Positions 1 to 64,000 of a stretch of DNA of 64,000 bases are shown here, one piece after another. The notes under the pieces are model-generated. The model was not told the origin of the DNA. It ran no database searches and was given only the letters and a program-made list of their open reading frames with translations. Numbering within the stretch: position 1 is the stretch's first letter; every line of letters starts with the position of its first letter. The DNA lies in the NCBI GenBank assembly GCA_048940925.1, contig JBHLOC010000002.1, positions 1-64,000 of the forward strand, given 5' to 3'. The stretch comes from Promethearchaeota archaeon. Lineage in GTDB: Archaea; Asgardarchaeota; Lokiarchaeia; Sigyniarchaeales; SOKP01. A program made the position numbers and the translations under genes.

Positions 1-20
1 TACCTAGATAATTGATAAGA

Positions 21-851
21 ATGGAGAATAATAAATCAGAAACAGAACAAGAGCCTAAAAAATCATTTAAATTAAAACTTAAGGATTATTTAAAAAACCT
101 TTTTGACTTTTCTCAGTATGATAAAAAGACTATTATCTACATTGTCATTTTTGTAATACTGATTATAATTTCTGTAGGGCTTCTCTACTATAATTACTTT
201 ATCAAAAGGACTTTTATTTATATCCTTATTGCAGATTGGTTTGTGAATCCAATATATAAATTAGGAATTAGTGGTATATTTCTTTTCGTAGTAATAATGG
301 CGATTCAGGGATTAATCGTACCAATTCCTTCAGAGTTGGTTCTGTTAGCAGCAGGTATGATCTGGGGATGGCTTCTAGGAGGAATTATGGGATTAATCGG
401 TTCAATGTGTGCAGGATTATTATGTTTCTATATAAGTAAAAAAGGGGGAAGGCCTTTAGCTAAAAAATTTGTCGGTGAGAATGCAATTGATATGGTTGAT
501 GATTTGATTCAAAAATATGGGATGAAGGCAATTCTTATTTCGAGATTTATCCCTTTTATATCTTTTGATGTTATTTCATATGCTTCTGGTTTAGTGGATG
601 TAGATTTAAAGACATATTCAATCGGAACTTTAATAGGATCTACATTTCGAGCCTTTTTTTATTCTATATGGGGCTTTCTTCTAGGATTTAATCCCCCTAT
701 TGATACTACAGATGTTGAATTAATTGAAGCTCAAGCAGGAGTATTTAATATAGTTTTACTCGTAATATTAGGTGTATTAGTATTGATGTTCTTAGGATAT
801 TATTTTCTTGCAAAATATTATGAAAAAAAGAAATTAAAAAACAAATCTTAA
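21..851 (+). CDS. TVP38/TMEM64 (VTT/DedA-like, SNARE-associated) membrane protein
   Basis: Hydrophobic protein with 'QGLIVPIPSELVLLAAGMIWG' and 'SRFIPFISFDVISYASG' family motifs; ATG at 21 preferred over TTG at 12. Confidence 0.85.
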   Translation: MENNKSETEQEPKKSFKLKLKDYLKNLFDFSQYDKKTIIYIVIFVILIIISVGLLYYNYFIKRTFIYILIADWFVNPIYKLGISGIFLFVVIMAIQGLIVPIPSELVLLAAGMIWGWLLGGIMGLIGSMCAGLLCFYISKKGGRPLAKKFVGENAIDMVDDLIQKYGMKAILISRFIPFISFDVISYASGLVDVDLKTYSIGTLIGSTFRAFFYSIWGFLLGFNPPIDTTDVELIEAQAGVFNIVLLVILGVLVLMFLGYYFLAKYYEKKKLKNKS

Positions 852-894
852 GGATTTTATACTCTAATTAGAAGATAATAATATTATTGTGATA
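843..894 (+). repeat. 52-bp direct repeat, copy 1 (overlaps stop codon of TVP38 gene)
   Basis: aaatcttaaggattttatactctaattagaagataataatattattgtgata is identical to 3586..3637. Confidence 0.9.
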
Positions 895-1437
895 GTATTG
901 GTTATATGTAAAGAAATGTCTTACATAAAAAAAATTCATTTTCTTCAATTTAGGTTTTCAAGATGCAATCTTCAATTTCTTCAAAGATAAAAAAATTTCG
1001 GTAAAATGAAAAAAAATTCAAAAATTTGGAGATCTCTAATTAAATATAAGTGTTTTTTATTCTGGTTATACTTTTTAATAGAATGTTTATTATTTTAATT
1101 TTAAAAGTAAATTTTATTTTATCCCTATTTCGAAATCTTCTTTTATTACTGCTTTAATGTCTTTTTTCAATTTATTATATAATTTAATAGCGCTTTTATG
1201 AGTAATTACAGACAATTCAGATCGATATAAACTATCAGAATCAATTTTTTCATCACAATATTTTTGTACTAAGTAGACTCCATAATTATCTACAGTCCAT
1301 AATTTTAGAGTGATTATAGCTTTAATACGATAATGACTAGTAGGTTAAATACTATTATACAATTAATGTTTCACACTACAGATCTTTCAAAGATTTATCG
1401 GTTATTGAATGCTGGCACTTTATGATTATTTTCAATC

Positions 1438-2373
1438 TTAACAATCCATATTTTTCATGTATTTCATCAGGTTTAAGCCCAATAATAAATCATAATTTAT
1501 ATTTCCCTTACGAATACAATTCAGTAATTTTTCTCTGATTTTGTTCCCTAGCGCCTTCTCGACTCTTTCAGAGATAAGTCCTATGTATACTATATTTGTC
1601 TCTTCATAGTTAATTTTATTTAGGATTTGAAGGGCTTTTTCTAGAAAATTAGTAGGAGGATCAAATAAAGATATAATTTCCTCATCAGATAATACATCTA
1701 ACATATGATAGTTAAGAAAGATATTTAGGTGTACTAGATCTTCTAATTCGAGGATTTGTTTTACTTTTTTCTCAATTGGTATAAATAAAAATTTACCAAT
1801 TTTATTATAAAGAGAGTTAGCTTCATGGAATTGATCAGTGTCATCCTTCAAGTAGGCACTAAAAATATGCTCAAGTAAGCAGCAATCTTCCGAGGAGAAA
1901 ATAGAAATTATTTCTTCATATGTTAAAAAGTTTAAGTATCCTTCATCGATTAGGTATCCTACGGTTTGAATTTCTCCCCTCATTAGTCGTTTCGCGATCT
2001 CCTCTTTAAAGACTTTTTTAGCTTGTGGATCTCCTTCCTGTGTTAGTTTTTTCAGAAGAGGAAAAGAAAGTGTTGAATCTAATAAATCGGTATTATAATC
2101 ATATTCAGCCCACGCTTGTAAATTAGAACAATGTGCCCAGAACTCCGTTTCAGGAGGTATTGTTTCGGGTAACTCCTCTAATGAGTGATCCAATTTATTT
2201 ATAATTTCATCGATAGATTTTATCTTGGAGTACTTCTCAATATCATCGATAGGGATATGTAGTAGTACATACTTACACTGCCTGAATCGCTTACCATTAA
2301 CATAAATAAATGTCTTACCTCCCCGTAGCTCTAAGGAAAGAAACTCATTAACTTTAAATTCTTTACCTTCCAT
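1438..2373 (-). CDS. Lokiarchaeal expanded-family protein (N-terminal domain usually found with LRR proteins), probably 3'-truncated
   Basis: 'EFKVNEFLSLELRGGKTFIYVNGKRFRQCKY...PETEFWAHCSNLQAWAE...FPLLKKL' signature; a start-less open frame continues downstream (~1114..1350). Confidence 0.6.
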   Translation of the reverse strand: MEGKEFKVNEFLSLELRGGKTFIYVNGKRFRQCKYVLLHIPIDDIEKYSKIKSIDEIINKLDHSLEELPETIPPETEFWAHCSNLQAWAEYDYNTDLLDSTLSFPLLKKLTQEGDPQAKKVFKEEIAKRLMRGEIQTVGYLIDEGYLNFLTYEEIISIFSSEDCCLLEHIFSAYLKDDTDQFHEANSLYNKIGKFLFIPIEKKVKQILELEDLVHLNIFLNYHMLDVLSDEEIISLFDPPTNFLEKALQILNKINYEETNIVYIGLISERVEKALGNKIREKLLNCIRKGNINYDLLLGLNLMKYMKNMDC

Positions 2374-2419
2374 GTTTTTGTAAAGTTAATTCTTAAGTAC
2401 CACATATTTGAATAAATAT

Positions 2420-3308
2420 TTAAATAAACCCAGAATTAAGTAAAATAATATTTTTTCTGATTATCATTTTTTGGTTACTGTTTACCTTTTTTTCGTAACG
2501 TTTTGTAAAGAGGTAATATACCAAAAATATAACAACCATAATTGCTAAAATTATCAATAATATATTATTAAAAAGTTCAGATTGAGCACTAATTACAGAG
2601 GGAACAAATTCAGAAAAATCTATGGGCGGAACTATCCCTAAAGATGCACCTAACCAAGAATAAAAGAACGCTCTCGGAAGGAGCCTAACAAAGTTCCAGA
2701 TAAATATTTTTTAATATCCATTTCTACTAGTCCAGATGCATAGCTTATCGGGTCAAATGCTATAAAGGGCAGAAACCTAGCTAATATTATAGCTCTTGTT
2801 CCATATTTTTTTATAAAGTTATCTGCTAAGCCGAGAGCTTTTTCTCCTATGAATCTTTTTACTAAAGGTCTTCTTCCTCGTCTACTTAAATAGAAGCAAA
2901 GAATTGCAGCACACATTGAACCAATGACTCCCATAAATCCGCCTAATACTAAGCCCCAAATCATTCCTGTTGCCAGTAATACTATCTCCGATGGTAAAGG
3001 TATAATTAGTCCCTGAAGCCCCATAATAATTATAAACAGTGCAGCTCCCCAGAACCCTAATGCGTATACAGGATTTACAAACCATTCAACCACAAGTCTA
3101 TATAGAAAAGTCCTATTAAAAAAGTAGACATAAATAAGCAAGAATAGAGATATGCTATTAAAAAAGCAAAAATAACAATATATACAATTGTTTTGGTATC
3201 ATAATGAGAAAAGTCAATTAAATTCTTGATATATTTCTTAAATTTTGCTGAAAATGGTTGATCAGCTTCACTTTTTTCGTTTTTATTATTTTGTTCCTTA
3301 GCATTCAA
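2420..3308 (-). pseudogene. Second TVP38/TMEM64 paralog with two 1-bp frameshifts
   Basis: ORFs 3075..3308 and 2650..3141 plus a third frame (PRAFFYSWLGASLGIVPPIDF...LFNNILLIILAIMVVIFLVYYLFTKRYEKK, stop at 2420) align colinearly with the 21..851 protein; shifts near 3152 and 2678. Confidence 0.8.
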
Positions 3309-3585
3309 AATATAAAGTAAAAATTAAGTAATAATAGTAATTTTAATTTCTATAAAAAGTATTTTTTGCAGCTTTTCTGCTAAAGGCATAATTATTTTTT
3401 TTTGAATAATGAGACCTTCTTTTAAATGTGCAGTAACTATGAATGTTGGAATAGAAACTGACTCACAAATTACGAGAGTTAATAGATTAATATGTTTTCA
3501 TGACTCCTAAATTGAGAGATAAGCAGAATACTTTATCGTTAATTTATTAAGTTATAATGAAATATTGGATATTAAATTAAAGGAT

Positions 3586-3637
3586 AAATCTTAAGGATTT
3601 TATACTCTAATTAGAAGATAATAATATTATTGTGATA
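3586..3637 (+). repeat. 52-bp direct repeat, copy 2
   Basis: Identical to 843..894. Confidence 0.9.
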
Positions 3638-4288
3638 TTACTCTTTTTTTTTTATATCGATTATCTAATTTCTGCTTATGAATAAAAAAGATAAATCAAT
3701 TAAAAGATTTGAATTCAAAGAAAATTATGAGTTAAACATGACTGAATTTTATAAAGCTTTAGATTTCGCAATACACAAAAAAAATGCACAATCAATCTAT
3801 GGGCTTAGCAAAATTTTTACAAGATATTATTTTAGAAAATTAAATAACTAAGCATTATAAATCCAAAATCTTTTCATATTTTACCGAATTTCTTTGATAA
3901 ATATTTAAAATTACCTTTTTTGAATATTTGAATTGTTTGATGCTTTAATTTAAGAATTTTTACTCAGACTCTCTTACTTCCTAGGGAAGTATTTACATTT
4001 GTTTCTAGTTCCTCTTCTGAAATATCATTAGAAAATAATCTTTACCCTATTTATTGATTTACTTAGATTGTTCATCTTAAAGTGGGAAAAATGCAGAATG
4101 TCTTATTCTATTATTTTTTTTCTTAAAACTATTGTTTAGGGAAGATATGAATTTCAAGTAATATGGTATGTTGTTCGTTCCATTAATATAAAAATTTTTC
4201 GATTAAAGAAATTTTATATATTTGAGGACTATATGAAATATAGACCTAATAGAGAATATATTTTAACAATTTTAGAGTAATTGTCATC

Positions 4289-4540
4289 ATGAATGTTAGC
4301 GGAGATTATGATAAAATTTTAGAGGAAACACTTAAGGATGAATTGGAATGGCTAGAACAAGAGTTTGAGCTCCTCTTTAGAAATAAAAAGAATAATTGCA
4401 CAAGAAAAGACATCACGATGGCAACCAGTATTTTAGATAATGTAGTTGACAATATAAAAATGAATTCTAATGACCAATTATTAAATTTACTGGCAGTTAC
4501 GCTTAACAGATTAGAAAAGACATATCCTGATTTTTTCTAA
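4289..4540 (+). CDS. Small helical hypothetical protein
   Basis: 83-aa ATG ORF with protein-like composition. Confidence 0.6.
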   Translation: MNVSGDYDKILEETLKDELEWLEQEFELLFRNKKNNCTRKDITMATSILDNVVDNIKMNSNDQLLNLLAVTLNRLEKTYPDFF

Positions 4541-4726
4541 TAGAATTCTACCTTTTTTTGAGAATCTGGTTTGTTTCTTATACTAAGCTATTAAAATTTG
4601 ATTTTCTAAAATCAGTTAAGCATTATCAATTTGATTTTAGAAAGAGAAATTATTTTAAGAATGATTCTCATATTTTAAAAGTGAAGTTCAGAATTATAAC
4701 TTCTAAAAAAAAAGTAGATTTCTCTT

Positions 4727-5815
4727 ATGGAAAGAATCATTATTACTCATTGGAATAAACAAACTGGACCAGAGCCTATAATTCAATATCCCCCAGAAAA
4801 ACCGTTCCCCGCAAAAGATATCTTTTTAAAAATATGGGCGAAACATGAGTTAAATAAAGTAAATTCTATGATAACTTATGAGGATGATGAGAATGGTTAT
4901 ATATCAATAACTCAGCAATTTGAAGGAGAAATTTATTTTCTAATATTAGTATATCCACAAAAAGATATGATAGAACACTTTTTGATAGAAGTATCCCCTG
5001 ATATTTTGGCAATTATAAGTAGAAATTTAGTAGAATTAATAAATACGAATAAGATTACTCGAGCTATCTCTGAAGCTTATAATACTATAAAAAATTACTC
5101 CAAATTAGATAGAGAAGAAAATCTAATTAATTTTTTCCAAGATAAAATTAAATTTACGATATTACAAATCCTAAGAAATGGTGTTATATCTAAATCGAAT
5201 TTAAGAAATATTTTACACCACGATTATGGTTTTTCAACAATAAATATTGATTTAATCTTAACTTCATTCTTTCGGGAGAGCTTAATTGTCAAACAAAATG
5301 TGCCAGGGAGTGAGGAGTGTTATTTCTTAGTAATTGATCTCTCATGTACAAGAATTCCCCCAGAAAATCTTACAATTGACCAAAAAGATCAAACCATAAT
5401 GAAAAAATATGAAGATAACATCAAGGATTTTTATTTTGATTATGATTATGATAGAACTATTGAAGCAGAGAGTAAAACTATTATACAAACAATCTTATTT
5501 GATAAAGATGTATTTAAATTGATTAAAACCTTAAGAGAAACTAGTCTTTCAGTAAATGATAGTTTGAATATTTTAAATAATAGAGAAGGAATATTCAATG
5601 AGCTTTTAAATAATAAATTTATTTTTGAAGCAAAAGGGTTAGTTTTCATTTTTTCAGATGTTCGGTTTATTAAATTTATACCTTACTATATTATTGGAAA
5701 ATTGAAAGAGCGGTATAAAAACCAAGAAATTTCTTTAAATGAATATTTAACCCACTTAGAATTAATAGTCGAGCAATTAGAAGTCCATGGTTATCTTGAC
5801 TATGAAATAGTATGA
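4727..5815 (+). CDS. Hypothetical protein with a putative longin/uDENN-like N-terminal domain
   Basis: N-terminus 'IIITHWNKQTGPEPIIQYP' resembles the first strands of uDENN/longin domains; similar to the N-terminus of 19020..19388. Confidence 0.5.
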   Translation: MERIIITHWNKQTGPEPIIQYPPEKPFPAKDIFLKIWAKHELNKVNSMITYEDDENGYISITQQFEGEIYFLILVYPQKDMIEHFLIEVSPDILAIISRNLVELINTNKITRAISEAYNTIKNYSKLDREENLINFFQDKIKFTILQILRNGVISKSNLRNILHHDYGFSTINIDLILTSFFRESLIVKQNVPGSEECYFLVIDLSCTRIPPENLTIDQKDQTIMKKYEDNIKDFYFDYDYDRTIEAESKTIIQTILFDKDVFKLIKTLRETSLSVNDSLNILNNREGIFNELLNNKFIFEAKGLVFIFSDVRFIKFIPYYIIGKLKERYKNQEISLNEYLTHLELIVEQLEVHGYLDYEIV

Positions 5816-5876
5816 AAATATATAAACATGGACAGCTAATTTAATATAATTTACAAAAAAAAATAAGTGAACACAA

Positions 5877-6635
5877 TTGGCACTTGAAATAGTTGACTAT
5901 CTTCAAGGAAGTTTTAGTTTAATTTTTGTAATTATTTCTCTAATTATTGGAATTACAATCTTATCTAAATATTTCGAATATAAAAATCGTTTATATATTT
6001 TAGTAGGAATTTCTTGGATTGGTGTAGCGAATCCATGGATGCCAGACTCAATTTCTTTCTTAATGAATTTACTTGTACAAGAGTCTCTCCCAGTGGGATG
6101 GTATTTCATAATAGGAAACTGTTTTATACCAATAGCTCTTTTAACGTGGTTAACTGCATTCACAGACATGCTCTATAAGAAAGCTCAAAAGAAAATATTA
6201 CTAATTACACTCATTTTGTCAGTTCTATTTGAAATAGTGTTCTTTTTTTTCTTCTTTATAAATATTGATTTAATTGGAGTTATTAATCCAGATAGACCTT
6301 TCACTGTAGATTTCGGAATTTTCATAACGATTTATTTAATGATAGCTATCTTAGTTATGCTTATCACTGGTATAATGTTTGCTCAAAAATCTATTAGAGC
6401 AGAAGATCGAGAAGTGAGATTAAAAGGTAAACTGCTCCGAGCAGCTTTTATCACTTTTACAATAGCAGCAGTGTTAGATTCATTATTGGGAACATTTTTT
6501 GAAGATCCAACTGATCCACTTTTATCAATTATGGTTGTTATTGTAAGACTTTTACTAATTTTCAGCGCATTTGAGTTCTATGGAGGTTTTCTTTTACCTA
6601 GATGGATGAAAGAAATTTTCATGAAAAGTGAATAA
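5877..6635 (+). CDS. Polytopic (~7 TM) membrane protein
   Basis: About seven hydrophobic segments in 252 aa. Confidence 0.65.
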   Translation: MALEIVDYLQGSFSLIFVIISLIIGITILSKYFEYKNRLYILVGISWIGVANPWMPDSISFLMNLLVQESLPVGWYFIIGNCFIPIALLTWLTAFTDMLYKKAQKKILLITLILSVLFEIVFFFFFFINIDLIGVINPDRPFTVDFGIFITIYLMIAILVMLITGIMFAQKSIRAEDREVRLKGKLLRAAFITFTIAAVLDSLLGTFFEDPTDPLLSIMVVIVRLLLIFSAFEFYGGFLLPRWMKEIFMKSE

Positions 6636-6662
6636 ATAATTCAATTTTTTTTCTCTTTTACA

Positions 6663-7355
6663 TTATACAGTTAAGATCGAAGTATCTGAAATCTTTTTAT
6701 CAACTGGTGCTTTTCCATCTCCATAAATATGATATAATGCAGTTCTTCTTGCTATTTCATAAAAACTACGGTAAATATCCTTTTCCTTTTCAAATAATGC
6801 ACAAGTCTTATAGATTAAGGGATTCCAAATATATAAATCATTTTTGGGCTCAAACCATAGTTTCTCGTTTTTTAAAATCTGATTAAAATCATCGACACTA
6901 ATTACTTCCTTAAGATCTTGTTTATTCAGCATTACTATAAAAGGGATTTCTTTAATTAACCTATTTTTTGATATGCTTTTTAATTCTAATAGAAATTCTA
7001 TATTATCCTCAAAATGTTTGGTTTGGGAGTCTACAACAAAAATTACAGCATCAGTTTCAGCATCAAGCCTATTAAAAACTTTAATTCTAAGGGGGGTAAA
7101 ACCCTTTTGACCTGCGACGGTATATACTCTATAATACACCTTTTTTTGTTTTTTTGACTGAAAAATTCCTCTATCAAAATAAAGGGTAGCACCACTTGCT
7201 CTATCAATTTTTCTTAATTCACCAACAGGTACAATTTCTCTAGTACCTTCTTTAGTTAATTGGTAAAGTGTTTTTAATATGGTAGTTTTACCTGATCCGT
7301 TCATGCCATAATATACTATTTTGAGGTAAGTGCTACCGTCTTTATATTGGACCAT
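6663..7355 (-). CDS. MglA-like small GTPase
   Basis: KIVYYGMNGSGKTT (G1), TLYFD (G2), YTVAGQ (MglA-type G3), NKQD (G4). Confidence 0.8.
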   Translation of the reverse strand: MVQYKDGSTYLKIVYYGMNGSGKTTILKTLYQLTKEGTREIVPVGELRKIDRASGATLYFDRGIFQSKKQKKVYYRVYTVAGQKGFTPLRIKVFNRLDAETDAVIFVVDSQTKHFEDNIEFLLELKSISKNRLIKEIPFIVMLNKQDLKEVISVDDFNQILKNEKLWFEPKNDLYIWNPLIYKTCALFEKEKDIYRSFYEIARRTALYHIYGDGKAPVDKKISDTSILTV

Positions 7356-7501
7356 TTACAAGACCTTAAATTATATAAATAATAGTTATGGTTTTATTGA
7401 TATTTTAACTTTTAAAATGTTATTTGTTTTTTTTATTCGTGATATTTAAAATAAATTTTTATAAAGTATATATGTTCTTTTTGTCTTTAATTATTACTCT
7501 C

Positions 7502-7606
7502 TAATAATTATGAATTAGATTAAATAAAAATATTTTCAAAATTAAAGATATTCTCTCTCATAATTATTATTATAAAGAATAATTTTTATCTCATAATTAT
7601 TATTAT
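7502..7606. promoter_or_regulatory. Repeated TCTCATAATTATTATTAT motif upstream of hdrCB
   Basis: Exact 18-bp copies at 7556..7573 and 7589..7606, and a partial inverted copy at 7502..7513. Confidence 0.45.
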
Positions 7607-7668
7607 GAATTATGATTCTCTCATAGAAAAACAAGTTATGAATTAAAACCTTGTAAAAAATTGAAATC

Positions 7669-8184
7669 ATGGATGAATATACAGACTCAGAATGGAATTG
7701 GGATTTCTACAACGAACTTGTAGATGATGTAGAAGAAAATAAGAATATTATTGCCTGCATCAGCTGCGGAAAATGTGTCGGAGAATGTCCTGCATCTAAA
7801 ATTTCTAACTTTAATATAAGGAAGATTATTCAAAAAGTTCTAAAAGGAGATAAGAGTGTATTAAAGGATTCAGATATATGGTATTGTTTTCTGTGTGAAA
7901 GGTGTAAAAAAGTCTGCCCGAAAGAAAATATCAATATACCATTATTTATTTTAAATTTAAGAAATGAATCATTTAAGAAAGGATATGGCCCAAAATATAA
8001 CGATCTTAGCAAATATGTAGAAATGTCAGAAAGATTTCTTACAAATGGAACTGTATTAGATAAACCTTTAGGTCAACAACTTCCCCAAGATCGTGTTGAT
8101 GAATTAAATGCAATATGTGATTTTGCTAGAGTAAAGTATGTCTTTAAAGCTAGTAAAAATAAAAAGAAAAAAAAGAAAAAGTAA
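7669..8184 (+). CDS. hdrC: Heterodisulfide reductase subunit C
   Basis: CISCGKCVGECP and CFLCERCKKVCP 4Fe-4S motifs; directly upstream of hdrB. Confidence 0.85.
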   Translation: MDEYTDSEWNWDFYNELVDDVEENKNIIACISCGKCVGECPASKISNFNIRKIIQKVLKGDKSVLKDSDIWYCFLCERCKKVCPKENINIPLFILNLRNESFKKGYGPKYNDLSKYVEMSERFLTNGTVLDKPLGQQLPQDRVDELNAICDFARVKYVFKASKNKKKKKKK

Positions 8185-8216
8185 TCAAGTAACAATTTAA
8201 GATAAAAAAACATATA

Positions 8217-9230
8217 ATGGAAAGTCAAAATTTAGCTTTAGATATAGAAAAAATTGAAAAAGAGTATCCTGAAAACCCTCTAGAATTTTTTAAGGATAAA
8301 AAATTGTGTTTATTTAAAGCTTGTCTTGAATCTTTCTTCCCTGGAGTCAGGTGGGGTATTCAGGATTTATTAGAAGAATTAGATTTAGAAGTCACTACTT
8401 GTATTAATCAATCTTGTTGTAGTGGAACGTTTTTTCAACGAAATTTAATAACAAGAGCACAATTCGCAGCAATAAATGAAAGAAATCTAAATGAAATGAG
8501 TCGCCAGGCAGATATTGTTTTATTTAGTTGTAACGGATGTTATAATTCCATTTTACGAGGTCGAGATTTTTTAAAAATTCCAGAAGTTAAAAGGAAAACT
8601 CAAGATATCTTAAATAGTATAAAAAAAAAAAATTTAGGAGAAGATTATCCTGGAAAATATGAAGTTCTAGATAATCCCAAAATAAAAGTATTACATGATT
8701 TAGATTTCTTATATTTAATCAAAAATAGTGTTCTTAATTCCCTAAAATTTGATTTGAAGGGATTAAAAGTAGCTGTACATTATGGATGTCACTATTTAAA
8801 TTTAGAAAGAGACAAAAAGTCATATGAAAGTTATTTGAAAGATAAAACAAAATTAGATGAGCTAGTATCATTATTTGGAGGTATACCTATAGATTATCAG
8901 GAAAAAGAATCGTGCTGTGGATGGGGTGCATCTCAGATAGTATTACATCCAGATGAAGCATTAAAGGGCACTTATAAAAAATTAAAAAGTGCTGAAAATG
9001 TTGAAGCAGATTTTCTATTAATGCCTTGTCCAACTTGTTTATATACGCTTAGTAAACCGGAGTTTAGAGAGGAGATAGCTGTCTTATTTGGTGAAAAACT
9101 AGATATCCCTACGATTCATATTAATGAATTGATTGCTATATTAAGGGGATGTGAAGAAGAACGATGTATAACTCTAAGAAGAAGAACTCCACGTTTGGAC
9201 GAAATTTTTGAAATTATTACTCATGAGTAA
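8217..9230 (+). CDS. hdrB: Heterodisulfide reductase subunit B
   Basis: Two CCG domains (SCCSG/CNGC; HYGCH/SCCG/PCPTC). Confidence 0.85.
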   Translation: MESQNLALDIEKIEKEYPENPLEFFKDKKLCLFKACLESFFPGVRWGIQDLLEELDLEVTTCINQSCCSGTFFQRNLITRAQFAAINERNLNEMSRQADIVLFSCNGCYNSILRGRDFLKIPEVKRKTQDILNSIKKKNLGEDYPGKYEVLDNPKIKVLHDLDFLYLIKNSVLNSLKFDLKGLKVAVHYGCHYLNLERDKKSYESYLKDKTKLDELVSLFGGIPIDYQEKESCCGWGASQIVLHPDEALKGTYKKLKSAENVEADFLLMPCPTCLYTLSKPEFREEIAVLFGEKLDIPTIHINELIAILRGCEEERCITLRRRTPRLDEIFEIITHE

Positions 9231-9270
9231 TAAAAAATTTAATCCTGTATATCAAAATAAAGATTAAATA

Positions 9271-9666
9271 TTACATTTCTTCTATCGCAGATCGCGGACA
9301 ACTATCTAGGCATAAAAGGCAACCGATGCATTTTTCATAAGAGAATTCTAATCTTTCTTCTTCATTAAAATGTAACGCATCTGTAGGACATAATGAGATG
9401 CAAGCACCACAATCTATACATTTATCATCATTAATGATTACACGCCCTTTTTTATTTACAATAATGTTATTTTGTTTCAATGATTCTGTTATGGTTTTTA
9501 TTTTTTCTTCTGGAATATCTAATAATAGATTTACACCATCTGATCCTGTAGTAAACTTTAAAATATTAAAGGTAATATCGTGTCTTAAGATCTCATTAAC
9601 AATTTTAGAGTAATCATTGATATTTTTGAGTAACCCCAATGGTATTGAAATGTTTATAATAGTCAA
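9271..9666 (-). CDS. NIL-domain ferredoxin (Fe-S partner of the DUF39 enzyme)
   Basis: CIDCGACISLCP and CIGCLLCLDSCP motifs after a NIL-like N-terminus; follows the DUF39 gene. Confidence 0.8.
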   Translation of the reverse strand: MTIINISIPLGLLKNINDYSKIVNEILRHDITFNILKFTTGSDGVNLLLDIPEEKIKTITESLKQNNIIVNKKGRVIINDDKCIDCGACISLCPTDALHFNEEERLEFSYEKCIGCLLCLDSCPRSAIEEM

Positions 9667-9667
9667 T

Positions 9668-11140
9668 TTACATCAATTCCTCCGAAGTTATTATTCCTGT
9701 TACTTTCTTATTATCATCGATAACAGGTAAAGCTGATATATTATGCTGTTTCATTTTTCTTGCGGCATTGCTTATTGGTTCGTTATCATGTGTAGTGATT
9801 ACATGTGTAGTGATAATAGAACTTAAATCATCTTTATCTTCTGCAATAGCTTTTGTAATATCAAAGCTGGTTACAATGCCTTTAAGTGTTTTTTCTTTAT
9901 TTGTGATAACAATATGATTAACATTTTTTTTAATAATTATTTCAGCAACAATCTTTATATCGCAATCTTCATAACAAATTTCTGCATTCTTTTTTAAATC
10001 TTTTACAAATTGCAATTTGGAAGATATTTTCATAGGATTAAATGTGGTGTCTGTGGGTATAGTTTCAGCAGGAGGATTTAAGTAAAATTTACTGTCCTGA
10101 ATCCATTTTTTGAGAGTTGCAGCAATCTTTCGACTGTAATACAATGAAGATAATGAAGAACATTTAACTTTATTATCATTGATTTCAATATATCCACTTT
10201 TTAATTCTTTATAATTTACCTGTCGAATTGTCGGTCGATTTCTTCGAGGAACCCCATAATCTACTATTTCTGTTAGAGTTTCATCATCTCTAATTGCTGT
10301 TTTTTTTGCTAAGTCTTCATTTAAAATAGGAATAGGAACTCCAATACCAACAAACATTGATGTACCATATTTTTCATATGATACACCACGCAAATATTCT
10401 GGAGTCATTTGCTTTAGATCTCCTTTAACAAACAACGTTCCTAGTCTATTAATTGGATTGTGCTGAGTTCCTTCTCCCATAATATAACCAACTCCTCCTC
10501 CTAAAAATATCCTGGTACCTATTCCTATAGTTTCGTAATCTGGGTCATTATTTAGTGGGTTAAGGCATCCAGCTCCAGAAAAATGAGCATTACCATAATG
10601 AGGTAATAATTTTCCCATATAAGTATATAAAGTTCTATCAGAACTATTCACAGCACAAACATATCTTTGATATGCATTTCTCGGATTACATAAAATTGCT
10701 TGATTTAAATCCTCAATTGAGAATTCTGTGTTCACTTCAGCCAAAGGATAACAATCTGTTGTGTATGAATTACCTCTCAACCTAATATTCTTACCAGAAA
10801 CTAAGTCTTCAATAACATGACCTCCGCCATATTCAAAAGGACGGACATCTGCCATTCTAGTGCATCCAATATAACAATCTACAGCAGCATTTCCATGATA
10901 TGCATGTACATCATTTAACCATAAATGCTCAAACTTTATAGGAGGATCTGTATGACCAAAATTTAAAAATGCTCCACTTGAACACATAGGTCCGAAAGTT
11001 CCCGTAGTTACTACATCAACCTCATCTGCAGCAACTTTAATCCCTTTTTCTTCTACAATTTTAATCATTTCTTCTGCAGTAACTACGACTACATCGCCAT
11101 TTTTAATTTTTTTGTTTATTTCAGAATAAGTTTTAGTCAA
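9668..11140 (-). CDS. Homocysteine biosynthesis enzyme (L-aspartate semialdehyde sulfurtransferase, DUF39 + CBS pair)
   Basis: 'VDVVTTGTFGPMCSSGAFLNFGH' and 'YETIGIGTRIFLGG' motifs; C-terminal CBS pair. Confidence 0.9.
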   Translation of the reverse strand: MTKTYSEINKKIKNGDVVVVTAEEMIKIVEEKGIKVAADEVDVVTTGTFGPMCSSGAFLNFGHTDPPIKFEHLWLNDVHAYHGNAAVDCYIGCTRMADVRPFEYGGGHVIEDLVSGKNIRLRGNSYTTDCYPLAEVNTEFSIEDLNQAILCNPRNAYQRYVCAVNSSDRTLYTYMGKLLPHYGNAHFSGAGCLNPLNNDPDYETIGIGTRIFLGGGVGYIMGEGTQHNPINRLGTLFVKGDLKQMTPEYLRGVSYEKYGTSMFVGIGVPIPILNEDLAKKTAIRDDETLTEIVDYGVPRRNRPTIRQVNYKELKSGYIEINDNKVKCSSLSSLYYSRKIAATLKKWIQDSKFYLNPPAETIPTDTTFNPMKISSKLQFVKDLKKNAEICYEDCDIKIVAEIIIKKNVNHIVITNKEKTLKGIVTSFDITKAIAEDKDDLSSIITTHVITTHDNEPISNAARKMKQHNISALPVIDDNKKVTGIITSEELM

Positions 11141-11362
11141 ATTACCACCACCTTTTACAAAAATATGTGTTTACATTTTCAAGTTTATGGGAGTATAATT
11201 AATACAAATAAAGAGTATGTATAATTTAAATAATTGATGAATAAAAAATGCATCTAATGCATATTTATTAAAAACAAAATAAATACAAAATCAAAATCTT
11301 CAGAATCCTTTTTAGTTTTATCATGTTTTTTTCAATAATATCATTCATAAAAACAAAGTTCT

Positions 11363-12289
11363 ATGGAAAAAGATACATTTTCTAACCTAAGTTCATCTAA
11401 AAGTCTAATTGCTACAATACTCTTAATTTTAACTACCATCCTTTGGGGGTCTTCATTCATTTTAACAAAATACATAATTGAAGATATTCCTATTTTCATT
11501 TATCTTGGATTAAGATTCTTAATTGCTCTATTTGGATTCATCCCTTATTTTTCTCATTTAAAAAATCTTAATAAAAAAATAATTTTAATGAGTTTTATAA
11601 CAGGAATGTTATACTTTTTTGGTATTGCGTTTCAAACCTATGGTCTACAGACTACAACAGCAGGAAAAGCCGGATTTATCACAGGATTAAGCACTATTAT
11701 AGTTCCTTTTGTTGCATGGCTTGGATTTAAAAAATCTATAAAAAAGAGAGTCTGGGGTGCTGTAGCATTGTCTACTATAGGTATGGCTTTCTTGCTGTTA
11801 GAAAGTGAATCTGGACTTGTCTTTGGTGATATCTTGGTGTTAATTTGTGCTTTTTTCTGGGCTTTCTATATAATATTTAATGATAAATATGTAAAATTAA
11901 GTGATGTATATCTTTATTCAATTATTCAAATTTCTGTCATTTCTGGAATGAGCTTTCTTTGTTCTTTAATTTTACGTGAAAATTATAATTGGACTTCAAC
12001 TCAACCAGCTTTTTGGGTTATATTGATCTATATGGGAATCGGTATAATGACTCTCACTATTTTATTCCAAAATTGGAGCCAACAATATCAAGGACCTACT
12101 CAAACAGCAATTATATTTACTCTTGAGCCTGTATTTGCAGCATTATTCGGATATTTGATCGGGAATGAGATCTTTACTCTATTTGGATGGATTGGATGTA
12201 GTCTAATTTTTATAGCAATCCTTATTACTGTGTTAAAGAATCCAGAATTAAGAGAAAAAAGAGACTCAAAAAACAAACTTTTTACTTAA
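11363..12289 (+). CDS. DMT/EamA family transporter
   Basis: About 10 TM segments; 'LWGSSF', 'GLQTTTAGKAGFI', 'IFTLEPVFA'. Confidence 0.9.
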   Translation: MEKDTFSNLSSSKSLIATILLILTTILWGSSFILTKYIIEDIPIFIYLGLRFLIALFGFIPYFSHLKNLNKKIILMSFITGMLYFFGIAFQTYGLQTTTAGKAGFITGLSTIIVPFVAWLGFKKSIKKRVWGAVALSTIGMAFLLLESESGLVFGDILVLICAFFWAFYIIFNDKYVKLSDVYLYSIIQISVISGMSFLCSLILRENYNWTSTQPAFWVILIYMGIGIMTLTILFQNWSQQYQGPTQTAIIFTLEPVFAALFGYLIGNEIFTLFGWIGCSLIFIAILITVLKNPELREKRDSKNKLFT

Positions 12290-12413
12290 ACAATGATTTA
12301 AATAAAAATATTAAGATTATTTATATAAAGGGTTGTTTTTTGATAAATGACTTTTTTTATAACAATTTTAATTAAATTTTGATTAAAAAAGTCAAGTATA
12401 TGTCGTACTGATT

Positions 12414-12572
12414 ATGACCGCACGTAAATTAAAACCTAAAGATCTAACCATTTGTTCTAAGTGCGGTAATGTTATGGTTGGAAGAGCGATTCGTACTATT
12501 AATGATGGTAAAGTTGAAATTCAAAGGATAATGCAGTGTATTGTATGTCGTTTCTGGATCGCTTTAGAATGA
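12414..12572 (+). CDS. Small zinc-ribbon protein (52 aa), absent from the ORF track
   Basis: MTARKLKPKDLTICSKCGNVMVGRAIRTINDGKVEIQRIMQCIVCRFWIALE*; two CxxC pairs. Confidence 0.75.
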   Translation: MTARKLKPKDLTICSKCGNVMVGRAIRTINDGKVEIQRIMQCIVCRFWIALE

Positions 12573-12881
12573 TTATTATTTGAAATTTCTTCTTTAAATT
12601 GATCTATTTCCGAGATGATATCATCAGGTGAGGCTCTTCCAATAGTAATACACGAACTCAAAGTTAACACTGTTAAAAGCAGTGTGAAAAGACCAACTAT
12701 TTTCGTTTTATTACTTTTTTTCATATAATTATCACTATCCTTTTTTTGAATTTCACTAAAAAAAAATTACAGTTTAATATTTAACATTTTTGTGTAATAT
12801 AACACTTAAATAGTACGATTTCATATTAGTATTTACATATTTGTTAAAAGAAGTAAGTGAGTTTTTATTAATTATAAATTA

Positions 12882-13286
12882 TTGTTTCTGTTCTTGATAT
12901 GTATTGGAATAGACTTATTAGCTTATTTATACATTCTATGGCGGATTTATAATTTTATTAGAGGTGGGAATTTTTTAGAGTTTATAACAAATGTCTTAGA
13001 ATTTCGGGAGTGGATTGGATCTCTCATTATAGCCCTTGTTTTGGGAGCTATATTAGCATTTTTTATCTTTTCTCTTGTTCGCATGAGAAATGATTTAGGT
13101 CCTGGAAGTATTTGTGTGATCATCGTTATTTTTTTATTTGGGTTTGCTATAACTACGGGATTTACTGTCATGATTGGTACTGCAGGTTTTGGTCTTCCAA
13201 TGGAAGTTTTACTTCCAATAATATTGATTATAGGAATTCATTTATCCATGGGCGCCTTGCTTATAATAGCGGCTTTTAATCTTTAA
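12882..13286 (+). CDS. Small membrane protein (~4 TM)
   Basis: Hydrophobic 134-aa ORF; start codon uncertain. Confidence 0.55.
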   Translation: MFLFLICIGIDLLAYLYILWRIYNFIRGGNFLEFITNVLEFREWIGSLIIALVLGAILAFFIFSLVRMRNDLGPGSICVIIVIFLFGFAITTGFTVMIGTAGFGLPMEVLLPIILIIGIHLSMGALLIIAAFNL

Positions 13287-14195
13287 CATGGGTATTCAAG
13301 AAGAAGATTTCTAATTAAATTTTTTATTTTCTTTCTTTTTTTAAGAGCAGGCTAATTTTCACTAATATTCACTAATTTTAAAAAATATTAAATTTATATA
13401 TACGTTAAAAAGGAGAATTAAAAATAATGGCTGTAATAAAAGAGTTAAAAAAAGAACTTACTGAAATGCGAGAAACTATGGAAAGATTAACAGTAGAATG
13501 TTCCCTTTAATTTCTTCAGAATTAAGAGCTTAATTTGTGAAAATAATCTTAAATGTTTATAAATCTCAAGATAAATACATTCTTAATTTTTTTTAAGGTT
13601 TTTATTCGAATCTACTAAATTTGTCCAGTTAACCTCAATTTTACACAATAAAGCATTATGTTCCTCAAAATATTTAAATTGGTTCCTTATTCGTAACAGC
13701 TTTAAACACAAATCTAATATTTTGCTGTGAAGGAAATGTGTATAGATAAGGTGTCCAAGTAGCCTATCTATTTTTTTTCCACATAATTATCAGGATATTA
13801 AAAACCATTGTATTGATTTCAATTCTGAAAGAGTAGAATTATATAATCTTCTTCTTTATTTTTTGCGTGTTCTCCTCTTTTAGTTCATTAATATCCATTG
13901 ATATTTTATGATTCATCACGATGAGTGGTTTATAATCAATAGTTTGCTTCTCTTGTAGGATTTAAAAGATAGAAATGAGGAACTTAGGGACAATTATAAC
14001 TCTTATTTACTAAGTACCATGAATATTCGGTAGAATCTATCATTACCGAAAGCTCAGAATATTTATTCCTACTTTTCAATAGGAATTTGACACCACCTTA
14101 GATGAGATTTTTAGCTTATGCTCAGATTCGGAACTTCCATACACCTAGTTAAATTGAATTGAATCACTAAATGTAGGAATTATTTAAAGAAAAGG

Positions 14196-14347
14196 GAAGG
14201 GAAAAAAGAAATCCGCACTTAAGTAATAAAATCAGGGAGAGAATTAAACTCTTATGAGTTTAATAGAGGGCGTAATCGATGCACGAGATGTTCGGGCTTC
14301 TGAAATCCAATGTTTATGCGAATTTTCTTGTAGTTAGGTTTCCCTTC
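14196..14347. ncRNA. Candidate structured RNA or small inverted-repeat element
   Basis: Terminal pairing gaagggaaa/tttcccttc and aagaaatccgca/tgcgaattttctt; internal hairpin attaaactc-ttat-gagtttaat; GC-richer than flanks; no ORF with a start codon. Confidence 0.35.
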
Positions 14348-14520
14348 TTATATGTTGTTAGGTTTTTTTAATATAAAAATTAATTGTTTATAAAATATTA
14401 TGTTCTTATAGAACGTATTTACGGATTCGAAATTTTTGAGTTTTAACTCATTCTAAATATATGACAAAATTACAAATATTTCATATATTTAAAATACTGA
14501 AGCTTTATGGATTATCAAGC

Positions 14521-15327
14521 CTAATTTAATATGTCAGAAATTCTTAATTTTAGACCATCTTCAGCAGCTATAACTTTTTTTATAGATGTATTTTCTCTTA
14601 ATTTTATTACTTGACTAGGCACATGATTTTTATTAGTCCGAGGGCCATCCATAAATGACCCAAAATGCGTAATAATTAAACCATCTAATGGAGGATTTAT
14701 TTTATTTAAATATGGAATAACCTCATCAGTACATACATGCCTTTTACAAGTGACTGAATCAGGGCGTAAAAGATTGAGAATAAGAATATTTACATTAGAG
14801 AATTGTTCTGAAAAACCATTAAAAACCATAGTGTCACTCGTATAAGCGAGAGAATAATCTGAAAGATTAAATCTTATACCAAATCCTTCATTATAGGGAG
14901 AATGAACGACTTTCGTTCCAAAGAGTTCAACACCTTTATAAGTAAATGTATCACCTGCTTTAAATCGCACAATTTTTTCAAGCATATTTAAATGATATGT
15001 GGAGATAAGATTGATTACCTCATCAGTAGTGATTAATACTCCTTTTTTATGATAATTATAGTTCTTATCATGTAAAACTTCTCTTGAGCTTTCAATTATA
15101 GCACTAATATCATTGTAATGATCGACATGAGCATGGGATACAATGAACAGTTCAGTTTTTACTGGATCTTCTTTATATTGATTGATTCGCACTAGAGCTC
15201 CAGGTCCAGGATCTATATGGGCTTGTATATTTTTAAATTTGTATAATATACCACCAGTAGCACGATATTGAGTCCGTATATGATGCCTTCCTCCGCCAGA
15301 TCCTAGTATAATAATTTGATCGTTCAT
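14521..15327 (-). CDS. MBL-fold metallo-hydrolase
   Basis: IDPGPG, SHAHVDH, YTSDT and THF motifs. Confidence 0.85.
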   Translation of the reverse strand: MNDQIIILGSGGGRHHIRTQYRATGGILYKFKNIQAHIDPGPGALVRINQYKEDPVKTELFIVSHAHVDHYNDISAIIESSREVLHDKNYNYHKKGVLITTDEVINLISTYHLNMLEKIVRFKAGDTFTYKGVELFGTKVVHSPYNEGFGIRFNLSDYSLAYTSDTMVFNGFSEQFSNVNILILNLLRPDSVTCKRHVCTDEVIPYLNKINPPLDGLIITHFGSFMDGPRTNKNHVPSQVIKLRENTSIKKVIAAEDGLKLRISDILN

Positions 15328-15353
15328 GATTTTTAAATTTATGTATAATAAGT

Positions 15354-15872
15354 TTAATACTTACTTATATTAACTAGTTTTCTAGCTAAAACTTCAAATG
15401 GAATCTCAACATTATACCCCGATTTAGCTGAAGTTTTAATATAATCAATCATGTTGAAAGCATTTTTAATATGAAGAGCACTATCATCATCAACAGCAAT
15501 AAAATCTTCTAAATCGTTTTTAGCACCCACTAATACAATTGGTAAATTTATATCATGAAGTCTAGCTATATTTACCCATTCAAGGATATCTCCAATTTTA
15601 GGCATTTTAGTCATATCAAATAACAAGAGTGCCCCTCGTGCGCCCATAACATAATTTTCAAGAAGATATCTAAACCTCTTTTGCCCTCCTAAGTCCCAGA
15701 GTTGCAATGAACAATGGAAATCATCAAAAGCGATTTCTTTAATAAAAAATTCAACTCCTATTGTCATTATTGTACTTTCATCAAAAAATCCATCTACATA
15801 TCTACGTAACAAACTTGTTTTACCTACACCTCCTTCTCCCGTCACTAATACCTTAAATAAAAAATTACGCAT
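15354..15872 (-). CDS. Rab-like small GTPase
   Basis: GEGGVGKT, TIGVEF, WDLGGQ, AKND, TSAK; ATG at 15872 preferred. Confidence 0.9.
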   Translation of the reverse strand: MRNFLFKVLVTGEGGVGKTSLLRRYVDGFFDESTIMTIGVEFFIKEIAFDDFHCSLQLWDLGGQKRFRYLLENYVMGARGALLLFDMTKMPKIGDILEWVNIARLHDINLPIVLVGAKNDLEDFIAVDDDSALHIKNAFNMIDYIKTSAKSGYNVEIPFEVLARKLVNISKY

Positions 15873-16046
15873 TTGTTTTCCTAGCAATGAATTATAAATA
15901 GATTTATAATAAGTGATAAATAATAAAACATCTATTTATTTTAACATATAAAAATATCCTTCAATTTTAAATTCACTATCTTTAATGCTTATTCTAATGG
16001 ATAAAGATTTTTGTAGTTTTATTTTTCAACTATAATTCGATTTTTT

Positions 16047-18302
16047 TTAAAGGTCTAGTTCTTGCTTTAATATATCATCAATTTTTTTGAAAAGTACTTT
16101 TAATTCCGTTGCTAAGATATTTTGAATTTTAAATTTAGAAATTTTAATTTCGCCATTTTTAGATATATCGTTGATTACTCGTTTTGCTATTTCTTGTCCT
16201 TTCTGACCTAAGACTATTAATTTTTGATGGTTAGGGATTTTTGAGTTAAATTTTCTAATAGGTATATCTAATGGTAATTTAAAAATATGTCTTGAACTTT
16301 TCATTATTTTAACTTGTTTAGTAAAAAGATCTGAATTCAGGATTGCCAACAAATAATAAGCCTCATCAAGGTTATTAGTTTCAAAAAAACTGAGATCCCC
16401 AGTTATTAAGAAATCTCCTAGTATAATTGCAGCGTTTAGTATGGAACCTGAATTATTATATACTACTTTGATTTTCGACAATTGTCTGGAATTTATTAAT
16501 TTCCCCCATCTATCCAGATTTTCCATTAAGGATTTATGTTTTGTAGTAACTTTTTTTTTCTCCAAATATATAGAATTAATTTTATCATAGAACTTTTTAG
16601 CGTTTTCTGGTAAGACCTCATGCTTAAATTCTAAATTATCTTTTGAGAGTGGAAGAAACACTTGATAATAGTCATAAATGAAAAATTTAACTAATTCTGT
16701 ACTTTTCACCACATTAAATATAAAATCTTTTTCAACCAACTCTCTCTTATATTCCATTTTATTCCAAGGAGGTTTTGCTTTTTTAAAAATTCTAGTATCA
16801 GGAGTGATATATACATACCTGTCATTGACTTTTTCAGTCATAACAAAAATTAAATTTCTTGGGTTGAGATCTGCTCCTTTATGAAATAAATTCTTATAGT
16901 GTCCGTTTTTAGAAACAATTAATTTCTTACTTTCGTCAATTGGAATAAATTTTTTAGTGAAATGCTTCTTATTTTTTGTTTCTACACCATAAGGTACCAG
17001 TAAATCTTTATCTTTTATTTTTAATTTGACATGACTAAAATAATAAAGGCTCGGTTCATTATCCTCTATTGAATATTTTAAAGTTGGAATCTTTAATTCT
17101 AGGGAATCTTGAGACCCATTGGATTTTTGGGCAAAAAGGCATATAAAATCTATATTGAAGATTTTTTCGATATCCTTATCAAATTCCCAGATTTTTATAT
17201 TCATAAATCCCTCAAAATTGCGGAATCGAGAAGTATGAGAACCTGTTATTACTCCTTTAGTAATCACGAAGAATATCTTTCCCTCTATTTTTAGATATAG
17301 ATTAGCTGATTGGTAGAAAAATATGGAAGCCATCTCAATATTTAAAATATTTTTTGGTTGAGGTTTGATATTTAATTGATCAGCTAGATGTTTCACTTTT
17401 TCTTGATATTCTATTGATTGAATATCACTATAAGTATACCAAGGTGGATTTCCAATAATAAGATCAAAATAATTAACAAATTTATTATGAATAGGGAATA
17501 TTGAATCAAGTTTTAATAAATTGACTTTTATGTCATGCATTATATCTTCTAATACATACAAAAGGTTAATCTTTGTAAGATAAATAGATAAGGGATTTAT
17601 ATCAAAGCCGTAAAGATTATTAAGCGCCATAATTTTTTGTTTTTTGTTTGCATTTGAGCTGATTATGACTTTAGCAATTTCTATTAAAAAATTTCCTGTT
17701 CCACAACAAGGATCTAAAACCCTTTCACCAAGTACATACGTTGTTTCAACCATTTTTTTTACTAAGAAAGGTGGAGTGTAAAATTCACCTGATTTATGGC
17801 GTATTATTGGAGAAATAAAATTTTGGATAAAATAATCAAAGAAAAATTCAGGTTCAATCTTCAAATATGATAGGTGAAAATATAGTGTCTTAATGAGTTT
17901 ATTAAAGCTCTTTATATTCTTTTCAATACAAAGCGTTAAAATTGGTTCGAAATAATTAAATTCAAAAATTTTAACATTCTTATAATTATCTTCTATTTTT
18001 TCTATAATATCCTTGTACTTTTTTATAGAATTATCCTGCTCAAATAAATAAAATTCATTTTTTAAAATATACTTTGAAATGAATTCAAGACTTAATAAGA
18101 AAAGTAAAGATAAAGCAATGTATAGCTGTGTATTTACATAACCATTCCCATAAATATCATCAAAATCCTGAATCCATTGCTTAAATCCCATTTTGTTAGT
18201 AGGGTCATTCTCGATTAAGATTTTTTCTAATTCTTTTATTCTATTGACTATTACTTGTATATCTAAATTCTTATGGTTATTTTTGGATAAATTTTTGACC
18301 AA
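16047..18302 (-). CDS. N6-adenine DNA methyltransferase (type IIG/Eco57I-like MTase module)
   Basis: GEFYTP, LDPCCGTGNFL (SAM binding), IIGNPPW (catalytic). Confidence 0.8.
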   Translation of the reverse strand: MVKNLSKNNHKNLDIQVIVNRIKELEKILIENDPTNKMGFKQWIQDFDDIYGNGYVNTQLYIALSLLFLLSLEFISKYILKNEFYLFEQDNSIKKYKDIIEKIEDNYKNVKIFEFNYFEPILTLCIEKNIKSFNKLIKTLYFHLSYLKIEPEFFFDYFIQNFISPIIRHKSGEFYTPPFLVKKMVETTYVLGERVLDPCCGTGNFLIEIAKVIISSNANKKQKIMALNNLYGFDINPLSIYLTKINLLYVLEDIMHDIKVNLLKLDSIFPIHNKFVNYFDLIIGNPPWYTYSDIQSIEYQEKVKHLADQLNIKPQPKNILNIEMASIFFYQSANLYLKIEGKIFFVITKGVITGSHTSRFRNFEGFMNIKIWEFDKDIEKIFNIDFICLFAQKSNGSQDSLELKIPTLKYSIEDNEPSLYYFSHVKLKIKDKDLLVPYGVETKNKKHFTKKFIPIDESKKLIVSKNGHYKNLFHKGADLNPRNLIFVMTEKVNDRYVYITPDTRIFKKAKPPWNKMEYKRELVEKDFIFNVVKSTELVKFFIYDYYQVFLPLSKDNLEFKHEVLPENAKKFYDKINSIYLEKKKVTTKHKSLMENLDRWGKLINSRQLSKIKVVYNNSGSILNAAIILGDFLITGDLSFFETNNLDEAYYLLAILNSDLFTKQVKIMKSSRHIFKLPLDIPIRKFNSKIPNHQKLIVLGQKGQEIAKRVINDISKNGEIKISKFKIQNILATELKVLFKKIDDILKQELDL

Positions 18303-18417
18303 AAACTAAAACTCCTCTTTCATTATTGCCTAACATAATCAATGAATTAATATTTAAATATTAATTAAATATTTCAATATTATTTATTAGTCGTAAATTA
18401 AATGAAGAATCGAAATT

Positions 18418-19017
18418 TTGACCTCAATAGAAATTAAACTTTCCAAGAAACTTGAGAATGGAATTGAATTTTCTTGCCAGATGTGTGGTTCTTGTTGTAG
18501 GGGATTAAACGAAGGGGAAGTATATTTGTACAAAGAGGATATCATTAGGTTAGCCAATTTTTTAGATTTAAAGGATAAAAAAGGTTTAAGACAATTTGCA
18601 CTAAAGTATCTTAAAATTATTGAAACATCCTTTTATTGGAAAGAACCAAAAGCAGAAAGAGGAAAAATATATCGGTTTAAGACTCTTGGCTTTAAGTTTA
18701 CAGGAGATGATGAACATTGCCAGTTTTTAGTAAATAATTCGTGTAGTGTACATAAATATAGACCATTCCAATGTAGGTGTTTCCCCTTTTGGCAAATGAT
18801 GGTCTCAAGTAGAAGAACTTTTATAGACTATACAAAGAAATGTAAAGGCTTACAAATTTCAAAAGGTAGATTTTATTCTAAGAAGGAAATATTGAGTTGG
18901 GCAAAAGCAGAATATGAAATAGAAAGAAAATTCTTTTTAGAAATGAAGAAATACAATTTTGATCTTTCTAAAGTATATCCTTTCTTACCAAAAGAAATGG
19001 TTAATAAGGAGATATAA
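18418..19017 (+). CDS. YkgJ-family cysteine-cluster protein
   Basis: FSCQMCGSCC...CQFL...CSVHKYRPFQCRCFPFW. Confidence 0.85.
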   Translation: MTSIEIKLSKKLENGIEFSCQMCGSCCRGLNEGEVYLYKEDIIRLANFLDLKDKKGLRQFALKYLKIIETSFYWKEPKAERGKIYRFKTLGFKFTGDDEHCQFLVNNSCSVHKYRPFQCRCFPFWQMMVSSRRTFIDYTKKCKGLQISKGRFYSKKEILSWAKAEYEIERKFFLEMKKYNFDLSKVYPFLPKEMVNKEI

Positions 19018-19019
19018 AG

Positions 19020-19388
19020 ATGCCAAAAGGGCTAATTGTAATGAAATATAATGAGAGAAGCGGGGCAGATATAAAAGCCAGTTTTCCTCAAGAAGAATTA
19101 GATATAAGTAGTAGAACTTTGATGAATATTTTTAGTCTGCATGAATTTAGCGAAGAAGCGGGAATTGTAAGCTTCACTGTAGGGGATATAAATATAATAA
19201 CTTATTATACTGGGGTAGATTTAGATTATTTTATTATACTAATATTAAATATACTCGAAAATCCGGATGATTATGAAGAAGTTTTACAGGAAATTTCTCA
19301 AACAATATTAAAAAATTTAGAAAAAGATAAATACATAAAGATGCTACCTTCTCTTTATAAACAAATAACTAAACATTCTAACAAGTAA
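19020..19388 (+). CDS. Small longin-like domain protein (putative)
   Basis: 122 aa; 'GLIVMKYNERSGADIKASFP' start and C-terminal helices are consistent with a longin fold. Confidence 0.5.
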   Translation: MPKGLIVMKYNERSGADIKASFPQEELDISSRTLMNIFSLHEFSEEAGIVSFTVGDINIITYYTGVDLDYFIILILNILENPDDYEEVLQEISQTILKNLEKDKYIKMLPSLYKQITKHSNK

Positions 19389-19532
19389 GAAAAGGATTAA
19401 GTTTAAAATTTTGCTTTTTAATTTTGTAAGATTATATTAATTAATTGTTTATTTTTATTACGAATAATTATTAAAATAGAGATTTTTTATAAGACATAGA
19501 GAAATTCTCTAATATAAAATGAGGAGAGAAAT

Positions 19533-21932
19533 TTGAAAGTAGGATTATTTATCTGCAATTGCGGTAAAAACATTTCGGGTACAATTGACACTGAAAAATT
19601 AATAGATTTTTATTCTAATAATCCAAAATATCCAGAAGTTTCTGTTATAGGAGATCAGTATTTATGTTCAGAATTAGGCCTTAATAAGATAATTGAGGCG
19701 ATAAAAGAAAAAAAAATAGATAGAGTCGTAATAGCTGCATGTTCCTTTAAACTGCATGGATTGTTATTTCGGAAAACAATTGAAAAAGCGGGTATTAATA
19801 GATTTTTAATATCTTTTGCTAATATAAGGGAACAAAATTCATGGGTCCATGTTGATGAACCAGAAAAAGCAACTAGAAAAGCAATAGATCAAATTAATAT
19901 GAGTATAGAGCAAGTAAAGTTATTAGAGCCCTTAGAAGTTCAATATTCTAAAGTTCTACCTTCTACCTTGATCGTTGGTGGTGGAATTGCGGGTATCAAA
20001 GCTGCTTTAGTTATTGCAGATGCTGGATATAAAGTCTATTTAGTCGAGAGAGAACCAACGATAGGGGGGCATATGGCTCTTTTTGATAAAACATTCCCAA
20101 CATTAGATTGTTCAATTTGTATCTTGGGTCCTCTGATGTCTGAGGTAAATGATAATCCACTTATAGAACTTCTAACATATTCTGAGTTAGAGAAGGTAGA
20201 AGGTTACATTGGAAATTTTGATGTAACAATAAAGAAGAATCCAAGATTTATTAAGGAAGATGATTGTGTAGGATGTGTTGATATTTGTCGAGAAGTCTGT
20301 CCTATTGATATAGAAGATACATTTTTTCCAAGAAAAGCAATTGATGTTCCTTATCCACAAGCTATTCCATTGTACCCAAACATTTTGGAAGAGTATTGTA
20401 TAGGTTGTAAAGCATGTGAAGTAGCTTGCGATAGGGATGCTATTGATTTCAATCAAGATTCTGAGATTATAGATATTCAGGTTGGTTCAATTATAGTTGC
20501 TACTGGTTTGAAAACATTTGATCCGTCTGTGTTAGGAGAATATAATTATCAAAAACATCCCGATATTATAACTTCAATGCAAATGGAAAGACTACTTAAT
20601 AATGATGGCCCTACCCGTGGAAAAATTATAAGACCTTCAAATGGTAAACCACCAAAAAAGGTTTCCTTTATCTTATGTGTAGGATCTCGCAATAAGCAAA
20701 TCCATCGTGAATATTGTAGTCAAGTGTGTTGCAATTCGTCAATTAAGCAAGCGGTTTTAATTAAAAAAGAACTTCCTGAAACTGAAATCAATATATATTA
20801 CAATGATATTAGAGCTATTGGGAAAAATTGTGAAGAATTTTATAACAGGGCACGAGAAACGTTTGGAATTAGATTTATTAAGAGTAATATTTCCGCAGTA
20901 TTAAAAAGTGACGTAAAAGATGAATTATTAGTTCGGGGAGAAGATATAATTGAAGACAAATTATTTGAAAACAAAACAGATTTAGTAATTTTGGCAGTTG
21001 GTATTGAACCTGCCGATGGTACTGATGAATTAAGTATATTGCTTAACATCTCCCAAGATCCTTATGGATTTTTATTAGAAAAACATTTAAAAGTAAAACC
21101 TTCTGAAAGTTCTGTCAATGGAATTTTCTTAGCTGGCGCTATACAAGGACCAAAAGATATACCGAGTAGCATTGCACAAGCTGAGAGTGCTGCTGCGAAA
21201 TCAATTTCTTTAATCGCTAAAGGTAAAGTTGAACTTGAACCTCATGTAGTACTTTTTTATCCTGATAAATGTAATCTCTGTAGGTTATGTGAGAATATTT
21301 GTATGTTCAATGCTTTAAGTATTAGAGATAATCATTTAAATATTACTCAAGTAAATTGTTCTGGATGTGGAGCTTGCGCTGCTATGTGTCCTGAAGATGC
21401 TCTTTATATTCCTGGATTTACTAAAGCACAAATATCTACCCAAATACAGACTGTATTAAAAGAAAAAGGAGAGTCTCCTTTAATTCTTGCGTTTTTATGT
21501 AATTGGTGTTCATATTTAGGAGCAGATTTAGCTGGAACTAGTAAATTGACCTATCCTACTAATGTAAGGATAATTCATGTGATGTGTACAGCTATGCTTA
21601 ATCCTTCCTTAATTTTTGAGAGCTTTTTTTATGGAGCTGATGGTGTTCTTATTGCGGGCTGTCATCCTCAAGATTGTCATTATAAAGAGGGATTTACCAA
21701 GGCTAGCATTAGGTATGAAAGTATTAAAAAGATGTTGATAGAAGCGGGGATAAACAACAAACGGTTAAAAATCGCAAGCATCTCTGCAGGAGAAGGTGAA
21801 AAATTTGCACAGACAATAACAGAATTTAAAGAAGAATTAAATATTTTAGGACCAATTCATCCAGATGAATATTCAAAATCTATCTCATATGAAGAAGAAG
21901 TGAAAGATAAAGCAAGATTAGATGAAATTTAA
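19533..21932 (+). CDS. hdrA: Heterodisulfide reductase subunit A fused to an MvhD-like domain
   Basis: IVGGGIAG FAD motif, DKTFPTLDC, ferredoxin motifs, YCSQVCC; C-terminal MvhD motifs FLCNWCSYLGADLAG and GCHPQDCHY. Confidence 0.9.
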   Translation: MKVGLFICNCGKNISGTIDTEKLIDFYSNNPKYPEVSVIGDQYLCSELGLNKIIEAIKEKKIDRVVIAACSFKLHGLLFRKTIEKAGINRFLISFANIREQNSWVHVDEPEKATRKAIDQINMSIEQVKLLEPLEVQYSKVLPSTLIVGGGIAGIKAALVIADAGYKVYLVEREPTIGGHMALFDKTFPTLDCSICILGPLMSEVNDNPLIELLTYSELEKVEGYIGNFDVTIKKNPRFIKEDDCVGCVDICREVCPIDIEDTFFPRKAIDVPYPQAIPLYPNILEEYCIGCKACEVACDRDAIDFNQDSEIIDIQVGSIIVATGLKTFDPSVLGEYNYQKHPDIITSMQMERLLNNDGPTRGKIIRPSNGKPPKKVSFILCVGSRNKQIHREYCSQVCCNSSIKQAVLIKKELPETEINIYYNDIRAIGKNCEEFYNRARETFGIRFIKSNISAVLKSDVKDELLVRGEDIIEDKLFENKTDLVILAVGIEPADGTDELSILLNISQDPYGFLLEKHLKVKPSESSVNGIFLAGAIQGPKDIPSSIAQAESAAAKSISLIAKGKVELEPHVVLFYPDKCNLCRLCENICMFNALSIRDNHLNITQVNCSGCGACAAMCPEDALYIPGFTKAQISTQIQTVLKEKGESPLILAFLCNWCSYLGADLAGTSKLTYPTNVRIIHVMCTAMLNPSLIFESFFYGADGVLIAGCHPQDCHYKEGFTKASIRYESIKKMLIEAGINNKRLKIASISAGEGEKFAQTITEFKEELNILGPIHPDEYSKSISYEEEVKDKARLDEI

Positions 21933-22083
21933 AATCTTAAGATATGAAAATGTTAAGATAATTTCAATATCTATTGCATATGAATATAATTTTTTTATTG
22001 GTATTTCTCTTATTATTTTTATTAATGGAGATTATTATAAATATATCTAATTAGAATTCAAAATATCTAATAGTGAGTTTTTT

Positions 22084-23370
22084 ATGAAGGTCCGCGCGAT
22101 TACCATTGGGAATATAATACCGTTCTTATATAAAAATGAAACTATTTTATCTTTCTTACAAGAAAATCTGCAAAATTTCTCCACTTTAAATAAAGAATTA
22201 ATTGATATGTTAGATCAAATTGGAATAGACGTTGAAACAAAACGGTTTTGCTCCCAACCACTTTTTAGTTATGATAATAAACTTTTTTATGAAAAAAATT
22301 TAAAAGATACTCTTGTAGATATTAGTGATCAGTTGCGTTTTTTACAAGACATTCTCAAAGATTACAATTTTGATTATTTTGCATGTTGTATAATGCGAGG
22401 AGATCAAATTCAGGAGTTAGGGATTTTTGAAAAGTTATTATTAAGTGAGGTTTCAAATTTTATAAAAAATACAGATATCTTTTTCACTTCATTACCCGTT
22501 GCCTCTACAAAAGAGGGAATTAATATAACAGCTTTAAAATCTAGTGCTAAAATAATAAAACAACTTTCTGAACCAGATCCGTTTAAAAATTTAAATTTTT
22601 GTATATCTGCTAATGTAGGTCCGAATTTTCCCTTTTTCCCTGCAGCCTATCATTTTTCAGATAAACCTGCTTTTTCTCTTGCTTTAGAGATGGCAGATGA
22701 AGTAATAGACGCTATAGAAAACTCAAATAGTCTAAAGGATGCTCAATTTAACTTATTGGCAAGATTTAATAAAATATATGACGATATAGCAAAAACATGC
22801 GAGAAAATTGGACGTAATTATAATGTAGAGTTTAAAGGAATAGATCTTTCTCCTGCTCCTTTTCCTGAAATACAAAAAAGTATTGGAACTGCTATAGAAA
22901 AATTAGGTTTCGAGTATTTTGGAGCAGTTGGTACGCTTTCTGGAGTTGCTTTAATAAAAAACACAATACCCGTCGATAAAGAAAAAGTTTTAGGATTTTC
23001 TGGTTTTATGCAACCTGTACTAGAAGATTCCATTTTATCTAAAAGATTATCTGAAAATAAATTTAATTTAGATTCTCTTTTATTATATTCTACAATGTGC
23101 GGCGCTGGTCTTGATGTTGTACCTTTACCAGGTGATATAACTGAACAAGAATTGTTTTATATTTTATTGGACCTTTGCACTATTTCTGTTACTTTAAATA
23201 AGCCATTAACTGCCAGATTAATGCCAATACCTGGAAGAAGTATTGGTGATGATGTTGAATTTGATTTTGAGTATTTTGCACCATCAAAAATAATTAATTT
23301 TCGAAGATTAACTGGAGAAAATAAAAAAGATTTGTTTAATAGCAATGAAAAGACAATAAAATTCTTCTGA
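22084..23370 (+). CDS. DUF711 family protein
   Basis: 'MKVRAITIG', 'GIDLSPAP', 'GFSGFMQPVLED', 'YSTMCGAGLDVVPLPGD', 'KPLTARLMP'. Confidence 0.8.
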   Translation: MKVRAITIGNIIPFLYKNETILSFLQENLQNFSTLNKELIDMLDQIGIDVETKRFCSQPLFSYDNKLFYEKNLKDTLVDISDQLRFLQDILKDYNFDYFACCIMRGDQIQELGIFEKLLLSEVSNFIKNTDIFFTSLPVASTKEGINITALKSSAKIIKQLSEPDPFKNLNFCISANVGPNFPFFPAAYHFSDKPAFSLALEMADEVIDAIENSNSLKDAQFNLLARFNKIYDDIAKTCEKIGRNYNVEFKGIDLSPAPFPEIQKSIGTAIEKLGFEYFGAVGTLSGVALIKNTIPVDKEKVLGFSGFMQPVLEDSILSKRLSENKFNLDSLLLYSTMCGAGLDVVPLPGDITEQELFYILLDLCTISVTLNKPLTARLMPIPGRSIGDDVEFDFEYFAPSKIINFRRLTGENKKDLFNSNEKTIKFF

Positions 23371-23420
23371 TAAAATTTTTTAATTGATCTATCTAAATAT
23401 CTTGTGAAGAGTTTATAATT

Positions 23421-23891
23421 TTGAAAAAAAAATCAATTATAATAATGAATAATAGTAGAGAATTCAAAAGTTTAAAATTCTTTAACGAAGCTGCTGAATA
23501 TCTTGAGAAATTCAATACAAAAGATATTGTACTAGATAAAGAATTGAGAGAAGATAAACCTAATGCAAATTATCTGAGAGATGAGATGCTAATTGAATTA
23601 AATAATCTGAGGAATATTATAGCAAACAATCCAGATTTAAAAATAGAATCATTAACCAAGGAGGAAAAGGAAATTTTTTTTGAATTTGTTAAGTTCTATC
23701 GCTTATGTCCAATATGTGGAAATCAAAACCATTATTTTAATCTAAAGCAGATATTCTTTAACAAAGAAAAAAGAATTCTTAAACAAGAGTTAATTAGATT
23801 AATGAACTATAAAAATACCAAGTTGAAAAACTACAATCTCAATTTGGGAGTTCCTTGTTGTGATTGTTATAAAAAAATGATAGTTGATTAA
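23421..23891 (+). CDS. Hypothetical zinc-binding protein
   Basis: CPICG ... PCCDC. Confidence 0.6.
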   Translation: MKKKSIIIMNNSREFKSLKFFNEAAEYLEKFNTKDIVLDKELREDKPNANYLRDEMLIELNNLRNIIANNPDLKIESLTKEEKEIFFEFVKFYRLCPICGNQNHYFNLKQIFFNKEKRILKQELIRLMNYKNTKLKNYNLNLGVPCCDCYKKMIVD

Positions 23892-23900
23892 AGAGTAACA

Positions 23901-24236
23901 CTATTCTCCCAGATAATCAACTACCTGTCCACTTTGAGTGATTTCGTAATAAATTATATTTTCATTCTCAATTTTTTTAATACAAAAAGCTTTGATTAAG
24001 TAATCCATATTATAGTCAAATGTATGCTCATCATTTATTATTTTATTATCTAATAAATAGTTTAACAATTGTTCCCTGGAAATTTTCTTAGTCTTATTAA
24101 CATGTAATAATATTTCGCGTCGAATAGGATGATTTACTGCTTTAAGATATAAGGAGTGTAAATATTTTGTACCTTCTACTGTTTTTCCATACTCTTCCAT
24201 TGACTTATAATTTTTAAAATCGAATTCATCTGGCAT
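23901..24236 (-). CDS. Winged-helix (ArsR-like) protein
   Basis: 'KAVNHPIRREIL' and 'YYEITQSG' wHTH signature. Confidence 0.7.
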   Translation of the reverse strand: MPDEFDFKNYKSMEEYGKTVEGTKYLHSLYLKAVNHPIRREILLHVNKTKKISREQLLNYLLDNKIINDEHTFDYNMDYLIKAFCIKKIENENIIYYEITQSGQVVDYLGE

Positions 24237-24357
24237 AGATATGTAAAATCCTCTTTTAAAAAAAATTTTCCTTTAAAGTGTAAGTAGTTATTATATATTA
24301 GTATTGAATTTTATATGAATCTCCTTATAATTAAAAATAATAAGAAGATGATAATTG

Positions 24358-24664
24358 ATGGAAAAGACATGCAAAATTAACAAGAGACATTTCAAATCAT
24401 TTGGATGGTGAATAGAAAGACTTTTTGAAAAATAAAGAAAAAGTAGCTAACAAAATTAAAAGTTTGTTGAGAAATATATCCACTCTTGAACGAAATAATA
24501 AATTTGGCACAAAATGATTAACGATCAAGCTAAAGACTTCAGGAATAGAGAAAAAAAGAATTTCATTAAAATTAGAAGGTACTAATTCCGATGTGAATTC
24601 TAACAATTTTCATCTTCTTTCTGAACTTTTAAATGAATTTTTTAAAGTTAATCAAGACCAGTAA
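24358..24664 (+). pseudogene. Degenerate coding remnant of unknown function
   Basis: Single frame reading WKRHAKLTRDISNHLDGE*KDFLKN...GTK*LTIKLKTSG...NQDQ* with two internal stops. Confidence 0.3.
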
Positions 24665-24782
24665 AAAATTTATTTTTATTCGGATATCATCAGAATTCAT
24701 GAGTAAGTCCTATAAAACAAAAATATATTATTTTATGACTCTTATTTTTTCATTAAACTAAATATAAAATTAATATAATCTG

Positions 24783-25856
24783 ATGAGTTATAAAATGAAT
24801 TTTGAAGAAATTAAAAATATACTTGGATCTGAAGCGGATAATCTATTAAATCACAAATGTACAGGAATTCCAAGAGAGTTGATACATCTCCCTGGTCCAG
24901 ATTTCATTGAGAGAGTAATGGAACATTCCGATCGAAGTAATATGGTTTTAAATAACATGGAAAGACTATTTAATCAACGAGGACGTTTAGCAGGAACAGG
25001 ATACCTTTCAATATTACCTGTAGACCAAGGTATTGAACATTCTGCATCTGCTAGTTTTGCTGTAAACCCTTTATACTTTGATCCTGAAAATATTGTGAAA
25101 TTAGCAATTGAAGGGGGATGTAATGGATTTGTATCTACATTAGGGGTTTTAGGCTCAATTTCACGGCGATATGCACGAAAAATACCATTTATTGTAAAAA
25201 TAAATCATAATGAATTATTAACTAAACCGGCTCTTTCAGATCAGACATTATTTGCAAATGTAGAGCAAGCATGGTCAATGGGTGCCGCAGGGGTAGGTGC
25301 AACAATATATTTCGGATCTGAAGAATCTAGACGACAAATTCAAGAAATAAGTGAATCTTTTAGATATGCCCACGAGTTAGGTTTAGTTTGTGTGCTTTGG
25401 TGTTACTTAAGGAATAAAGAGGAGTTTATTAAAGACGGAAAAGATTATCATACTGCTTGTGATCTTGAAAGCCAAGCAAATCATCTGGGAGTAACTATTG
25501 AAGCAGATATAATTAAGCAAAAAATAGCTACTTTAAATCGAGGTTTTCTTGATTTAAATTTTGGGAGAACGGATAATTTAGTCTATGAAAAATTAGCTCC
25601 AGATAATGAAATTGATTGGAATAGATATCAAGTCGCTAATTGCTATATGGGAAGAATAGGATTAATTAATTCTGGAGGGGAGTCTGGTGGGAATGATCTA
25701 CAGGATGCAGTAAAATCAGCAGTTATTAATAAGCGTTCGGGTGGAATGGGTCTAATATTAGGAAGAAAGGCATTTAAAAGACCTACTCCTGAAGGAATTA
25801 AAATCTTAAATGCTGTCCAAGATGTGTATTTATGTAAGGAAATTACAATAGCATAA
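24783..25856 (+). CDS. fbaB: Class I fructose-bisphosphate aldolase (DhnA/FbaB)
   Basis: '[17 protein letters not shown]', 'ADIIKQK', '[12 protein letters not shown]'. Confidence 0.93.
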
Positions 25857-25962
25857 AAAAATTTTAATATCTTTTTTTTCATTATTTTATCTCAAGTAAA
25901 TTAAAATTAAAAATATTAAATGCATTATTCAACTAAACAAATAATTATTTCTTACGATTATT

Positions 25963-26526
25963 ATGGGAAAAGATAAAAGAATAAGAGTAGATCCTAATCT
26001 CAATCCTTATAGAGTAGGAAAGGCAGCACCTCCTCAAAAAAGTGGTTTCATTGATTTTAATACTCAAAGGGTATGTCCTAGTTGTGGAAAAGCAATTCAG
26101 ATGTCATATAATTTCTGTAAATATTGTGGAGTAGATTTAAGTGCAATAGAACCCATTGGAATGGATGAAATATCGAAACAATTAGCAATAACAGCTGTTA
26201 CTGATCCTAGCCCTGAAGTGAGAAGAGAAGCTGTGGATACCTTAGGAGATTTTGGGGATACTAAAGTATTAGGCGTATTAACTTATGTTATGCTAAATGA
26301 TCCTGATGAAAATGTTAGAAGAGAAGCCACAGATGAATTAGGTGATCTTCATCACCCTTATAGTATGGATGCCTTATCTAAAGCCTTAAAAGATGAAAGT
26401 CCACTTGTAAGGAAAGAAGCTATTGAGGGTTTAAAAAAAATAAAAAAGAAGATAAAACCCAAAGAAGAAATTAAGGGAAAACCTGAAGAAAGAGGAGAAC
26501 CAAAAGAAAATAATACTGAAATCTAA
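25963..26526 (+). CDS. Zinc-ribbon + HEAT-repeat protein
   Basis: CPSCG/FCKYCG followed by 'DP..VRREA...LG' repeats. Confidence 0.8.
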   Translation: MGKDKRIRVDPNLNPYRVGKAAPPQKSGFIDFNTQRVCPSCGKAIQMSYNFCKYCGVDLSAIEPIGMDEISKQLAITAVTDPSPEVRREAVDTLGDFGDTKVLGVLTYVMLNDPDENVRREATDELGDLHHPYSMDALSKALKDESPLVRKEAIEGLKKIKKKIKPKEEIKGKPEERGEPKENNTEI

Positions 26527-26571
26527 ATTTATTTTAACTTTTATTTTAATATGTTTTTGAGTCCTATCTAA

Positions 26572-27639
26572 TCAATCTTCTTTGCTAGGAATTTTAGGTA
26601 ATTGCTTTCTATTCGTAGTTTTGGTTGGCGTATTTTTTTCTTCTTTTGAAGGTGATTTTGATTTCATTGAAGCAGGCTTAGGAGGCATTGGTGTCATTGA
26701 AGATTCGTTTTTAGGTGTTGATTTTGTTGTTGCTGGCTTTTTTTTTGGTGCTGATTTCTTAGTTGCTGGTTTTTTCTTAGGAGCTGGTTCTGTCGTTTGC
26801 TTTTCTTTCTTTGCTAATACTTCTATAGCTTCAACAATTCCATTTTTATCATCAAAATATACTCTTAGAATGTGATTATCTAATTCTATCATGGTTTTTG
26901 GTAATTTCTTTACAGGTTCCCATTCAGTTTCTTCTAAATCTTCTTCAAAGACTTTAGCACTTTTAGAGATAGCAGCAAAAAGAGTATGTCCCAAAATTAA
27001 ATTTAATCGCTTTAAATTTTCAGGAACTTCTGTTTTTAGAATCTTTTCTTTGATTTTATCTTGTTGTTCCTTTGATAAACCCACCGAAAGTAAGTTTATC
27101 GGAAATTTTTGATATTGTATCTTAGCTTTCGGATTAAGTCCCTCCGAAGTAATAGATGACATTATCACTTTTTCACCGGTATCTTGTAATGCAGGGGAAA
27201 AATATTCTTCTTTAGCTTCTTTTTGGTCCCTTGCAATGATGGCAGATTTCGATACTATTCCTCTATCTCGGTCAATGTTACGTACATATCGCATATCTTC
27301 GAGTCTCTCAGTCACTTCCATTGATTCTAGTTGAAATGCATCTAAAAATTCTATTGGTTCATCTCCTGCATCAACCGATACTATTTTACATCGATGATAT
27401 CTCACATCTTTTCTGAGTTCTACTTGAAGAACTTGAGCAACTCTAGAGCTAATAAATCTTTTCCGAACAGGACTTTTTCCACCTTTCCAAATAAAAATTC
27501 GTCTTAAATCTTCTCGAACTATTACAAGAACTTGTTCTGGGTGTAATTTAGCCTCAAGTTCTTCCTGTGTTATATTTAACTGTTTCTTTTCTCCAGAATC
27601 ATCCAATTCATAGACCAGAAACGTTTCAATTTCAGTCAT
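26572..27639 (-). CDS. Gelsolin-like domain protein with Pro/Lys-rich tail
   Basis: 'LHPEQVLVIVREDLRRIFIWKGGKSPVRKRFISSRVA...VDAGDEPIEFL' matches the gelsolin-repeat pattern; tail has two APKKKPAT copies. Confidence 0.7.
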   Translation of the reverse strand: MTEIETFLVYELDDSGEKKQLNITQEELEAKLHPEQVLVIVREDLRRIFIWKGGKSPVRKRFISSRVAQVLQVELRKDVRYHRCKIVSVDAGDEPIEFLDAFQLESMEVTERLEDMRYVRNIDRDRGIVSKSAIIARDQKEAKEEYFSPALQDTGEKVIMSSITSEGLNPKAKIQYQKFPINLLSVGLSKEQQDKIKEKILKTEVPENLKRLNLILGHTLFAAISKSAKVFEEDLEETEWEPVKKLPKTMIELDNHILRVYFDDKNGIVEAIEVLAKKEKQTTEPAPKKKPATKKSAPKKKPATTKSTPKNESSMTPMPPKPASMKSKSPSKEEKNTPTKTTNRKQLPKIPSKED

Positions 27640-27873
27640 TTTTATTCAAGGAAAATACTTCAGACAATATAAATTCTTTAAGAAATAAATTTAAATTTTT
27701 ATAAAATAACTCGAATTTTCTTTTCAAACATTCTTTTTTAAAGAAGATATTAAATTACGTTAATAAAAATATTTTGGAAAATAAATTTTAAAAAAAATAA
27801 TTAGAAATTATACAGATTTCAATCCATTAATTTATTCATAAGTTTCCTGTACATTTCCTAATGATTTAGTACT

Positions 27874-28590
27874 TTAACGATCATGAAGAACATTATCAAT
27901 TGAAAGAACAAAACCTAAAAGAATTCTTCTGTCTGTTACGTTATCTAGAATTCGTAGCGCATAAGTGTCTTTAAAATCAAACAATCCTCCAAGAAAAACA
28001 TCTCTCCATCTATCGGCTTTCTCGATTTCAGCAATAACATTTCCCGTTGTTACATCATAAACTTTGAAACTAAAACCCATGAATTTACCTTGAGCCCTAA
28101 ACCATTGATTCCCCTCAGGATCTTCAAGATAAAATACAGGTCTGAATAATGAAAGGATTTTTTTCTTAATTCTGGCTATCATTTGGCCATCTGGTGTTTT
28201 TAAATCTTGTGCTCCTCTCGCTGAAATAATTTTTGAGTGAATAGTGGCAACTACAGTACCGTCAAGTTCTCGTAATTCAACTCTACGCCTGATGCTTAAG
28301 ATTATTCTCTTCATTCTTCCAATCGGTTGATTCTTCTCGTCTAAAATGTCACCAGAACCCCAATCCCAGTATTTTTCTTTTAATATGTAATAGTTCCGGT
28401 TAATATCGAATAAACCACCTGCTCTACTATATGGTTGCATTGTTGTCGCTGGCCCACTTGTTGCAGGGGCAGTTGAAGCAGGTACACCTTGTCGCACACT
28501 AGCAGGTATTGGTGAACCGCATTTTTCGCAGAAGTTTTGAGACAAATCTTTTATTTCCGCTCCACAATTATTACAAAATCTTTTTGACAT
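27874..28590 (-). CDS. Zinc-ribbon + LURP-one/scramblase-like (tubby C-terminal-like) protein
   Basis: FCNNCG/FCEKCG, Ala/Pro/Thr linker, repeated beta motifs and C-terminal 'DTYALRI...RRILLGFVLSID'. Confidence 0.75.
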   Translation of the reverse strand: MSKRFCNNCGAEIKDLSQNFCEKCGSPIPASVRQGVPASTAPATSGPATTMQPYSRAGGLFDINRNYYILKEKYWDWGSGDILDEKNQPIGRMKRIILSIRRRVELRELDGTVVATIHSKIISARGAQDLKTPDGQMIARIKKKILSLFRPVFYLEDPEGNQWFRAQGKFMGFSFKVYDVTTGNVIAEIEKADRWRDVFLGGLFDFKDTYALRILDNVTDRRILLGFVLSIDNVLHDR

Positions 28591-28782
28591 CTTATTTACC
28601 TAAATTAACTTTTGTGGTATTAATAGATAAAGACTCTAATAAAGTTTATTACAAGTATGTTATTATTAAGCTAAAAATGTTTACTTGCTGTTATAAAGTT
28701 TAGGATACAACAAATATATTTTTTTCCTCATGGAAATGTTTTAATTGAATAAGGGTTAATTAATATTAAAAATAAAAATAGG

Positions 28783-29544
28783 TTGAAAAGAGTAATGTCT
28801 TCAATTCCTAAGCTCCTCAAACTAAAAGATTATGTAACTCTTATAGGCACTTCTTTAGGGATTATTGCCTTAATTTGTGCTTGTATAGGGAGGCATGAAT
28901 TTCTATCCTTAGGTTTTTTTTTAATTTCAATTGCCCTTGGTATTGACTTAGTAGATGGTTATATCGCTCGCAAAACAAATACAGTAAATGAAATTGGAAG
29001 AGAATTAGATTCATTAAGTGACTCTTTAACTTTCGGGATCACTCCTGCAATTTTAACTTTTCAAGCATTTAAAATAGGGGGAATTTTTGATATATTTATT
29101 ATTATTGGAGCAATATGTTTTGCATTTGGAGCAATTCTACGCTTAGCAAGATTTAATATTTCTGAGGATTCAGGATATACAGGAGTTCCGACTCCTGTTA
29201 GTGCTTTATTAATACTTACCTATTTCTATGCGAACTATTTCTACTCATTTGCGATGGGTGATTTTCTAGAAATAGCATCTTATTTAGTACCATTTATAAT
29301 GATTTTTATCGGATGGTTTAACATTACAACTTACATAAGTTTTGGTGAAAAAGATAAAACCACATACTTAACTTTTATAATTTTTGCCCCGCTATGTCCT
29401 ATTTTTGGAATAATTGGCATTTTAAATCCTAATTTCCTTACTTCAATTATAGTATCTATTTTCTTCTTATGCTCGTTTTTGTTAGGAATTATAATTATTA
29501 TTAGGGGTTTTTTAATTCATTTTAAAAAAAAGCGCAAGGCTTAA
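28783..29544 (+). CDS. CDP-alcohol phosphatidyltransferase (PssA/archaetidylserine synthase-like)
   Basis: DLVDGYIARK...GRELDSLSD motif; LRLARFN; GVPTP. Confidence 0.85.
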   Translation: MKRVMSSIPKLLKLKDYVTLIGTSLGIIALICACIGRHEFLSLGFFLISIALGIDLVDGYIARKTNTVNEIGRELDSLSDSLTFGITPAILTFQAFKIGGIFDIFIIIGAICFAFGAILRLARFNISEDSGYTGVPTPVSALLILTYFYANYFYSFAMGDFLEIASYLVPFIMIFIGWFNITTYISFGEKDKTTYLTFIIFAPLCPIFGIIGILNPNFLTSIIVSIFFLCSFLLGIIIIIRGFLIHFKKKRKA

Positions 29545-29621
29545 ATCTTAAATTAATTGTCTTAAATAAAGCTCATTAAAATAAATAGAACAATATCATA
29601 TATAATAAGCCAAATTACTTT

Positions 29622-31613
29622 CTATACTAACTTTTTTTTCCAAGACTCAATAGCGTCTATTATCTCATTTTTATCATTTTCAGCTAAAAGATTATAATCT
29701 TCCTTGTATTTATTTATGAAACTCCTTAATTTATGCAACGTTACGGAAAAACCACGCTTCTCTAGGACAAAATCAGCAATCTTTTGTAATTCTTTACTAA
29801 AATCTTCACCTTTAACATTATTTAATTTCTGAATTAGATTATTAAAAGCGTCATTTATTAATAAACCTACTTCATCTCCAGCCTTAGGAACTTTAGGTGC
29901 TGTAGAGTTAATTTTTTCCTGCAATTTTTGTGTTAGATCAGTTATTTGCTCAGCTGGTTTTGGTGTGACCTCAGATTTTTTCTTTAGTGTATTAGCAATT
30001 ATCCCACTTTGAGGAAATCTGATCTCCTCAATTCTTTCGAATACTTGAGTTGGTGTCCTACTGACTTTTTGTGGTTCTTTTTTAATTTCGGATGTTGAAC
30101 GAGATATGGGTTTAACAGTACCCATTGCTGGTTTAGCTGGAGTAATATTACCTGAAATTTTGGCTTTTTGAGACGCATAAAAAGTATCACTATATGCTTC
30201 TTCCCAATTTGACTTAACTATTGAATCTAATAATTTAACAAAAGGTCTATAATTGCTTCCTATGCCAACAAAGTCATTTAATGGGTTTTCAATATTATTT
30301 TGGATAATACCAATAGCAATCTTATCGTTATCTCCTTTTAAAGCAATTAAATTCTCATTTTGATTTACTTTATAAGTTAAATTAGTTATACCTTTAAACT
30401 TCTTAACTAAACTATTTGTATGGGGTTCTGAAGAAGCAATTCGAATTTTTAATTCTTTGGAGATATTTTCAAATTGTTCTACTACCAAATGATTTTCAAG
30501 ATTTGGAACAATAATAATAAGGTTTTTTTTAGAATTAGTTATAAATTTCTGGATTTCTTCATTTATTTTTATCCTGCTATTTATTACCCAAAGATTATTA
30601 ATTACAGGTTTATCTTTAGAAATAATATCATGAAAATATATTTTCATAACATCTTCAATTGGTTTGTTTAAATTATAAATTTGATTTACAGAATCTTGAA
30701 TTACTGCGTTTAAATTTTCTGCAATTTTTATCTCAAGGTTTTTTAAGCTAGCTGACAAATCATCCTTATTCTCAGAGATCATTTCATAGATTTTATTCAT
30801 TTTACTTTCAAAGTTAGTTAGCATGTTAAGTAGAATCATTTTGAAATCATTGCGGTACTCAAATGTTGTCTCAATTAATTTATCTAAAGGCATTATAAAG
30901 TCATTAAATTCTTTTTCTATTAACCCATGCAAATTATTAGTAAATTTTCCAATAATTTTATCCATTTGTTCTTTAAATAATTGATTCAAAACAGATATAA
31001 CTTCTTTTCTATGCTTTTTGAAGCCAAGTTCATCAAGTTTAGTAATTATTTCAGTTTTTATAGTAGTAATTGTTTTCAATAAATTCGAAAATTGAGTTTG
31101 AGTAATTGATTTAATATTTTCATGTAAATCAATCATTTCTTCTTTAGCTTTAGTTAAAGCTTCCATTCCTTCAACAATATCTTCTATTTCTTGTTTCTGA
31201 ATTATAGTATCCTCTTCAATATCTTTTCTAAATTCGTGAAAAGTATTGACAATTCCATCTAAATTAATAGTATTATCTTGTTGAAAGATTTGATTCACAG
31301 AATTTATCATTAATTCTTGTATTAAGTCTTTAATATTAGATAAACTTGACTCGATGTTTTCATAATAATTTAATATTGGAAGAATAGGAGGAATTGCTAA
31401 ATAATGTGTTAGAACTTCATGTTGTTCAGATACTAATCGAAGTAATAAACCCCCATTGACTAATTGATTCAAACTTTCTTCGAATTCCTCAAGAGTCGCA
31501 CTAGATACTATTGTTTTTAACTCATAATATGTTAATGGATTTTTTCCCAAAGATTTAATATACATTTCTATTGCATAGTTAGATAACTGAATTTTTCTTA
31601 AAAAATCCTCCAT
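29622..31613 (-). CDS. Large coiled-coil hypothetical protein (possible N-terminal TrmB-like HTH)
   Basis: 663-aa ORF with a long heptad-rich central region. Confidence 0.55.
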   Translation of the reverse strand: MEDFLRKIQLSNYAIEMYIKSLGKNPLTYYELKTIVSSATLEEFEESLNQLVNGGLLLRLVSEQHEVLTHYLAIPPILPILNYYENIESSLSNIKDLIQELMINSVNQIFQQDNTINLDGIVNTFHEFRKDIEEDTIIQKQEIEDIVEGMEALTKAKEEMIDLHENIKSITQTQFSNLLKTITTIKTEIITKLDELGFKKHRKEVISVLNQLFKEQMDKIIGKFTNNLHGLIEKEFNDFIMPLDKLIETTFEYRNDFKMILLNMLTNFESKMNKIYEMISENKDDLSASLKNLEIKIAENLNAVIQDSVNQIYNLNKPIEDVMKIYFHDIISKDKPVINNLWVINSRIKINEEIQKFITNSKKNLIIIVPNLENHLVVEQFENISKELKIRIASSEPHTNSLVKKFKGITNLTYKVNQNENLIALKGDNDKIAIGIIQNNIENPLNDFVGIGSNYRPFVKLLDSIVKSNWEEAYSDTFYASQKAKISGNITPAKPAMGTVKPISRSTSEIKKEPQKVSRTPTQVFERIEEIRFPQSGIIANTLKKKSEVTPKPAEQITDLTQKLQEKINSTAPKVPKAGDEVGLLINDAFNNLIQKLNNVKGEDFSKELQKIADFVLEKRGFSVTLHKLRSFINKYKEDYNLLAENDKNEIIDAIESWKKKLV

Positions 31614-31779
31614 TTACTTTCCACCAATTAGAATCTCAAATTTATGCTAGTTATATTTATGCGTAAGTTATTTTTATTTGTATTTATTTATTTGTGTTTC
31701 AAAAAAAATATTTAAGGAGGTTCTCTTATTATGATTAATAATATAATGCTAGATAATCATTGAAATTGGATAATCAGAT

Positions 31780-32988
31780 GTGAAGGAAATGCATGAGGAT
31801 GTTTACTTTTATCTAGATTTAACAAAAGATTTACTAAAAAAGAAAGAAATTATAAAAACTATTACATATTACATTGAAGAAAAAAATAAGGTTAATATAA
31901 AAGGACATTATTCTCTTCTCATTTTCCAAGAAAAAGGCAATCCTATATTTATTACTGATAAAAAAGATGCAAATATTATTGCTAATTCTATTGAAGAAAA
32001 TTGGAAATTTAGACCAAAAAAGCAGAGTTATTTTGAGAATGGCTTATTTTATATATTTTCTTATATAGCTGAGACTGTAAGAAAAAAATCAAAATTTTAT
32101 AGAATAATAATAATAACAGATACTCCATCTGATTTATCTGAAGATTACCAAGAAGCTTTATTTAATTTGGTATCAAAGATAAAAAACTTCCCTACTTTTA
32201 TTGATATTATTCGCATATCTGAAGGTGATACGCGATTTTTCAGTGATGACGTTAAATTGAATATGTTAGCTGCTGACACGAAGGGATCTATCGTTTATAT
32301 TCAAAATAGAAAAGAATTTTCTGAAAGAATTAAGAAATTAGTAAAATCTAAACAATTTGTCAGTATTTTTGCTGAAAGATCAGATATAATTAAAATAAGT
32401 AAAGAAGATTACACCTTCTACAACCACTTGGCAAAATCATTAGAAAAACCAGATAACCAACAAGGATTAAAGTGTTATCTCTGCAATGAAGAATTGTGTC
32501 CAGTATGTACTGACATCTACGATATTCCGTTAGTATGTAAAGATTGCAATGCGAGTTTCCACCATTGTTGTATTACTAAACATGTAATAAATCATAATAT
32601 TGGTATACCAAATATATTTCGATGCCCTGGTCCCTCTTGTGATGTTCTATTAAAAATTAACGAGGATGATATAATTAAAGTTTCTGGTGAAGTAAAGGTG
32701 AGATCTGTGGAAGATTTTATGCAAGAAGAAGTTTTACAAAAAATATCTAAGAGAGTACCAAAAATAAAGCCATTACCAGTATCAAGACCAGAGATAAAAC
32801 AAACTATAAATAAAAATATAGATACATTACCAGCCAATACCTATAGTACAGAAGAAAAAAAAAATAAAACCATAAAAGTTGGAGGTTTTTTTGGTAAAAT
32901 GTATACAGTAAAGAAAGATGGTGATAAAATAGTATATGAAAGATTAACAAAGACTACTTCTTTTAAACCAAATAATGATATGTCATAA
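31780..32988 (+). CDS. vWA-like domain + Cys-rich (RING/PHD-like) zinc finger protein, paralog 1
   Basis: FYLDLT / RIIIITDTP / FIDIIRI strands; CxxC-CxxC-CxxC-HxxC-CP(G)xxC cluster. Confidence 0.6.
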   Translation: MKEMHEDVYFYLDLTKDLLKKKEIIKTITYYIEEKNKVNIKGHYSLLIFQEKGNPIFITDKKDANIIANSIEENWKFRPKKQSYFENGLFYIFSYIAETVRKKSKFYRIIIITDTPSDLSEDYQEALFNLVSKIKNFPTFIDIIRISEGDTRFFSDDVKLNMLAADTKGSIVYIQNRKEFSERIKKLVKSKQFVSIFAERSDIIKISKEDYTFYNHLAKSLEKPDNQQGLKCYLCNEELCPVCTDIYDIPLVCKDCNASFHHCCITKHVINHNIGIPNIFRCPGPSCDVLLKINEDDIIKVSGEVKVRSVEDFMQEEVLQKISKRVPKIKPLPVSRPEIKQTINKNIDTLPANTYSTEEKKNKTIKVGGFFGKMYTVKKDGDKIVYERLTKTTSFKPNNDMS

Positions 32989-33239
32989 TTATTGGAAATC
33001 TACTTTATTTACTCTCTTGTAATTAATAAGATAACTTTATAGTGGTTATTTTCAAGATTATAAAGAAGTAGAATCAACAACTATAACATCTTTATAATAT
33101 AAATATTAAAAAAAAAAACTGCTAAAGTAAGAATAATAAATTTGAGGAATATAAATAAAAATAAATAACAATTCTATTATTATTTTTTTAAAATTTTACC
33201 ATTTTTATAGTTAACTTAAATACTGAATTTGATAACAAA

Positions 33240-34571
33240 ATGTTACCCGGATCAGATGCAACTAATTCAGAAGAATTCATATTTTACTTAGATTTAACCG
33301 GAGAATTTTTAAAAAAGAAAGTTCTAGTGAAAGCTATTAATACTTTCATTAAAGAAAAAGACAATTTTAATGCTTTGAGCTCATATGGGATAGTGATTTT
33401 TCAAAAAAACGAAAATCCTGTGAATGTTTATGATTTAAAAGATTCTGAGACTGTGTTGAAAATAGTTAATAAGGCATGGGATACTCGAGAAACAGAACAA
33501 AGTTATCTAGAAAATGGATTATATGAGATTCTCGCTTACATATTTCGAAAAAGTAGAGAAACAAGAAAAAATTACCGCGTAATTATTATTTCAGATACGC
33601 CAAGTAGCTTATCAGAAGATTATTACAACGCACTTTATGATTTACTTATCAAAGCTAAGAAATTTTTCACTTTTATTGATATAATTCGAGTTGGATCAGA
33701 GAAATTTTATGAAGATGATGTAAAATTAAAAGTAATATCTAGTGAAACTCAAGGAGGTATGTTTTATTGTCAAGACGAAAAGTTATTGCAAAATATCCTT
33801 GGTTCTTTAGTTCAAAATAAAAGAGAATTTAATGTTATTAAAGTAGAAGGATCCGATCAGATTCTAGAAGAAGACAAGGTTTTTTATGAACGTTTAGCAG
33901 TTGATTTAATTAGCCTATCTTCTGAAGACGTAGAGATATGTACCATTTGTGAACAAGAATTATGTCCAATTTGTGAAGCCTATTCTGATGAGATACATAA
34001 ATGTTTTAATTGTGGTGCAAAATTTCATAATTGTTGCGCGGCAAAATATTCACTTGCTAAAAATATTGGATTTAAGCATATCTTTCGATGCCCTCAATGT
34101 GACACGTTATTAAAGTTAGATGAAGAATTTGTAATTATGGTTTATGAAGAAGATTTAGAAGAGGATTTAACAGATATTGACCTTTCAGTAAGTGAAATTG
34201 AAGAACTTCCTGAAGAAGAACTTGTACAAATAGACTTTACAGAGGAACTTGAACAAGTAGAAGAGCAAATAGTAGAACAGGAAGAACACAGCTCAGACAT
34301 ATCAAAACTTCACCCACCTCCCGAAGCGAGAAAAAAAGTTAAAGTAGGGGGATTTTTTGGTAAAGAAATTGAAATAAAATTGAAAAAAGAATTACCATCC
34401 CACACAAAGGGATCAATTGCAAGTAAAGAGCGAGAAGAACCTATTTCTATTACAGCTTTAAAACCACCTAGAAAAAAAACACCAGGAACGATAAAGTTAT
34501 GCAAAATATGTGGGGCTACATTATCAGGTACGGTTACTATTTGTCCTACATGTGGTGCAAATCTAGACTAA
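33240..34571 (+). CDS. vWA-like domain + Cys-rich zinc finger + C-terminal zinc ribbon, paralog 2
   Basis: Colinear with 31780..32988; extra acidic linker and CKICG...CPTCG. Confidence 0.6.
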   Translation: MLPGSDATNSEEFIFYLDLTGEFLKKKVLVKAINTFIKEKDNFNALSSYGIVIFQKNENPVNVYDLKDSETVLKIVNKAWDTRETEQSYLENGLYEILAYIFRKSRETRKNYRVIIISDTPSSLSEDYYNALYDLLIKAKKFFTFIDIIRVGSEKFYEDDVKLKVISSETQGGMFYCQDEKLLQNILGSLVQNKREFNVIKVEGSDQILEEDKVFYERLAVDLISLSSEDVEICTICEQELCPICEAYSDEIHKCFNCGAKFHNCCAAKYSLAKNIGFKHIFRCPQCDTLLKLDEEFVIMVYEEDLEEDLTDIDLSVSEIEELPEEELVQIDFTEELEQVEEQIVEQEEHSSDISKLHPPPEARKKVKVGGFFGKEIEIKLKKELPSHTKGSIASKEREEPISITALKPPRKKTPGTIKLCKICGATLSGTVTICPTCGANLD

Positions 34572-34585
34572 TCTATTGCTGATTC

Positions 34586-35137
34586 TTATATATTTAAATC
34601 TTCAACAAGAATAATACCTGATACATTTGTTTCTTTTACCGCACTGAACTTCTTTTTCTTTAAACTTGTAAATTCTTTTAGAGAAGTTAAGATCTCATTT
34701 ATTTTTACTTTTGGAAAATCATTTAAGGTTAAATTACACCTTTTCTCAGAATCATTCTTAATAAAGAGAAATTGATACACTATATAAGGTTTAACTTCAA
34801 GGTTTTTCAGTCTTACTTCAATTTTCTCGATTTCAAACCAAGAAATGTGAAATTTCGGTTTTCGAGGTAATATAATTTCAATTTCATATTGTGATATACT
34901 AAATTTTCTGAGTTTACCAGGAGCTTTTGTTACAACATAATAATAGTAAGCAAAAAATATGAAAAGTACTCCTAAACTTAATAATGTAGTTATAAAAGCT
35001 CCAGGAATTAACAATGTGAAAGTAACAATTAAAATAATTAATATTGAAATAATGAATATGACAAGTGAACATGGGATAGTGAAACCATGAGATTTCTCAC
35101 CCGAGAAATCAACTATTTCAATATTATCAGAGTCCAT
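34586..35137 (-). CDS. Membrane protein (2 TM + soluble domain)
   Basis: Two N-terminal hydrophobic segments. Confidence 0.6.
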   Translation of the reverse strand: MDSDNIEIVDFSGEKSHGFTIPCSLVIFIISILIILIVTFTLLIPGAFITTLLSLGVLFIFFAYYYYVVTKAPGKLRKFSISQYEIEIILPRKPKFHISWFEIEKIEVRLKNLEVKPYIVYQFLFIKNDSEKRCNLTLNDFPKVKINEILTSLKEFTSLKKKKFSAVKETNVSGIILVEDLNI

Positions 35138-35511
35138 GTCTTAAAATTAGTTTGATTTAGAATACATTTAAACTTTGATATAAAATATTATGTTTGTATA
35201 GATATTAAATAGACTAAAAAAAATAGATAATGTCATCTTGAAATAAATAGCAATTATTATTCGAGATATGACTCAAGATGATGAATATTATGTTAGTACC
35301 TATACTAATTTGAATGAGAACAACATTGAACGTGAAAATTCTGCCTTACGGCAAATATATATTAATGACAAATTAATCAAAGTAGGTTCAGAAATAGAGA
35401 AAGACAGAATAAGGCAAGAAATAAAAAATACTCAGGTTAATGTAAATAATTTTTAAATATAATTAAAATTTTTAAAGAACAATTATAAAAGAAAGTTATT
35501 TTCTGGTTTAA

Positions 35512-36852
35512 ATGTTCATAAAAGATGAATTAATGCAATATGAGAAAAATCGTCCAAAATCAAAAGAAATTTGGAAAAAAGCACTTGAAATATTACCGGG
35601 AGGAATATCTCATAATATCAGAACTTTTGGATTGCATTTAATTGGTGGTTTTCCTGTATTTATAAACTCGGGTTTTGGACCAACTCTTAAGGATATAGAC
35701 GGCAATGAATATATTGATTGTTGGTGTGGGCATTTCGCTATGATTTTAGGACATAATCCTCCTGAAATTAAAGAAAGTGTTAAAGAATATTTAGCATATG
35801 GTTGGCATTTTGGAACAAATACAGAATATCAAGTTAACCTTGCGGATACCATAATTAAGGATAATCCTGGAATCGAGAAATTAAGATTTTGTGTTACTGG
35901 AACAGAAGCCACAATGTATGCTTCTCGTTTAGCTCGAGCTTTCACTAAAAAGAGACTTATAGCTAAAGCTAAAGCAGGATGGCATGGTGCAAATGACACC
36001 TTATCCTATGATATAGGAGGGTTAAAAAGTATAGAGCCATCTCCGGGGTTACTTAAAGCTGAACAAGCAGGTGTTATAACTTTTGAGATCAATACTGAGG
36101 ATATATTTAATATTATAACGAAAAATTCTAATGAACTAGCTGCGATAATTTTAGAACCTGTTTTAGGTGGTGGAGGGGGTTTTCCTGCTGATCCAGAATA
36201 TTTGAAAAGATTAAGAGAAGAAACGGAACGAAATGGAATTCTTCTTATCTTTGATGAGGTGATAACAGGTTATCGTTTTACTAACAGTTTTTTTCAGAAT
36301 GAATTAGGGATAATCCCTGATTTAACAACAATGGGGAAAATTATCGGTGGTGGATTTCCGATTGGTGCCGTAGGTGGGCGTAAAGAAATCATCGATCAAT
36401 CCAGACCTGATGTGGAGAACCAAGTATTAATTGGGGGAGGAACTTTTTCTGGATACCCGCTTAGTATGATAGCAGGTTTAAAAACTTTAGAGATTTTAAA
36501 TGAATCACATCAAGAATATCTTCGGATAGGTCAAGAAGGGGATAGATTGTTGAATAATTTAAATCAATTTTTTAACGATGAGAAAATAAAAATTGTTGCA
36601 AAAGGATACAAATCAATAATTATGCTCCATGCTCTCACTAAATGGATTGAAGAACCTTCTATGCGGGAAATTTTTGAATTCCAGGATAGAAAACGTGAAG
36701 CTTTACTCCAATTAGCTCTTTTTAATCGAAATATATCAGGATTACACGGTTTAGGTTCAATTTCGATGGCTCATAATCATGAAAATGTAGCTAAAGTACA
36801 AGAAGTTGTAGAAGAAATTGCACATCCTGTTTCCCAATCAGAATTCAATTAA
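35512..36852 (+). CDS. Class III PLP aminotransferase (glutamate-1-semialdehyde aminomutase-like)
   Basis: GTEATM, WHG, FDEVITGYR, MGKIIGGGFPIG, GGTFSG. Confidence 0.85.
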   Translation: MFIKDELMQYEKNRPKSKEIWKKALEILPGGISHNIRTFGLHLIGGFPVFINSGFGPTLKDIDGNEYIDCWCGHFAMILGHNPPEIKESVKEYLAYGWHFGTNTEYQVNLADTIIKDNPGIEKLRFCVTGTEATMYASRLARAFTKKRLIAKAKAGWHGANDTLSYDIGGLKSIEPSPGLLKAEQAGVITFEINTEDIFNIITKNSNELAAIILEPVLGGGGGFPADPEYLKRLREETERNGILLIFDEVITGYRFTNSFFQNELGIIPDLTTMGKIIGGGFPIGAVGGRKEIIDQSRPDVENQVLIGGGTFSGYPLSMIAGLKTLEILNESHQEYLRIGQEGDRLLNNLNQFFNDEKIKIVAKGYKSIIMLHALTKWIEEPSMREIFEFQDRKREALLQLALFNRNISGLHGLGSISMAHNHENVAKVQEVVEEIAHPVSQSEFN

Positions 36853-36867
36853 ATTTTATTAAAAAAG

Positions 36868-37902
36868 GTGGATGAAATGAATAAAAAGTTTGATGTTATA
36901 CAAGTAGGGTTTGGACCAATGGGAAGAATTATTGCTAACCTCCTTATAACACGTAGAAATATTAATCTTAGGGGAATTATTGATATTGACCCTCAACTTA
37001 TTGGAGAAAAGTTAAGTGAAATTATAGATATAGAAGAAGGATCTAATCTTATAGTTGAATCTGATTTTGATGAACTTCTCTCAAGAGAGAGAGTTGATGT
37101 AATAATTATAGCAACATCTTCTTCTTTAGAAAAAGTAGCACCAATAATAAAAAGAGCAATTGAATCAGAAAGTAATGTTATCTCGATATGTGAGGAATTA
37201 TCTTATCCATATCAATCTTACCCTCAGCTTTCTGAGGAACTTGATGCATTAGCAAAATCTAATAATGTTACAGTAGTTGGAACAGGAATTAATCCTGGAT
37301 ATCTCATGGATTTATTACCAATTGTCATTACTGCTCCATGTCAAAAGGTGGAATCGGTTAAAGTGACAAGAATGATGAACTCCGCCAAAAGAAGAGAATC
37401 ATTCCAACGAAAAATAGGGACTGGCTTAACTCCTGAAGAATTTCATCAAAAAATTACTAAAAAAGAAATTACTGGTCATGTTGGATTAAAAGAATCTATT
37501 CAAATGATTATAACTGCACTTGGGTTTCAATGTGATGAAATTATCGAGTTTTCCCCTAAAGAAATAATAGCTGAGAAAGAATTTACAACTTCTTACAGTC
37601 AGACTGTTCCAGAAGGGTATGTTTGCGGGTTAGAAAGTAAGGCAGTAGCAAGAAGGGAAGGTAGAGATATTATCTTATTAGATTTTATAGCTTATGCTGG
37701 TGACCATGAAGAATATGATAGCATAGAAACCATAGGAGTCCCATCCATCCATCAAAAAATTATTGGGGGTGTTCATGGTGATTTAGGCACAGCAGCAATG
37801 GTTGCGAATTTGATTCCTAAAGTAGTAGGTGCGAAAGCAGGATTATTAACCATGAAAGATCTTCCTGTACCTTGTTATACTGAAAACATTTGGAGAAATT
37901 AG
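36868..37902 (+). CDS. 2,4-diaminopentanoate dehydrogenase-like / DapB-family oxidoreductase
   Basis: GFGPMG Rossmann motif, NVISICEEL, GTGINPGYLMD, GHVGL, GGVHGD. Confidence 0.75.
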   Translation: MDEMNKKFDVIQVGFGPMGRIIANLLITRRNINLRGIIDIDPQLIGEKLSEIIDIEEGSNLIVESDFDELLSRERVDVIIIATSSSLEKVAPIIKRAIESESNVISICEELSYPYQSYPQLSEELDALAKSNNVTVVGTGINPGYLMDLLPIVITAPCQKVESVKVTRMMNSAKRRESFQRKIGTGLTPEEFHQKITKKEITGHVGLKESIQMIITALGFQCDEIIEFSPKEIIAEKEFTTSYSQTVPEGYVCGLESKAVARREGRDIILLDFIAYAGDHEEYDSIETIGVPSIHQKIIGGVHGDLGTAAMVANLIPKVVGAKAGLLTMKDLPVPCYTENIWRN

Positions 37903-38025
37903 CCCTAAATTCTAAAATAGGATTTTATAACTTTTAAATAGTAAAACAATTTAACATAAACTATAAAAAAATTTGGTTTGTTTTTATTCATAGTTATCTT
38001 TAACTTTTGACCGGCTAAAAGATGT

Positions 38026-40116
38026 ATGAAAATGAAAATTAGTAACAAAAGTATTTTAATGATCTTATTTATTGAAATAATTTTTCTTCTTCCATTAGCC
38101 ATCTTTATCAATCCAATAATTATTGAGAATGGATCTAATTCAGAACAGGTATTTCAGGAACCTGTTCCCTCAGCAGGTATAGACTTGGAAATATACATGC
38201 CAGATTATCAAATCCCTGGAGTCGAAAATGTTACAGATGATTTTTTAGCTTCACCCTTAGGAAATGGAGTAAATTCTGTAACTGTCAAGTCTTCTGGACC
38301 TGCTACTGATGTACAATTATCATTTCTTCAAGCATTAATGGAAGCAGGTACAGCAACTGCAACGGTAATTGGATTAGACGTAATTTGGACTGCTCTCTTT
38401 GCAGATAATGGATGGATTATTGAACTAGATCCATATCTAGAAACAAATGAATTGGATGATTACAGCCCCGGTATAGTTAATGCATGTAAATACGATGGTA
38501 TAACTTATGCTTACCCCTATTTCATGAATCTAGGAGCCTTATATTATCGAAAAGATCTTTTAGATCTTCATCTCCCAGGTTGGACAGAAACAGATTTTGA
38601 TACATGGGAAGGATTAAACACTACAGCTAATTACATTCTCAATAATGAGGCGGGATTACTTGATGATCCTGATTTAGTCGGTTATATCGGACAACTAGAC
38701 GCTTATGAAGGTGGCGTTGTTAATTTTTTTGAATGGTGTGGAAGCAATGGTGCTTTAAATTTAATAAGCAATAGTACGGTTAATATTAATACACCGAAAG
38801 TAGCAAAAGCAATGGAATTTATCAAGGCTTTGATCCCCCCTGAATATGCTGGAGTCCAAGGTACAGATTGTATTATACCACGTGAGGCTTTAACTTACAA
38901 TGAAGGCTTATCATATAATAAATGGATATCAAATGAATCAATATTCATGCGACAATGGACATATGCATATGGTCTATCCCTTGCTAATAATATGGAATTT
39001 GGAATAGCTCCATTACCTCATTTTCAAGGAGCTGCAGGATATAAAACCTCTTGCGTAGGCGGAGCTATTTTAGCTATACCTACTGCAACAACAGGCATAG
39101 CAAGAAAAGCTGCTGTCAATTTAACTAAATTCCTTGGAGATGTATTAGCTCAAGAATCAGAACTTACAGCTGATACTGATCCTGGTCCTGGTTATATTCC
39201 GTTATCCAATTTTCCTGCATTAAAGTCTGTTTATAGCAATCCACCAGCAGGTTTTGACTGGATAAAAAATTGGTCAGATCAAGTAAATTTAACATTGTCA
39301 AGACCTGTTGTAATTAAGTATTCTCAAATATCTTCAGCAATCGCAATCTCATTTAATGAATTATTAAGTTGTCAAAAGAGTGTTGATGTTGCTCTGACTG
39401 AATTGCAAGAGACTATAGCGGTCATCCTTGGATTGGTGCCAGGAAGTTTCACACTCACAAGTGATGCAGATGATCCTGATCCTGATGGTGCGTTTAACTT
39501 GATTTGGACAACTTCAGAAGGAGCAGATAATTATTCCTTGTATACATACCATAATCATATTACAAAAATAAATCAAAGTTTAACTTTACTTGCTAATCAA
39601 AATGCGACTTCGCCTTATCCTATCTCTGGTTTGTTGAATGGAACTTATTACTATGTTGTTGTTGCATATAATGAATCTGGCTATAGATTATCGGATTGTA
39701 TAAATGTAACAGTACAGATAATGCTACCGGGCTCATTTATATTAACTACTAATGCAGATACTCCTGATACTGATGGATCGTTTAGTTTAACATGGACAGC
39801 ATCTTCAGAAGCAGATAATTATTCCCTGTATACCTACCAAAGTTATATTAGTGAAATAAATCAAAGTTTAACCTTACTCGTTGATCAAAATGCAACTTCA
39901 CCATACTCTGTTACAGGTTTAGAAAATGGCAATTATTATTATGTTATTGTAGCTTATAACGAATTTGGTAGTAGACTATCAAATTGTATTAAAATTGTGG
40001 TTGAAATTGAAGGTGGAGAGAATATTATTCCAGGATACAATATATCTTTGTTTATATCTATGATTAGCTTGACTGGTGGACTCATTATTTTTTGGCATCT
40101 TAAGAAAAAAAATTGA
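38026..40116 (+). CDS. Sugar-type extracellular solute-binding protein + two FN3-like repeats + IPGY-TM C-terminal anchor
   Basis: LDVIWTALFADNGW, LYYRKDLL, FMRQWTY; 96-aa duplicated unit (starts at 39439 and 39727); IPGYNI-hydrophobic-KKK end. Confidence 0.8.
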   Translation: MKMKISNKSILMILFIEIIFLLPLAIFINPIIIENGSNSEQVFQEPVPSAGIDLEIYMPDYQIPGVENVTDDFLASPLGNGVNSVTVKSSGPATDVQLSFLQALMEAGTATATVIGLDVIWTALFADNGWIIELDPYLETNELDDYSPGIVNACKYDGITYAYPYFMNLGALYYRKDLLDLHLPGWTETDFDTWEGLNTTANYILNNEAGLLDDPDLVGYIGQLDAYEGGVVNFFEWCGSNGALNLISNSTVNINTPKVAKAMEFIKALIPPEYAGVQGTDCIIPREALTYNEGLSYNKWISNESIFMRQWTYAYGLSLANNMEFGIAPLPHFQGAAGYKTSCVGGAILAIPTATTGIARKAAVNLTKFLGDVLAQESELTADTDPGPGYIPLSNFPALKSVYSNPPAGFDWIKNWSDQVNLTLSRPVVIKYSQISSAIAISFNELLSCQKSVDVALTELQETIAVILGLVPGSFTLTSDADDPDPDGAFNLIWTTSEGADNYSLYTYHNHITKINQSLTLLANQNATSPYPISGLLNGTYYYVVVAYNESGYRLSDCINVTVQIMLPGSFILTTNADTPDTDGSFSLTWTASSEADNYSLYTYQSYISEINQSLTLLVDQNATSPYSVTGLENGNYYYVIVAYNEFGSRLSNCIKIVVEIEGGENIIPGYNISLFISMISLTGGLIIFWHLKKKN

Positions 40117-40269
40117 ATATTATGATATATATCAACGAAAAAGAAAGTTTTCAACTTTTTTTTATTTGAAAATTATATCTACAAAGTATTTTGAGATGAG
40201 ATTTATTTTAAATAGAAGCAATTAGTTAAGTATTTCACCAATTGATTTATCTAAAATTCAAAATAAACA

Positions 40270-41232
40270 TTAAATTATTGCATTTATTGGAAAATAAATC
40301 AATATAGCAAGTAAACCTGCCATAGGAAAAGTTAAAAACCAGACTAACACTATTTTCCATAGACCCTTTTTCGAAGGCGTGTGACTTGCCTTAGACAATC
40401 CAACGAGAGATGCAACAAGCATATGCGATCCTGATAGAGGGATTCCAAGGGTTGTACCAATAAATAGGATTACTGCAGTAGGAATTTGCGCGGTAAAAGC
40501 AGTGCTTGGATGAAGTTCTGTAATTGTTCCGACACTTTTAATAACACCTCTTCCTAAGACTATTAAACCCCCTGCAAAGCTCACGCCTGTTATTAATAGG
40601 AGAATGTTTATTTGTATTTCTCCTATCCCAACAACAATACCTACAGCGTTTGAACAATCATTTCCTGATCTTGAAAATGCTGTAATGCTGATCACGATCA
40701 AGACAATATATCCAAAAATTTTCTCAGTTCTTTCATAGCTTTGAAACCCATTGAGATGCTTTACTTTATAATGGTGTAAAAGCTTAAAAACTAGAAATGT
40801 GACAAGATATCCTATTATTGGAGATAATATCCACCAGATACTCAATTCAATAATCTTTAACCAATCAAGTGTAGCATTTAAAGCTATTCCAAGGCCTATA
40901 ACAGCGCCTATTGTCGCATGAGTCGTTGAAATCGGTAATCCTAAAGCAGAGGACAATATTAACCAAATAGCGGTGGAAATTAAAATCGTGATAACGATTG
41001 CATAATTAAGATCAGCTAATATGCCTTTACCTATAGTTTTACTCACAGCTTCTCCTAAAATAAGAGCGCCTGTGATTGCGAATATGGTCGTTAAAATTAG
41101 AATTTGTTTTATATTAAGAATTCTTGAACCATAAATACCAGCAAACGTTTCGTCATTTCCACCAATCCCAAATGCAATAACCACCGAAATAATAATAAAG
41201 ATAATTAAAATCACTGCAAAATCTAAAACCAT
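40270..41232 (-). CDS. PiT-family inorganic phosphate transporter
   Basis: GGNDET and SGNDCSN signatures; PISTTH; PLSGSH. Confidence 0.88.
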   Translation of the reverse strand: MVLDFAVILIIFIIISVVIAFGIGGNDETFAGIYGSRILNIKQILILTTIFAITGALILGEAVSKTIGKGILADLNYAIVITILISTAIWLILSSALGLPISTTHATIGAVIGLGIALNATLDWLKIIELSIWWILSPIIGYLVTFLVFKLLHHYKVKHLNGFQSYERTEKIFGYIVLIVISITAFSRSGNDCSNAVGIVVGIGEIQINILLLITGVSFAGGLIVLGRGVIKSVGTITELHPSTAFTAQIPTAVILFIGTTLGIPLSGSHMLVASLVGLSKASHTPSKKGLWKIVLVWFLTFPMAGLLAILIYFPINAII

Positions 41233-41247
41233 GTAAACCCCCTTTGA

Positions 41248-41895
41248 TTATTTGCTTGGATATTTTACAATTAAACTTCTTAGAAAATCACTAATCTCTT
41301 CAGCTCTTACGATCATATCAAATAATTTAATGCAAATTTTTGAAGTTAGATAAATTTGAAGGGATTTTTCTTCTGATTTTTGATAAATTATTTTTAAGAT
41401 TTTAAATTTAGAATCACGACCGCGTCGCTTAAGAGTTTCTATATCGAACGATAATTGGTAGGCTGTTTTAAAGTCCGTTTCCATGAGTTTTATCATTTCG
41501 ATAAGAGTCTTTATCGTTTCTACATAAATATCATTTAATATTTTCATTTCTTTCTTGATATCATCATAAAGGCCAAAAGGAGATACTTCTAAAGCCCGCG
41601 CAAGCTCTTCCGAATTATCCGAAATGACATCAAGATATTTTATCAATCTATAACGGTCTTCAACTAAAAAAGGAAGAGCTCGTTTATCTGAATAAAGGAC
41701 ATTAATATATTTTTCTTTTGCAATATCCGCATTATGTTCACATAATATTACTTCTTCTAATTTTTCTTTTTTCAGTTTTTCATCTATAAGCTCATTAATA
41801 CAATCATGAAGTAAGTGTGAACCTTTTAAAACTTCTCTGTGGAATTCATTTGCTGCTTCCAATATATTATTTCTCCTATTTAGTTTTAATTTCAT
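41248..41895 (-). CDS. DUF47/PhoU-like phosphate transport regulator
   Basis: 'EHNAD...EDRYRLIKYLDVISD' and adjacency to PiT. Confidence 0.8.
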   Translation of the reverse strand: MKLKLNRRNNILEAANEFHREVLKGSHLLHDCINELIDEKLKKEKLEEVILCEHNADIAKEKYINVLYSDKRALPFLVEDRYRLIKYLDVISDNSEELARALEVSPFGLYDDIKKEMKILNDIYVETIKTLIEMIKLMETDFKTAYQLSFDIETLKRRGRDSKFKILKIIYQKSEEKSLQIYLTSKICIKLFDMIVRAEEISDFLRSLIVKYPSK

Positions 41896-42093
41896 TCAAA
41901 TCACATCGAAAATAATATTATAATATGCGCCTAATTGAATATAATAGTAATCATTAAGATTTAATTCCATAAAAGTTTTTTAAAAATAAGAAAAATACAT
42001 TTCTTCATTAAGTCTCTCTAAGTAGAACATTTTTTAAATAAAGAAGTAGAGTTCTGATTGATTATAACTAACAGAAAAATTTGAGATACTATC

Positions 42094-42654
42094 TTGCCCT
42101 ATATTGAAATAAAATTAAGAGATATAATATTTGATCCAGAAGTCCAATCATATTGTGTTAATTCAAATTTCAAGTGTCCTAATTATAAACATTCTTGGGC
42201 GTGTCCTCCTGAAGCACCATATCTCGAGAAGGAAGTCTCAACATTTAGTAAATTTTTTCTTATATATTACAAATCTGATTTAAATAAATATATACAAAAA
42301 ATAAAATTGAAACATCCAAACCAAAGCGAATCAATAATAAAAAACAAGCTTCTAATGTCTAATTTTTTAAGAGATAAATTAGAAAAGGAAATGTTTAAAT
42401 TTCTTAGCAAATTTCAAGGCAAATACGATCAAAAACTTGTTTTATGGGACGGATATTGTAGAGTTTGTTATAATCAAGGGGATAAAGAATGCAATTATGA
42501 TAGCGGTGCATCTTGTAGATATCCTAATGAAATAAGATATTCAATGGAAGCGGTAGGTATAGATGTTACTAAAACAGTGAAAAATGTGGATCTTAACATC
42601 GAATGGCCACCGATTAATTATGTTTATCGATTCGGATTAATATGTATTAAGTAG
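42094..42654 (+). CDS. DUF2284 metal-binding protein
   Basis: CPNYKHSWACPP, GYCRVC, CRYP...RYSMEAVGIDV. Confidence 0.85.
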   Translation: MPYIEIKLRDIIFDPEVQSYCVNSNFKCPNYKHSWACPPEAPYLEKEVSTFSKFFLIYYKSDLNKYIQKIKLKHPNQSESIIKNKLLMSNFLRDKLEKEMFKFLSKFQGKYDQKLVLWDGYCRVCYNQGDKECNYDSGASCRYPNEIRYSMEAVGIDVTKTVKNVDLNIEWPPINYVYRFGLICIK

Positions 42655-42772
42655 AAAATTAGTCCAAATAGACTTTTTATTAAGAAAAATAAAAATCGGT
42701 CTACATTTTTTTTTTATTAATCAATATATTTGTCTCTTTAGAGGATAAATAATATAAAAATTAAATAGGATC

Positions 42773-43279
42773 ATGGTTGGCTGGACTCTTTTTCAAACTG
42801 GCTCTGATGTTGTCTGGGATAATCCTGTTGGATGGTTTTCAAGTTTACCTTTAATTAGCCAAATACTAATTATTGTTGGTCTTATTGCACTTTCTATTGC
42901 CGTTCTCGTTTTAGTTTACTATCTCTTAAAAGGTCTTGCTTATTTGTTATATTATATATTTAAAGGTTTATATTATCTCTTTAAAGGAATATTCCTTGGA
43001 TTATATAAATTTTTTGAAGCATTCTATTATGTTATATCAGGGAAACGTAAGAAAGTTAAACAAGAAATATTAATTATTCCTGATTCTTCACAAACTTCTC
43101 GAGAAAATATACCACATAAAATTGATCAGATTACATCGAAAATTCCTATTTATTGTACCGAATGCGGTCAAAGAATAACAGAGTCTATGGCTTTCCTTCT
43201 AACGTCACAGGGAGTGGGTTATTGTTTTCACTGCGGTAAGGAATTTAAAAAACAAAAGTCGTATAAATCTAACTTTTAA
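42773..43279 (+). CDS. Membrane protein with C-terminal zinc ribbon
   Basis: TM segment, then YCTECG...YCFHCG. Confidence 0.7.
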   Translation: MVGWTLFQTGSDVVWDNPVGWFSSLPLISQILIIVGLIALSIAVLVLVYYLLKGLAYLLYYIFKGLYYLFKGIFLGLYKFFEAFYYVISGKRKKVKQEILIIPDSSQTSRENIPHKIDQITSKIPIYCTECGQRITESMAFLLTSQGVGYCFHCGKEFKKQKSYKSNF

Positions 43280-43320
43280 AACTTTTTCTAATTATACAAA
43301 ACATGAAAAACTAATATTCA

Positions 43321-44653
<1,333 letters not shown>

Positions 44654-44878
44654 AAGCCATTTTCCATTTGATATTTTTTTAGAATTACATCATCTTATTT
44701 GATCCAAAAAAGATTATTATAAACAGTTTAAAAAATTTTTGGTAGGAAAGAATAGACATAAAAATGATATGAAATTATTTTTATATCAGAATTTTCTTTA
44801 AAGTTATAACTTTATTTTGATAAGCGATTAATAAAAATAAAATCCCTAAAGAGAAATCTCTTTAAAGATGCGGGAAAT

Positions 44879-45799
44879 ATGCCACAGAAAACAATTTTGT
44901 GTGATCTCTCTCATAATGAAATGTTAAACATAGAAGATGCTGAATTTACTGAATTTTTAAATCTTTTGAAAAGAATGGATATTAAAATCAAGAAAACTGA
45001 GGATGAGCATCTTAAAAAGAATATGTTAAGTGATGTGGATCTCTTAATAATTGGTAATCCAATAGATGATTATTTCTCCAGTCTTGAAGTTAAATACATA
45101 GTTGATTTTGTTAGAAGTGGAGGAGGATTACTTCTTTTAAGTGAATATGGAGCAGATTATCTTCAAAAAACTAATTTAAATGATATTTCAGGAAAATTTG
45201 GGATCCTTTTTGAAAAGAATATAATAAAAGAAACGATTCAGGGGAATCAAAATGGCTCGAGTATATTGCATATAAAAGATTTTTCAAAACATCAACTTAA
45301 TAGACATATTAGAGAAATTGTCATTGGAGGAGCATGTTCTCTAATTTTAAGTAAAAATGCTAAACCTATTTTTCGAATAAGTAAACAAAATGCGTGGTCA
45401 GAAGCATTTGATAGTACTACTGAGAAATGGATTAAAGAAGAAGAAGAAAGAGAACAAATAATAGCTGCATACACAGAATTTGGGCATGGAAAGGTATTAG
45501 CGATTGGAGATATTGATCTTTTCACAGCGGATTCAAATATTGGAATTAACTCCTTGGATAATCAAAAATTTCTGCAAAACGCTATAAATTGGTTAATCGA
45601 ACCAGTAAAAGAACAAAAAGTCATAGCTTTTTTACTTAATCAGTTAGGTGATCTTCAATATGAAATCAGAGAAACCAATAAAGTATTAAATAACATTATT
45701 GAAACTATCACAATATTAGAAAAAAGAATAAGTTATTTAGAAGAAAACTCAAGTTTTCATAAAAAAACTTTAACTACTGAAAAGAATAGCGAACACTAA
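44879..45799 (+). CDS. GIFT/IFT52-GldG-like (DUF4350) domain protein with C-terminal coiled coil
   Basis: 'ILCDLSHNE', 'DLLIIGNP...IVDFVRSGGGLLLL', 'GHGKVLAIGDIDLF...DNQKFLQNAINWL'. Confidence 0.65.
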   Translation: MPQKTILCDLSHNEMLNIEDAEFTEFLNLLKRMDIKIKKTEDEHLKKNMLSDVDLLIIGNPIDDYFSSLEVKYIVDFVRSGGGLLLLSEYGADYLQKTNLNDISGKFGILFEKNIIKETIQGNQNGSSILHIKDFSKHQLNRHIREIVIGGACSLILSKNAKPIFRISKQNAWSEAFDSTTEKWIKEEEEREQIIAAYTEFGHGKVLAIGDIDLFTADSNIGINSLDNQKFLQNAINWLIEPVKEQKVIAFLLNQLGDLQYEIRETNKVLNNIIETITILEKRISYLEENSSFHKKTLTTEKNSEH

Positions 45800-45801
45800 T
45801 C

Positions 45802-46335
45802 ATGGGAGATGTTACTTATAAAATTGTCATTTTTGGAAACGGTGGAGTGGGGAAAACCACCTTGCTTCAACGATATATTACTGGAGAATTCTTTTTAGAC
45901 ACAAAAGTGACGATTGGTTTAGATATTGCAGTGAAATATCTAGAAATAGAAGGTACAAAGATTACACTTCAAATATGGGATTTTGGGGGTGAAGATCGTT
46001 TTAGGTTCCTTTTACCTAATTACACTCGTGGTGCATTTGGAGGAATTTTCATGTATGATATTACACGACCTCACAGTTTACGAAATATTGATGAATGGTT
46101 GCAAATTTTTAGAAGAGAACAAATTGCTAAATTTCACGCTCCCTTAATAATAGTTGGAGGAAAGGCAGATCTTACAAATAAAAGATTAGTTTCTGAAAAA
46201 GAAGCGAAAAAAGTAGCAAAATCATATAAAATTTCACATCATTTTGAATGCTCTGCTAAAACAGGTGAAAATATAGAAATAATATTTGATACCTTAACAA
46301 GAGCAATTATGAAAAAAGCAGGTCTCATTGACTAG
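45802..46335 (+). CDS. Rab-like small GTPase
   Basis: GNGGVGKT, TIGLD, WDFGGE, GKAD, ECSAK. Confidence 0.9.
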   Translation: MGDVTYKIVIFGNGGVGKTTLLQRYITGEFFLDTKVTIGLDIAVKYLEIEGTKITLQIWDFGGEDRFRFLLPNYTRGAFGGIFMYDITRPHSLRNIDEWLQIFRREQIAKFHAPLIIVGGKADLTNKRLVSEKEAKKVAKSYKISHHFECSAKTGENIEIIFDTLTRAIMKKAGLID

Positions 46336-46555
46336 AGCTTTTTAATTATCATCGAAAATTATTTTATTTCCTCCTATATAAAGGATCTAAATGTTTTATT
46401 ACTTTTAATGTAAAATGCCCTTTCTTTAGTCATTATAAATCAAATTATTATCATTAAAAATTTGGATCTTAATTTGTATTAAAACTATTTTTAATAATTA
46501 TGAGAAATTTACTTTCTTAATAACTTAATTTGAATAAACTAAAGTATTTATAAAA

Positions 46556-48001
46556 ATGCCATTAAAAACACCAGAAGAATATCTAGAGAGTATTAAAAGA
46601 CCTGTAAACTTATACATGTTTGGTGAAAAAGTAAAAGAATTTTGGAATCATCCAATTATTAGACCCTCGATAAATACAGTGATGAAAATCTATGAATTAG
46701 CGCAAATGGATGAATATAAGGACCTTATGACAGCAAAATCACACTTAACTGGGGAAACAATTAATCGTTTCACTCACATTCATCAATCTATTGACGATTT
46801 AATTAAAAAGGTACAAATGCAAAGACTACTTGGGCAAAAAACTGCGTGTTGTTTTCAGAGATGCGTTGGTTTTGATACTGCTAATGCATTATACAGTGTA
46901 ACTTACGAAATGGATAAAAAATATGGAACTAATTATCATAACCGGTTCAAAAATTATTGGATTGAAGTGCAAAGCCAAGATTTGATGGTTGACGGTGCGA
47001 TGACAGATACTAAGGGAGATCGAAGTAAAAGACCTAACCAACAATCAGATCCAGATGCATATTTGCATATAGTAGAAGAAAATGATGAAGGTATTGTCGT
47101 TAGAGGAGCAAAAGTTCATCAAACCGGATTTTTAAATTCTCATAGAGCAATTGTTATGCCTACTCTTAGACTACGCCCCGGAGAAGAAGAATATGCAGTT
47201 AGTTTCGGAATTGATACAAATGATAAAGGGATAACTCTAATTTATGGAAGACAATCATGTGATACTCGAAAAATGGAACAAGGAAAATTGGACATCGGTA
47301 ATTTTAAATATGGAGGTCAAGAGATATTTGTTATTTTTGATGATGTGTTTATCCCAAACAATAAAATTTTTATGAAAGGTGAAATTGAATTTTCAGGAGA
47401 ATTAGTTAATCGGTTTGCTGGTTTCCATAGACAGTCATATGGTGGTTGTAAAGTGGGAGTGGGAGATGCTCTTATTGGAGCAGCATCTTTAATTTCAGAA
47501 TATAATGGGACAGAGGGAGCTTCTCATATTCGTGATAAACTTGTTGAGATGGTGCATTTAAATGAAACTCTCTATAGTTGTGGAATTGCATGCAGTTCAT
47601 TGGGTTTTCAAAGAGAGGCTGGTAATTATGAAATGGATATGCTACTTGCAAATGTCTGTAAGCAGAATGTTACTCGGTTTCCTTATGAAATTGGTAGATT
47701 GGCAGAAGATATTGCTGGTGGAATAATATGCACCCTTCCTTCTGAAGCAGATTTCAAATCTGAGGAAATAGGACCCTTGATACGCAAATATCTCTCCACA
47801 TGTGAAGGGATAGGTCCTGATGATCGATATAAAGTCTTACGTTTTATTGAAAATTTGACGATGGGTGTTGCTTCGGTAAGTTATCGGACCGAGTCCATGC
47901 ATGGAGCAGGTTCACCTCAAGCACAAAGAATTATGATTTCGCGTCAAGCCGATCTAGAAGAAAAGAAAAAACTCATAAAAAATATACTTGATATTAAATG
48001 A
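46556..48001 (+). CDS. abfD: 4-hydroxybutyryl-CoA dehydratase
   Basis: Fe-S ligand motifs CFQRCVG and HRQSYGGCK; ESMHGAGSPQAQ. Confidence 0.9.
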   Translation: MPLKTPEEYLESIKRPVNLYMFGEKVKEFWNHPIIRPSINTVMKIYELAQMDEYKDLMTAKSHLTGETINRFTHIHQSIDDLIKKVQMQRLLGQKTACCFQRCVGFDTANALYSVTYEMDKKYGTNYHNRFKNYWIEVQSQDLMVDGAMTDTKGDRSKRPNQQSDPDAYLHIVEENDEGIVVRGAKVHQTGFLNSHRAIVMPTLRLRPGEEEYAVSFGIDTNDKGITLIYGRQSCDTRKMEQGKLDIGNFKYGGQEIFVIFDDVFIPNNKIFMKGEIEFSGELVNRFAGFHRQSYGGCKVGVGDALIGAASLISEYNGTEGASHIRDKLVEMVHLNETLYSCGIACSSLGFQREAGNYEMDMLLANVCKQNVTRFPYEIGRLAEDIAGGIICTLPSEADFKSEEIGPLIRKYLSTCEGIGPDDRYKVLRFIENLTMGVASVSYRTESMHGAGSPQAQRIMISRQADLEEKKKLIKNILDIK

Positions 48002-48069
48002 TTTCTTAAATGATATAAGAAGGTTTTAATCGTAGTAAAATTTTAATCATATTAAATTATTAATTTGCT

Positions 48070-49470
48070 TTGGAAAATTGGTTATATATGAGTGAAAAAT
48101 CATTCGATGAAATATTTTCTGTTTTTGAAGAGATCTCTAACAGCTATAAAAGAAATAATCAATATTTTGACATTCTTTATGATTCTGAATCATCTACCTT
48201 TATTACAAAATCACGTACCTCAGAAGAAATAGTTATGAATGCAAAGAAATCTGGTATGGTTGCAAGAACATTTACAGGGATATGGAATGAAATAGCTACA
48301 ACTGAATTTTCAAATATTAACAATATCAAAGAAAAATTACCAAAAGTTGTGAACTTGGGTAAAAATCTGATGGAATTCGAAGGATGGAGTATAAATGAAG
48401 AAATAAAACCCAAAATTAATCCACTCAAAGTTTCAATTGATGAAAAAATCAAAAAGGTTAGACATATCTACGACTATGTGATGAACTATGATAAAAGAAT
48501 TATTAATACGGAAGTCAAATACCTAGAATACTTAACAGAACGAATCTTCTGTAATAATGAAGGATGTCAATTAAGACAAATAATCCCCAGAACAAAACTA
48601 TATATTATTCCTATAGCAAAAGAAGGAACTGTCGCAGAATATGATTATTACACTGATTCTGGTGAAATTGGTTTTGAAATTTTTAATAAGATTGATAATG
48701 AGTTGTTAGATAAAACTGCTCAAAATTCTTTGGACATGCTGCAAGCAGAATTGCCCCCTTCTGGAAAATATCCTGTCATTCTAGATCCTGGTATGACTGG
48801 AGTAGTTGCACATGAAAGTTTTGGACATGGTCTTGAAGCAGATCAAGTAATGCGGGATAGAAGCTATTTAAAAGCTAAACTTAATCAAAAAGTTGCGTCT
48901 GAAATATGTACAATATGTGATTCTCCTACAGTTTATAATGCTCTTGGAACATATTTTTTTGATGATGAGGGGATTAAAGCGAGTAAAAATGTATTGGTTC
49001 AGGATGGGGTATTAAAGGACTTCATATATGATAGACGAACCGCTTCTGCATTAAAAGCTATTCCAAAAGGAAACGGGAGAAGGGAAAGCTTTGCTCATCC
49101 TGTTCACCCAAGAATGACAAATACTTATTTTGAACCTGGAGATTATTCCCTAGAAGAAATGATTAAAGAAATCAAGTATGGAGTAATGTTGGTTAATGAA
49201 CTCTTCGGTATGGAAGATCCACTTGGAGGAGGGATGCAAAACACTTCTAAGAAAGGATATCTAATTGAGAATGGTAAAAAGACTAAATTATTGAAATCAA
49301 TAACTTTAAGTGGTCATGTATTGGAAACATTCCCTAAAATTGATGCAATTAGTAGAGATTTATTTGAAATAAATGGAGGAACATGTGGAAAGGGAGATGA
49401 AGATAGAGTTCCTGTAGGTAGTGGAGGTACTTATATTCGCATTAAAGAAGCATTAATTAGTCCTGGGTGA
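48070..49470 (+). CDS. tldD: TldD metalloprotease (ATG at 48088 is an alternative start)
   Basis: HESFGHGLEAD, FDDEG, GNGRR, PRMTNT, GTCGK. Confidence 0.88.
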   Translation: MENWLYMSEKSFDEIFSVFEEISNSYKRNNQYFDILYDSESSTFITKSRTSEEIVMNAKKSGMVARTFTGIWNEIATTEFSNINNIKEKLPKVVNLGKNLMEFEGWSINEEIKPKINPLKVSIDEKIKKVRHIYDYVMNYDKRIINTEVKYLEYLTERIFCNNEGCQLRQIIPRTKLYIIPIAKEGTVAEYDYYTDSGEIGFEIFNKIDNELLDKTAQNSLDMLQAELPPSGKYPVILDPGMTGVVAHESFGHGLEADQVMRDRSYLKAKLNQKVASEICTICDSPTVYNALGTYFFDDEGIKASKNVLVQDGVLKDFIYDRRTASALKAIPKGNGRRESFAHPVHPRMTNTYFEPGDYSLEEMIKEIKYGVMLVNELFGMEDPLGGGMQNTSKKGYLIENGKKTKLLKSITLSGHVLETFPKIDAISRDLFEINGGTCGKGDEDRVPVGSGGTYIRIKEALISPG

Positions 49471-50807
49471 TATTAAAGATGAGTCACGAAAAAATTGATT
49501 TAATTGAACAGACTCTCAAAGTGAAAAATATTGAGGAATATGAAATTTATTTCATTGAAGAAAAAACCTATGAAACAATGTTCTTAAAAAGTGACCCTGA
49601 AGTAGAAAGGGAAGTAGAAGATTTTGATTATTTCATCCGAATCCTTACTCAAAAAGGAGAGAAAACAGGAATTGGTGTTGTTAAAGGGAATTCTTTGGAT
49701 TCTAAAGAAATGGGAAAAAATATTGATACCTGTATTTTACTTTCTAAAAATAATATTACTTCAAACTATCATTTTCCCGAGAAGCGAACAATTCCAAAAA
49801 TTATTACTGCTGATAGCGCTATTTTGAAAGATCCAATTGGAATAAAAAATGATCAGAGTGAAGAACTAATGAACCAACTTAAAGAGCAAAAGGAGGTTGT
49901 ACCTACCTTTGGTCGGTTAAGAGTACATATAAAAAAAAGATTCTTAAGAAATAGTAATGAACTAAATCTTGATTCGATAAACACATTTTTTCATTTAGAA
50001 TCCTCCTTAAAGGCACAAAAAAATGGGAAATTGTCTGAATATTGGAATACAGAATACTTTAAAGAAAAAGAACATTTAAACTTTAAAAAAAGAGTAGAAA
50101 ATTGGGCAAAATTTGCAAAAGATACTTTAATAGCAGAACCGCCTAAACCTAATAAGGAAGCAATAGTTATTTTTACACCATATGTTTTAAAGGAAGCACT
50201 GATCCCTGTGATAGGATTTCATGCTTCAGGACGGTCTTTTAGCGAAGAAACTTCTGCTTACAATATAAATGAAGAAGTAGCTTCTAAAGATATCACACTT
50301 ATAGATGATGGACTCCTTAATGGTGGGTTATATACTAACGGTTGGGATGGTGAAGGAAATCCTCATCAGAGGACAGAAGTAATAAAAAATGGTGTATTCC
50401 AAAAACGATTGTATGATCAAAAATATGCTCTTTTAAATGGTGAGAACCCAACTGGAAATGGTATGAGAAGCAATTTTGGTGGAATTTATAATGGAGTTAG
50501 TAACTTTCATGTTGTTCCTGGCACTACATCTCTAGATGATATGATTTCTGATATAAAAGAAGGTTATTATATTGAGAAATTTTCCTGGTTAAACCCTGAA
50601 GAATTATCCGGATATTTTGGAGCGGAAATAAGAAATGGCTACTATATTAAAAATGGTGAATTTCAGAATTCTATAAAACTTGGAAATGTGAGTGGTAATG
50701 TTTTAGATATAATGAAAAATTGTCTTTGCATATCAAAAGAAGTAGAATTTTCAGAGAACTCTCTATTTCCATATATGTGTTTCTCTAATTTAAATGTCTC
50801 ATTTTAA
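49467..50807 (+). CDS. pmbA: TldE/PmbA family protein
   Basis: WDGEG and TGNG motifs, no HExxH; coupled to tldD. Confidence 0.8.
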   Translation: MILKMSHEKIDLIEQTLKVKNIEEYEIYFIEEKTYETMFLKSDPEVEREVEDFDYFIRILTQKGEKTGIGVVKGNSLDSKEMGKNIDTCILLSKNNITSNYHFPEKRTIPKIITADSAILKDPIGIKNDQSEELMNQLKEQKEVVPTFGRLRVHIKKRFLRNSNELNLDSINTFFHLESSLKAQKNGKLSEYWNTEYFKEKEHLNFKKRVENWAKFAKDTLIAEPPKPNKEAIVIFTPYVLKEALIPVIGFHASGRSFSEETSAYNINEEVASKDITLIDDGLLNGGLYTNGWDGEGNPHQRTEVIKNGVFQKRLYDQKYALLNGENPTGNGMRSNFGGIYNGVSNFHVVPGTTSLDDMISDIKEGYYIEKFSWLNPEELSGYFGAEIRNGYYIKNGEFQNSIKLGNVSGNVLDIMKNCLCISKEVEFSENSLFPYMCFSNLNVSF

Positions 50808-50983
50808 TTTTTTTTAAATATTATCTCTAAGAATAATATACGAATTTTTTAAAACCGATATATATTGAATTTAATATTTAATTCGTAGAAAATTAGTTCT
50901 AAAAGGTTTATATATTACATATACATTACTTAGATCAGAAAAATATTCTATCAAGTAAATTAAAACTAAAAAATGTGAAATAA

Positions 50984-52945
50984 ATGAAATCCTTAAACAA
51001 ATTTAAGTGTTATTTTTTAATTTTTGTAGTTTTTATTTCGGTATCTAATGTGTTTACTTTTTGCATGAGTTATAGTCAAATTCATGAATATTCAAAGCAA
51101 ATACCAATAGAAAAAACACTATTTTCAAATCCTCTATCTTCTTGGAATTTAGATGGCAATATTATATGTGATTCAGATAATATCCAAGAAAACCAGCAAA
51201 TATGCAGGGATGGATTTGGCGGTGCAATTATTGTATGGCAAGATTTTAGAAATGGTTCTCAATACGATATATATGCTCAGCATATAAATGCTGAGGGTAA
51301 TATTGAGTGGTTGCCTAATGGCATACCAGTCTGTACGAATGAATATAGTCAAATTAAACCTCAAATTTGTAATGATGGAACAGGAGGTGCAATTATTGTA
51401 TGGGAGGATAAAAGAGGTCAGAGTGGGACGAATTCTAACATTTATGCTCAGCGAATAAATTCAACTGGTGGTGTTGAGTGGATTGCTAATGGAACACCCA
51501 TTTCCACCACGATAAATAATGATAAATATAATCCTCAAATTTGTGCCAATGAGTCTGGAGGGGCAATAATGACCTGGGAATCTACGATTAATAATGAAAT
51601 TTACGCCCAAGCGATTGATTTAGACGGAAATGTCCAGTGGGCCACTAATGGTGAACTAATAGCTACTTTTGATTATAGAGGGGAACCTAAAATTTGCAGT
51701 GATGGAGCGGGAGGGGCTATTATTATATGGGAAGAGGGATTTTTGTCTGATTTAAATATTTATGCTCAGCGGATAAATTCAACTGGTGAGATTGAATGGA
51801 CACCTACAGGTGAACCTATATGTACAAAAGCAGAGAACCAGGAACATCCTCAAATTTGCAGTGATGGGGCTGGAGGAGCCCTAATAGCTTGGGAAGATAA
51901 TAGAGATATAGATTTTTTTGGCAGAGATATTTGGGCTCAACGGATCGATGCTAATGGAAACAAATTATGGGGAAGTAATGATGTTGGAGCATGCAGGGAG
52001 GATTATAATCAATATGAACCTTTTATTTGTAATGATGGTTCTGGAGGTGCTTATATCGTGTGGAGAGACGCAAGAACTACAGGTAGTGATATATACGCTC
52101 AGCGAATAGCTCCAAATGGAGAAAGACAGTGGAGAGTTGATGGCTTAGCTATATGTGATATGGTTGCTCATCAAGGATCTGCTAAAATTTGTAGCGATGG
52201 TTCTGGAGGGGCAATTATCGCATATCGAGGTTATGATCATTCTTATGGTTATGATGATATTTTCATTCAAAAAATTGATTCTAACGGAGATCATCAATGG
52301 TCTCATTATATAGATGATATAGGTTGGAATACAGATGAAATACCTGTATGTAAGGCATCTGGAGACCAATTTTCTCCTCAAATTTGTAGTGATGACGATG
52401 GTGGGGCTGTAGTTGTATGGAAAGATTATAGAAGCGGATCAGGTGGAGATATTTATGCTCAACATATAAGGAGCGCCCCTCCAACTTCTGAACGCATTAA
52501 TTTGATTGAAACCCATTCAGATGATACATATAATTTATATTATGTTTTATATGATGACCATGGGGGTGGAAAATATCGAATATTGGTAGAAGATCCAAAT
52601 GAAACTCAATATTTATATATAAATTGGGCTACATGGAATTCAGAAGTTAATTTAGATATACCAATTAATCGTACTATACAAGGTGATTTTATTTATACGA
52701 TTGAATATTATGATGATCATGAACAATTTGGTTATCCGGATTCATTTACAGTAAGGATAACACCACCCTATTCTGATGATGATGGAAATGGCGGCGATGA
52801 TGGCGGTGATGATGGTGATAGCAATGGTGACGGCGATGGAAATGGTAATGGAGGAGGTATAATTCCAGGATATAATATATTATTTTTGATTGGAGCTATT
52901 TGTATTTCCTCTCTATTTTTTACAAAAAAAAGGAGGAAGCAATAG
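50984..52945 (+). CDS. Secreted repeat protein (8 ~60-aa repeats, probable beta-propeller) with Gly/Asp linker and IPGY-TM anchor
   Basis: Eight copies of PQICSDGxGGAIIVWxD...DIYAQRI; ends IPGYNILFLIGAICISSLFFTKKRRKQ. Confidence 0.8.
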   Translation: MKSLNKFKCYFLIFVVFISVSNVFTFCMSYSQIHEYSKQIPIEKTLFSNPLSSWNLDGNIICDSDNIQENQQICRDGFGGAIIVWQDFRNGSQYDIYAQHINAEGNIEWLPNGIPVCTNEYSQIKPQICNDGTGGAIIVWEDKRGQSGTNSNIYAQRINSTGGVEWIANGTPISTTINNDKYNPQICANESGGAIMTWESTINNEIYAQAIDLDGNVQWATNGELIATFDYRGEPKICSDGAGGAIIIWEEGFLSDLNIYAQRINSTGEIEWTPTGEPICTKAENQEHPQICSDGAGGALIAWEDNRDIDFFGRDIWAQRIDANGNKLWGSNDVGACREDYNQYEPFICNDGSGGAYIVWRDARTTGSDIYAQRIAPNGERQWRVDGLAICDMVAHQGSAKICSDGSGGAIIAYRGYDHSYGYDDIFIQKIDSNGDHQWSHYIDDIGWNTDEIPVCKASGDQFSPQICSDDDGGAVVVWKDYRSGSGGDIYAQHIRSAPPTSERINLIETHSDDTYNLYYVLYDDHGGGKYRILVEDPNETQYLYINWATWNSEVNLDIPINRTIQGDFIYTIEYYDDHEQFGYPDSFTVRITPPYSDDDGNGGDDGGDDGDSNGDGDGNGNGGGIIPGYNILFLIGAICISSLFFTKKRRKQ

Positions 52946-53164
52946 TTTTACTTATCTAAATAATATATTTTTTCTTTTTATAAATTAAAAAACCATTAAT
53001 TTCTAATTATTTTTTTTAATCTTGATTTCAATTAAATTATAATTGCTTTTTCCTAACCCTATATCTTAAGCTCAAAAAATATTTTAACACTAATTCATAC
53101 TATTAATATATTAAATAAATAATATAATAGCTTAAAAAAAAAAGAAAAATAGGAAGGTATTTTA

Positions 53165-53426
53165 ATGGCCCGCTGTCCAGAAAGTTTTTTTGTATTAACA
53201 ATTTAACATGGAATGCGGAGGGTTTATGAAATACCATTCAGCTATAAAACAAGTCGTCTGTCAATCATGTGGACTGTCTTTAACGAGACATGAATTAGAT
53301 GGGTATTGGAAAAAGGTGAGGGATGAAAATATTACAGAAGCAGATGATACGCAGCAAAAGAAAAATCGTAGAAAAGAATGGCTTGAATGGTATTCGTCAT
53401 CCAAATCTGATAAGGAGAATTATTAA
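53165..53426 (+). CDS. Small zinc-ribbon protein split by a 31-nt insertion: join(53165..53182, 53214..53426), 76 aa
   Basis: Spliced MARCPECGGFMKYHSAIKQVVCQSCGLSL... restores two CxxC pairs; purine-rich aggaaggt precedes ATG 53165. Confidence 0.8.
53183..53213 (+). other. Putative BHB-type mRNA intron (31 nt)
   Basis: CUGU-CCAG-AA|A-GUU...AAC-AUGG-AA|U-GCGG: outer helix 4 bp, central helix 3 of 4 bp, inner helix 3 bp, two 3-nt bulges. Confidence 0.72.
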
Positions 53427-53444
53427 GAGTAGAAATAGTATATA

Positions 53445-53476
53445 ATTCTAAATAATCAGACAATTCTATTTAGAAT
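53445..53476. terminator. Inverted repeat between convergent genes
   Basis: attctaaata (53445..53454) / tatttagaat (53467..53476), perfect 10 bp. Confidence 0.35.
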
Positions 53477-53498
53477 AAGTAAATTGATTAATTATATA

Positions 53499-54692
53499 TT
53501 ATTTACCATAAATTCTTTCAATAATATCTTCTAATAATTCTGCTAATTTTTTAGATGGGATATCTAATAAAGTAATTTCTAGATGTCTTCCTCTAGTGGC
53601 GTCTTCAATTCGCACCGTTTTTGAAGCAATGATTTTTAGTTGGTTAAGTTGACGTATATATTTTCTAAAACTCATTTTAACATGTGGTTCTACCGAATAA
53701 TTCTCACATATTACCTTATACTCTTCATACGCGTCATCAACAAGGGTAAATGGAGTATCAGTGTTTATCAATGATCTGGTAATTCCATACAAGGCTAAAA
53801 GCTCCTGATCTTTTAATTCATCAATAATATCATTTCTAAAAGTAGGATATACATCATCTGATGCTTCTCTTATGATATCTGGTGAAATTGAGCTTAAACC
53901 TTCTTTATCGCAATATAAACCGCTTTTTCTTAATATTTCAATCCCGTGTCTCATATTTTTATGTTCTACAACTATTTGGGAAATCATAGTTAGTAACTCA
54001 TTATCAATAACATTTTCTTTAAGAGCTAATTCACTACGATATGTTAGAATTTGCAATGATTCATCAAAATTATATGGTTTAAGCTTTATTTTTTCATTTA
54101 ATCTACTTAAAATTCTTTCATTTTCAATTCGCATCCAATCCTTATTACGACACACTAACAATATTGATAACTTAGCATTTTGATGTCCAAACGTCTCTGC
54201 AATATCAAGAAATGCTAAAACTTCGTCAGGTTTTAAAAGATGAATTTCATCTATTATCAACAACATATATCCTTGGTCCCGAATTAATTGAGAGAGAATC
54301 AATTTTAATGCTTCATCATCTGAAAATCCACGTCCTGAACCATGTTGATATTTTGCGAGAAGCTCCCTGATTATCTTACTTTTAGAGCGAAAATTAATGC
54401 AATTATAATATTCAATAAAAAGATTGACATCTTTTTCAGTAGCAATCGTTTTAAAATTTCTACCAAAATATCTTGCGGTGCATGTTTTTCCAACCCCTCC
54501 CCTTCCTAATATTAAACAGTTGATAGAGGGCTGTTCCTCCTCTTCAACTATTCTTCTATAATTAAAAATTAAAGTTTTAAGAGCATCATCTCGGCAATAT
54601 AACTTATCTGGAACCCAACTCAAATCAAGAGTTCCAGCTCTTCGAAACACTGATTTTTTCCCAAATTCTTTTCTAAAGGCATCCTCGTCCAT
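53499..54692 (-). CDS. cdc6: Orc1/Cdc6 replication initiator
   Basis: WVPDKLYCRD, Walker A GRGGVGKT, YYNC, Walker B IIDEIH, C-terminal winged helix. Confidence 0.85.
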   Translation of the reverse strand: MDEDAFRKEFGKKSVFRRAGTLDLSWVPDKLYCRDDALKTLIFNYRRIVEEEEQPSINCLILGRGGVGKTCTARYFGRNFKTIATEKDVNLFIEYYNCINFRSKSKIIRELLAKYQHGSGRGFSDDEALKLILSQLIRDQGYMLLIIDEIHLLKPDEVLAFLDIAETFGHQNAKLSILLVCRNKDWMRIENERILSRLNEKIKLKPYNFDESLQILTYRSELALKENVIDNELLTMISQIVVEHKNMRHGIEILRKSGLYCDKEGLSSISPDIIREASDDVYPTFRNDIIDELKDQELLALYGITRSLINTDTPFTLVDDAYEEYKVICENYSVEPHVKMSFRKYIRQLNQLKIIASKTVRIEDATRGRHLEITLLDIPSKKLAELLEDIIERIYGK

Positions 54693-54829
54693 AATGAATC
54701 GAATAAGTATAATTTTATTTATTGATGTATAAGATATAACGTCAGAGATTTGGTAAAAAGTTTATTATCCTTAAGAATTTAAGTTTTTTAACTAATTAAA
54801 TGATTATGTAATAAATGAAATATATACAT

Positions 54830-55753
54830 TTAGATTTTATCCATAGTATTGAGGGGGTGCATCTGAGCATAACTTTCCTTTAATTTTGAAATGTCATTTT
54901 TTGCATAAATACGAGTTGTGTTTGGATTTGAGTGCCCTAAAATATCTTGTAATTCACTGATATCCATTCCTGATCTCCTCAGATGAGTCGCTCCTGTATG
55001 GCGAAAAATATGGGGTGTGATTATTTTGGAATCAGGAAATCCGCATTTTTCTTTGATTATTTTGATATCTGCTTGTACAACTCGAGGACTTAATTTTTGG
55101 TTCCTTGTATTGACTAACAAATGATCTTCCAAATCATACTTTATCCTGTTCTTTAGATGTTCTTCAAAAATTTCTAATGTTTTATGATCTACTGGCACAA
55201 TTCGCTCCTTATTTCCTTTTCCACGAAGTCTAATATATCCTCTTTCAAAATCAATATCTCTAATTTTAATATTACATAATTCACTCACTCTAGCCATGGT
55301 AGAATATAATAAGCGAACAATTAAATAATACCTTTTACTTTTTCTGGAATTAAACAAGCGTCGGTCTTTCAATTTATCAAATATTTTTTCTATATCAGGA
55401 ATTCTTAAGAATTTAGGTAAACTTTCTTCTATTTTAATCTTTGGAGACTTAATAGTACTCATTGGATCTTTTTGAATAAATTCATTAAGAACAAGAAATT
55501 TGAAAAATGAACGTAATGAAGCAATTTTACGACTTATACCTTTTTTAGTATACTTCATTTCATTTAGCTTTTTCAAGAAAAATCGTATCTTTTGCCGAAT
55601 AAGTGGAGAATTTAATTGGAGATCTCCAACAATACTAATAAATTTTAAAAGATCATATTTATATGCTTTAATTGTAGAAGCAGCACAACCTTCTTCCACT
55701 TCTTTTGCAATCAAGAAATCATCAATAAAATCAGAAACTTTAGACTCATTCAT
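54830..55753 (-). CDS. xerA: Tyrosine recombinase XerA/XerD family
   Basis: N-terminal SAM-like domain; ARVSEL, GKGNKER, HIFRH, LGH, TTRIY catalytic residues. Confidence 0.85.
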   Translation of the reverse strand: MNESKVSDFIDDFLIAKEVEEGCAASTIKAYKYDLLKFISIVGDLQLNSPLIRQKIRFFLKKLNEMKYTKKGISRKIASLRSFFKFLVLNEFIQKDPMSTIKSPKIKIEESLPKFLRIPDIEKIFDKLKDRRLFNSRKSKRYYLIVRLLYSTMARVSELCNIKIRDIDFERGYIRLRGKGNKERIVPVDHKTLEIFEEHLKNRIKYDLEDHLLVNTRNQKLSPRVVQADIKIIKEKCGFPDSKIITPHIFRHTGATHLRRSGMDISELQDILGHSNPNTTRIYAKNDISKLKESYAQMHPLNTMDKI

Positions 55754-55757
55754 AATA

Positions 55758-55785
55758 TGTGGATATGATACGATAAATATCTACA
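55758..55785. promoter_or_regulatory. dif-like 11-6-11 imperfect palindrome immediately upstream of xerA
   Basis: TGTGGATATGA-TACGAT-AAATATCTACA, within a 17-bp inverted repeat (55750..55793, one mismatch). Confidence 0.5.
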
Positions 55786-55835
55786 TATTATGATGTAATA
55801 TCTAAATAATAAATGAGAAAAATATTTAGAAAAAA

Positions 55836-56771
55836 TTATTCTTTTTGTTTTTGTCGAATATATTTACATGCATTTAAACCGGCTCGTGCTCCCTCTGCGG
55901 TGGCAAAGACCACTTGGAATAAACCACCTGTAACATCTCCTGCGGCATACACTCCTTTGAGATTGGTTCTTTGTTCTTCATCCACCTTAATATTCCCTTT
56001 CTCATCTAATTCAACACCAGCTTTCTTAAAAACAGAATTTGATGATATATGAGATAAAATAAACAAACAGTTTAGTTCAAACTCCTGTATTTCTTCTGAT
56101 TCTGATTTAGTAGACTTACAAATAATTTTTTTGATTACTCCTTCTGAATTTGCTACAGCTTCGATTACTACCATATTTTCAATAACTTCAATGCCATTTT
56201 CCTTTATTTCATATACTTTTTCAGGTAGTTCTTCAATTGCCACATCAGTAATTATTCGGACTATACAACCCATTTGATGAAGTGCAAGTGCATCCTCTAA
56301 CATTTCTTCATCTCGTCCATATAAATATACAACCTTATCTTTATATAAAGGACCATCACATAACGCACAATAAGATACACCGTATCCAAGTAAGGCGCCT
56401 TCACCCTTTATTACTTCTTTTCTTCGACCTCCTCCTGTAGCAATGATCACCACATCAGAAGTTATATTTGCTGTTCGTGTAGATGTCATATTGACTCCCA
56501 TACCTAGCATTAGTGAAATTACGTCACCCTTGATTAGTCTTATATTTTCAGAATAACTCTCAGCATGATTTCTAAATTTAGTTAACAGATGTTTTCCCTT
56601 AATATCAACTTCTCCAGGCCAGTTCTGTATTTCTTTTGCACGGGCTAAGGCAGATAACTCCTTTCCATCAAGAATTATTACATCTCTGTTTGCTCGGGCA
56701 CAATAAACCCCAGCACTTAATCCAGCTGGACCAGCACCAATGATTAAGATTTCACACTTAAACTCATCCAT
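55836..56771 (-). CDS. trxB: Thioredoxin reductase
   Basis: IIGAGPAGL, GVSYCALCDG, GVYAAGDVTG. Confidence 0.88.
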   Translation of the reverse strand: MDEFKCEILIIGAGPAGLSAGVYCARANRDVIILDGKELSALARAKEIQNWPGEVDIKGKHLLTKFRNHAESYSENIRLIKGDVISLMLGMGVNMTSTRTANITSDVVIIATGGGRRKEVIKGEGALLGYGVSYCALCDGPLYKDKVVYLYGRDEEMLEDALALHQMGCIVRIITDVAIEELPEKVYEIKENGIEVIENMVVIEAVANSEGVIKKIICKSTKSESEEIQEFELNCLFILSHISSNSVFKKAGVELDEKGNIKVDEEQRTNLKGVYAAGDVTGGLFQVVFATAEGARAGLNACKYIRQKQKE

Positions 56772-56873
56772 AAAACTTACCTCTTTGAAGTATTGAATAT
56801 AATAAAAAAACTCTTGAAAGTTAATACCTCTACAGTTACTAATTATAAAAATTATTATAATTTAATTCTATAT

Positions 56874-57812
56874 TTAATTGACAAAATAAAATATCAGAGA
56901 AAATATTCCTAAAAAAATCATAGTCGCTCCCATTCCTCGACCCATCGCTTTTGCTGATAACTTTTGTACAAAGTTTGAAACAATAATTCCCGCAAAAAAG
57001 GAACCTATGCCAAGATAGAAAACGAATTCCCAGTTAAAAAATAATTGACTTGTAAGTAGGTATCCTAATATTTGGTAAGTACTAAACGTAAAAATACACA
57101 TAATAATACTTAAAATTAAAGCAGTTCCTACACTTTTCTTTAAAGGATAACCATATAATACTATTAAAACTAGAGTGATGATGAAACCTGAATTCGCACC
57201 AAACATTCCTGAATTAAGTCCTATTATAATCCCTAAAACCAGTGTTAAAAGAAAATATAATTTCGAATAAGGTTTAATTACTCTTTCCAATCGCTCTTCT
57301 TCGGTATTTAACTTATTTTCTGGTGATTTCTCAAGATTTTCTAAATTTAGATTTTCTTCTTTATTATTCAAAAATCTTCTGGAAATTTTCTGAACTATCT
57401 CTTTCAATGTTTCAGAAGAAGGAAAACCTTTTAAAAGAATAGTAGAACCTAAGAAAATTATAAAAACAGGTAAGAACCAGCCGAAAATAAAACTTAACGG
57501 TGTCAAAATCAAAAGGAGAATACCGAAAAAAGAAGCAACTAAAGAGATTAGGATTAATAAAAAAATATTTTTATTCAAATAATATTGCTTTTTTCTTATA
57601 TAATTAATTGCTACAGAAGAAGCAGCAATTAAGTCATTTATAACATTTACAGCTATTGCCAATAACACATCTCCAGTCATTAAAAGTATAAAAGGCACTA
57701 CAACTCCTTGACCAGTTTGCCCTACAAAACTCATGCTTATTCCTACAAGCGCACCAATTAATACAAGAAGAATTACATAATAGAATTCTAATGTCAAATA
57801 ATACCAAATCAT
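56874..57812 (-). CDS. TauE/SafE (sulfite exporter) family membrane protein
   Basis: Two halves with G-rich motifs (FVGQTGQGVVVP; GMFGANSGFII...KKSVGTAL). Confidence 0.7.
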   Translation of the reverse strand: MIWYYLTLEFYYVILLVLIGALVGISMSFVGQTGQGVVVPFILLMTGDVLLAIAVNVINDLIAASSVAINYIRKKQYYLNKNIFLLILISLVASFFGILLLILTPLSFIFGWFLPVFIIFLGSTILLKGFPSSETLKEIVQKISRRFLNNKEENLNLENLEKSPENKLNTEEERLERVIKPYSKLYFLLTLVLGIIIGLNSGMFGANSGFIITLVLIVLYGYPLKKSVGTALILSIIMCIFTFSTYQILGYLLTSQLFFNWEFVFYLGIGSFFAGIIVSNFVQKLSAKAMGRGMGATMIFLGIFSLIFYFVN

Positions 57813-57971
57813 ACTTTTATTTAGTATCTAAAATAGTATTCTCAATTGAATTAAAATATACCTTAAAATTCAAAATATTTTAATGATTTAAGAAATTTTG
57901 TTTGATATCATTTCACTATTATGTTACAAAAAAAAATATAACAAAAAAAATCGAAATTAAGTGTAAAAATT

Positions 57972-60116
57972 ATGGATGTACCGTTAATATTATTTGTTGC
58001 CTTAATTGCTGGAGTAATTTCAATTGGAATGGCTCTCTATTTTGCAAAATTAGTACTGAAAGAAGATCCAGGAAATGAAAGAATGATTGAAGTATCTAGT
58101 TATATTGAAAAGGGGGCTAAAACATTCCTTAAAGTCCAATATAAAATATTAGGTATTTTTGTTGTAGTACTAGCAGTAGCATTATTATTTTTGCCTTCTC
58201 CATTTGAAGCTAGTCTTACTTATAAGAGATTAGTACCTGGTGCTTTAAATTGGGAACAAATGATTGCTTATATTATTGGTTCTGTGGGATCAATGATGGC
58301 AGGTTATTTAGGAATGATGACAGGTGTAAAAACAAATACCCGTTCTGCACAAGGCTGCACAATAAGCACCAAGAAAGGGTTTGAAGTTGCTTTTTTCGGT
58401 GGCTCAGTTATGGGTTTAGCAGTAGTTGGTGTAGCTCTAATCGGTATTTCTGTTCTATATTTTATTGTCCCGGATCCTATGATAGTTTTAGGCTTTAGTT
58501 TTGGTGCTAGCAGTGTGGCCCTTTTTATGAAAGCAGGAGGAGGTATCTACACTAAAACAGCAGATGTAGGCGCTGACCTTGTTGGAAAAGCAGAATATGA
58601 TTTACCTGAAGATGATCCTAGAAACCCCGCAACGATAGCTGATAATGTAGGCGACAACGTAGGGGATATTGCAGGGATGGGATCTGACCTCTTTGATTCT
58701 TATGTTGCCTCTATTGTAGCTGCTATGATATTAGCTGCAACCTTAGCTGCCTTTGCACCAGCATTTTCCCAAATATGGGGAGAAATGTCTGAAACTCATA
58801 GATATACTTTTGTAATATTCCCGGTTGTTGTAAGTGGTGTAGGTTTATTAGCTTCTTTGATTTGTATATATATAATTAAAATCAAAAGGGGAGAAGATCC
58901 TGGCAAATTATTAAATTTAGGAACTTATCTCGCTACAATTGTCTTTAGCGGATTTGCTGCGATTATTACGGCGATAATGACCATAAAATTAAGCAATGAT
59001 GAGATGATTTTTCTATGGAAACTTTATGCTTCTGTTGTAATTGGATTACTTGGTGGTCTTATTATCGGATTTACAAGTGACTACTTTACTAGTGATACTA
59101 GGAAACCAACAAGATCAATCGCAAATGCAGCTCAAGAAGGTGATGCAGTTGTGATTCTTAGTGGATTTTCTTATGGATTATTAAGCGTCGTTCCCCCTGC
59201 TATTGGGATTGTAATTGCTATGGCTGCTACTTATTTTCTAGGTGGATTATTTGGAGTGGCTATGGCGGCAGTAGGTATGCTTGCAATTGTGGGAACTATT
59301 GTCTCTAATGATGCTTACGGTCCAATTGTAGACAACGCTAGAGGGATTGCCGAACAAGGTGATTTAGGTGAAGATGTTATTCGAACTGCAGATAAATTAG
59401 ATTCAGCGGGAAATACAGCCAAAGCTATAACAAAGGGTTTTGCTATTGGTGCTGCAAATCTAACTGTGCTTGCCCTAATGTTTTCTTTCGCAACTGAGGC
59501 AAACGACATTCAAGAAAGCGCATTAGATGTAGTGGATTTACTTAAAGTAAATGTCTTAATTGGTGCATTTATTGGAGTAGTTGTGCCTGCATTATATTCT
59601 GCTTTATTAGTTCTCGCAGTTCAGAGGAATGCAGCTAAAATGGTTGACGAAATCAGAAGACAATTCAAAGAAAATCCTAAGATTTTATCAGGTGAAGTAG
59701 CAGCAGACTTTAATAAATGTATCACAATCGCGACAAGAGGTGCTTTAAAAGAGCTTGTATTACCTAGTATAATCGCAATCGCTATACCCATTGCAGTTGG
59801 AATCTTATTTGGTGTAGCAGGACTTGGCGCATTCTTAGCAGGTGCAATTTTATCTGGATTTGTGTTTGCCATCTTTATGAGCAATGCAGGCGGCAGTTGG
59901 GATAATGCGAAGAAATGGATTGAGGATGGCAACCTTGGAGGAAAAGGTACTGAAATTCATAAAGCCTCGATCACCGGAGATACAGTTGGCGATCCATTTA
60001 AAGATACTGCAGGACCAAGCATTAACACCCTATTAGTAGTAATGTCATTAACAGCGTCAATTTTTTTAGGATTCTTAATGCTTTTTGGAAATGGGGCAGG
60101 ATTGCTTATACTCTAA
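57972..60116 (+). CDS. hppA: Membrane-bound proton-translocating pyrophosphatase, K+-independent signature
   Basis: GGIYTKTADVGADLVGK, DNVGDNVGD, GDTVGDPFKD; GNTAKA carries the Lys of the K+-independent type. Confidence 0.93.
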   Translation: MDVPLILFVALIAGVISIGMALYFAKLVLKEDPGNERMIEVSSYIEKGAKTFLKVQYKILGIFVVVLAVALLFLPSPFEASLTYKRLVPGALNWEQMIAYIIGSVGSMMAGYLGMMTGVKTNTRSAQGCTISTKKGFEVAFFGGSVMGLAVVGVALIGISVLYFIVPDPMIVLGFSFGASSVALFMKAGGGIYTKTADVGADLVGKAEYDLPEDDPRNPATIADNVGDNVGDIAGMGSDLFDSYVASIVAAMILAATLAAFAPAFSQIWGEMSETHRYTFVIFPVVVSGVGLLASLICIYIIKIKRGEDPGKLLNLGTYLATIVFSGFAAIITAIMTIKLSNDEMIFLWKLYASVVIGLLGGLIIGFTSDYFTSDTRKPTRSIANAAQEGDAVVILSGFSYGLLSVVPPAIGIVIAMAATYFLGGLFGVAMAAVGMLAIVGTIVSNDAYGPIVDNARGIAEQGDLGEDVIRTADKLDSAGNTAKAITKGFAIGAANLTVLALMFSFATEANDIQESALDVVDLLKVNVLIGAFIGVVVPALYSALLVLAVQRNAAKMVDEIRRQFKENPKILSGEVAADFNKCITIATRGALKELVLPSIIAIAIPIAVGILFGVAGLGAFLAGAILSGFVFAIFMSNAGGSWDNAKKWIEDGNLGGKGTEIHKASITGDTVGDPFKDTAGPSINTLLVVMSLTASIFLGFLMLFGNGAGLLIL

Positions 60117-60212
60117 GTCAATAATCACTCAAAAACTAAAAAAGCAATAAAACTCTATTCATTTTTTTTATATTTTTATTATTTTTATTGTATAAGGCTC
60201 ACATGGGATCTT

Positions 60213-61001
60213 ATGAAGAATAAAATTTTGAAAGAGAAATCCTTAAACTCCATTAATTATTATATTGAAAGAAATTTGGATGATTTTTACATTAAATCAT
60301 CTCAGCATTCTAATTTTAATTCTCGCTTAGAAGATAAAATAAGTTGGATTTTTGCTAAGAACGCAGATTGGCCAAATTGTATTTTTAGAGCCAATTTTGT
60401 AGATTTAAATATAGAACATGAAATTCGAGAAATAAGAAAATTAATTAAAGAAAATAAAGCTCCTAATGGTTGGACTGTTGGACCGCTTACAAAACCTTCA
60501 AATTTAGGTTCTTTTTTAGAGGAAAATGATTTTTCGAAAGTATATCATCAAACCGGGATGGCAGTTGATTTAAGATATATTGAAGATATCAAAATTGAGA
60601 ATAATGACTTAAAAGTTAAACTTATAAAGAGTGATAAATCTTTAAAACAATGGGCTAAAATAGTCTCTTTAGGATTTGGTATAAAGGTAGATTGTAAATT
60701 ACTTAAATTTCTGTATTTACAACCTGAAATAAAATTCTATATTGGTAACTATAAAAGAAAAACAGTATCAACACTGATGTTATATCTCGCTAAAGGTATA
60801 GCTGGGCTTCATGCAGTATCAACATTACCTGAATATCGATGTAAAGGATTGGGATTTACTATAAGTGGAATTGCATTATTAGATGCCTATAGAATGGGAT
60901 ATGAGGTGGCAGTACTTCAAGCATCAAATTTAGGGGAACGAATTTATAAGAAATTGGGATTTCAGAAATACTGTGATATTAATTCCTATGAGTTAGATTA
61001 A
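60213..61001 (+). CDS. GNAT family N-acetyltransferase
   Basis: AGLHAVSTLPEYRCKGLG...LQAS...IYKKLGF. Confidence 0.85.
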   Translation: MKNKILKEKSLNSINYYIERNLDDFYIKSSQHSNFNSRLEDKISWIFAKNADWPNCIFRANFVDLNIEHEIREIRKLIKENKAPNGWTVGPLTKPSNLGSFLEENDFSKVYHQTGMAVDLRYIEDIKIENNDLKVKLIKSDKSLKQWAKIVSLGFGIKVDCKLLKFLYLQPEIKFYIGNYKRKTVSTLMLYLAKGIAGLHAVSTLPEYRCKGLGFTISGIALLDAYRMGYEVAVLQASNLGERIYKKLGFQKYCDINSYELD

Positions 61002-61168
61002 TAAATTTTAAGACTTTCTCCTAAGAACAGCAAATATTCTTCAGTATATAGTACTTTGAAATATTAAAATTTTTTTAGTGATCATAAGCTATAAATATCA
61101 TGTAAACCCAATCTTAATCCAAGACATTTATTTTTTAATTTAAAAAAAAGTAGAGGGTTAAAAAAAAA

Positions 61169-64000
61169 ATGAAAATAAAAATGTTTAATTATTCTAAGAA
61201 AACGACGCTATTCTTAATTCTATTTAGTATTTGGACAATTTATCCGATTTTTGCTAATATCACTGTTATCAATACAACAATAAATGCTACTCCTGACTCT
61301 CAAGTGCCTCTTTTTACCCAATCGCAAATTCGTTCGCAAGATTTTCTCAAATGGAATGAATTAGCTTCAAAGGTCGATCAGAATGCCAATGGGATTAATG
61401 ATAATTTTGAAGCTAGGTTAAAGGAACTATCTGAAGTTGGATATATTGAAGAAAATGGAAGGAATACCAATGATAAGAATCCTCTTGATGAATTTTTTGG
61501 GATTCAAATCCAAAAACCAAATATAATTACTGTTGATGATGTTCCGATTCTAGTCTCTTTTCCAATAAAAGATTATACGCTAGCCTTATTTCTTTTCGAA
61601 AAATTAGGCGGAAAGGTAAAATCAGATTACGATGCGGCTATATATGGGTTCTCAGGAAGTATTAGCCATGATAACTTGATTGAATTCTGTAGGATGTTAA
61701 AACAAAATAATGTACCATTTCTGGTTGATGAGGATAAAAAATTCCAGGCACATTTATATTATACGGGTCGAAATATGAATCTCAGACCTTATGTATGGAA
61801 TACGCTATCCTATGAGGGAGATGAATATAGTTCAATTGCTATCGTCGATACTGGAGTAGACGATTCTCATAATTTCTTCAGCCCAGGATATTCAGATGGT
61901 AATTTTAACTACAAAATAGTCGGATGGGCCGATAATTATAGTGGAGGGCTTCTTCCTTATGATGATAATGGCCATGGATCACACTGTGCAGGGATTGCAG
62001 CAGGAGAGGGAGGCCCCAATTACGATGGGACTGGGCGTAGTGTTAATACAGCAGCATATACATTTGATTTTACTGGTTATGATATTCCTGAAACTACGCT
62101 TGCGGCAGATTGGACAAGATTCAATGTAACTGATCCAGGTTCAATAGACCTTGAGTGTGAATTTGATGATTATACACCAGGTCCTGATGATTGTGATTTT
62201 TGGGTTTATCTTTATTATGGAAGTACAATGGTTGAATCATATGAAGTAAACACTGATTCCTGGACTCATACTTTATCACATACGGCAACAAGTAGTTCCC
62301 TTGGTCTTTATTCATGGAGATTTGTTATGAATGTTATAGATAATACAGGAGATGGTTATTGTAGTGATTTAAATATTAGATTCAGAAGTGTAATTCATTG
62401 GCCTTTTAATCCAAATGATTTTGGAAGTGGAGATCGTTGGAAAGGAGTAGCTCCTGATGCACATATAGTTGGTGTAAAAGTACTTAACCAATATGGAAGT
62501 GGAGATGTTTCAAATATAATTGATGGAATAGAGTGGGTTATCGATAATAAGTTAGATTATAATATAACTACTATGTCTTTAAGTCTTGGCGGTCCATCAG
62601 GTTATACACCATTGATTATTGCCGTAAATAATGCAGTCGACAATGGAATTGTAACTGTCGTATCAGCTGGAAATGATGGTCCAGGAGACAACCTTGTTGG
62701 TTCTCCTGGTGATGCTGACAATGTAATAACAGTTGCTGCGATGAGTATTGACGATGAAATAACTGATTATAGTAGTGAAGGTGGTTTGTCATATACAGGT
62801 AATACTGTAAAACCAGATATCACCGCTCCTGGTGGAAGTTTCTATAATGTACAGATGTTTTCAACAGATTCGAATGATAATGATGCAATGGGAGCATATC
62901 CTACTGATGTATATGCAAATGATATGGAAGGTGCTCAGGGAACTTCGATGTCTGCTCCTGCTGTCGCTGGAGCATCAAATTTGTTGATTGAGGCTATGGG
63001 AGGTCATGAAAATTGGGGTTATACTGCTATAGAAGCTAAAAGAGTTAAAGCATTATTATTAGCGAGTGCTACTGAAACGTACCCCTTATTGAGAGAAACA
63101 TATGGCACTGATGATTCACCTGTGCTTAATCGCGGTGGCAAAGATGTTCATGAAGGATATGGAAGAATTAATGTTGATATAGCCATAGAAGCATATACCC
63201 AAGAATTGACTTTAGGTTCACAGTATAATGCCTGGATTACAAGTAGTGTTATTGATCCATTCGCTAAACATGGTTTAGGATGTTATGTTAATCTTGTTAG
63301 TGGACAAGGTTATATTTTTACCTTAAACGTTCCTTCAGGAACTGACTTCGACTTGCATTTATACTCTGAAAATGGGACCTCTATAGGGGAGCCTATTATG
63401 GTTGCTTCAAGTACTTCAGCAGGATTAGGAACCAACGAAATACTATCGTATACAGCTACAGTAACAGGAAAATATTACTTAGTTGCAAAAGCGATTTCAG
63501 GAGAAGGAAATGCAATTATATCCTATCCAATCATAGACCACGATCTAAGCGTTTCATTGGAGGTTCCAAATTCTCCACAGAAGGATAATACATATGTTGT
63601 CAATGCAACAGTTACTAACATTGGCAACAATGTAGAAAATAATGTTAATTTAACATTATATCTTGACAGTGTCCCTGTTAATTCAACCATAGGTTTAACT
63701 CTTCCTGCTGGCGCAAGCAAAACTATAAATTATTCATGGACACCTACCGAAAACAGGAACTATAATTTCACAGCTTATGCACCACCTATACCTAGTGAGT
63801 ATACCTTAGATAATAATAAAGTAATTAGGTTACTATATGTCACTTCTTTAGAGAACTATATTATGACTCCAGGAGCTCCTTATAAATGGATAGATGCTTC
63901 TGGTGGAACATCATTAAATTTAGGTGATGACGACTCTGCCGCAATAGCTTTACCATTTACTTTTCCCTTTTACAACGATACTTTTTCAACTGTATATCTA
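61169..64000 (+). CDS. Secreted S8 (subtilisin-like) serine peptidase, truncated by the window end; absent from the ORF track
   Basis: N-terminal signal-like segment; triad motifs IAIVDTGVD, HGSHCAGIAAG and GTSMSAPAVAG; oxyanion-hole SAGND; C-terminal beta-rich domains. Confidence 0.9.
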   Translation, partial: MKIKMFNYSKKTTLFLILFSIWTIYPIFANITVINTTINATPDSQVPLFTQSQIRSQDFLKWNELASKVDQNANGINDNFEARLKELSEVGYIEENGRNTNDKNPLDEFFGIQIQKPNIITVDDVPILVSFPIKDYTLALFLFEKLGGKVKSDYDAAIYGFSGSISHDNLIEFCRMLKQNNVPFLVDEDKKFQAHLYYTGRNMNLRPYVWNTLSYEGDEYSSIAIVDTGVDDSHNFFSPGYSDGNFNYKIVGWADNYSGGLLPYDDNGHGSHCAGIAAGEGGPNYDGTGRSVNTAAYTFDFTGYDIPETTLAADWTRFNVTDPGSIDLECEFDDYTPGPDDCDFWVYLYYGSTMVESYEVNTDSWTHTLSHTATSSSLGLYSWRFVMNVIDNTGDGYCSDLNIRFRSVIHWPFNPNDFGSGDRWKGVAPDAHIVGVKVLNQYGSGDVSNIIDGIEWVIDNKLDYNITTMSLSLGGPSGYTPLIIAVNNAVDNGIVTVVSAGNDGPGDNLVGSPGDADNVITVAAMSIDDEITDYSSEGGLSYTGNTVKPDITAPGGSFYNVQMFSTDSNDNDAMGAYPTDVYANDMEGAQGTSMSAPAVAGASNLLIEAMGGHENWGYTAIEAKRVKALLLASATETYPLLRETYGTDDSPVLNRGGKDVHEGYGRINVDIAIEAYTQELTLGSQYNAWITSSVIDPFAKHGLGCYVNLVSGQGYIFTLNVPSGTDFDLHLYSENGTSIGEPIMVASSTSAGLGTNEILSYTATVTGKYYLVAKAISGEGNAIISYPIIDHDLSVSLEVPNSPQKDNTYVVNATVTNIGNNVENNVNLTLYLDSVPVNSTIGLTLPAGASKTINYSWTPTENRNYNFTAYAPPIPSEYTLDNNKVIRLLYVTSLENYIMTPGAPYKWIDASGGTSLNLGDDDSAAIALPFTFPFYNDTFSTVYL

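What the first reader, a model, noticed from the sequence alone, without database searches (positions are those of the whole stretch)
53165..53426. Second 31-nt BHB intron, splitting the first CxxC of a Zn-ribbon gene next to cdc6
Seen: ATG GCC CGC TGT CCA GAA [AGTTTTTTTGTATTAACAATTTAACATGGAA] TGC GGA GGG. The ORF track starts at an ATG inside the insertion and gives a protein with only half of the first Zn knuckle. Removing 53183..53213 gives MARCPECGG...CQSCG. Fold: exon helix CUGU/GCGG, central helix CCAG/AUGG (one G-A mismatch), bulges AAA and AAU, intron helix GUU/AAC and an apical UUGU/ACAA hairpin. Cuts after the 2nd bulge nt (AA|A, AA|U) give the in-frame junction. Caveat: the GAA at both ends lets the junction slide and could also be read as a 3-bp target duplication. 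Inference: an EndA-spliced mRNA intron.
Basis: partly seen in the sequence, partly recalled or inferred. Interest (0 to 1): 0.88.

Follow-up and report, generated by a model that had tools for sequence, protein, structure and literature searches.

The report
tRNA-type mini-intron in Asgard zinc-ribbon gene
A 31-base hairpin interrupts the sixth codon boundary of a small zinc-ribbon gene in a Lokiarchaeia (Asgard) genome and has the shape cut out by the tRNA-splicing enzyme; relatives either carry a different-sequence insert at exactly the same spot or have the uninterrupted gene, so it is almost certainly a real mRNA intron of a kind so far documented in archaeal coding regions only for cbf5.

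Summary
Bases 53183-53213 separate ATG-GCC-CGC-TGT-CCA-GAA from TGC-GGA-GGG. Removing them gives MARCPECGG...CQSCG.

The intron reading is strongly supported by comparison, but not by RNA data, because no RNA run was listed.
- Of 69 orthologous loci, 51 are uninterrupted with exactly the predicted junction.
- 18 loci carry a 28-31 nt insert at the identical position. A class-wide pattern scan adds a third lineage.
- The inserts differ in sequence, yet all fit an hBHBh' fold. 85.5% of cells pair, against 27-39% when partners are slid, and six pairs show double changes.
- In intron-bearing genes exon 1 varies only at third codon positions and always encodes MARCPE. The Pro and Glu codons are fixed as CCA-GAA, which the helix and bulge need.
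- The genome encodes a catalytic EndA subunit with the Y/H/K triad and the specificity-loop lysine, a second non-catalytic paralogue, and RtcB.

Ribosome hopping, a mobile element, a truncated start and an assembly artefact are each contradicted.

purA in the same window shows the same pattern: 13 of 30 orthologues are interrupted.

This scan noted the same intron before in two other genomes, and other candidate mRNA introns in this genome.

It is a new member of a known kind (the cbf5-type BHB pre-mRNA intron), and it is of high interest because the host is an Asgard archaeon.

The parts
53152..53158 (+). Shine-Dalgarno-like GGAAGGT, 6 nt upstream of the exon-1 ATG
   Evidence: Read directly. 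A GGT-containing purine block at the same distance is kept in intron-bearing and intron-less orthologues. Its function as a ribosome-binding site is inferred.
53165..53182 (+). Exon 1: ATG GCC CGC TGT CCA GAA (MARCPE). It carries the first Cys of the zinc ribbon.
   Evidence: In 16 intron-bearing genes of the genus only 3 of 18 sites vary. All three are third codon positions, and all 16 encode MARCPE.
53183..53213 (+). 31-nt BHB intron. By sequence alone its borders can slide within GAA/A; the BHB rule places the cuts after 53182 and after 53213.
   Evidence: The intron is absent from 51 orthologues, which have the exact junction.
53173..53180 (+). 5' strands of exon helix H1 (CUGU 53173-76) and central helix H2 (CCAG 53177-80)
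   Evidence: H1 is 97% paired across 18 sequences. The two middle pairs of H2 are invariant. The Pro codon is CCA in 18 of 18 intron-bearing genes, against 16 of 33 intron-less genes of the genus.
53181..53183 (+). 5' bulge AAA. The predicted cut is after the second base, between 53182 and 53183.
   Evidence: the bulge is AAA, AAU or AAC in all 18. The cut position is inferred from the canonical BHB rule and from the intron-less junction.
53184..53207 (+). Intron-internal hairpin: H3 GUU/AAC, a 3x3 U loop, and apical UUGU-AUUA-ACAA
   Evidence: The closing pair is G-C in 16 and C-G in 2. The apical stem is replaced by unrelated paired sequences in other species.
53208..53211 (+). 3' strand of central helix H2 (AUGG). 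It also creates the in-frame ATG that gene callers use.
   Evidence: This strand is CUGA in 13 relatives and CUGG (a perfect helix) in L056 and G103.
53212..53214 (+). 3' bulge AAU. The predicted cut is after the second base, between 53213 and 53214.
   Evidence: The cut is inferred.
53214..53426 (+). Exon 2, including the stop codon: CGGFMKYHSAIKQVVCQSCG... plus a long C-terminal helix. H1 3' strand GCGG lies at 53215-18.
53499..54692 (-). Convergent orc1/cdc6 gene, a conserved neighbour of the zinc-ribbon gene
   Evidence: Pfam Cdc6_lid, Cdc6_C and AAA_22. Synteny holds in all genus loci with enough flank. cdc6 lies downstream in the same direction in another family.

Best explanation
The 31 bases at 53183-53213 are a bulge-helix-bulge (BHB) intron in the pre-mRNA of a 76-aa C4 zinc-ribbon protein.

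Proposed steps:
1. In the transcript, codons 3-6 (CUGU CCAG AA) pair with the 3' end of the insert and the first bases of exon 2 (AUGG AA U GCGG). This forms an exon helix, a 4-position central helix and two 3-nt bulges on opposite strands. A small intron hairpin sits on top.
2. The host's two-subunit splicing endonuclease cuts after the second base of each bulge. That enzyme is an EndA alpha subunit with the specificity-loop lysine plus a non-catalytic paralogue.
3. RtcB joins the exons. The result is ...UGU CCA GAA|UGC GGA..., and the mRNA is translated as MARCPECGG...CQSCG.
4. Unspliced RNA can give only a 13-residue peptide or a protein lacking an invariant zinc ligand.

Shown: the insert, its fold geometry, its structure-preserving variation across species, the exact intron-less junction in relatives, coding constraint on exon 1, and the presence of the enzymes.

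Inferred: that cleavage and ligation happen, the exact cut sites, and that EndA and RtcB are the agents.
For: (1) 51 of 69 orthologues are uninterrupted with the predicted junction. 18 carry a 28-31 nt insert at the identical site. A class-wide pattern scan of 161 genomes finds 19 genomes with one hit each, all in this gene, and 0 hits for the reversed control. The hits fall in three lineages: genus g1, genus g28 and family f6.

(2) All 18 fit hBHBh' in the same register. On the alignment 85.5% of cells pair, against 27-39% with partners slid by 1-3 columns. Six pairs show changes on both sides, and 0 of 500 shuffles reach the observed values.

(3) Exon 1 of the intron-bearing genes varies only at codon third positions and always encodes MARCPE. 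In contrast, 25 of the 30 upstream bases vary. C4, P5, E6 and C7 are invariant in the protein family.

(4) The Pro codon is CCA and the Glu codon GAA in 18 of 18 intron-bearing genes, against 16 of 33 intron-less genes of the genus (Fisher 2.5e-4, not corrected for phylogeny).

(5) Independent assemblies carry insert variants. These include JGI/NCBI and Logan contigs, the related MAGs L002 and L032, and environmental loci L088/L089 and L093-95.

(6) The genome has two EndA paralogues. One aligns with the A. pernix catalytic subunit 3p1z_B, including the EKPR lysine and the Y/H/K triad. It also has RtcB.

(7) purA in the same window shows the same interrupted/uninterrupted pattern, 13 against 17.
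Against: There is no RNA evidence, so splicing itself is unobserved.

The central helix is imperfect in most versions. It has a G.A mismatch in this genome and a C.A mismatch in 13 relatives. It is a perfect 4 bp only in L056 and G103.

The single-sequence fold is not significantly more stable than shuffles. Its MFE prefers a one-base-shifted register, which would give a wrong-frame junction.

The codon-usage test and the shuffle controls are inflated by shared ancestry.
Confidence: 0.86

Rival explanations
1. The insert is an unspliced disruption. The gene is expressed from an internal start (ATG 53208 here, Met11 elsewhere) as a truncated protein, or it is a decaying pseudogene.
For: Gene callers produce such products: the 72-aa ORF, and many 66-aa database entries. 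An in-frame ATG lies in the insert in the three closest species.
Against: Exon 1 stays under coding constraint in all 16 intron-bearing genes of the genus. The lost Cys is invariant in the family. No in-frame ATG is present in most insert variants. None of the 18 interrupted copies has a stop or frameshift in exon 2. The helices covary.
Confidence: 0.05
2. Translational bypass, as in T4 gene 60. The ribosome takes off at GAA, skips the hairpin and lands on a matching codon before TGC.
For: In this genome GAA precedes and ends the insert, and a hairpin lies between the two.
Against: The last three insert bases are GAA in only 2 of 18 versions and AAA in 12. The conserved pairings involve exon 2 bases beyond any landing site (H1), which hopping does not need. 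No stop codon directly follows the take-off codon.
Confidence: 0.02
3. The insert is removed at the RNA level by some agent other than EndA/RtcB, or the BHB is cleaved by EndA mainly as a regulatory or degradative cut without efficient ligation.
For: Nothing here identifies the enzyme directly. An EndA-processed BHB in the 5' UTR of Haloferax HVO_1309 affects expression (PMC7714728).
Against: The geometry, with 3-nt bulges 4 positions apart and cuts giving the exact orthologous junction, is the EndA signature. The insert is far too small for a group I or II intron. The conserved exon 1 coding sequence implies that a joined product is made.
Confidence: 0.06
4. The insert is a miniature mobile element with a 3-bp target duplication, or an assembly artefact.
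For: GAA flanks the insert in this genome.
Against: The genome holds no second copy. The duplication is not kept in relatives. The same site is occupied in independently assembled genomes and contigs.
Confidence: 0.01

Closest known systems
cbf5 pre-mRNA BHB intron of Crenarchaeota (Watanabe et al. 2002; Yokobori et al. 2009, PMC2738675)
   Same: It is a short BHB-bounded intervening sequence inside a protein-coding region. It is presumed to be cut by the tRNA-splicing endonuclease. Its distribution among related species is patchy, implying gain and precise loss.
   Different: The gene differs (a 76-aa zinc-ribbon protein rather than a pseudouridine synthase) and so does the phylum (Lokiarchaeia/Asgard). 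The intron sits only 18 nt into the ORF. It is polymorphic within one genus (16 of 49 loci examined). It is not an isolated case in its genome, because purA in the same window is also interrupted. Splicing has been shown experimentally for cbf5 but not here.
Non-canonical and multiple tRNA introns of Asgard and TACK archaea, processed by (alpha-beta)2 EndA with the specificity loop (PMC5829648; bioRxiv 10.64898/2026.10.13.758758)
   Same: The hBHBh' or relaxed BHB geometry is the same, the size range is similar, and the enzyme set is the same. The host genome has many intron-containing tRNA genes.
   Different: The substrate is an mRNA. [quoted passage not shown]
BHB element in the 5' UTR of Haloferax volcanii HVO_1309 mRNA (PMC7714728)
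   Same: It is an mRNA processed at a BHB by the splicing endonuclease.
   Different: That element lies in the untranslated leader and does not interrupt codons.
Translational bypass in phage T4 gene 60
   Same: A short hairpin-containing gap lies between two in-frame coding segments.
   Different: The matched take-off and landing codons are absent in 16 of 18 versions, and the pairing extends into exon 2.

Membership tests
Archaeal BHB (hBHBh') intron | [quoted passage not shown] | tested here: met
   The two bulges lie 4 positions apart in all 18 versions. The central helix is a perfect 4 bp in L056 and G103, and 3 bp plus one mismatch in the others, including this genome. Most copies therefore have a slightly relaxed form.
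Archaeal BHB (hBHBh') intron | Flanking exon-exon helix (h) and intron helix (h') | tested here: met
   H1 is 97% paired and the two H3 closing pairs are 97% paired across 18 sequences. Every intron core folds as a hairpin.
Archaeal BHB (hBHBh') intron | Helices kept by compensatory change across homologues | tested here: met
   Six pairs show changes on both sides. The covariation score is 0.256, against 0.05-0.15 for slid partners, and 0 of 500 shuffles are as high. The caveat is that the sequences are related.
Archaeal BHB (hBHBh') intron | Cuts after the second bulge base give a functional joined product | tested here: met
   The predicted junction CCAGAA|TGCGG equals the sequence of 51 uninterrupted orthologues. 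It restores the invariant CPEC knuckle.
Archaeal BHB (hBHBh') intron | Excision and ligation observed in RNA (spliced junction, circular intron) | not testable with these tools
   No RNA run was listed for this DNA.
Archaeal BHB (hBHBh') intron | Host encodes a splicing endonuclease and an RtcB ligase | tested here: met
   PF01974 hits twice, on C58 and C18, and PF01139 once, on C40. The alpha subunit aligns with 3p1z_B and keeps Y, H, K and the loop lysine. The second paralogue lacks the catalytic His and Tyr.
cbf5 intron lineage of Crenarchaeota | Located in the cbf5 gene at the orthologous site | tested here: not met
   The host gene is a 76-aa zinc-ribbon protein with no Pfam family above threshold. 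This intron works like the cbf5 intron but is not a member of that lineage.
Programmed translational bypass | Matched take-off and landing codons flanking the gap | tested here: not met
   The would-be landing triplet is GAA in 2 of 18 versions.
Miniature transposable element | Multiple copies in the genome and a target-site duplication | tested here: not met
   The element is unique in the 4.8-Mb assembly. The flanking GAA repeat is not conserved.
C4 zinc ribbon | Two CxxC knuckles on a beta-ribbon | tested here: met
   C4, C7, C22 and C25 are invariant. The AlphaFold model of orthologue L006 has strands at 10-14 and 19-22 followed by a helix at 31-75, with pLDDT 78. There are only sub-threshold Pfam ribbon hits and no PDB match at E<=0.001.

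The most novel reading that the evidence does not exclude
This intron is one visible member of a general, still undescribed layer of gene expression in Lokiarchaeia. In this reading, dozens of protein-coding mRNAs carry 28-32 nt BHB micro-introns, often near the 5' end and inside essential motifs. The tRNA-splicing endonuclease and RtcB remove them. The introns are repeatedly gained at proto-splice sites where codons already supply half of the motif, and repeatedly lost with precision. Routine mRNA splicing would then exist in the closest archaeal relatives of eukaryotes, and many Asgard gene models would be mis-called.
Probability: 0.6. Interest if true: 0.9.

Novelty: new member of a known kind. 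Interest (0 to 1): 0.8.

Why it matters
Protein-coding BHB introns have been documented in archaea for essentially one gene, cbf5 in Crenarchaeota, plus one 5'-UTR element in Haloferax (PMC7714728, PMC2738675). My searches of the held library found no report of them in Asgard archaea.

Here an Asgard genome carries at least two within 10 kb. Each is polymorphic among congeners, and each is supported by intron-less orthologues with the exact junction.

If RNA data confirm splicing, four things follow.
- EndA/RtcB would be shown to act routinely on mRNAs in the lineage nearest to eukaryotes.
- A natural series of presence/absence alleles would be available for studying intron gain and precise loss.
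- Codons would be seen to be co-opted as half of a splice motif.
- A systematic annotation error would be exposed: public databases hold many 66-72 aa truncated versions of this 76-aa protein.

Tried and rejected
**RNA evidence.** The look-up of sequencing runs on window 49000-58000 with kind rna listed no RNA holder, so read laying could not be used.

**Genome-wide scan.** I wrote a scan of the genome for the relaxed BHB rule combined with joining of open frames. The first version timed out. The vectorised version gave about 475,000 motif hits, both for the true register and for slid controls. After a G-C filter it gave 130 candidates, against 107 and 110 in the controls. The scan therefore does not discriminate in this 30% GC genome, and I draw no count from it.

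**Single-sequence thermodynamics.** z-scores of -0.87 and -1.8 are not evidence by themselves.

**Shifted MFE register.** The register UCCA/UGGA would remove 33 nt and give MARCPERRRV..., which destroys the second knuckle. It is not available in the CUGA-type relatives, so I rejected it.

**Stops inside distant orthologue matches.** These are read-through of natural stop codons, not further introns.

**The 66-aa database entries.** They are not all intron-bearing. L090-92 are intron-less genes with a GTG start.

**Protein function.** Pfam and NCBIfam give only sub-threshold generic zinc-ribbon hits. Foldseek against the PDB gave nothing at E<=0.001; the best local match is the TFS4 ribbon, 7oqy_Y.

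**Repeat search.** blastn-short with the insert found no second copy in the genome.

Full report
**What is in the sequence.**
- An ATG at 53165 lies 6 nt downstream of a GGAAGGT block. It opens ATG GCC CGC TGT CCA GAA (53165-53182).
- The next 31 bases (53183-53213) shift the frame and bring a TAA into the exon-1 frame, giving MARCPESFFVLTI and then a stop.
- From 53214 the sequence reads TGC GGA GGG TTT ATG AAA ... to a stop at 53424-53426.
- The mechanical ORF list starts at an ATG inside the insert (53208). It yields a 72-aa product with three of four zinc ligands.

The window is 27-34% GC. It is contig 41 of a 4.8-Mb, 90-contig assembly with 29.6% GC. Database names of the protein's relatives place the organism in Lokiarchaeia/Promethearchaeota, that is Asgard.

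**Comparative test.**
I searched the exon-2 protein against whole genomes of relatives and fetched every matching locus. This gave 69 orthologous loci.
- 51 are uninterrupted. They read ATG GCN CGN TGY CCN GAR TGY GGN GG, which is MARCPECGG, exactly the junction obtained by deleting 53183-53213.
- 18 carry an insert of 28, 29 or 31 nt at the identical position. Of these, 16 are among the 49 loci of the genus and 2 are in another family of the class.

A pattern scan of 161 genomes of the class gave 19 genomes with one hit each. The pattern was CCAGAA, then 25-32 unspecified bases, then TGYGSNGG, then four unspecified bases, then ATGAA. All hits are in this gene, and the reversed control gave none. 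The scan added a third lineage, G103 of another genus.

Environmental contigs from independent assemblies (JGI/NCBI, Logan, ENA) carry further variants. This excludes an assembly artefact.

The insert has no other copy in the genome.

**Structure.**
- **H1 (exon helix):** CUGY with GYGG, 3-4 pairs.
- **H2 (central helix):** CCAG with AUGG, CUGA or CUGG.
- **Bulges:** a 5' bulge AAN and a 3' bulge NNU, each of 3 nt.
- **Intron core:** closed by G-C, or by C-G in the other family. It is topped by a hairpin whose sequence is unrelated between groups (UUGU/ACAA, GGC/GCC, GCAU/AUGU, CUAGAAG/CUUCUAG and others).

On the MAFFT alignment A1 the named structure pairs 85.5% of cells, against 27-39% when the 3' partners are slid by 1-3 columns. 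Six pairs show changes on both sides, and no shuffle out of 500 reaches the observed values. RNAalifold independently recovers H1, H3 and the apical stem.

The central helix is perfect only in L056 and G103. This genome and its two closest relatives have a G.A mismatch next to the 5' bulge. Thirteen others have a C.A mismatch at the outer end. The motif is therefore slightly relaxed in most versions.

For the window's own sequence, the MFE prefers a one-base-shifted central helix. That register would remove 33 nt, would ruin the second knuckle, and is not available to the other variants.

**Selection.**
In the 16 intron-bearing genes of the genus, exon 1 varies at 3 of 18 sites. All three are third codon positions, and all 16 encode MARCPE. 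By contrast, 25 of the 30 bases upstream vary.

C4, P5, E6, C7, C22 and C25 are invariant in 27 family members. Exon 1 is therefore translated in frame with exon 2.

The structure also constrains codon choice. Pro is CCA and Glu is GAA in 18 of 18 intron-bearing genes, against 16 of 33 intron-less genes of the genus (Fisher 2.5e-4, uncorrected for shared ancestry).

**Rivals.**
- **Ribosome hopping** needs matched take-off and landing codons. The last insert triplet is GAA in only 2 of 18 versions.
- **A mobile element** needs other copies and a kept target duplication. Neither is seen.
- **A truncated start** would drop an invariant ligand, and most variants have no in-frame ATG in the insert.

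**Machinery.**
The genome has two PF01974 genes and one RtcB gene.

The 198-aa EndA aligns over its length with the Aeropyrum pernix catalytic subunit (3p1z_B, E 4e-33). It keeps the Tyr/His/Lys triad and the lysine of the EKPR loop. That lysine is K44 of the Crenarchaea-specific loop, which PMC5829648 links to cleavage of relaxed BHB motifs and reports as conserved in Asgard.

The 200-aa paralogue lacks the catalytic Tyr and His. This fits a structural beta subunit, which is an inference.

ARAGORN predicts many intron-containing tRNA genes in the genome.

**History.**
On a tree of the neighbouring cdc6 gene (46 rows), the intron state needs at least 9 changes. At least 4 of these are forced by well-supported branches.
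- The intron occurs in every major subclade of the 41-row ingroup. It is absent from the 5-row outgroup clade.
- The shared ends (AGU...ACCUGAAA) within the genus suggest one origin followed by many precise losses.
- Those same bases are structurally constrained, however, so repeated gain at a proto-splice site is not excluded.
- The inserts in genus g28 and family f6 share no core sequence with them.

**The gene.**
The spliced product is a 76-aa protein with an N-terminal C4 ribbon and a long basic C-terminal helix (model of orthologue L006, pLDDT 78).
- No Pfam or NCBIfam family is above threshold.
- There is no significant PDB match.
- Homologues were found only in Lokiarchaeia-type metagenomes.
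- The gene is a conserved neighbour of orc1/cdc6. The two are convergent in the genus and co-directional in another family.

A role with the replication initiator is a guess. It was not tested.

**Context.**
It shows the same signature. Of 30 genus orthologues, 13 carry an insert of about 31 nt at the same codon and 17 read WGDEGKG without interruption. The species that carry the two introns are not the same set.

Earlier notes of this scan report the zinc-ribbon intron in two other genomes, and a dozen or more other candidates in this genome. I tested only purA.

Literature searches of the held library found cbf5 and Haloferax HVO_1309 as the only mRNA BHB cases (PMC7714728, PMC2738675). A 2026 preprint on Asgard tRNA introns does not treat mRNAs.

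**Verdict.**
The missing piece is direct RNA evidence. This is a new member of the known kind "BHB intron in a protein-coding mRNA". It is notable for its host lineage, its within-genus polymorphism, and the fact that it is not alone in its genome.

Noticed in passing
window 44583-44613 (minus strand), purA: A 31-nt insert splits TGG GGA G|AC GAA GGA (WGDEGKGK, the P-loop). It has a GGGG/CCCC central helix. Among 30 genus orthologues, 13 carry an insert at the same site and 17 are uninterrupted. The species set differs from that of the zinc-ribbon intron: G076, for example, has the zinc-ribbon intron but an intact purA.
   Followed up: partly
window 53165-53426 with 53499-54692; loci L053, L054, L057, L059-L062: The small zinc-ribbon gene is a conserved neighbour of orc1/cdc6 across the order. 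The two genes are convergent in the genus. In family f2 cdc6 lies directly downstream in the same direction. This hints at a functional link to replication initiation.
   Followed up: no
public protein collection: About a quarter of the database relatives are 66-67 aa gene calls that start at Met11. Some come from intron-bearing genes (L088, L093). Others are intron-less genes with a GTG start that the caller missed (L090-92). Together they show a systematic mis-annotation of this family.
   Followed up: partly
window 50984-52945 (+): This is a 653-aa secreted or anchored protein with about ten repeats of a GGAIIVWED...IYAQRI motif, a Gly/Asp-rich tail and a C-terminal hydrophobic anchor. It has no Pfam family. 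It is not the upstream neighbour in any of the other loci examined.
   Followed up: no
G000 contigs: ARAGORN calls most tRNA genes of this genome as intron-containing, several at non-canonical positions. It also calls a tRNA-SeC. The exact intron borders were not checked.
   Followed up: no
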